Assembly: GCA_002368295.1 (NCBI GenBank)
Contig: AP018248.1
Coordinates: 4,204,151-4,225,353, forward strand
DNA length: 21,203 nt
From: Tolypothrix tenuis PCC 7101
Lineage (GTDB): Bacteria > Cyanobacteriota > Cyanobacteriia > Cyanobacteriales > Nostocaceae
Direction of reading: 5' to 3'
A program made the translations under genes and the position numbers. The notes below the pieces were generated by a model. It did no database searches. It saw only the letters and a list, made by a program, of their open reading frames with translations, and was not told the origin of the DNA. How positions within the stretch are numbered: position 1 is the stretch's first letter; every line of letters starts with the position of its first letter. Shown here in pieces: positions 1-21,203 of this stretch.

Positions 1-293
1 TATTGAGTACTGCGCTCTTCTAGTTGTCCTTTGAGAGACTCAATTTGTTGAGTCAATGCTGCTAAAGCTGCTGCTTGCTCTTCAGTTTTATCAGACGCTG
101 CAACACCATTGTCAGGTGTGGCTGATGTATCTCCTGATACATTTGTTGTGGCTGCTACTGGCTCAGTCACCTCGCTGCCAGATTCGTTAAAGTTGATTTG
201 GGCTGCGGAGTCGCTCATCATTGCTTGCTTTACCTCTATTGGTTCACCCAATTGCTGGCTTGTATTGTTTACCTGTTTATTTTCGTCTATCAT
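1..293 (-). CDS. grpE: Probable GrpE nucleotide-exchange factor, N-terminal part only (gene continues beyond the left edge)
   Basis: Hand translation of the minus strand from ATG 293..291 is open to position 1 (97 codons): MIDENKQVNNTSQQLGEPIEVKQAMMSDSAAQINFNESGSEVTEPVAATTNVSGDTSATPDNGVAASDKTEEQAAALAALTQQIESLKGQLEERSTQ. An in-frame TGA lies upstream of the ATG. An acidic low-complexity N-terminus running into a coiled coil ending LEERSTQ(Y) is how cyanobacterial GrpE proteins begin. The diagnostic FxNFRKR core would lie outside the window, so the call is tentative. It is missing from the ORF track because it has no stop inside the window. Confidence 0.45.
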   Translation of the reverse strand, partial: MIDENKQVNNTSQQLGEPIEVKQAMMSDSAAQINFNESGSEVTEPVAATTNVSGDTSATPDNGVAASDKTEEQAAALAALTQQIESLKGQLEERSTQ

Positions 294-562
294 TGTCCAC
301 TCATCCCAGATACTATTTACGGCAAGATTTCACCACACAAATTCAGGTGGTTTTCTTGCTCATACTTTTCCTGGAGTGATGTCACCGTCATCTTATTGTG
401 ACAAATGGTGAACCTATTAGCGTATATGCTCCTAGGGCGGTAACCCGAACGTCGTTGCTGGAGTGAGATGCGATCGCCTTTTACCTCAATTATTTTACTT
501 ATAAGTTATTTTTTTTACCATATTGAGCATGAGTATGGAGCGTTTGTTATTTGGTATTTCTC

Positions 563-592
563 CCCATTACCCATGACCAATTACCCATTACC
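563..592. repeat. STRR-like tandem heptamer array (unit CCCATTA, about 4 units, degenerate)
   Basis: Read directly: cccatta cccatga ccaatta cccatta cc, in the divergent grpE/pilB spacer. Confidence 0.6.
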
Positions 593-710
593 TAGCCTCC
601 ATCTCTCAGCATGAAAAATATTTAGTGATAATTTATTCACTGTAAATGAGAATTCTGTGGCACAGCCTGGGAATACTTTATTCAGAGGTTTTCCCTACCA
701 TTGCTCATAT

Positions 711-2726
711 ATGACTTACTCGTCACCGCAACGGCGCAGTACCGCTCTAACCACAAAAACAGAGTTTTCGCCCTTTGGCAACAAGCTAGTACAGACTGGC
801 TATGTTAATAACGAACAGATGAGACAGGCACTCATTGAAAGCCGCAAATCTGGCACACCTTTAACAGAGGTGCTGGAGTCAATTACCGGGCGGCAACTCT
901 CACCTGAATTAGTTAGACAATACAAAAAACAGCAGTTATTTGAACTAAAAATACTATACGGGGTTGAATTCCTTGATCCGGAAGTCAACCAACTTGCTAA
1001 TACGATGGTGGGGAGGTTAATTGAAACCCTCATTCCCGTAGACATTTGTCGTCGCCATCGCTTAATCCCACTATCAAAACATGACGACCAAACCCCACCT
1101 TGCGTTTTGGTGGCGATGGTCGATCCGGATAACCTGGAAGCTTCAGATGACCTCAACCGCATCTTGCGCCCACAAGGTTTAGCTTTGCAGCGCATGGTAA
1201 TTACCCAGGAAGATTACCAACAGCTGATTAATCAATACCTAGATGAACTCGCAATTAGGCAAAAACATCTAGAACAAGAAAAGTTTACAGATATTAATCA
1301 AGATTTAGAAAACCTGAATAATCTTGATCTCGATGATGCTCCTGAAGATATGGAGGCTGATTTAGGAGCAGCGATGAAGGGTGCAGAAGATGCACCAGTC
1401 ATTAATCTCGTGAATAGAATTCTGGCTAAAGCCTTGCATGAAAAGGTTTCGGATATTCACATTGAACCGCAGGAAGAAAATCTCCGCATTCGTTTTCGTA
1501 AGGATGGGGTGCTGCGTCAAGCGTTTGACCCCCTACCGAAAAAAATCGTGGCGGCGGTGACAGCCAGGTTTAAAATCATTTCTAGCTTAGACATTGCTGA
1601 GAGACGGTTACCCCAAGACGGACGTATCCGGCGGATGTTTGAGGGACGTAAAGTGGATTTCCGCGTCAACACCTTACCCAGTCGCTACGGGGAAAAGATT
1701 TGTTTGCGGATTTTGGATAACTCCTCAACTCAACTCGGATTACATAAGCTGATTACTGACCAGGAAACCTTAGATATTGTTAAGGACATGGTCAGCCGTC
1801 CCTTTGGGTTGATTTTGGTTACAGGCCCTACTGGTTCTGGTAAAACCACCTCGCTGTATTCAGCATTGGCAGAAAAGAACGATCCTGGAGTCAACATCAG
1901 TACAGTAGAAGACCCGATTGAGTATAGTTTGCCAGGGATTACTCAAGTACAGGTAATTCGGGAAAAAGGACTAGATTTTGCTACCGCTTTGCGGGCTTTT
2001 TTGCGGCAAGACCCAGATGTGTTACTCGTAGGTGAAACCAGAGACAAGGAAACTGCCAAAACAGCGATTGAGGCAGCCTTAACAGGTCACTTAGTATTGA
2101 CCACCTTACACACCAATGATGCCCCAGGTGCGATCGCGCGTTTGGGAGAAATGGGTATTGAACCTTTCATGGTTTCTAGTTCTTTGATTGGTGTGTTAGC
2201 ACAACGGTTGGTTCGGCGTGTTTGTCCCGATTGTCGTATTCCCTATACTCCTACAACCGAAGAACTGGCTCGTTATGGTATGTCTGCTTCTCAAGAAGTG
2301 AATGTCACTTTCTACAAAGCTAATTCCTTGCCCAACGAAACCCAAGCGGAAGCGAAAGCCAGCGGTCAACAAGTATGCTCCACTTGTAATGGCGTTGGCT
2401 ATAAAGGGCGTTGTGGTGTTTATGAAGTGATGCGAATCACCGAAAACTTGCAAACTCTCATCAACGAAGAAGCACCAACGGAACGGATTAAGGAAGTAGC
2501 AGTAGAAGAAGGGATGAAAACCTTGCTGGCGTACAGCTTAGATTTAGTACGTCAAGGCTCCACCACCCTAGAAGAAGTTGAGCGAGTCACCTTTACTGAT
2601 ACCGGTTTGGAAGCGGAATTAAAAGCTAAACGCAAGAGTGGTCTAACGTGCCGCACTTGTGATGCCACATTACAACCAGAATGGCTAGATTGTCCCTACT
2701 GTCTGACACCTCGCTTTACTGATTAG
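711..2726 (+). CDS. pilB: Type IV pilus assembly (extension) ATPase PilB, GspE family
   Basis: The ORF spans 657..2726, with GTG at 657. The first ATG at 711 gives MTYSSPQRR and is used here. Motifs: Walker A GPTGSGKTT (1824..1850), LLVGETRD, TGHLVLTTLHTN, and the tetracysteine motif CPDC...CSTC. There are N-terminal GspE-N-like segments. pilT and pilC follow directly. Confidence 0.92.
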   Translation: MTYSSPQRRSTALTTKTEFSPFGNKLVQTGYVNNEQMRQALIESRKSGTPLTEVLESITGRQLSPELVRQYKKQQLFELKILYGVEFLDPEVNQLANTMVGRLIETLIPVDICRRHRLIPLSKHDDQTPPCVLVAMVDPDNLEASDDLNRILRPQGLALQRMVITQEDYQQLINQYLDELAIRQKHLEQEKFTDINQDLENLNNLDLDDAPEDMEADLGAAMKGAEDAPVINLVNRILAKALHEKVSDIHIEPQEENLRIRFRKDGVLRQAFDPLPKKIVAAVTARFKIISSLDIAERRLPQDGRIRRMFEGRKVDFRVNTLPSRYGEKICLRILDNSSTQLGLHKLITDQETLDIVKDMVSRPFGLILVTGPTGSGKTTSLYSALAEKNDPGVNISTVEDPIEYSLPGITQVQVIREKGLDFATALRAFLRQDPDVLLVGETRDKETAKTAIEAALTGHLVLTTLHTNDAPGAIARLGEMGIEPFMVSSSLIGVLAQRLVRRVCPDCRIPYTPTTEELARYGMSASQEVNVTFYKANSLPNETQAEAKASGQQVCSTCNGVGYKGRCGVYEVMRITENLQTLINEEAPTERIKEVAVEEGMKTLLAYSLDLVRQGSTTLEEVERVTFTDTGLEAELKAKRKSGLTCRTCDATLQPEWLDCPYCLTPRFTD

Positions 2727-2771
2727 TCAAACATCAAAAGTCAAATAACAAACAACTAGGGAGACGAAACT

Positions 2772-3896
2772 ATGGAGATGATGATTGAAGATTTGATGGA
2801 GCAGATGATTGAAATGGGGGGTTCGGATCTGCATTTATCCGCCGGGTTACCACCCTATTTCCGAATTAGTGGCAAACTCACCCCCATAGGCGACCATGTA
2901 TTGACTGCGGATCAGTGTCAAAGGCTGATCTTTAGTATGCTCAACAATACTCAGCGTAAAACTTTAGAGCAGACCTGGGAACTGGATTGTTCTTATGGTG
3001 TAAAAGGCTTGGCGCGTTTCCGCGTCAATGTTTATAAGGATCGTGGTTCCTACGCTGCTTGTTTACGCGCCCTCAGCTCCAAAATTCCCAACTTTGAAAA
3101 ATTAGGGTTGCCAGATGTAGTCCGGGAAATGACAGAGAAGCCCAGAGGACTGATTTTGGTAACAGGGCCTACTGGTTCTGGTAAAACCACTACCTTGGCA
3201 GCAATGATTGACTTGATTAATCGCACCAAGGCGGAGCATATTTTGACTGTAGAAGATCCAATAGAATTTGTGTATGAACCAATTAAAAGCTTGGTTCACC
3301 AGCGACAACTTGGTGAAGATACTAAGAGTTTTGCTAATGCTTTGAAGGCAGCTTTGCGGGAAGATCCAGATATTATTCTGGTTGGGGAAATGCGGGATTT
3401 GGAAACGATTTCCTTGGCGATTTCTGCGGCGGAAACAGGTCACTTAGTATTTGGAACTTTGCACACCAGTTCAGCTGCACAGACTGTTGACCGGATTATT
3501 GACGTTTTTCCCCATGAAAGACAAACCCAGGTACGGGTGCAGTTATCTAACTCCTTGGTAGCTGTGTTTAGCCAAACTTTGGTACCAAAGAAAAACCCCA
3601 AACCAGGTGAATATGGTCGGGTCATGGCTCAAGAAATTATGATCATTACTCCTGCTATTTCTAACTTGATTCGCGAGGGGAAAACATCTCAAATTTACTC
3701 TGCAATCCAAACTGGCGGTAAGTTAGGTATGCAAACACTAGAAAAAGTTTTAGCTGATTATTATAAAGCTGGAGTTATCTCCTTTGAAGCTGCTATGTCT
3801 AAAACTTCTAAGCCTGATGAAATTCAACGTCTCATTGGTGGTGCACCACAAGCAGCAGGTGCAAAACCAGCTGCTGGTGTTGCTAAAGCTCATTAA
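2772..3896 (+). CDS. pilT: Twitching-motility (retraction) ATPase PilT
   Basis: 374 aa. Motifs: Walker A GPTGSGKTT (3165..3191), ILVGEMRD, TGHLVFGTLHT and PAISNLIREGK, which are typical of PilT/PilU. An AGGGAGA Shine-Dalgarno sits 7 nt upstream of the ATG. Confidence 0.93.
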   Translation: MEMMIEDLMEQMIEMGGSDLHLSAGLPPYFRISGKLTPIGDHVLTADQCQRLIFSMLNNTQRKTLEQTWELDCSYGVKGLARFRVNVYKDRGSYAACLRALSSKIPNFEKLGLPDVVREMTEKPRGLILVTGPTGSGKTTTLAAMIDLINRTKAEHILTVEDPIEFVYEPIKSLVHQRQLGEDTKSFANALKAALREDPDIILVGEMRDLETISLAISAAETGHLVFGTLHTSSAAQTVDRIIDVFPHERQTQVRVQLSNSLVAVFSQTLVPKKNPKPGEYGRVMAQEIMIITPAISNLIREGKTSQIYSAIQTGGKLGMQTLEKVLADYYKAGVISFEAAMSKTSKPDEIQRLIGGAPQAAGAKPAAGVAKAH

Positions 3897-3949
3897 TGAA
3901 GCATAAAAATCAAGGTGCAAGGGAGAACAAGATAAATAATTAATTACTG

Positions 3950-3977
3950 TTGACCCTTGACCCTTGATATTTGACCC
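3950..3977. repeat. Tandem heptamer array (unit TTGACCC)
   Basis: ttgaccc ttgaccc ttgatat ttgaccc, in the pilT-pilC spacer. Confidence 0.6.
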
Positions 3978-4003
3978 TTAAACTATTTTAAATTGATTAA
4001 TCT

Positions 4004-5224
4004 ATGCCTACCTATGTTGCCCGTGTGCGGGACTCACAAGGAAAATCTAGAACAGAAAAATTTTCGGCTGAATCATTAGCTCAAGCCCGTACTAATCTGA
4101 GAGACCAAGGTTTAGTTGTTCAAGACTTGAAAGAGTCTAAGGGCGGATTCAGCTTTGATTTGCAGAAATTTCAGACATCAATGGTCAAAGTTACTGTGAA
4201 GGATAAAGCGGTTTTCTCTCGCCAATTTGCTGTTTTGACAAATGCAGGTGTAGCGATTGTTAGAAGTTTGGGAGTACTTTCTGAGCAGTGTAGCAATCCT
4301 AAATTAAAAGTCGCTTTGAATGATATTAGCAATGATGTTCAAAGCGGGACAAATCTTTCCGATGCTATGCGGAAGCATCCTGATTGCTTTGATAATTTGT
4401 ATGTCAGTATGGTGCAAGCTGGGGAAATTGGTGGGGTGCTAGACGACGTATTAAACCGATTAGCGAAGCTGTTAGAGGATGTAGCACGCCTACAAAACCA
4501 AATCAAAGCGGCATTATCTTATCCTGTGGTTGTTGGTGTTTTAGCAACATCAATCTTTGTTGGGATGACTGTTTTCCTAATTCCAATTTTTGCCAAAATA
4601 TTTAAAGACATCGGTATAGATTTACCTCCTTTAACACAATTTTTGATGGATTGTAGTGCAATATTACGCAGTTTATGGTCTGTCGTAATTATTGCTGGAT
4701 TTATCGGTTTATCGATTGCCTATAAGCAGTATTATAAAACTGCTGTTGGTAAACTAACTATCGACCGTATTTCTTTAAAGGTGCCTTTATTTGGTGATTT
4801 GATTCAAAAATCATCAGTTGCCCGCTTTAGCCGTACTTTTGGGTCATTGACTCGTTCTGGTGTACCTATCCTTACTTGTTTAGAAATTGTCCGGGATACA
4901 TCAGGAAATCAAATTGTTGCTAATGCTATCGATGCCGCCCGGATAGAAATTCAACAAGGAGGCATGATTAGCGCTGCTTTGCAAAAAGAAGCAGTGTTTC
5001 CCGCTATGGCAATTCAGATGATTAGTATTGGTGAAGAAACCGGGGAATTAGATGGAATGTTAATGAAAGTTGCTGACTTCTATGAAGATGAAGTTGAGCA
5101 AGCAGTTAAAGCATTAACTAGTGTTTTAGAACCACTAATGATTGTGGTTTTAGGGGGTATGGTCGGTACAATTTTGTTAGCAATGTATCTGCCTATGTTC
5201 AAGGTATTTGAAAAGATGGGCTAA
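4004..5224 (+). CDS. pilC: Type IV pilus inner-membrane platform protein PilC (GspF family)
   Basis: 406 aa, starting MPTYVARVRDSQGK. It has a duplicated GspF-type architecture with hydrophobic segments (YPVVVGVLATSIFVGMTVFLIPIF, LEPLMIVVLGGMVGTILLAMYLPMF) and sits after pilB-pilT. Confidence 0.92.
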   Translation: MPTYVARVRDSQGKSRTEKFSAESLAQARTNLRDQGLVVQDLKESKGGFSFDLQKFQTSMVKVTVKDKAVFSRQFAVLTNAGVAIVRSLGVLSEQCSNPKLKVALNDISNDVQSGTNLSDAMRKHPDCFDNLYVSMVQAGEIGGVLDDVLNRLAKLLEDVARLQNQIKAALSYPVVVGVLATSIFVGMTVFLIPIFAKIFKDIGIDLPPLTQFLMDCSAILRSLWSVVIIAGFIGLSIAYKQYYKTAVGKLTIDRISLKVPLFGDLIQKSSVARFSRTFGSLTRSGVPILTCLEIVRDTSGNQIVANAIDAARIEIQQGGMISAALQKEAVFPAMAIQMISIGEETGELDGMLMKVADFYEDEVEQAVKALTSVLEPLMIVVLGGMVGTILLAMYLPMFKVFEKMG

Positions 5225-5240
5225 GAATGTCTAAAGGCTA

Positions 5241-5277
5241 AAGGATGAAATTATCTCATAAGTCAGATTTCATCCTT
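5241..5277 (+). terminator. Hairpin after pilC (possible weak terminator or processing site)
   Basis: An 11-bp perfect stem AAGGATGAAAT / ATTTCATCCTT with a 15-nt loop lies 17 nt after the pilC stop. No clean U-run follows (ATACCTAACATTTTC). Confidence 0.35.
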
Positions 5278-5327
5278 ATACCTAACATTTTCTAATTCAT
5301 ATTTCATAGTTCATCTTTCACAGAAAT

Positions 5328-5885
5328 ATGCCTGTGCAAAAATCTGATTACGAAGCTAGCTTGGCGGAGTATAGTAATCATCTGACTGCGATCGCTTTAT
5401 TAAAACAGCATCGACCTTACTTAGAGATGGTTCCTAGCCTGCGCCGTCCAGATGAAAGTGTGATCGCCATTCCTTTGCCTATTGTGCGTTTGCGGCAAAT
5501 TGAAACAACAGCCACCCACACAACTTGCTTACCCTGCGATGTAGCAATTCTGATGTGCGATCCTGAGTGGAAAGTGAAAACGGGAGCCGAGATTGTAATT
5601 TTTATTCATCGTCCCCATGAAGACTTTTCGGAATTATTGGGACGTTGGCGACAAACTCAAGTTCTCTTAGACACAGATTATGAGTGGCTGATGCCTGAAC
5701 GCCACAGTCATATTTTGAGTGAAGGAGCTAATACTGTATATCCTTTATTTTTACTTTTTAGTGAGACTTCAGAACGCATTCAGCGAGGTCTTTTAGGAGC
5801 AGAACTGCCATTTATTATCCAAAAACCCCAACCCATTTTTGAAGAGGAAAGCAGGAATGAAGAGGGTTTAGAGATTATGGATTAG
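5328..5885 (+). CDS. Hypothetical protein (185 aa), no family recognised
   Basis: Clean ATG-initiated ORF co-oriented with pilBTC, 103 nt downstream of pilC. A strong palindromic hairpin follows it. No motif was recognised by eye. Confidence 0.55.
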   Translation: MPVQKSDYEASLAEYSNHLTAIALLKQHRPYLEMVPSLRRPDESVIAIPLPIVRLRQIETTATHTTCLPCDVAILMCDPEWKVKTGAEIVIFIHRPHEDFSELLGRWRQTQVLLDTDYEWLMPERHSHILSEGANTVYPLFLLFSETSERIQRGLLGAELPFIIQKPQPIFEEESRNEEGLEIMD

Positions 5886-5932
5886 GAACTAGAGTGATGT
5901 GAAAATTAATTCTGCTTTGCATGAAATCTTTG

Positions 5933-5960
5933 CTAGGGGCGAACAGCTGTTCGCCCCTAG
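5933..5960. terminator. Bidirectional terminator candidate: perfect 28-bp palindrome between convergent genes
   Basis: CTAGGGGCGAACAG|CTGTTCGCCCCTAG is its own reverse complement and GC-rich. ATTATTTCT follows it on the plus strand. It lies between the stops at 5885 (+) and 6023 (-). Confidence 0.6.
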
Positions 5961-6022
5961 ATTATTTCTAGAGATGTTTAGGAGTGATTAGATTCAGACA
6001 GTGAAATCACAGACAAATTCCA

Positions 6023-7051
6023 TTACTTCACAAATTGAGGCATAATTTCTGCGGCGGTAAAGATGCCATAGATGCCACGTTGATGCAATTGTTTACCTGC
6101 TTTGAGATAGCCAAAAGCTGGGCCGCAGACGTTGGCTGCCATGCTGGTTTCATCCCCTAGGGTAAAGGTATGGGTAGAAATTTTACCTTCAAAAGTACGC
6201 CCTGTGACTTTAACGTTTGTACTGAGGGGCTTTTTGGGATTACGTGTATCGACTACACCCCCAACAGTAACGCGATCGCGCCCTACTATGCCGGCAAACT
6301 CTAACATTACATCATCGGCGTGTTCCATATTCTCTAAGGTAAGCACGCCATTGGTTTTATCTAGTAAGGCTTCTACTTCTGCGTCGGTCATCATTCTGGC
6401 TGCTTCTACTGTATAACCAGGCATATGACCAATATCTTCGCGAACGGTGGCGCGATAAGCTTCCCAATTGGCAATTCCCACACCAAAAGTAATTTCCACT
6501 TTGTGAATTTCGGCGTAGCTTTGGGCGGCTAAGGCGGCAGCGGCTGTTAATAGTCCTGGTGTTGCACCACACCCTGTCATGTAAGTAATTCCCGCAGCTT
6601 CTAGTTCTGCTTTCATAGATAGCAGTTGTTCTACGGCAGTGGTACGCTTAATTGCATCCACCAATACACCCCGCCAGCCAGATTTAATAAATTCTTTGGC
6701 TACTGAGGGAATAAAATCATTAGGCAGGTTGGGTAAAGCTAGAAAATAACCATCTACAGGTTGAGCGCTGGCGATTAAATCTTGAATACTATTGTTTGTT
6801 AAAGTGCCTACAGGCTCTAAATAACCTAAAGAACCCTGAGCTTGGTAGGTTTGAATGCAAGCATCTGTTTTTAAACCCTCAGCAGCATAGGCGTAACCCT
6901 TTTGATCTGCTGCTGCGACTAAAATCATTTCCCGTTTACCAGCCAGTACCTTGGCGGCTGCTTGTCCGAGTCCACCGAAACCCAGTACTCCTACGCGTAT
7001 CGCTGGTGAAATATTTAGAGAACTTTTGACTTGTTCTGGATTCATAGTCAA
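6023..7051 (-). CDS. NAD(P)-binding oxidoreductase, saccharopine-dehydrogenase-like / DapDH-like
   Basis: 342 aa. An N-terminal Rossmann motif ([14 protein letters not shown]) and a central [13 protein letters not shown] resemble the G-x-DPG segment of saccharopine and meso-DAP dehydrogenases. The family assignment is from memory of cyanobacterial annotations. The substrate is unknown. Confidence 0.55.
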
Positions 7052-7237
7052 TTTGTAGAGTTGAATCGACAGCCTTTATCCTTCAGCATTTCAGCTTGTG
7101 GCCTGTGGCTGATGGCTTTTAGCTATAGAGGTTAATTATCATTCATTATCCGGGGTTCTACCATTCCTAAAATTGTTTTTTACTAAAATTTCTTGGTAAG
7201 TACTTTTTGGTTAAGGGGAAAAAGGGGAATGGGAAAA

Positions 7238-7265
7238 GGGAAAGGAAAAACCTTTAACCTTTCCC
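7238..7265 (-). terminator. Possible terminator of the HMA gene
   Basis: On the minus strand, GGGAAAGG..CCTTTCCC (8-bp stem) is followed by TTTTCCC. It lies 33 nt downstream of the stop at 7298. Confidence 0.35.
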
Positions 7266-7297
7266 CTGAATTAGTTGATGTCAGTATTTCTGAAAAA

Positions 7298-7492
7298 TTA
7301 GGTAGCTGGATAGCCAGCAGCAGCTAATGCTTCTTTAACTACTGTTTCTGAAGCTTGAGTATCTATAGTGACAAGCTTAGTTTGAGGATCTGCTTGAATA
7401 TTTGCATTGGCATCGACTACTTTAAGTGCATTGGTAATGTTATTTGCACAAGCCGAACAAGCCATATTGGGAACTGTGAGTTGAAGTGTCAT
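7298..7492 (-). CDS. Heavy-metal-associated (HMA) domain protein, CopZ/Atx1-like metallochaperone
   Basis: The track ORF starts at TTG 7501. The ATG at 7492 gives MTLQLTVPNMACSACANNITNALK, with the M-x-C-x-x-C metal-binding loop at the canonical position of a roughly 64-aa ferredoxin-like HMA fold. Confidence 0.75.
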   Translation of the reverse strand: MTLQLTVPNMACSACANNITNALKVVDANANIQADPQTKLVTIDTQASETVVKEALAAAGYPAT

Positions 7493-7520
7493 AAGTTTCA
7501 AATGTTGAAGAAATAATTAA

Positions 7521-7691
7521 TCAAGACCAGGCTTGATACCATTGCTGCATCTGTTGAATTTCAGCAGTTTGCGATTAGATGATAGCTTGAGCGAGGTCAA
7601 GAATTTGTGTATGGTTAGCGCGATCGCCAACCATCTGTGCCATCATTACAGATGATTCATGGTGAGGAATCATTTGCCGGATCAATTCCAT
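7521..7691 (-). pseudogene. DUF305-like (CopM-type metal-resistance family) fragment with an internal TAA
   Basis: Hand translation of the minus strand from ATG 7691 gives MELIRQMIPHHESSVMMAQMVGDRANHTQILDLAQAII*SQTAEIQQMQQWYQAWS*. The internal stop is at 7577..7575 and the final TGA at 7523..7521. The pattern MIPHH..A..MA ... LA..II..Q..EI..M..W...W is the DUF305 repeat signature as I recall it. Only one repeat unit is present and no signal peptide is visible. Confidence 0.5.
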
Positions 7692-7768
7692 ACTTATCCT
7701 AAACTCTCTAGTCAGGTGGAGAGTCTAGCTAGATTACAAGCATTTTTGGAAAAGTTAATATTTATTGG

Positions 7769-7826
7769 AAGTCGGCGGGAAACTCCATCCCCTTGTGGGT
7801 GTAGAGGGATAGCCGCCCGCCGACTT
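7769..7826. repeat. Inverted-repeat element (11-bp arms) enclosing copy 1 of a 22-nt dispersed core
   Basis: The arms are AAGTCGGCGGG (7769..7779) and CCCGCCGACTT (7816..7826). The interior carries AAACTCCATCCCCTTGTGGGTG (7780..7801), which recurs perfectly at 7899..7920. Confidence 0.6.
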
Positions 7827-7827
7827 G

Positions 7828-7851
7828 GGGCATTGGGCATTGGGCATTGGG
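7828..7851. repeat. STRR-like tandem heptamer array (unit GGGCATT x3 plus GGG)
   Basis: Read directly: gggcatt gggcatt gggcatt ggg. Confidence 0.7.
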
Positions 7852-7858
7852 AACTCTT

Positions 7859-7893
7859 CCCCATTCCCCATTCCCCATTCCCCATTCCCCATG
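7859..7893. repeat. STRR-like tandem heptamer array (unit CCCCATT x4 plus CCCCATG)
   Basis: Read directly: ccccatt x4, then ccccatg. Confidence 0.75.
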
Positions 7894-7897
7894 CCCT

Positions 7898-7928
7898 AAA
7901 ACTCCATCCCCTTGTGGGTGGAGTTTTT
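7898..7928 (-). terminator. Intrinsic terminator of the lpxB-related gene (bidirectional A-tract/hairpin/T-tract type)
   Basis: AAAACTCCA (7898..7906) pairs with TGGAGTTTT (7919..7927), with further C-G pairs inside. On the minus strand the GC-rich stem is followed by UUUU. It starts 4 nt after the stop at 7932..7934. Confidence 0.55.
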
Positions 7929-7931
7929 CAT

Positions 7932-9188
7932 TTACGCAAGCTCAATCGCTGCTGTTACCAAATTGGCTAATTTTTGCGCTGCGCCTGCTTCACCCCGGAC
8001 ATTGCGTAGCTTGAGTTGCATTTCCTGTAATTTTTCGGGACGAGTCAATAAATCTAAGACCATTTCTCCAATTTCCGGCGCTTGGAGATGTCCCACAAGT
8101 TCAGGTACTATCTCTGACTGTGCCCAAATATTCGGCCAGGCTAACAAACCTTTGCGTCTCAGAAATAGCCAGTTGATGACCTTGGCAAAGGTCGAACCCA
8201 ATCCTGGTAAATTAGCTAGCAAACCTGGTAAACCATCCCAAGAACGCATAGCATCAAGCTGTTGGGTGGGGAGTAAAACAATCATTGGCACAGCTAAAGC
8301 ACCGAGTTCGGCTGTATTTGCGCCTACAGTAGTTAAACAAATACGACATTGAGATAGTAATTTATAGGCTGGCGTTGCTTGTGAAAGTTCTATATTTAAG
8401 CCGTTAGCGGTTTTGAGTAGAGGATGATGTTGGCTATCTTCTGAGACGATTAAGGAAGCACCAGAGCAGCCAAAAGTTTTTATAAAAGGATTTTTTTGAG
8501 CATCAGCAAAGCTAGCTAAAGTTTGTAAATCTAAAGTGGGTGCTACGGGAATGACAAACTTAGTTTGAGGCCTTTTTGCGTGGATGTATTCTGCGATCGC
8601 TAATGTTAATGGTACTCCTTGCGCTAACTTTGCAGCTTTTGACCCCGGTAATAAACCAATGATTTCTGTGCTGACTCCTGAATTTTGAGTATGAAGTGAA
8701 CTCTGCGCTTCTAACATCAAATCACCCACAACAGTAAATTTGTGAGCATATTTCTGAGGAATACGTTCAGCAACTTTCGGTGTCATCACACCAAAGCTAT
8801 CAATAAAGCTGTACCAACGAGCATCCCATTCGGCGTAAATTACTGTTTTGTAACCAAGTTTTTTACCGATGACAACAGGAAAAAATTGATCGCCACCGAG
8901 AAAAACTACGACTCCGAGACTTCTCCAATCCCAATTATCAACAGTTTTTCCCCAGAGTAAAAATTGCCAAAAATGCTCTGCTCCCTGAACTCTATCAACT
9001 TCTGGGTAAGAAAGAGCGATCGCAGCTTCTTTGCCACTAGCATGAGGACAGGGGGATAAAATTACAGAAATCCTCACAGTAGAGCGATCGTTACCCAGTT
9101 GTTCCCGCAATGCTTTCACTACTGGACGTACCCAAGTTGTTACTTCCCCTGGGCCATTGGAGAGAATCAGAATATCTACTGGAGTCAT
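7932..9188 (-). CDS. Lipid-A-disaccharide synthase-related protein (LpxB-like glycosyltransferase family)
   Basis: 418 aa, starting MTPVDILILSNGPGEVTTWVRPVV, with GT-B-like organisation. I recognise it as the cyanobacterial family annotated lipid-A-disaccharide synthase-related. The assignment is from memory, not a search. Confidence 0.7.
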   Translation of the reverse strand: MTPVDILILSNGPGEVTTWVRPVVKALREQLGNDRSTVRISVILSPCPHASGKEAAIALSYPEVDRVQGAEHFWQFLLWGKTVDNWDWRSLGVVVFLGGDQFFPVVIGKKLGYKTVIYAEWDARWYSFIDSFGVMTPKVAERIPQKYAHKFTVVGDLMLEAQSSLHTQNSGVSTEIIGLLPGSKAAKLAQGVPLTLAIAEYIHAKRPQTKFVIPVAPTLDLQTLASFADAQKNPFIKTFGCSGASLIVSEDSQHHPLLKTANGLNIELSQATPAYKLLSQCRICLTTVGANTAELGALAVPMIVLLPTQQLDAMRSWDGLPGLLANLPGLGSTFAKVINWLFLRRKGLLAWPNIWAQSEIVPELVGHLQAPEIGEMVLDLLTRPEKLQEMQLKLRNVRGEAGAAQKLANLVTAAIELA

Positions 9189-9290
9189 GAGTTAATTTTG
9201 AACAGTTGAAAGCTATTAGTTAAGAGCAAAAAATTAAGTAATTCGTTCCTAAGTTATGAAGGCACGATACTATTGATATAATTGCAGACT

Positions 9291-10097
9291 ATGTTTGATA
9301 ATGTCTGCAAATTTCTAGCCGAATCATTTTCTAGTGATTTTGCAACTTGGCTACTCAATGAACCAGTTACACTCACCAAACTTAGTCCATCAGAATTATC
9401 CCTCGAACCTATCCGTGCGGATGCACTAATTTTGTTGCAGTCAGAGGAAATTGTCCTCCATATCGAATTCCAAACTAAACCTAAAGCCGATATTCCCTTT
9501 CGGATGTGTGATTATCGCTTACGGGTGTATCGCAGATTTCCTCATAAGCAAATGCGTCAGGTTGTCATTTATTTACAACCTAACGATTCTGAGCTAGTTT
9601 ATCAAACGGAATTTGCCTTAGAAAACACTTTTCATCGATTTGAAGTTATTCGACTTTGGCAACAGCCAACAGAACTATTTTTGAGTTCTCCAGGTTTGTT
9701 ACCTTTTGCAACTTTAAGTCAAACTAACAATCAAACACGAACCTTAGAACAAGTTGCTGAAGCTATTAAAGCAATCAATGATACCCGAATCCGAAGCAAT
9801 GTTGCTGCGTCAACAGCGGTGTTAGCTGGGCTAGCATTAAATAAAGACGTGATTAATAGAATTTTGCGGAGTGATATTATGCGCGAATCTGTAATCTATC
9901 AAGATATTTTACAAGAAGGGCTTAAAGAAGGAATAGAGCAAGGTATAGTACAGGGTATTGAGCAAAAAGCGCAAGAGGTTGCTAAAAATATGCTCAATGA
10001 GGGAATGGCGATCGCATTAATTGCTCGCGTTACTGGTTTAACGGTTGAGCAAGTTGAACAATTACAAGCTCAAACTGATGATAATCAACCTGCATGA
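9291..10097 (+). CDS. Rpn-family recombination-promoting nuclease / putative transposase (PD-(D/E)XK)
   Basis: The track ORF starts at TTG 9282. The ATG at 9291 gives MFDNVCKFLAE. A nuclease-like core is present (IRADALILL ... IVLHIEFQTKP). The C-terminal helical repeat YQDILQEGLKEGIEQGIVQGIEQKAQEVAKNML is typical of the large cyanobacterial Rpn/DUF4351 paralogue family. Confidence 0.7.
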   Translation: MFDNVCKFLAESFSSDFATWLLNEPVTLTKLSPSELSLEPIRADALILLQSEEIVLHIEFQTKPKADIPFRMCDYRLRVYRRFPHKQMRQVVIYLQPNDSELVYQTEFALENTFHRFEVIRLWQQPTELFLSSPGLLPFATLSQTNNQTRTLEQVAEAIKAINDTRIRSNVAASTAVLAGLALNKDVINRILRSDIMRESVIYQDILQEGLKEGIEQGIVQGIEQKAQEVAKNMLNEGMAIALIARVTGLTVEQVEQLQAQTDDNQPA

Positions 10098-10122
10098 TAT
10101 TGTGCGATCGCTAATTTTAACC

Positions 10123-11190
10123 CTACCCCTTGTGTTTAGTTGCTAGCAAATCAGTCAATGCTTCCACCAAAGTTTGATTTTGTTCATCCGTACCAATGGT
10201 GATGCGTAATTTATCATCTAATCTTGGTTGTTTGAAGTAGCGAATTAATATTTTCTGTTCCTTGAGTTTTTGATAGAGGTATTCTGCATTTCCTTGGTGA
10301 GGCTGGACTAGTAAAAAATTTGTTTGGGAATCCCAAACGAGAAAACCTAATTTTTTCAAGTCTGATGCTAGCTGATTTCGTGATGCTTTAATTTTGGCGA
10401 CACAAGAATTTTTATAGGCTTGATCAGTGATAGCGGCTGTCGCCACAGCACAGGCGATCGCATCAATGTTATAACTATCTTTAACTTTAAATAATCCATC
10501 TAATAACTTAGGATTTGCTATGCCAAAACCTAAACGCAATCCTGCTAAAGAATACCCTTTAGAAAGTGTGCGGATAATTATGACATTTTCGTATTCATGG
10601 ACTAAATCTAAAGCACTTGATTCTGTAAAATCTACATAAGCTTCATCAATTACTAAAATCCCCGATAATTGACTGGCTAATTTTCGCAGATCTTCATTTG
10701 GAACTACATGACCTGATGGACTATTAGGAGATGCAATAAATGTGACTGAACCATCAGCAGCAATTAATTCTTTTAAAGGCAAACTATAATCTTCTGGATA
10801 AGAAATCTCTAAAATATCTGCTGCTTGCATCTCAACTAATGTGCGATATAACACATAAGTTGGCATCGGATAAACTACCTTACGTCCTGGTTCAGTACAA
10901 GCACGAATAATGATGCTTAAAATTTCGTCACTACCATTACCAACGATAATCCAATCGCTAGGAACGCCTAAAACTTTACTAGCAGCTTGGCGAAACTCTC
11001 CCCCAAATGGTTCAGGATATCGCCGCAACCATTCACCATCAATATTCCGCAGTACTTCTAATGCTGCGGGTGAGGGTGGATAAGGGTTTTCGTTGCTATT
11101 GAGTTTAATAATTTTTGTCCCTCTTGGTGGCTGTTCGCCAGGGACATAGCTAGCCATTGCATCTACATTGGAACGGAAATATTTCGTCAT
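10123..11190 (-). CDS. hisC: Histidinol-phosphate aminotransferase
   Basis: 355 aa. Class-II aminotransferase pattern: LNSNENPYPPSP near the N-terminus, IVGNGSDE, VIDEAY, and the PLP-lysine motif RTLSKGYSLAGLRLG. Confidence 0.88.
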   Translation of the reverse strand: MTKYFRSNVDAMASYVPGEQPPRGTKIIKLNSNENPYPPSPAALEVLRNIDGEWLRRYPEPFGGEFRQAASKVLGVPSDWIIVGNGSDEILSIIIRACTEPGRKVVYPMPTYVLYRTLVEMQAADILEISYPEDYSLPLKELIAADGSVTFIASPNSPSGHVVPNEDLRKLASQLSGILVIDEAYVDFTESSALDLVHEYENVIIIRTLSKGYSLAGLRLGFGIANPKLLDGLFKVKDSYNIDAIACAVATAAITDQAYKNSCVAKIKASRNQLASDLKKLGFLVWDSQTNFLLVQPHQGNAEYLYQKLKEQKILIRYFKQPRLDDKLRITIGTDEQNQTLVEALTDLLATKHKG

Positions 11191-11414
11191 AACCTATGTA
11201 TCTTAGAAAAACAGGTTGTCAAGGAATTTTGGATTTTGGATTGTCTAAATCTCGCATCCGAATTTATCATCTAAAAATTCCAAGATTAATTCCCACCTAC
11301 AATTCCTAAAGATATCGTTTTTTGGTGAACAAGAGCTAGACAATAAAATGATGAATGTGATGCATTATTTCCATTGTAGATTTTACTATACATAAATTCT
11401 GCATTTCGCAAAGT

Positions 11415-13235
11415 TTATGCATAGTTTGTCTTAATTCTTTCTTGGGGAATCACGATCGCAAATTCTGTATAGCCTGGAGTAGAATGACATTCTAGTTGTC
11501 CTTGATGCTTTTCAACGACAATTTGATAACTAATAGATAAGCCTAATCCTGTACCTTTACCAATACCTTTGGTGGTAAAGAAGGGGTCAAACAAACGTTG
11601 GCGAACAGCTTCGCTAATACCGGGGCCATTATCTATAATCCGAATTACAACTGCTGGTGCAGACTGCATATTGTAGGGTTTATGATAAAATTCCTCTCTA
11701 CCTTCAATAGTAGGGTCACCTTTGTTTAATTCTGTGCAAATTTTGATTTGGCTGGGATTTTCTAATATTTCTTGAGGCGATCGCTGGCGATCGTACTCTT
11801 CTAAAGAGTCTATAGCATTAGCAATAATGTTCATAAATACTTGGTTTAGTTGTCCTGCATAGCACTCTAATAGCGGTAATTCGCCATATTCTTTGATAAC
11901 TTGAATTTGGGGACAACCATTTTTAGCTTTAAGGCGGTTTTGCAAAATCATTAAAGTACTATCCAACCCATCATGAATATTTACGTGCTTAATTTCCGCT
12001 TCATCAAGGCGAGAAAAATTCCGCAGAGAGAGTACTATTTCCCGAATGCGGTTAGCACCCAGTTTCATAGAATTTAATAGGTTGGGTAAATCTTCTATAA
12101 TGAAATCGATATCAGCTTCTTCTATTGCTGCTTGTAATGTCGTCTCAAGTTGAGGATATTGTTGTTGATATAATTGCAATATATATAGTATATCTTCAAC
12201 ATATTTGGTAGCTGGATTTAGGTTCCCATAGATGAAATTAATGGGATTATTTATTTCATGAGCAATCCCGGCTACCAGTTGACCCAAACTAGACATCTTT
12301 TCTCGGTGAATGAGTTGCGCTTGAGCTTGCTGTAATTGCTGTAGGGTTTGTTGAAGTTTTTCTTTTTCTTGAATTAAATCAGTTGTACGTCGCTGTACAC
12401 GATTTTCTAATTCTTGATTTACTTGTTCTAATTTGCTTAAGGCTTCTTGTAATGATATTTCTGTATTTTTAGGTTGATTAATATCTATAATAAAACCTAG
12501 TAATTGTGTCACTTCTCCTTGAGAACGCACAATATTGACAATATTCTTTACCCAAATCCAGTTACCATCAGCAGCTAAAAACCGATACTCAACTATGTAA
12601 TTATCTTGTTGGAGTGCAGCAACTTGCTGATGTTCTAACACATGGGGTAAATCTTCAGGATGAATGTGCGATCGCCAGAATTGCGGTTGATACCATTGTG
12701 CCAATTCATAACCAAATAAATCAATTGCTTGTGGCCCTACATAAGTAAACTTATGAGTGCTAGCCTCTGCTTCCCAAGGGACTAATTTGACATTTTCTAC
12801 TAGTCGCTTGAGACGTTGGCGAGTTTGCTCTAAGTCTTTTTCTGTCAGCTTACGTAGTGTAATATCATTGGCGATAACAGCATAGTTAGTAGTGATACCT
12901 TCGGCATTAGAGATAGCTTGACCATCTACAAATAGCCAATGTTCTTGCTGATTATTTGATATATAAGAAAACTCAAATTTAAAGCTTTCGCCTTTTAGCA
13001 ATTGTTCGCGGATATAAGCTTGTTGAATATTAGTTTTTTCATGAGATGCCAGTACAGAAAAAAACTTTTTTCCTATTAAGATTTCTGCTGGGATTTCTGC
13101 AAGTAGCACTAATGCTTCATTGACCCACTCTATACGTCCAGATCTATCTGTTAATGCCATAAATAAATCGTTGCGATTAGCTAAGGCATTAAACATAGTT
13201 AAGGGTAAATTTTGTGAATCAACTAACATTCCCAT
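11415..13235 (-). CDS. Cytoplasmic PAS/PAC sensor histidine kinase (two PAS domains, coiled coil, HisKA, HATPase_c)
   Basis: 606 aa with no hydrophobic segment. Motifs: H-box AHEINNPINFIYGN, N-box MNIIANAIDS, G1 IDNGPGI, G2 GKGTGLGLS. AGGAG lies just upstream of the ATG. Confidence 0.9.
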   Translation of the reverse strand: MGMLVDSQNLPLTMFNALANRNDLFMALTDRSGRIEWVNEALVLLAEIPAEILIGKKFFSVLASHEKTNIQQAYIREQLLKGESFKFEFSYISNNQQEHWLFVDGQAISNAEGITTNYAVIANDITLRKLTEKDLEQTRQRLKRLVENVKLVPWEAEASTHKFTYVGPQAIDLFGYELAQWYQPQFWRSHIHPEDLPHVLEHQQVAALQQDNYIVEYRFLAADGNWIWVKNIVNIVRSQGEVTQLLGFIIDINQPKNTEISLQEALSKLEQVNQELENRVQRRTTDLIQEKEKLQQTLQQLQQAQAQLIHREKMSSLGQLVAGIAHEINNPINFIYGNLNPATKYVEDILYILQLYQQQYPQLETTLQAAIEEADIDFIIEDLPNLLNSMKLGANRIREIVLSLRNFSRLDEAEIKHVNIHDGLDSTLMILQNRLKAKNGCPQIQVIKEYGELPLLECYAGQLNQVFMNIIANAIDSLEEYDRQRSPQEILENPSQIKICTELNKGDPTIEGREEFYHKPYNMQSAPAVVIRIIDNGPGISEAVRQRLFDPFFTTKGIGKGTGLGLSISYQIVVEKHQGQLECHSTPGYTEFAIVIPQERIKTNYA

Positions 13236-13246
13236 AACTCCTGTAA

Positions 13247-13684
13247 CTATGCTGAAACAGCATCACGTCTCCCTGCTACGTATGCCAAAAGCAGCTTACT
13301 AATATCGTCACGCACCTGACGAAATATTTGCAGTTTTTCTATTTCTGTACCTGTGGCTTCAGCTGGATCAGGAAAGCTAAAGTGATGACGTTTAATAGAT
13401 GATAGTAAAGTAGGACAACTTTGGTCTGCATGATCGCAAACTGTAATTACAGTATCAATTTTTTGGTCAAGAAAAAGATTGATATGTTTACAATAATTTT
13501 GAGAAATATCTATCCCTATCTCTTGCATCACTTTTACAGCCAAAGGATGTACTTCTTTAGCTGGGTTCATTCCTGCACTTTGAGTTGTGAATAAATCATC
13601 AGCTAACTCTTTCAATAACCCTTCAGCTATTTGGCTACGACAAGAATTACCAGTACAAAGAATTAAGAGAAGTGGTAGATCCAT
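13247..13684 (-). CDS. arsC: Arsenate reductase, LMW-PTP (thioredoxin-coupled ArsC) type
   Basis: 145 aa. The P-loop is CTGNSCRS (C-x5-R-S). A downstream cysteine pair VCDHADQSCP has the same C-x6-C spacing as the redox relay cysteines of Bacillus-type ArsC. DPA follows. Confidence 0.75.
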   Translation of the reverse strand: MDLPLLLILCTGNSCRSQIAEGLLKELADDLFTTQSAGMNPAKEVHPLAVKVMQEIGIDISQNYCKHINLFLDQKIDTVITVCDHADQSCPTLLSSIKRHHFSFPDPAEATGTEIEKLQIFRQVRDDISKLLLAYVAGRRDAVSA

Positions 13685-13774
13685 CTTCTATATTCAGCAA
13701 TAAATATTACTCTGAATCTTAACTTTACATACTTGATTTTGCCGTCAGGGAAAATACACAAACCGATAAATAGT

Positions 13775-13802
13775 AAGAAAAAGGGAGGTTTTTAGCCTCC
13801 CT
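13775..13802 (-). terminator. Intrinsic terminator of the Arg/Glu-repeat protein gene
   Basis: The minus-strand RNA reads AGGGAGG-CUAAAAA-CCUCCCU-UUUUCUU: a 7-bp GC-rich stem, a 7-nt loop and a U-run. It lies 35 nt after the stop at 13837. Confidence 0.7.
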
Positions 13803-13836
13803 GGTTGTAATTTTTGAAATACTACATGAACAATTT

Positions 13837-14115
13837 TTAGAAGCGATCGCGGTGTCGGCGTTGTTCTTCAAAGCGACGTTGACGTTCGCGTTCAATTTCT
13901 AGCCTGCGTTGACGTTCGCGTTCAATTTCTAGTTTGCGTTGGCGATCGCGTTCGAGTTCTAGCCTATGCTGGCGATCGCGTTCTAATTGCTGTTCCCGCC
14001 AGTCATGTCGTTCATTACCTCCAAGAATTACTTGAATTTGAGCCGAAGCTGGTTTTGCTAACACACTTGAAGCTAGCACAACACCTAATACACCGGATGC
14101 AAGAATCCTTTTCAT
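13837..14115 (-). CDS. Secreted Arg/Glu-rich tandem-repeat protein (92 aa), function unknown
   Basis: The track ORF extends to 14166. The ATG at 14115 gives MKRILASGVLGVVLASSVLAKPASA, a signal peptide with an A-x-A site. The mature part contains LELERDRQRK / LEIERERQRR / LEIERERQRR decapeptide repeats. Confidence 0.6.
   Translation of the reverse strand: MKRILASGVLGVVLASSVLAKPASAQIQVILGGNERHDWREQQLERDRQHRLELERDRQRKLEIERERQRRLEIERERQRRFEEQRRHRDRF
13877..13990. repeat. 30-bp tandem repeat, about 3.8 units, inside the CDS
   Basis: Units start at 13877, 13907, 13937 and 13967. The first two are CGTTGACGTTCGCGTTCAATTTCTAG... The last two carry HIP1 (GGCGATCGCG) in place of TGACGTTCGCG. Confidence 0.8.
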
Positions 14116-14361
14116 AAAGAAAATCCTTGAATGAAATGTAAAGTTAATGGAAGAAAAAGAAGCCACTAACGAGTAGCTTCTAAGAAAATAAGGAACATGA
14201 ACACTAATTGCTATTGACTTATCTTTTGCCTTGAGTTGAGCTATGGTTGCGAATAGAATCGAGTAGAGTACACCTTAACTTTTCAGAGGCAAATTGATAG
14301 TTCCATCTCAAGTGGTAGATTCAAGTTATTATTAAAGCTGGTTTTTCTCAAAAATGATTCA

Positions 14362-14397
14362 GACTAAAGTCACGAATCTAGCCATGACTAAAGTCAT
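14362..14397. promoter_or_regulatory. Pair of GACTAAAGTCA sites spaced 25 bp (operator candidate) in a divergent spacer
   Basis: aGACTAAAGTCAc sits at 14362..14372 and tGACTAAAGTCAt at 14387..14397. Each has inverted half-sites (T)GACT-AA-AGTC(A). Confidence 0.3.
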
Positions 14398-14429
14398 ATA
14401 AAAATTTATTTTTATTAAAAGCTTGGGGG

Positions 14430-14446
14430 ATGCGTTAATAACGCAT
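14430..14446. repeat. 17-bp palindrome ATGCGTTA-A-TAACGCAT (member of a dispersed hairpin family)
   Basis: Perfect 8-bp arms, 15 nt upstream of the ATG at 14461. The same arm sequence occurs at 16938..16964. Confidence 0.6.
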
Positions 14447-14460
14447 TCTACTATATCAAT

Positions 14461-15420
14461 ATGAAAGACAAAATTAGTCACAAATCATCTTTATCCAAAA
14501 TTTTAATCATAGCTTTGACTCTGAGTACTACTCTTAGCAGTTGTACACCAGAAAAAAGAACTATGTTGCGATTAACCGCAGAGACTTTTCGTAATCAGGC
14601 GGTTGATGCGATCGCATCTGTAAAAAAAGTCTACCAACTGAACGAATTACCTTTAGATGCTGAGATTTCTCGTGATTTTGTAGTTGAGCAATTACTTAGC
14701 GATCGCAGAATTAATTTTGGCGATCCGAGGGAAGTAGATAAAATTATTATGGGAGAAAATCAATCAAATAATCAGCCGTCAGATTTAGAGCGAGAACTTG
14801 ATGCTTTGCAATCAGAATATGACACAGCTATAGAGATTTTTAACAATTTAGAAACAATCGACTATGGTAGTGCAAAAATAGTATCTCAAACTGCCCAACC
14901 AGCGCGATGTTTAACAGTCAAAATGCTGCTTTTGGCTAAACAAATTCAGCAAAAGCCACCAAAACCAAACAATCCGCAACGGGTGCTAATTGGTTTGAAA
15001 CTACAACAGTTACAAAGAAAGTATAATAATCCTAATACATATTCCCAAATCGGCCCAGAAGAAATTAAGCGTCAAGTTGCTGAACAAATAGATGCATGGT
15101 TAAAAGTAAATGCTAGCGAACAGCAAATACTAAATGAATCCATATCTAGGCTGTTAATAGCAGCTGATACAGGTAGAAAACTCTCAAAACTTATTGATGA
15201 ATACCCTTCTTTGAGTTTTGAAGCGATCGCAACTCGAATTACTAAAATTGTTGGAGTAGCTAACACCATTACTGGTAGAGACTACAGTTCAGTTCTATCG
15301 AGAATTAATAGTATTGAACAATCGATAAATGAAGATAAGACTTTGCAATATTTTCTCCAAGAAGTATCTCAAAAGAATTTACGTTCGCAACCTTTAAAAA
15401 CTCAATTATGTCAAAACTAA
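14461..15420 (+). CDS. Hypothetical lipoprotein (319 aa)
   Basis: The N-terminus MKDKISHKSSLSKILIIALTLSTTLSSC has a lipobox-like L-S-S-C. The rest is helical and Gln/Asn-rich with no recognisable family. Confidence 0.55.
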   Translation: MKDKISHKSSLSKILIIALTLSTTLSSCTPEKRTMLRLTAETFRNQAVDAIASVKKVYQLNELPLDAEISRDFVVEQLLSDRRINFGDPREVDKIIMGENQSNNQPSDLERELDALQSEYDTAIEIFNNLETIDYGSAKIVSQTAQPARCLTVKMLLLAKQIQQKPPKPNNPQRVLIGLKLQQLQRKYNNPNTYSQIGPEEIKRQVAEQIDAWLKVNASEQQILNESISRLLIAADTGRKLSKLIDEYPSLSFEAIATRITKIVGVANTITGRDYSSVLSRINSIEQSINEDKTLQYFLQEVSQKNLRSQPLKTQLCQN

Positions 15421-15436
15421 TAAAAATTTATCAGAT

Positions 15437-15862
15437 ATGAAAAATTTAGACAATTTTGATGATTCTGTAATTACAGAAAGTAAGGATATTTTAGAACAAT
15501 TGCGAGATATAGTTTTGCAATTAAAAGCAGTTCCCAACAATCATATAGATGTGTCAAATCTAGACAACATAGAGCAAGATTTACAAAATATTCTGCCGCA
15601 GCTTCAGTTTGCACTGCTCAATGCTCAAGAAGAAAAGAATTGGCAACAAGTCAATAAGCTAAGGGAAGCGGTGCGCGAATGTAAAGATACACTTAATAGT
15701 GTTAGAGCAGCAATTATTAGAGCCACAATTATCGGGATTAATCCTAGTAATATAGCTGAAATGCAAAAAATATTGCAGGAAATCAAGTCAAATTCTCAAA
15801 CTCAATCGCAGGTAGAATATATTGTTTATGTACTTCGCTTTATGCGAAAACTGTTTATGTAG
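15437..15862 (+). CDS. Hypothetical helical protein (141 aa), probably co-transcribed with the preceding lipoprotein gene
   Basis: The ATG ORF starts 16 nt after the upstream stop. There is no signal peptide. The composition is coiled-coil-like and no family was recognised. Confidence 0.45.
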   Translation: MKNLDNFDDSVITESKDILEQLRDIVLQLKAVPNNHIDVSNLDNIEQDLQNILPQLQFALLNAQEEKNWQQVNKLREAVRECKDTLNSVRAAIIRATIIGINPSNIAEMQKILQEIKSNSQTQSQVEYIVYVLRFMRKLFM

Positions 15863-15912
15863 TGAAAATAAAATATTATGCTTCGTTAAATTATGCATCT
15901 CAATTCTTGCAA

Positions 15913-15930
15913 TGCATATTTCAATATGCA
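15913..15930. promoter_or_regulatory. Palindrome TGCATATT-TC-AATATGCA upstream of the substrate-binding protein gene
   Basis: Perfect 8-bp inverted arms, 65 nt upstream of GTG 15995. Confidence 0.25.
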
Positions 15931-15994
15931 AAAATAAAAATCATATTGAACTCATAATCAAGATAAACTTTGCGCCCTGAGCATTTTATCGCAA

Positions 15995-16801
15995 GTGAAA
16001 TTACTAAACAGAAAATGGCGTAAACTAATTTTGGGCTTAAGTTGCCTGTTACTCATTATTGCTTGTAATGGATTGCAACCTACAAGCACCACAAGCCCGA
16101 AGTTAGAATTAAAAACTCTGAAAGTGGCTACAGACCCTACATTTGTACCATTTGAGATGAAAAATGCCAATGGAGATTTAGAAGGGTTTGACATTGATTT
16201 GATGAATGCGATCGCACAGGTAGTCGGTTTACAAGTTCAATGGGAAAGCCTACCTTTTGACGGTATGATTTCTACTTTGCAAGCCAAGAGAGTAGATGCA
16301 GCTATTAACGGAATTACAATTACTGCAGAACGCCTGAAAACCATTGACTTTTCCCGACCTTATTTTAAAGCAGGACTTGCGATCGCAGTTAGAGAAAACA
16401 ACCAAAATATCAAAGATTTAAATAGCCTTAAAGGTAAAAAGATTGGCGTACAAATTGGCTCAACGGGTGCAGATTTTGCTAAAACAATCCCTAATGCCAA
16501 AATTAGTACATATAACTCCGGCCCTGATTTCTTTCAAGATTTACTTAATGGTAATGTTGATGCGGTAGTCGGCGATGCCTTTGCTACTTTATATGCAATT
16601 AAAAACGGTAATCTCAAAGGTATTAAAGTAGTTACCAATTTACTTACAGAGGAATACTACGGGATTGCTACACCTAAAGATTCTCCTTATTTAGCAACTA
16701 TTAATCAAGGTATAGGTATTTTGCTATCTAATGGCACTTATCAACAAATTTATCAAAAATGGTTTAATATCAAACCGCCGCAATTACCAGAAAAAGTATA
16801 G
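15995..16801 (+). CDS. Amino-acid ABC transporter substrate-binding lipoprotein (GlnH/HisJ-like, SBP family 3)
   Basis: GTG start. The signal MKLLNRKWRKLILGLSCLLLIIACNG carries a lipobox. The core LKVATDPTFVPFEMKNANGDLEGFDIDLMNAIA ... DAAINGITITAERLKTIDFSRPYF is typical of polar amino-acid binding proteins. Confidence 0.88.
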   Translation: MKLLNRKWRKLILGLSCLLLIIACNGLQPTSTTSPKLELKTLKVATDPTFVPFEMKNANGDLEGFDIDLMNAIAQVVGLQVQWESLPFDGMISTLQAKRVDAAINGITITAERLKTIDFSRPYFKAGLAIAVRENNQNIKDLNSLKGKKIGVQIGSTGADFAKTIPNAKISTYNSGPDFFQDLLNGNVDAVVGDAFATLYAIKNGNLKGIKVVTNLLTEEYYGIATPKDSPYLATINQGIGILLSNGTYQQIYQKWFNIKPPQLPEKV

Positions 16802-16841
16802 TAATTAGATTTAAATTTAAAAAAATATACATATTAAGTAG

Positions 16842-16870
16842 GATGTGTTAGGCGTAAGCCCTAACACATC
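16842..16870. repeat. Hairpin repeat GATGTGTTAGG-cgtaagc-CCTAACACATC
   Basis: 11-bp perfect stem with a 7-nt loop, 41 nt after the stop at 16801. Confidence 0.65.
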
Positions 16871-16937
16871 AAAACTGTATAATTGTAGTTATATAGCAAT
16901 CCAATTTCATTTCTGCAAAAATCTCAGCTTTGGTATT

Positions 16938-16964
16938 GATGCGTTACGCTATCGCTAACGCATC
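16938..16964. repeat. Hairpin repeat GATGCGTTA-cgctatcgc-TAACGCATC
   Basis: 9-bp perfect stem. The arms are nearly identical to those at 16842 and 14430. Confidence 0.65.
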
Positions 16965-17123
16965 CTACATGAACTTTAAACATCAAATATGAGATGGGTA
17001 GGTAATACCAATTTGAAAAAAGAATGCGACACATCAATATATTCTAGAGGGCACGACATCCACAATCTTGTAGCATATCAAATTATCTTAATGGTGCCGT
17101 GCCCCTACACAGAATTTATTCGT

Positions 17124-17342
17124 CTACTCTTTAGTAAATCCAATCATTTCATCAGTTGGTTCATCCAGCATTTCTGGTACTAAAGCAGGGTTAGATCTAC
17201 GTTCTTCTGCTGATTGTTCTCGAATTACATCATCCATTTTTGCTGGATGCTTAATTTTATCCAATACCTCTGGACTTAATTCTGATGCATCAGCCTCCGG
17301 ATTCATCTTTTCGGCTTGGCTAGGAACAGTTTCTTTATTCAT
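17124..17342 (-). CDS. Small acidic hypothetical protein (72 aa)
   Basis: The track ORF starts at TTG 17369. The ATG at 17342, preceded by GGGGAAA, gives MNKETVPSQAEKMNPEADASELSPEVLDK. No family was recognised, so this is only weakly supported as a gene. Confidence 0.35.
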   Translation of the reverse strand: MNKETVPSQAEKMNPEADASELSPEVLDKIKHPAKMDDVIREQSAEERRSNPALVPEMLDEPTDEMIGFTKE

Positions 17343-17434
17343 GAATATTTCCCCAAATTTATACGCCAAGCTTAGATTTTCTAGTTACTAAGCACACACT
17401 ATCTGGAGGCTTAAATTATTATTAGCTTAAAAAT

Positions 17435-17464
17435 GGGCATGGGGCATAGGGCATGGGGCATGGG
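17435..17464. repeat. STRR-like tandem heptamer array (unit GGGCATG, about 4 units)
   Basis: gggcatg gggcata gggcatg gggcatg gg. Confidence 0.7.
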
Positions 17465-17580
17465 AAAGAAAGATTTTCACGCAATGCTTGGAAGTAGAAC
17501 AGAGTTTCATTAATCAAAACCTGACGATAACTTGTGCTTAGTCTACAGTTTAGGATTAGCAATGATTGGGCGCAGCCAAT

Positions 17581-17608
17581 AACCTTTACTATAGAAGACG
17601 TAAAGGTT
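17581..17608 (+). promoter_or_regulatory. Leader hairpin upstream of the ClC gene
   Basis: AACCTTTAC-tatagaagac-GTAAAGGTT (9-bp stem) is followed by the U-rich CTGTATATTTCGTTTC. It ends 35 nt before GTG 17643. Confidence 0.3.
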
Positions 17609-17642
17609 CTGTATATTTCGTTTCAAAACAGGAAATTCAGCA

Positions 17643-18938
17643 GTGCTACCAAATAAGCCCCCAGCGGGGAATCAAACTCAACGTTGGACATTGTCTCAAC
17701 TTTTTGGCTTGGCGAGGCGCAATCCGCTAATGATTTCTAGGTGGGTTCTATGTTGGGCTGCTGTGGGGACTGCGAGTGGTATATTTGCTGGTGTGTATTG
17801 GAATGTTTTAGAACTAATTATTCACAAACTCCAACGCTTTGAGGGTTTGAGTCTGCTGTTAGTAATGCCACTATGTGGTTTATTAGTCGGCTTGGTGATT
17901 CATTTTCTGGGAAATCCCGGCGAAATCGCGGTGATTGTCGATAATATCCACTTTCGCGGCGGAAGGCTGGATAGTCGAAAAAATCCCTCCATGATTCTCG
18001 CTTCTCTAGTTAGTATCTCAGCTGGTGGGAGTGCTGGGCCAGAAGCGCCTCTAGTGCAAGTAACTGGTTCTTTTGGTACGTGGGTAGCCGATCGCTTTAA
18101 ACTTCAAGGAGAAGATTTGAGATCTATGAGTTTAGCAGCAATGGCAGCTGGCTTTACTGCTTTGTTTGGTTCTCCTTTGGGCGGTGCAATGTTCGCTTTA
18201 GAGATTTTGCACCATCAGCATATTGTGGAATATTACGAAGCTTTGATGCCAGCGATTGTTGCGAGTTGCGCTAGCTACTTGGTATTTGCAGCAATTACAC
18301 ATTTAGGAATTGCACCTACCTGGAATTTCCCTCAATACAACTTAGCCAACATAGATGATTTTGCTTTAGCGATCGCCTTTGGTATTCTAGGTGCAGTTGC
18401 GGGATGGATTTTTATGGCGATTTTTCGTTTTTGCGATCGCGCTTTTTCCCGTATTCCTGGCCCTATCTATTTACGTACCACATTAGCAGGTTTAGGATTA
18501 GGCGCTTTAGCCGTTGTTTTACCGCTTACTCGGTATTTTGGCCATGAAGAATTAGAATCTGTCGTTAATACTAATATTCCGGCGATGTTTTTGTTGATAT
18601 TAGCCTTGGGTAAAATGGCTGCTATCAGCATGACTGTTACAGGTGGTTGGCGGGGTGGATTTATTATCCCCTTATTTTTTACTGGCGCTTGTATAGGTAA
18701 AGCCGTAGCACTCTTAATCCCCGGAGTTCATCCAGCTTTAGCAATGATTTGCACAATGGCGGCGATTAATGCAGCTGTGACACGCACACCCATTAGCACA
18801 ACTTTGTTGCTATCAAAACTCACTAACTTTAGTCCCTTCACACCAATACTCTTTGCCAGTTTAATGGGATTTTTCCTCGCTCCAAAAGTTCCCTTGATTG
18901 CATCTCAATTGAAGCATCAAACAGAGGTAGCTAATTAA
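17643..18938 (+). CDS. ClC-family voltage-gated chloride channel / anion:proton antiporter homologue
   Basis: 431 aa and polytopic. GGSAGPEAPLVQVTG aligns with the GREGPxVQIG selectivity-filter segment, including the gating Glu. GSPLGGAMFALE and GGFIIPLFF match the GxFxP segment. The GTG start at 17643 is uncertain; an alternative ATG is at 17730. Confidence 0.88.
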   Translation: MLPNKPPAGNQTQRWTLSQLFGLARRNPLMISRWVLCWAAVGTASGIFAGVYWNVLELIIHKLQRFEGLSLLLVMPLCGLLVGLVIHFLGNPGEIAVIVDNIHFRGGRLDSRKNPSMILASLVSISAGGSAGPEAPLVQVTGSFGTWVADRFKLQGEDLRSMSLAAMAAGFTALFGSPLGGAMFALEILHHQHIVEYYEALMPAIVASCASYLVFAAITHLGIAPTWNFPQYNLANIDDFALAIAFGILGAVAGWIFMAIFRFCDRAFSRIPGPIYLRTTLAGLGLGALAVVLPLTRYFGHEELESVVNTNIPAMFLLILALGKMAAISMTVTGGWRGGFIIPLFFTGACIGKAVALLIPGVHPALAMICTMAAINAAVTRTPISTTLLLSKLTNFSPFTPILFASLMGFFLAPKVPLIASQLKHQTEVAN

Positions 18939-18955
18939 TTTTGGCATGGGAGTGG

Positions 18956-18986
18956 AGGGCAGGGGGCAGGGGGCAGGGGGCAGGGA
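18956..18986. repeat. STRR-like tandem heptamer array (unit GGGGCAG, about 4 units)
   Basis: agggcag ggggcag ggggcag ggggcag gga, directly after the ClC stop. Confidence 0.7.
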
Positions 18987-19083
18987 GCGAGTAAATATTA
19001 ATTGATTTGGATTACTTCTTCCCAAAACAGTTGAGCTAAATTACAATCTCCATCAGCATAATCTCGTATTTCTTGCGGAAAAT

Positions 19084-19521
19084 ATGGAGCCTGTGACACT
19101 CACTGCTGCGGGAATCGCCACCCTAGTGTTTACCAAAGCTTTTGAAACCACTATAGAGAAAGCAACAGAAAGTGTTCTGAAAAAATTGGAACAGCTTCGC
19201 CAGAAGATTTTGCAGAAATTCAAGGGTACGCCCAGAGTAGAAGCAGCTTTGGTAAAAGTGCAGCAAGGCTCTAAGGAAGATTTAAATGTGGTGGCTGCTT
19301 ATTTGCAAGAGGCGATGGACAAAGACCCCAAATTTGCGGAAGAAGTGAAAACCCTGGCCACAGAAATTCACCAAGAAATTAATATTGGTAAGGTGGAAGG
19401 CAAGAATGTGCAGAATGTTTACGGTGGCGAGGCTTTTCAGTCTAATGATGCTAAGGCTCCCACGATTCAAGGGGGTAGTAATCACACTATTAATATTACC
19501 TATAATAATTCCCCCAATTGA
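19084..19521 (+). CDS. 145-aa helical N-module with an N/G/Q-rich tail, in frame with the downstream NB-ARC/TPR body (NLR N-terminal effector/adaptor-like)
   Basis: ATG ORF. Residues 1-20 (MEPVTLTAAGIATLVFTKAF) are hydrophobic. Residues 21-100 are amphipathic and helical. The last 46 residues, NIGKVEGKNVQNVYGGEAFQSNDAKAPTIQGGSNHTINITYNNSPN, include 18 N/G/Q by hand count. The ORF ends at TGA 19519..19521, in the same frame as the next feature. Confidence 0.6.
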   Translation: MEPVTLTAAGIATLVFTKAFETTIEKATESVLKKLEQLRQKILQKFKGTPRVEAALVKVQQGSKEDLNVVAAYLQEAMDKDPKFAEEVKTLATEIHQEINIGKVEGKNVQNVYGGEAFQSNDAKAPTIQGGSNHTINITYNNSPN

Positions 19522-21203
19522 CTAAAGTCGCCTGAACGGGAACAGGTAAAGCCTCATCCCCAGAGTGAAATACCGCAAAATTTCCCCCTGAGTGGGGTAG
19601 TGGAATTTGTTGGGCGTGGGGAAGAATTGCAAACACTCCAGCAAATGTTGCAGCAAAATCAACAAGTAGCGATTGCGGCTATTGCGGGGATGGGTGGAGT
19701 TGGGAAAACAGAACTGGCGTTGCAATATGCCATTGAGTACCGCGACAATTATCAAGGTGGAATTTGCTGGTTGTTGCCCAAATCTGGGGATATTGGGGTG
19801 CAAATTGTCCAGTTTGCGAGGACGCAGCTAGATTTAAACCCGCCAATAGATGTAGATTTACCCGCGCAAGTGCAATTTTGCTGGCGGCGTTGGCGTGAGG
19901 GTGATGTGCTGCTGGTGTTGGATGATGTTGCTGATTATCAGGAAGTTAAACCTTACTTTGTGTCGCTATCTTCTCGGTTCAAAATCCTGATTACTACTCG
20001 CCAGCATTGGGGACGAATAGCAGAATTACCCTTAGATGTGCTGCAACCAGAGGCGGCGCTGGAATTATTAAAGTCAATTATTGGGGTAGAAAGGTTTGAG
20101 CGGGAAAATCAACGCCACCCCCAAGTAGCATTACAGTTATGTGAGTGGCTGGGATATTTGCCCTTGGGTTTAGAGTTGGTGGGGCGGTATCTGGCGCAGA
20201 AACCAGATTTATCATTTGCAGAAATGCAGCGACGGTTGGAGAAAAAGCGACTAGAACAACCTGCGCTTAATAAACCAGAAGCCGACATGACAGCAAAACG
20301 GGGTGTGTTAGCAGCCTTTGAGTTGAGTTGGCAGGAATTAGAAGAAAATGATCAACAACTGGGCTGCTTATTGAGTTTATTTGCAGCCGCACCAATACCT
20401 TGGGTGTTGGTGGAATATTGTTTACTAGAGGAAGACGAGGAAGATTTAGAAGAAATTAGAGATGATAAGTTGTTGAATTTGCATTTACTCCAGCGCAAAG
20501 GTGAGGGAATCTATCAACTACACCCACTATTGCGGGAGTTTTTTCAATATAAGCTGACAGGTTTAGATAAAGCAGAGGAATTTAAGCATTCTGTTTGCGG
20601 GGTAATGGTAGCAGTTGCTGAAAATCTTCCTCAAACCCCTACCCTTGAGCAAATTAATGATTTCACCCCCGCTATACCTCATATAGCTGAAGTCGCAAAC
20701 AATCTCATTCAATATGTCAGTGATGATGATTTAATTTCGCCTTTCTTCGGTAATGCTAAATTTTACAGTGGTCAGGGATTGTATAACCAGGCTGTAACTT
20801 GGTGTGAGCAGTGTCTAGAAGTTACCAAAAACCTCCTAGGGGAATCACATCCAGATATTGCTACTAGCCTCAACAATCTGGCGGAACTCTATCGTTCCCA
20901 AGGTAGATACAGCGAAGCCGAACCTTTGTATGTGAAAGCTTTAGAACTAACGCAACGAAGCTTGGGGGAATTACATCCATCTTTTGCTACTAGCCTCAAC
21001 AATCTGGCGCTACTCTATCTTTCCCAAGGCAGATACAGCGAAGCCGAACCTTTGTATGTGCAAGCTTTAGAACTAATGCGACGCAGCTTAGGGGAATCAC
21101 ATCCATTTGTTGCTACTAGCCTCAACAATCTGGCGGAACTCTATCGTTTCCAAGGTAGATACAGCGAAGCCGAACCTTTGTACGTGCAAGCTTTAGAACT
21201 AAT
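19522..21203 (+). CDS. NB-ARC (STAND) NTPase with C-terminal TPR repeats, 3'-partial; body of an NLR-like protein
   Basis: Hand translation in frame 1 is open from 19522 to the window end (about 560 codons). Motifs: FVGRGEEL (from 19606), P-loop GMGGVGKT (19690..19713), Walker B LLVLDDV, ILITTR, GYLPLGLEL (the GxPLA equivalent), then 42-aa TPR units HPxxATSLNNLAxLYxxQGRYSEAEPLYVxALEL. There is no ATG/GTG/TTG before GTG 19600, and the first ATG is at 19645. It is missing from the ORF track because it has no stop in the window. Confidence 0.85.
20836..21203. repeat. 126-bp tandem DNA repeats (2.9 units visible) encoding the TPR units
   Basis: Units start at 20836, 20962 and 21088. Hand comparison: unit 1 vs 2 differ at 15 of 126 nt, and unit 1 vs 3 at 8 of 116 nt. 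Confidence 0.85.

Follow-up and report, generated by a model that had tools for sequence, protein, structure and literature searches.

How is an NLR protein made when its reading frame is cut by a stop codon and what lies beyond the stop has no evident start of its own? This question is raised by the right end of a 21,203-nucleotide stretch of the Tolypothrix tenuis PCC 7101 genome (hereafter the window), where an open reading frame (ORF) of 145 codons and a much longer NB-ARC/TPR sequence are separated by a single in-frame TGA. An earlier note on this DNA described a tripartite NLR and listed three explanations for its interruption: a recent nonsense mutation or sequencing error, a genuinely split pair of proteins, or leaky termination that yields both a free 145-aa module and a full-length fusion. 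The comparative evidence presented here supports the last of these, and we propose, with a probability of about 0.7, that programmed UGA readthrough produces the two proteins of this NLR system from one transcript.

An NLR reading frame interrupted by one UGA

The short ORF runs from ATG 19084 to TGA 19519-19521 and the codon after the stop is CTA. It shares its frame with the NB-ARC/TPR sequence and the TGA is the sole interruption, just as the earlier note had it. Past the TGA the frame has no further stop up to the window end (560 codons) and, in the full record, extends 966 codons beyond the stop. It encodes FVGR at 19606-19617, only 28 codons from the UGA, and the P-loop GMGGVGKT at 19687-19710, and Pfam identifies NB-ARC (PF00931, E 1.3e-14), TPR_10 (E 4.5e-46) and TPR_12 (E 4.5e-41). 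The earlier reader's observation on start codons also holds: the first in-frame ATG, GTG or TTG past the TGA is GTG 19600, and the first ATG, at 19645, lies 14 codons ahead of the P-loop. Gene callers place the NLR start at GTG 19600; the call at L081 (6517-9339) is in frame with the TGA of that locus (6436-6438). No terminator was found between the two ORFs, nor any promoter signal above chance there, and the window holds no tRNA genes. If the stop were decoded, the junction would read APTIQGGSNHTINITYNNSPN-X-LK. The features of the locus, all on the plus strand, are:

19084-19398 (+): predicted Bell-like alpha-helical membrane-targeting domain, residues 1 to ~105 (AF2 model and homology)
19405-19518 (+): disordered G/N/Q-rich C-terminal tail, presumed amyloid signalling motif (pLDDT and conserved residues)
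19519-19521 (+): in-frame UGA, proposed recoding site (TGA in 62/62 loci)
19522-19529 (+): 8-nt spacer CTAAAGTC (family consensus CUACAGUC; C at +4 invariant)
19530-19547 (+): RNA hairpin, GCCUG (19530-19534) pairing with CAGGU (19543-19547) around the loop AACGGGAA (19535-19542)
19538-19560 (+): putative second stem of an H-type pseudoknot, GGGA (19538-19541) with UCCC (19557-19560), and an A-rich joiner (19548-19556)
19561-19605 (+): linker coding sequence from the RNA element to NB-ARC, including GTG 19600 (frame-0 constraint)
19606-20256 (+): NB-ARC NTPase domain (PF00931, residues 35-245 of the post-TGA frame)
20740-21203 (+): TPR sensor repeats, cut by the window end (TPR_10 and TPR_12 matches)

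A minus-strand pair of 145-aa and 606-aa ORFs elsewhere in the window (13684-11415) was considered as a parallel case and rejected, as it encodes an unrelated LMW phosphatase and PAS histidine kinase.

The stop codon and the frame behind it are conserved

Related loci were compared from at least four cyanobacterial orders (Nostocales, Coleofasciculales, Aerosakkonematales and Elainellales), 62 in total, with N-module identities ranging from 97 down to 44%. TGA followed by C ends the N-module in every one of them, compared with 1 of the 216 stops of ordinary long ORFs in the same loci (TAA 104, TAG 55, TGA 57), although such raw counts overstate independence, given the phylogenetic relatedness of the loci. 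Immediately past the stop, 42 loci have CTA and 16 have CTG, and the codon after that is CAG in 48 of the 62. A sense codon at the site was found in no homologue, which suggests that both products are needed. Protein P0099 initially appeared to be a natural Trp-containing fusion; its DNA reads TGA, and the gene call had used genetic code 4. Some gene callers adopt this code at such loci and thereby bridge the stop. A protein query spanning the junction returned no contiguous homologue.

The sequence beyond the stop behaves as coding sequence in the frame of the N-module. The stretch from TGA to FVGR is free of frame-0 stops in all 62 loci, and between the TGA and NB-ARC there are none in 1622 frame-0 codons, as against 106 and 90 in the other two frames. 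In 55 of 55 loci the P-loop lies in frame 0 despite nine different linker lengths. The dN/dS of the linker is 0.45 and 0.39 in frame 0 and 0.66-1.33 in the other frames, while the NLR body, at 0.1-0.4, is under purifying selection. Downstream frames are truncated at several loci (L006, L024, L029, L058).

No start codon is conserved in position among the 55 loci. ATG, GTG and TTG are all missing at or ahead of FVGR in 23 of them, and five have no start at all ahead of the P-loop. Three of these five (L041, L043, L048) have intact NLR frames of 742-900 codons, the fourth (L047) has 517 codons and the fifth (L031) leaves its contig.

A covarying hairpin lies 8 nt past the stop

RNAalifold predicts a hairpin with a 5-bp stem that begins 8 nt past the TGA. 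Stem positions are paired in 251 of 255 cells of the alignment and include compensatory pairs (CG34/UA14 and CG27/UG10/UA7/GC7). None of 500 shuffles attained the value observed for a 7-pair test structure, for which slid controls were at most 32% paired, and the same was true of a 9-pair structure (0/500; slid controls at most 54% paired). Synonymous change is suppressed at the element, with a pS of 0.13 compared to 0.52 in NB-ARC, and the consensus contains no ATG, GTG or TTG in any of its frames. When searched with a covariance model (R1), each locus has this site as its only match; no copy was found in viral contigs. RNAfold applied to the window sequence alone gives another, nested fold (-15.3 kcal/mol, z -2.3); we prefer the comparative hairpin because it is supported by covariation.

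A second stem would turn the hairpin into a compact pseudoknot. Its cells are paired at 93.6%, and 52 of 55 loci use CCC for the partner Pro codon, compared to 19% CCC in the NLR bodies. Since its bases are near-invariant and do not covary, the pseudoknot is a conjecture. The covarying hairpin 8 nt downstream of the stop lends leaky termination stronger support than the earlier reader could have known. Along with the hairpin (19530-19547), the Bell-like domain with its amyloid-like tail and the conservation across orders also go beyond what that reader had described.

The short product resembles a Bell-type amyloid-signalling effector

The 145-aa product begins MEPVTLTAAGIATLVF, with an acidic second residue ahead of a hydrophobic helix, in agreement with the 'MEPIS'-type N-terminus described for Bell/Hell/Bab proteins. 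The AF2 model has helices across residues 8-107 (block pLDDT mostly 70-86), so that in length, N-terminus and helical content the protein is a short helical Bell. At residues 102-145 the pLDDT falls below 50; this tail is rich in G, N and Q and ends …VQNVYGGEAFQSNDAKAPTIQGGSNHTINITYNNSPN. QNVYGG, Q119 and Q129 are invariant within the family. We presume that the tail is an amyloid signalling motif, in which case the locus has a sole copy, just ahead of the UGA.

The N-module is homologous (E 1e-16 to 1e-24) to a clade whose C-terminal motif is that of the bass_09 Bell/NLR pairs in Table S2 of Dyrka et al., and the NVYGG-type motif of its tail also occurs in an unclassified two-gene Bell/NLR pair of the same table. 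Its 73 protein homologues (clusters) all stand alone, with lengths of 135-167 aa. The N-module has no match in Pfam (which lacks a Bell model to score against), NCBIfam or PADLOC, and a Foldseek search with the AF2 model found none in the PDB (best E 2.6); Bell membership is therefore based on sequence homology and motif features. The earlier description of a tripartite NLR is right in outline; more precisely, we classify the N-module as a putative Bell/BASS-type amyloid-signalling effector.

A single-motif relative of the two-gene systems

The sister clade of this family has the canonical two-gene form of BASS9: its NLR starts at an ATG of its own, lies in a different frame and carries a separate copy of the motif, and the hairpin is absent. 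The linker beyond the UGA is homologous to the translated linker (…PPNNIPYRGVANFVGR) of that clade. The locus in the window shares with the BASS9 pairs of Calothrix and Nostoc (bioRxiv 10.1101/2020.01.06.895854) a short helical Bell protein with a hydrophobic MEP… N-terminus and a C-terminal G/N/Q-rich motif. As in the BASS pairs of filamentous cyanobacteria (Dyrka et al. 2020), the effector is directly upstream of, and collinear with, an NB-ARC protein with TPR repeats. Canonical pairs, however, have the motif twice, at the Bell C-terminus and at the NLR N-terminus, and an NLR start that is often in another frame, whereas the locus here has a single motif copy, with none between the UGA and FVGR, and lacks an NLR start; its in-frame UGA-C is invariant and its hairpin conserved. 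Because the published paired-motif screen demanded the motif on both proteins, it was unable to detect loci of this type.

Contiguous Bell-motif-NB-ARC-TPR proteins also exist (P0179, P0184), which indicates that the fusion architecture is viable. The predicted readthrough product would resemble these and other all-in-one Bell-NLRs (Avast2/bNACHT types) in its order of Bell domain, linker or motif, NB-ARC and TPR. They are uninterrupted ORFs with one product, unlike the family studied here, in which an in-frame UGA is present in 62/62 loci and would send most ribosomes to the free effector. A further likeness is to Bab/Agp of E. coli ECOR25 (bioRxiv 10.1101/2024.11.07.622273) and fungal HET-S/NWD2, which have a membrane-targeting helical effector with a conserved N-terminal motif and amyloid templating by an oligomerising sensor; they differ in being two separately translated proteins with no hint of recoding. 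Stop codons and readthrough are not mentioned in the Bell/BASS papers compared, and in the part of the literature on Bell/NLR or cyanobacterial NLR genes that we covered we found no report of readthrough.

The junction is not confined to one combination of domains. It couples no fewer than five Bell-like families to STAND NTPase bodies of four kinds (NB-ARC-TPR, NACHT-HEAT, NB-ARC-APAF1_C and AAA_16/NPHP3_N), always in frame. Nostoc punctiforme is among the carriers.

Alternative explanations

The split pair of the earlier note would be a true two-protein operon, in which every ribosome terminates at the UGA, separate translation of the NLR begins at a variable or non-canonical start or follows from reinitiation, and the hairpin serves coupling, mRNA stability or processing. 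This reading has several points in its favour, as gene callers do find GTG 19600, a GTG or TTG occurs at codons 20-26 in many loci, Bell/NLR pairs ordinarily consist of two tightly spaced genes, and a hairpin unwound by the terminating ribosome is a classical coupling device. Nevertheless, we consider it unlikely. There is no conserved start position, 23 of 55 loci lack any start at or ahead of FVGR and five lack one even ahead of the P-loop, and the conserved element is itself devoid of start codons. Independent initiation needs no frame 0, yet all 55 loci keep it through nine indel classes without stops, and coding constraint in that frame extends to the part of the linker that precedes the candidate starts. 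Selection for the weakest stop context (62/62 vs 1/216) would be left unexplained, and the NLR, unlike that of the BASS9 sister clade, would have no motif with which to signal to the effector. Less probable again is that the junction is mainly a boundary of DNA-level recombination or module shuffling, or a recently spread cassette, conserved without a translational role. The same ~45 nt do stand between different Bell families and different NTPase bodies, and what is conserved is the nucleotide sequence; stem changes, however, are compensatory and preserve RNA pairing, and a recombination site would need neither an invariant TGA-C, nor an 8-nt spacing, nor an open frame, nor in-frame joining to every partner. 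Recent spread is ruled out, since the sequences are diverged and 61 of 62 junctions are distinct.

Two other forms of recoding and the possibility of a simple error appear more improbable still. Bacterial selenoprotein genes generally have a UGA closely trailed by a hairpin with G residues in its apical loop, so the codon might specify selenocysteine and the hairpin be a SECIS element; we give this a very small chance. No Rfam family, SECIS models included, matches the element at E up to 10, the UGA falls within an interdomain linker and not a redox centre, no homologue has Cys or any sense codon there, and the selenocysteine trait was reported as undetected in Cyanobacteria (PMC1794560). Slighter yet is the prospect of translational bypassing or a double frameshift over the stop: the take-off codon recurs downstream in 29 of 62 loci, compared with ~68% expected by chance, the landing position is inconsistent, no change of frame occurs and coding constraint acts on the codons in between. 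What suggests bypassing is the likeness to the take-off site of T4 gene 60, where a stop also adjoins a hairpin. As for a recent nonsense mutation, a pseudogene or an assembly error, nothing beyond the bare in-frame stop speaks for it, and we regard it as refuted: the gene, including its stop, is identical in three independent assemblies, and the pattern recurs in 62 loci and 73 protein clusters, with an NLR body under purifying selection.

A model for programmed readthrough

We propose that ribosomes begin at ATG 19084 and make a 145-aa effector that consists of a Bell-type helical membrane-targeting domain and a C-terminal amyloid-like motif. Most would terminate at UGA 19519, while a fraction would decode the UGA by a near-cognate tRNA, for which tRNA-Trp is the most plausible candidate, and would go on in the same frame to give a Bell-motif-NB-ARC-TPR protein of ~1112 aa. 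Readthrough would be favoured by UGA-C (the weakest stop context), by the next codon, CUA or CUG, and by the hairpin or compact pseudoknot that starts 8 nt downstream, at the mRNA entry channel. Upon oligomerisation of the TPR/NB-ARC sensor, the motifs on the fusion proteins may nucleate an amyloid fold, which would serve as a template for the free effector, present in abundance, and the Bell domain of the latter would then damage the membrane, with abortive infection or regulated cell death as the outcome. The efficiency of readthrough would set the ratio of sensor to effector.

Functional stop-codon readthrough is, to our knowledge, well known in viruses and eukaryotes and almost undocumented for bacterial cellular genes, and the RNA structures that we know to stimulate it are likewise from viruses and eukaryotes, not from bacterial cellular genes. 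Termination by bacterial RF2 also differs from that by eRF1. The autoregulatory site of prfB, which encodes RF2 (CUU UGA C), illustrates that a poor UGA-C context permits alternative decoding; however, prfB uses a +1 frameshift and an upstream Shine-Dalgarno stimulator, whereas in the window the frame is unchanged and the stimulator would be downstream. The family studied here combines a conserved leaky context, a constrained in-frame ORF free of stops beyond it and a covarying 3' structure ~8 nt from the stop, and UGA-C, UGA-CUA and an 8-nt spacer ahead of a structure are well-established signals for readthrough (PMC7026636). UGA with C at +4 and CUA or CUG next is shared with Sindbis and other alphaviruses (UGA-C/UGA-CUA), structured RNA past the stop with MuLV gag-pol (8-nt spacer and pseudoknot) and the Colorado tick fever virus stem-loop, and an abundant short product with a rare C-terminally extended one with viral signals that include the Qbeta A1 UGA (PMC7026636). 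The element in the window differs from these in that it belongs to a bacterial chromosomal gene family, is far smaller than the MuLV and alphavirus elements and would oppose RF2, not eRF1. The readthrough table of the same review lists a single bacterial cellular gene, from B. subtilis (PMC7026636).

Some points weigh against our model. The hairpin is small (5 bp), the truncated downstream frames of several loci do not fit it well, and recombination or module shuffling could partly explain the nucleotide conservation of the junction. In addition, a lethal Bell domain on the fusion must stay inactive, for which the model gives no account.

Implications

On balance, although with somewhat less confidence than for readthrough as such, we favour the view that a dedicated, structured cyanobacterial recoding cassette (UGA-C, 8-nt spacer and hairpin or mini-pseudoknot) programs readthrough across an NLR immune gene family, so that one mRNA would yield many free Bell-amyloid effectors and few nucleating effector-NLR fusions. 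If true, the cassette would be the first readthrough signal stimulated by RNA structure in bacterial cellular genes, and a conserved, covarying element at the canonical 8-nt distance would offer a bacterial model for the process, a tractable one because Nostoc punctiforme carries the cassette. It would also account for a class of Bell/NLR loci beyond the reach of paired-motif screens. As these NLRs are annotated with arbitrary internal starts, such as GTG 19600 here, and some calls are made in code 4, the annotated N-termini of many cyanobacterial NLRs are probably wrong.

For the biology of these systems, the cassette would constitute a third architecture of amyloid-signalling NLRs beside the two-gene and all-in-one forms, and would show how one ORF can supply an NLR and its cell-death effector in a fixed ratio. 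Since UGA is read by RF2 only, readthrough, and hence the dosage of the sensor, could also vary with the condition of the translation apparatus in the course of an infection.

Anatomy of the locus

A single reading frame joins the 145-aa effector ORF (the N-module) to the NLR, as the earlier note had claimed: the TGA is its sole interruption, and the frame is then stop-free to the window end, extending 966 codons beyond the TGA in the full record. The FVGR-type element and P-loop that the note had read behind the TGA are present, the frame matches NB-ARC (PF00931, E 1.3e-14) and TPR repeats follow. Its account of the starts also holds, with GTG 19600, annotated by gene callers as the NLR start, being the first in-frame ATG, GTG or TTG past the TGA, and 19645 the first ATG.

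Features of the window (positions, strand, description)
19084 (ATG) to 19519-19521 (TGA), plus: N-module ORF, 145 codons, next codon CTA
19530-19534 with 19543-19547, plus: hairpin stem, GCCUG with CAGGU, loop AACGGGAA (RNAalifold)
19606, plus: FVGRGEEL, in the N-module frame, beyond the linker
19687-19710, plus: P-loop GMGGVGKT, in the N-module frame
11415-13684, minus: LMW phosphotyrosine phosphatase (145 aa), then PAS/HATPase histidine kinase (606 aa)

The minus-strand pair, a 145-aa ORF directly 5' of a 606-aa ORF, has a similar size pattern and is unrelated. A perfect intergenic 7-nt tandem repeat (GGGCAGG, 4.1 copies, 18957-18985), ~100 nt 5' of the effector ATG, recalls the short tandem heptamers that heterocystous cyanobacteria commonly carry.

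A sequencing error or recent nonsense mutation, one explanation offered for the split, is refuted: the 145-aa gene and its stop are identical in three independent assemblies (two from NCBI and one independent read-set assembly). A 5.8-billion-protein collection yielded 73 N-module homologues, and all of them are free-standing (135-167 aa).

Identity of the N-module

The N-module begins with MEPVTLTAAGIATLVF, and an AF2 model places a helical bundle at residues 8-107 and disorder at residues 102-145. Bell domains were described as NLR-adjacent, ~120-140 aa long, with an N-terminus that forms a hydrophobic helix and is acidic at position 2-3 (Dyrka et al., bioRxiv 10.1101/2020.01.06.895854); a later preprint reports a conserved 'MEPIS' N-terminus, and abortive infection executed by the Bell-type Bab via amyloid signalling (bioRxiv 10.1101/2024.11.07.622273). 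Distant homologues at 42-57% identity (19 loci within L060-L080) are textbook two-gene pairs, in which the effector ends in …MTQINQDNAKGWQTKVEGGTVYQGDINIHH and the NLR has its own ATG, another frame and the N-terminus MNQSNQDNAKGWQTQVEGGTVYQGDISIYN. Table S2 of Dyrka et al. (bioRxiv 10.1101/2020.01.06.895854) gives their motif as bass_09; it also contains a two-gene pair, left unclassified there, whose NVYGG-type motif resembles that of the window. Based on the Bell-like features, the bass_09-type relatives and the NVYGG-type motif, we infer that the window protein is a Bell-type effector whose tail is amyloid-like. The locus departs from the published Bell/BASS-NLR class in one defining feature: there the NLR carries a copy of the motif, whereas the window NLR has none of its own. 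By extrapolation from related systems, the window system would form amyloid, target membranes and act in defence.

Conservation of the junction

Our set comprised 80 loci from a single genome of each species; the comparison covers 62 loci, the window among them, with N-module identities to the window's of 97 to 44%. The relatives do not replace the stop by a sense codon: it is TGA, followed directly by C, in all 62. These counts are not independent events, as the loci share ancestry. This concern is reduced by 61 of the 62 junction sequences being distinct, by nine indel classes and by multiple unrelated flanking modules. The codon after TGA is CTA (42 loci) or CTG (16), and the second is CAG in 48. 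Among background stops of long ORFs in the same loci (TAA 104, TAG 55, TGA 57), TGA-C occurs once in 216. The P-loop lies in frame 0 in all 55 loci where it is identifiable, across linkers of nine lengths (45-62 codons), and the 1622 codons between TGA and FVGR contain no stop in frame 0, compared with 106 and 90 in the other two. Taxonomically, the loci span Nostocales, Coleofasciculales (Kastovskya), Aerosakkonematales and Elainellales. Such conservation is unlike that of ordinary gene boundaries.

Several further variations were observed. The base before TGA is a pyrimidine in all 62 in-frame loci (T 50, C 12) despite a variable last sense codon (GAT, TCT, AAT, AAC, ACT and others), and may be part of a recoding context. 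Two Nostoc-type loci (L014, L018) carry a 7-residue insertion, …VAMSTTGYAYAAIAGMGG…, just 5' of the P-loop (~codons 49-56 post-TGA), which moves the P-loop to codon 62 and keeps the frame. Four loci (L006, L024, L029, L058), some of them low-coverage assemblies or MAGs, have an intact effector and cassette and a broken or short downstream frame (96-194 codons), which may reflect assembly errors or decaying NLRs.

An RNA element behind the stop

Conservation is higher in the 45 nt 3' of TGA than in the 30 nt 5' of it and shows no three-periodicity; RNAalifold predicts a 5-bp stem beginning 8 nt past the UGA. Pairing is kept in 251 of 255 cells, with compensatory changes at two pairs (CG 34/UA 14; CG 27/UG 10/UA 7/GC 7). 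No shuffle among 500 matched the observed pairing for either a 7-pair or a 9-pair structure, and slid controls were at most 32% and 54% paired, respectively. In the first 14 post-TGA codons pS is 0.13, vs 0.52 in NB-ARC, at dN/dS ~1, a pattern that marks RNA-level constraint. In a putative second stem of H-type geometry, the loop GGGA would pair with UCCC (19557-19560) over an A-rich connector of 9 nt; this stem lacks covariation because its bases are nearly invariant. CCC serves as the partner Pro codon in 52 of 55 loci vs 19% in NLR bodies, and we hypothesise a pseudoknot at the junction. No Rfam family matches the element. Its covariance model gives a single match in each locus, always at the junction, and none in the two-gene sister clade; the element is also absent from viral contigs.

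Modularity of the cassette

Behind the N-module, this TGA-spacer-hairpin cassette leads in frame into four kinds of NTPase: NB-ARC-TPR, NACHT-HEAT, NB-ARC-APAF1_C and AAA_16/NPHP3_N-type. Searching metagenomes for the pattern of the element added 24 loci. Among the ORFs 5' of it there are at least four further Bell-like families, whose C-terminal motifs are unrelated, and here too the NLR is in frame. Conservation is thus higher for the element than for the protein on either side of it.

No junction-spanning protein was found in the large protein collection, and a profile run against 1.84 billion representatives retrieved 708 homologues, mostly of 130-155 aa. One apparent natural Trp fusion, P0099, was rejected: its cyanobacterial source (L111 488-1648; ENA ERZ27264734 contig k141_901044) has TGA, bridged as Trp by a public call evidently made with genetic code 4, and is one more cassette instance. 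Such calls can pass for natural fusions. P0179 and P0184 are truly contiguous Bell-BASS9-like-NB-ARC-TPR proteins that lack the segment encoded by the hairpin, and they show that such a fusion is viable; the stop is kept in every instance where the hairpin is present, which argues that terminated and extended products both matter.

Other partners were also seen. In P0087, P0107, P0112 and P0120 the Bell-plus-motif module is contiguous with TIR, CHAT-TRADD-like-TIR or GUN4-like domains, and is thus also combined with non-NLR partners. In Nostoc sp. KVJ20 (L039 4373-5104) the full cassette precedes a 243-codon in-frame extension that contains low-complexity sequence rich in Ser/Pro/Thr and a stretch predicted to be transmembrane; it has no NTPase and no Pfam match. 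In Microcoleus sp. LAD1_D3 (L110 3939-4115) a more distant Bell-like homologue, P0070, ends in TGA-C and continues in frame for just 57 codons with a hydrophobic helix, LVIGLFGLVILGIIALVIVA; this locus has no NLR and no hairpin-model match, and the continuation may represent another type of readthrough extension or be due to chance.

Probable decoding across the UGA

Independent or non-canonical initiation of the NLR is an alternative, and candidate ATG, GTG and TTG codons do occur; they are scattered and unconserved in position. Up to and including FVGR, 23 of 55 loci have none, and five have none 5' of the P-loop, three of which (L041, L043, L048) keep intact NLR frames of 742-900 codons. 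The conserved 45 nt hold no canonical start codon in any frame, and between the two ORFs we found neither a terminator nor a promoter signal exceeding chance. In two groups of loci, each of fixed linker length, dN/dS from the element to FVGR is 0.45 and 0.39 in frame 0 and 0.66-1.33 in the others; this segment, 5' of all candidate starts, is homologous to the …PPNNIPYRGVANFVGR linker of the two-gene clade, there unambiguously translated, and we infer that it is translated here too. Initiation leaves frame conservation, the absent starts, linker constraint and TGA-C selection unaccounted for. A DNA recombination boundary at the junction, another alternative, leaves unexplained the compensatory RNA pairing and the in-frame requirement. 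UGA as selenocysteine is unlikely: the trait is reported as undetected in Cyanobacteria (PMC1794560), no SECIS model matches the element, and the site lies in a linker without Cys homologues. Translational bypassing over the stop is not supported.

Among the explanations in the earlier note, leaky termination yielding a free module and a fusion is best supported, on evidence that is comparative throughout, with TGA-C in 62/62 loci and a covarying hairpin. The junction conforms to the signals reviewed for programmed readthrough, which include UGA-C contexts and an 8-nt spacer ahead of a structure (PMC7026636). Its stop context is the weakest one and is strictly conserved, 8 nt separate the stop from a structure that covaries, and its continuation is open, constrained and in frame through many indels, with no start codon. 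We consider in-frame decoding across UGA to be the probable function of the arrangement (roughly 70%). It should be noted that the hairpin is small (5 bp), and that, to our knowledge, structure-stimulated readthrough is not established for bacterial ribosomes.

We propose that most ribosomes would terminate at the UGA, releasing a free Bell-motif effector, while a minority would read it as an amino acid (most plausibly Trp, through near-cognate decoding) and go on to make a Bell-motif-NB-ARC-TPR fusion. Once activated and oligomerised, the fusion would display its motifs as a cluster, on which the free effector would be templated; its motif would replace the NLR-borne copy of two-gene systems. 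In the literature searched, Bell/BASS-NLR signalling and programmed readthrough are each known, and their combination is unreported. Readthrough efficiency would set the stoichiometry of effector and fusion, as it does for Gag/Gag-Pol and Qbeta coat/A1.

Follow-up and report, generated by a model that had tools for sequence, protein, structure and literature searches.

An in-frame UGA and a conserved RNA hairpin join a Bell/BASS-type module to an NB-ARC/TPR frame in Tolypothrix tenuis: a candidate for programmed stop codon readthrough

The analyzed stretch of Tolypothrix tenuis PCC 7101 DNA (21,203 nucleotides, hereafter the window) carries at its right end, on the + strand, a short ORF that is continued in the same frame by a much longer one. 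The short coding sequence (19084..19518, +) starts with ATG and encodes 145 amino acids, with a predicted Bell-type helical domain followed by an amyloid-signal-like tail; the ORF list and the translation showed it to be closed by a TGA (ORF 19084..19521, +). Seventy-three homologues of this module were found, each of 135–167 aa and for the most part from Nostocales, and an HMM search with the module returned 642 clusters, mostly of 130–155 aa. Given these 73 homologues and the conserved positions of the tail (see below), the ORF was not a chance one. Its first 20 residues (19084..19143, +; MEPVTLTAAGIATLVFTKAF) were assigned by hydropathy and conservation to a hydrophobic N-terminal helix with Glu at position 2. 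The Kyte-Doolittle mean was 1.15 for residues 1–20 and 1.82 for residues 4–17, and the best 19-aa window reached 1.17, so that this helix is hydrophobic yet under the classical transmembrane score. Positions M1, E2, T7, A8, I11, A12, T13, L14, K18, and E21 were conserved at 90% or more in this N-terminal region.

An AlphaFold2 model (mb2168647527e), obtained with a 72-sequence alignment, predicted a bundle-like helical domain in residues 1–106 (19084..19401, +) with six helices (8–16, 19–26, 29–45, 50–60, 64–80, and 82–106) and moderate confidence, the block-mean pLDDT being 63–91 across residues 1–100. The hydrophobic first helix and the helical body behind it, both read by eye in an earlier note on this DNA, were thus borne out as a moderately hydrophobic helix and about 100 helical residues, respectively. 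Searches of Pfam and NCBIfam with the module gave nothing significant (only sub-threshold noise from Thioredoxin_6, IZUMO, SAMP1, and PatD), no Pfam Bell model matched it, and the PDB sequence-profile search gave no match, HeLo and Bab included. The comparison with the PDB by Foldseek retrieved generic helical proteins (best E = 2.5, TM ≤ 0.3), a weak negative given a model of moderate confidence; the CC domain of NRC4 was among the matches at E = 7.1 only. The HeLo or MLKL four-helix fold named for comparison in the earlier note, or a Bab-like one, was therefore not recovered in the PDB, and it is family membership that points to an executioner function for the module.

The last 46 residues (100–145; 19381..19518, +; NIGKVEGKNVQNVYGGEAFQSNDAKAPTIQGGSNHTINITYNNSPN) form an N/G/Q-rich tail which, from its composition, conservation, and alignment, is a candidate amyloid-forming motif related to BASS9. 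The 18 N/G/Q residues counted in the earlier note were correct and correspond to 39% of the tail, against 11% in residues 1–99; the tail has no Leu, two Pro, and three Lys. Its conservation among homologues, on which that reading had been made to depend, was found in 72 sequences, where six positions (Q110, N111, G114, Q119, Q129, and G130) were at least 90% conserved. In the AlphaFold2 monomer model, residues ~104–145 were disordered (pLDDT ~41).

The module could be placed in a family by homology, the profile and fold libraries having failed to name it. Alignment by tblastn over residues 1–144 showed 41–57% identity to the small proteins of a sister subfamily of two-gene loci (L058–L080). 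The C-terminal tail of these small proteins (MTQINQDNAKGWQTKVEGG..., BASS9) recurs at the N-terminal end of the NB-ARC protein encoded next to them, the motif shared by effector and NLR being MTQINQDNAKGWQTKVEGGT.Y.G. The same motif is found in the BASS9 Bell/NLR pairs of Table S2 of Dyrka et al. (2020; 10.1101/2020.01.06.895854), e.g., in the pair AFZ02241.1/AFZ02242.1 of Calothrix PCC 6303, and the tail of one sister locus (L061) differs from that of AFZ02241.1 by a single residue. Bell domains have been described as helical domains of ~100 aa with a hydrophobic N-terminal helix and a negative residue at position 2 or 3, found mainly in short proteins of 120–140 aa that adjoin genes of NLR architecture in multicellular bacteria; a small Bell protein plus an NLR is the canonical two-gene layout (Dyrka et al., 2020). 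BASS motifs, of ~25 aa and C-terminal, are rich in Q, N, G, V, and I but poor in K, P, and L, and they form prions and fibrils (Dyrka et al., 2020). The window module shows the helical domain (with six predicted helices rather than five), the hydrophobic first helix with E2 conserved at 90% or more, a length of 145 aa, and NB-ARC/TPR sequence directly downstream in Nostocales loci; its tail is N/G/Q-rich, conserved, and Leu-free, and aligns to the tails that carry BASS9 in the sister subfamily. Its own motif, NVQNVYGG...IQGG, does not appear in the published BASS tables of Dyrka et al. (2020). The homology to BASS9 Bell proteins supports the assignment of the 145-residue module to a cyanobacterial Bell-type cell-death domain with a BASS9-related tail. 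This strengthens the earlier proposal of a Bell- or HeLo-analogous executioner or adaptor with a BASS-like tail in an NLR conflict system. By analogy with this family, the module may be expected to target membranes, to be toxic, and to form amyloid.

Directly behind the TGA, the frame 19522..21203 (+), cut by the window end, encodes the sensor part of a putative long product. It contains an NB-ARC domain (~19624–20256; Pfam, 1.3e-14) and TPR repeats from ~20740 (TPR_10, 4.5e-46; TPR_12, 4.5e-41); in the closest complete homologue (L001) the frame runs for 800 codons past the TGA. The remark in the earlier note about a readthrough fusion was factually correct, since this frame runs on in frame 0 right after the stop. 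The homology of the NLR began at the first codon after the TGA, in frame 0 and with no gap, in the window and in 58 of 58 in-frame genome loci. No copy of the BASS motif was present at the NLR N-terminus in the window, where LKSPEREQVKPHPQSEIPQNFPLSGVVEFVGR, the translation of the frame after the TGA, is free of any N/Q/G motif; a paired NLR-side motif would exist here only via readthrough.

The in-frame UGA (19519..19521, +), in the context UGA-C UA, is a candidate readthrough codon in view of its conservation. A TGA ended the module in the window, in the same 58 genome loci, and in all of ~38 true metagenome cassettes, which had been sought with a pattern that left the stop codon unspecified; 12 metagenome matches with other codons were left out as chance ones, having neither linker nor NLR. 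The stop was TGA-C in about 97 of 97 cassettes (window, genome, and metagenome loci together), compared with 5 TGA-C and 86 TGA among the 273 stops that close long frames at these loci, taken as background. An ORF for a STAND NTPase followed the TGA in all loci, the reading frame being kept despite whole-codon indels. The linker that leads from the UGA to the NB-ARC start (19522..19605, +; LKSPEREQVKPHPQSEIPQNFPLSGVVE) kept its frame, third-position variation was suppressed in codons +1 to +18, and the linker length changed by whole codons only, the FVGR motif lying at codon 23, 24, 25, 28, 31, or 40. The junction of the predicted long product would read APTIQGGSNHTINITYNNSPN-X-LK, X being the residue at the UGA. 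No fused homologue with a sense codon at this site occurred among the 73 matches to the module.

The downstream frame has no conserved start of its own. Among 51 NB-ARC loci, 24 had no ATG, GTG, or TTG from the TGA as far as the FVGR motif, and four (L031, L041, L043, and L047) had no start codon before the P-loop. The GTG used by automatic gene callers (19600..19602, +) is unconserved; it places the start of the called NLR gene 79 nt past the stop in loci L131–L133, and in the window it could start an NLR lacking the motif.

Furthermore, a structured RNA element was detected 3' of the stop. After an 8-nt spacer defined in the alignments (19522..19529, +; CUAAAGUC), in which +4 is always C and CUN-NAG is almost invariant, a hairpin (19530..19547, +) is formed by stem 1, GCCUG (19530–34) with CAGGU (19543–47), around the loop AACGGGAA (19535–42). 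This stem, of only 5 bp, was predicted independently by RNAalifold, and 98.3% of its cells were paired across 82 distinct cassettes. Its variable pairs occurred as CG47/UA30/UG3 and CG50/UG18/GC7/UA7, with 47 double-changed cells; its score was reached by none of 500 shuffles, and slid controls were 21–60% paired. The compensatory changes altered the encoded amino acids (S/P, G/R/W, and R/Q/P), and the presence of G-U pairs assigned the structure to the RNA of the + strand. Third-position entropy was 0.58 bits in codons +1 to +18, compared with 1.18 and 1.53 bits in the flanks (p = 3e-7); the third codon positions were thus nearly frozen over ~55 nt after the TGA, and a normal coding-DNA pattern set in from codon +19 onward. 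Conserved identity and context of the stop, a constrained in-frame ORF lacking a conserved initiation codon, and a 3' RNA element with covariation in stem 1 and suppressed synonymous change, all features expected of programmed readthrough, were therefore found together.

A second stem, pairing GGGA of the loop (19538–41) with UCCC (19557–60) across the A-rich linker AAAGCCUCA, would give an H-type pseudoknot (19538..19560, +). This stem 2 is tentative and supported mainly by conservation: 89–94% of its cells were paired and it was near-invariant, the search pattern for the metagenome having biased it toward conservation. Compensation was seen in single sequences only (L054, CGGA/UCCG; L028, GGAG/CUCC; and L055, AGCU/AGCU). 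The same GGGA/UCCC pairing was used in the minimum-free-energy fold of the window itself; that nested fold (−15.3 kcal/mol, z = −2.4) was not adopted because its outer helix was unconserved in the alignment. A covariance model of the element picked out a single cassette in each in-frame locus and gave no further match, either in the two-gene loci of the sister subfamily or in the rest of the 617 kb. Rfam had no family for it, the sole match being rivX on the opposite strand (E = 7.5). The hairpin was not a transcription terminator, since no intrinsic-terminator-like site was found in 18800–19800. An in-register minus-strand ORF (19522..19803) was also rejected as the cause of the codon-position pattern, because the covariation of stem 1 explains the pattern, G-U pairs work on the + strand only, and loci with CTG in place of CTA do not have the minus-strand stop, which is complementary to CTA.

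The cassette of TGA and hairpin is common to at least five effector-plus-tail modules, one of them alpha/beta-hydrolase-like, and the STAND NTPases downstream of it are of NB-ARC, NACHT, and AAA_16 type. Genuine Bell-BASS9-NB-ARC-TPR fusions were present in the wider family (P0191 and P0205), which indicates that the architecture of the long form is viable.

The reading that we favor, with a probability of about 0.65, is that 19084–21203 is transcribed and translated as one unit and belongs to a Bell/BASS-NLR system for regulated cell death, with two proteins made from one reading frame. The conserved UGA and hairpin suggest that a free executioner and a sensor-executioner fusion may be obtained from one gene by programmed readthrough. 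Ribosomes would initiate at the ATG at 19084, and most of them would stop at the UGA at 19519, releasing the 145-aa Bell executioner with its BASS9-related tail. A minority would decode the UGA as sense, probably as Trp via the near-cognate tRNA-Trp, aided by the weak UGA-C context and by the hairpin or pseudoknot 8 nt past the stop, which would lie at the mRNA entry channel when the UGA occupies the A site. These ribosomes would enter the NB-ARC/TPR frame and produce a rare long protein consisting of Bell domain, tail, linker, NB-ARC, and TPR. Triggering of the TPR sensor may then cause NB-ARC oligomerization and gather the tails of the long form into a cross-beta nucleus, which would act as a template for the short form, abundant and identical in its tail, activate the membrane-directed N-terminal helix of that form, and kill the cell by abortive infection or programmed cell death. 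We infer the occurrence and efficiency of readthrough, the inserted amino acid, amyloid templating, and membrane attack. To our knowledge, no cellular bacterial gene with structure-stimulated readthrough has been described; hence, eukaryotic viruses and phage Q-beta provide the analogies on which the mechanism is based. In the literature, no earlier description of stop codons or readthrough was found for Bell, BASS, or NLR genes or for cyanobacteria, and such genes are treated by Dyrka et al. (2020) with no mention of either.

An unlikely alternative is an ordinary two-gene operon in which the Bell protein ends at the TGA and translation of the NLR begins independently at an internal GTG or TTG or at a non-canonical start, e.g., by termination-reinitiation, the hairpin serving mRNA processing, stability, or coupling and the motif-less NLR signaling otherwise. 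The gene callers annotate the locus in this way with the GTG described above, the sister subfamily is a genuine operon of this kind, and Bell and NLR genes often overlap or are separated by no more than 10 bp (Dyrka et al., 10.1101/2020.01.06.895854). Nevertheless, separate initiation needs no shared frame, and indels have left frame 0 intact in about 97 of 97 loci; moreover, the absence of a conserved start extends in some loci to the P-loop, and the codons from +19 to FVGR, which precede any start, evolve as coding DNA. The sister operons vary between TGA, TAA, and TAG, whereas the stop here is TGA-C, the leakiest kind, without exception. Finally, these NLRs would be unique in lacking the partner motif that defines the system.

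It is also conceivable, and in our judgment improbable, that both products exist and signal without amyloid, the N-terminal module being an adaptor of the effector-associated-domain type that pairs homotypically, or the short form a decoy or inhibitor that sets a threshold. Short and long forms would indeed carry an identical folded domain, the tail of the window subfamily is unlike the published BASS profiles, and the fold search was uninformative. On the other hand, the tail is conserved and N/Q/G-rich, and every cassette class ends in a beta-prone, N/Q/T/I-rich stretch at the UGA, even with a different effector domain. Within the readthrough reading, a variant that we likewise consider improbable makes the UGA a regulated gate and not a fixed-ratio leak, so that readthrough and the level of the fusion would rise when termination or decoding is perturbed by infection or stress. 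Phage opal-suppressor tRNAs, inhibition or depletion of RF2, changes in tRNA-Trp, and temperatures or ions that stabilize the pseudoknot would then act as triggers. If this were true, the stop codon would be part of the immune sensor, guarding the fidelity of translation.

A UGA encoding selenocysteine, with the hairpin as a SelB-bound SECIS element, was considered very improbable. The arrangement of an in-frame UGA with a hairpin just downstream, within the ORF, does resemble that of bacterial selenoprotein genes, in which the upper stem-loop lies 11 nt past the UGA and has a bulged U and a G-U in the apical loop (PMC8659212). Here, the hairpin lies 8 nt past the UGA, has a 5-bp stem and the loop AANGGGAA, and shows neither the bulged U nor the loop G-U that SelB requires. 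Additionally, the site is an inter-domain linker and not a redox center, no Cys-containing homologue occurred among the 73 module homologues or the metagenome cassettes, the Rfam search of the element gave no match, and the selenocysteine trait has been reported as absent in Cyanobacteria. The comparative data effectively refute decaying pseudogenes of once-fused Bell-NLR genes, or sequencing or assembly artifacts: all-in-one fusions exist and one nonsense mutation would look alike in any single genome, but the same codon stands at the same position in ~97 loci of many genera and assemblies whose N-terminal modules diverge to 47% identity or belong to other classes, with both flanks open and under coding constraint, covarying RNA just downstream of the stop, and multiple paralogous copies per genome. 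Two further candidates were rejected. A prfB-type +1 frameshift (CUU UGA C) does not fit, since the downstream frame is 0 and not +1 and the codon preceding the UGA is unconserved. A-to-I editing of UGA to UGG by TadA is expected in the context of a UACG loop, which the site lacks.

When compared with known systems, the locus is closest to the BASS9 Bell/NLR pairs (Dyrka et al., 2020), with which it shares a helical protein of ~140 aa with a hydrophobic N-terminal helix, an acidic position 2, and an N/Q/G-rich C-tail, encoded directly upstream of and collinear with NB-ARC/TPR in Nostocales. It differs from them in that its NLR has neither its own motif copy nor its own conserved start codon, in that an in-frame UGA-C and a conserved hairpin replace both the second motif copy and the intergenic or overlapping junction of the pairs, and in its tail, which has diverged from BASS9 and does not occur in the published tables of pairs. 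HET-S/NWD2 of Podospora anserina and Bab/Agp, whose amyloid signaling leads to abortive infection in E. coli (10.1101/2024.11.07.622273), would be similar in that a sensor motif templates an identical motif on a small, membrane-active or pore-forming helical executioner and brings about cell death. These systems have two genes with two separately encoded motifs, whereas template and substrate would share codons here. The all-in-one Bell-NLR proteins P0191 and P0205 have the architecture of the predicted long product; in them every molecule is fused, whereas the fusion here would be minor and the free effector major.

Regarding the stop itself, the likeness is to the leaky stops of viruses (MoMLV, alphaviruses, and the UGA between coat and A1 of phage Q-beta). 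The MoMLV gag-pol junction combines a UAG stop with a spacer of 8 nt and, from +12, an H-type pseudoknot, and alphavirus nsP3/nsP4 has UGA-CUA with a downstream stem-loop (PMC13517186). The window has a UGA with C at +4 and CUA next, as well as the 8-nt spacer and a structure from +12 as in MoMLV, and would share with viruses the production of an N-terminal and a C-terminally extended protein from one ORF at a set ratio (PMC13517186). In contrast to the viral cases, this gene belongs to a chromosomal, bacterial family read by bacterial ribosomes and RF2, its stem is much shorter (5 bp), the proposed function is immune signaling and not that of a replicase or capsid, and readthrough is a prediction from sequence.

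If readthrough is real, this would be a family-wide case of programmed readthrough, stimulated by RNA structure, in cellular bacterial genes, a mechanism otherwise known essentially from viruses. It would also represent a new solution to a design problem of amyloid immune signaling: since the same codons would encode both, the motifs of sensor and effector would be perfectly matched and their ratio fixed. The UGA plus ~45 nt would form a compact, transferable cassette for studying how bacterial ribosomes respond to a downstream structure at termination. Even if readthrough is not borne out, the conserved TGA-plus-hairpin junction, common to at least five effector classes and more than one class of STAND protein, stands as a regulatory element in need of explanation.

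The favored reading, if correct, would also affect annotation: hundreds of cyanobacterial NLR genes would carry arbitrary internal starts, with their effectors left as orphan "hypothetical proteins." Published BASS screens miss this class because they require a motif on the NLR side. One database protein, P0086, appears to read through the stop with a Trp ("...LPKD-W-LNSSERDR..."). This was rejected as proof of Trp insertion, because the gene caller had applied another genetic code to the TGA; the underlying DNA (L134) consists of a TGA followed by the cassette.

The open reading frame at 19084..19521 (+) encoded a protein of 145 residues (the module), in which an earlier note had described a hydrophobic first helix, a further helical stretch and a tail rich in N, G and Q. 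Residues 1-20 (MEPVTLTAAGIATLVFTKAF) were moderately hydrophobic, with a mean Kyte-Doolittle value of 1.15 (1.82 for residues 4-17), below the score of a classical transmembrane segment. In the AlphaFold2 model, built from 72 homologues, residues 8 to 106 held six helices (block-mean pLDDT for residues 1-100, 63-91), followed by a disordered tail from about residue 104 to 145 (pLDDT around 41). The same 18 N/G/Q were counted in the 46-residue tail (39%, versus 11% in the body), and Q110, N111, G114, Q119, Q129 and G130 were kept in at least 90% of 72 sequences. A search among 5.8 billion proteins returned 73 homologues, nearly all from Nostocales and all of them (73/73) stand-alone proteins of 135-167 aa, and an exhaustive HMM search yielded 642 clusters at 50% identity, mostly of 130-155 aa. 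The frame is not a chance ORF, and each of the described features was present, the first helix in a moderate form.

No significant match to the module was found in Pfam or NCBIfam, and none in a PDB sequence profile search; comparison of the model with the PDB by Foldseek, a check proposed in the earlier note, returned nothing below E = 2.5. The relationship came from 80 genome loci encoding relatives, which were split into two groups. In the distant group (L058-L062 and L064-L080), with 41-57% identity across residues 1-144, the stop codon of the small gene was TGA, TAA or TAG. A distinct NB-ARC gene, starting at an ATG of its own, lay 5-120 nt or further downstream and in many cases in a different frame. 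The C-terminal tail of the small protein, MTQINQDNAKGWQTKVEGGTVYQGDINIH, recurred at the N-terminus of this NLR (NB-ARC/TPR-type sensor) as MNQSNQDNAKGWQNKVEGGIVYQGDISIY. An effector-tail motif repeated on the adjacent NLR defines the pairs of Bell (HeLo-analogous) domains and bacterial amyloid signalling motifs (BASS), and this motif is listed as BASS9 in Table S2, for example in Calothrix PCC 6303 AFZ02241.1/AFZ02242.1 (Dyrka et al., 2020). The module of the window has the traits by which Bell domains are described there: it is a short protein whose helical domain spans about 100 aa and opens with a hydrophobic helix, its second residue is acidic, and it adjoins an NLR in a filamentous cyanobacterium. 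Because the sister loci have the BASS9 layout and these traits are present, the module was filed as a putative Bell-type domain with a diverged BASS9-related tail, which supports the Bell/BASS-type reading first proposed; the tail motif itself had no match in the published BASS tables (Dyrka et al., 2020). Membrane targeting, toxicity and amyloid formation would be expected by analogy with HET-S/NWD2 and with Bab/Agp, an experimentally characterised amyloid-signalling system (10.1101/2024.11.07.622273). Additionally, remnants or a second copy of the Bell-BASS9 gene lay between the first copy and the NLR in one distant locus (L064 4001-5060), and the NLRs of L059, L067 and L072 were extended by about 50 helical residues ahead of the BASS9 copy MIQINQDNAKSFQTLVEGG.

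The closer group (58 loci, module identity 47-97%) was organised differently. In each of these loci (58/58), as in the window, the stop was TGA followed by C, and the NLR homology (tblastn) started at the first codon past it in the same frame, so that in the window the NB-ARC/TPR frame runs on in frame 0. Among the long-frame stops of the same loci, 86/273 were TGA and 5/273 TGA-C. No sense codon was found at the TGA position among the module homologues (73 in the protein search). The apparent Trp at the Bell/NB-ARC junction of the public record P0086 (L134 488-1648) was rejected, as the DNA reads TGA and the gene caller had evidently used a genetic code in which TGA is Trp; database entries that show members of this family as fusions can be such translation artefacts. 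The post-stop peptide L-Q-S-P-E-R-E-R-x-K-L-N-P-P was conserved even with a non-NB-ARC downstream domain. A minus-strand open frame of 93 codons (19522-19803), in register with the linker and the NB-ARC start and with its stop complementary to the CTA codon after the TGA, was judged a shadow ORF.

The NLR frame has no conserved start codon. No ATG, GTG or TTG preceded the first NB-ARC motif (FVGR) in 24 of 51 NB-ARC loci, in four loci there was none ahead of the P-loop, and the TGA-to-FVGR distance changed by whole codons only. Gene callers start the NLR of the window genome at GTG 19600, apparently a Val codon that is GTG by chance in some loci. A plain two-gene operon, with the NLR made by internal or non-canonical initiation as such a gene call would have it, is unlikely; it leaves unexplained the invariant TGA-C, the invariant reading frame, the missing start codons and the fact that codons ahead of any start evolve as coding DNA does.

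Furthermore, the sequence after the stop carried an RNA signal. When 39 non-redundant loci were aligned by codon, the third positions of codons +1 to +18 were almost frozen (mean 0.58 bits) whereas codon positions 1 and 2 and the amino acids varied (TCG/CCG, GGG/CGG/TGG/AGG, CGG/CAG/CCG/AGG, GCA/GTA/ACA); the usual coding pattern was found in the upstream module (1.18 bits) and from codon +19 on (1.53 bits; Mann-Whitney p = 3e-7 against the flanks). These frozen positions were attributed to a hairpin. After an 8-nt spacer (window 19522-29, +), stem 1 is formed on the + strand by GCCUG (19530-34) and CAGGU (19543-47), which enclose the loop AACGGGAA. It was predicted unaided by RNAalifold and was paired at 98.3% across 82 distinct cassettes (the in-frame TGA-C with about 55 nt downstream), with CG47/UA30/UG3 at one position and CG50/UG18/GC7/UA7 at another. 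This covariation was reached by 0/500 shuffles, and slid controls paired at 21-60%. The frequent G-U pairs indicated that the structure belongs to the + strand RNA. A possible stem 2, between the loop GGGA and a conserved UCCC 9 nt on (19557-60, +), would tentatively form an H-type pseudoknot; it was paired at 89-94%, mostly by conservation, and its three compensations occurred in single sequences (L054 CGGA/UCCG, L028 GGAG/CUCC and L055 AGCU/AGCU). No Rfam family covered the element and no terminator-like site was found around it. A covariance model found exactly one copy per in-frame locus (60 hits, E 6e-16 to 5e-3) and nothing in the two-gene sister loci or elsewhere in 617 kb. The TGA with its hairpin is very probably conserved for some function.

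The best-supported reading of the cassette is programmed UGA readthrough. UGA is described as the leakiest stop in bacteria; the UGA, the C at +4 and the CUA codon next match the type II context of alphaviruses, and the 8-nt spacer with structure from +12 is as in MoMLV (PMC13517186). Most ribosomes would terminate and release the 145-aa effector, and a fraction would decode UGA, probably as Trp, giving effector, tail, linker and NB-ARC-TPR in one chain. In two-gene Bell/BASS systems a second motif copy lies on the NLR, whereas in cassette genes the NLR would carry the motif through readthrough only, and the long product would take over that role. Once the sensor oligomerised, a cross-beta nucleus would arise on which the abundant short form would be templated, and the short form would then attack the membrane. 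To this whole statement, from Bell/BASS family to membrane attack, we assign a probability of about 0.65; family membership, the conserved stop, frame and stem 1, the absent start codon and the modular re-use were observed, and the occurrence and efficiency of readthrough, the residue inserted, the templating and the attack on the membrane are inferred from them and from known systems. That the short form is instead a non-amyloid adaptor or a decoy seems rather improbable, and a UGA read as selenocysteine in place of Trp is very improbable. Pseudogenes or artefacts are practically excluded, because about 97 independent loci have both flanks under constraint.

The cassette was also found beyond the module's own family. 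A metagenome scan whose pattern left the stop position free returned 50 loci; about 38 were true cassettes, with linker and STAND homology, all with TGA, and the 12 with other codons were chance matches. Upstream modules were, besides the window's family, related Bell-like domains with quite different tails, ending at the stop in KNVFQGNTIIGGTF, AQTQTIDQRNSTFNI or NVNQNSTIENQTFNQTF, and a third N-terminal type (MTDPVTTLTAFAIAEFAFKKF). In three metagenome loci (L087, L098, L127) a module of >289 aa, which matched alpha/beta-hydrolases weakly (DUF676, PGAP1-like; E ~1e-4) and ended in NIGVVNQNSSIQNQNIHQTF, preceded the TGA-hairpin cassette and an NB-ARC gene; hence the cassette is not confined to Bell effectors. 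Downstream partners were NB-ARC/TPR, NACHT with HEAT-like repeats and AAA_16/TANC1-lid STAND NTPases, and several genomes held more than one copy. Given this diversity on both sides, the cassette is a general junction, in filamentous cyanobacteria, between an effector with a beta-prone tail and a STAND sensor. Genuine all-in-one Bell-BASS9-NB-ARC-TPR proteins in the family (P0191, P0205) indicated that the long architecture is a natural one.

The module adds a member to a known family; a description of the stop-codon/readthrough architecture was found neither by full-text literature searches nor in Dyrka et al. (2020). Published BASS screens demand a motif on the NLR side and would miss such genes. 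If the reading proposed here is right, readthrough stimulated by RNA structure would extend to cellular bacterial genes, and an immune sensor would be coupled in a new way to its amyloid-activated executioner.

Some relatives departed from these layouts. A hydrophobic segment and a long S/T/P-rich, non-STAND sequence followed the cassette in L039 (4376-5104), and frames of 140-154 aa without a P-loop in L055 (4415-4834) and L056 (4418-4879); such frames may reflect decay or rearrangement of the copy, or a different partner. Among P0079, P0107 and P0193, Bell domains with a window-like or BASS9 tail were joined directly to TIR-like sequence (FFSYSHKDE) and, in P0107 and P0193, to a CHAT-like segment, apparently further all-in-one architectures.

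The neighbours of the module were ordinary (pilB/pilT/pilC, an aminotransferase, a PAS histidine kinase, a CLC channel), and the window is no obvious defence island. The type IV pilus-like genes at 657-5224, a T2SSE with MshEN (PilB-like), a second T2SSE (PilT-like) and a T2SSF (PilC-like), are unrelated to the module and cassette. A 30-nt unit (CGTTGACGATCGCGTTCAATTTCTAGCCTG) was repeated 3.7 times with 82% match at 13877-13988, inside or beside a small minus-strand ORF (13837..14166). Short intergenic arrays of 7-nt units occurred at 563-592, 3950-3979, 7828-7896, 17435-17464 and 18957-18985 (CCCATTA, TTGACCC, GGGCATT/TTCCCCA and GGGCATG among them, with GGGCAGG four times just upstream of the Bell gene), which resemble the heptameric STRR repeats of heterocystous cyanobacteria.
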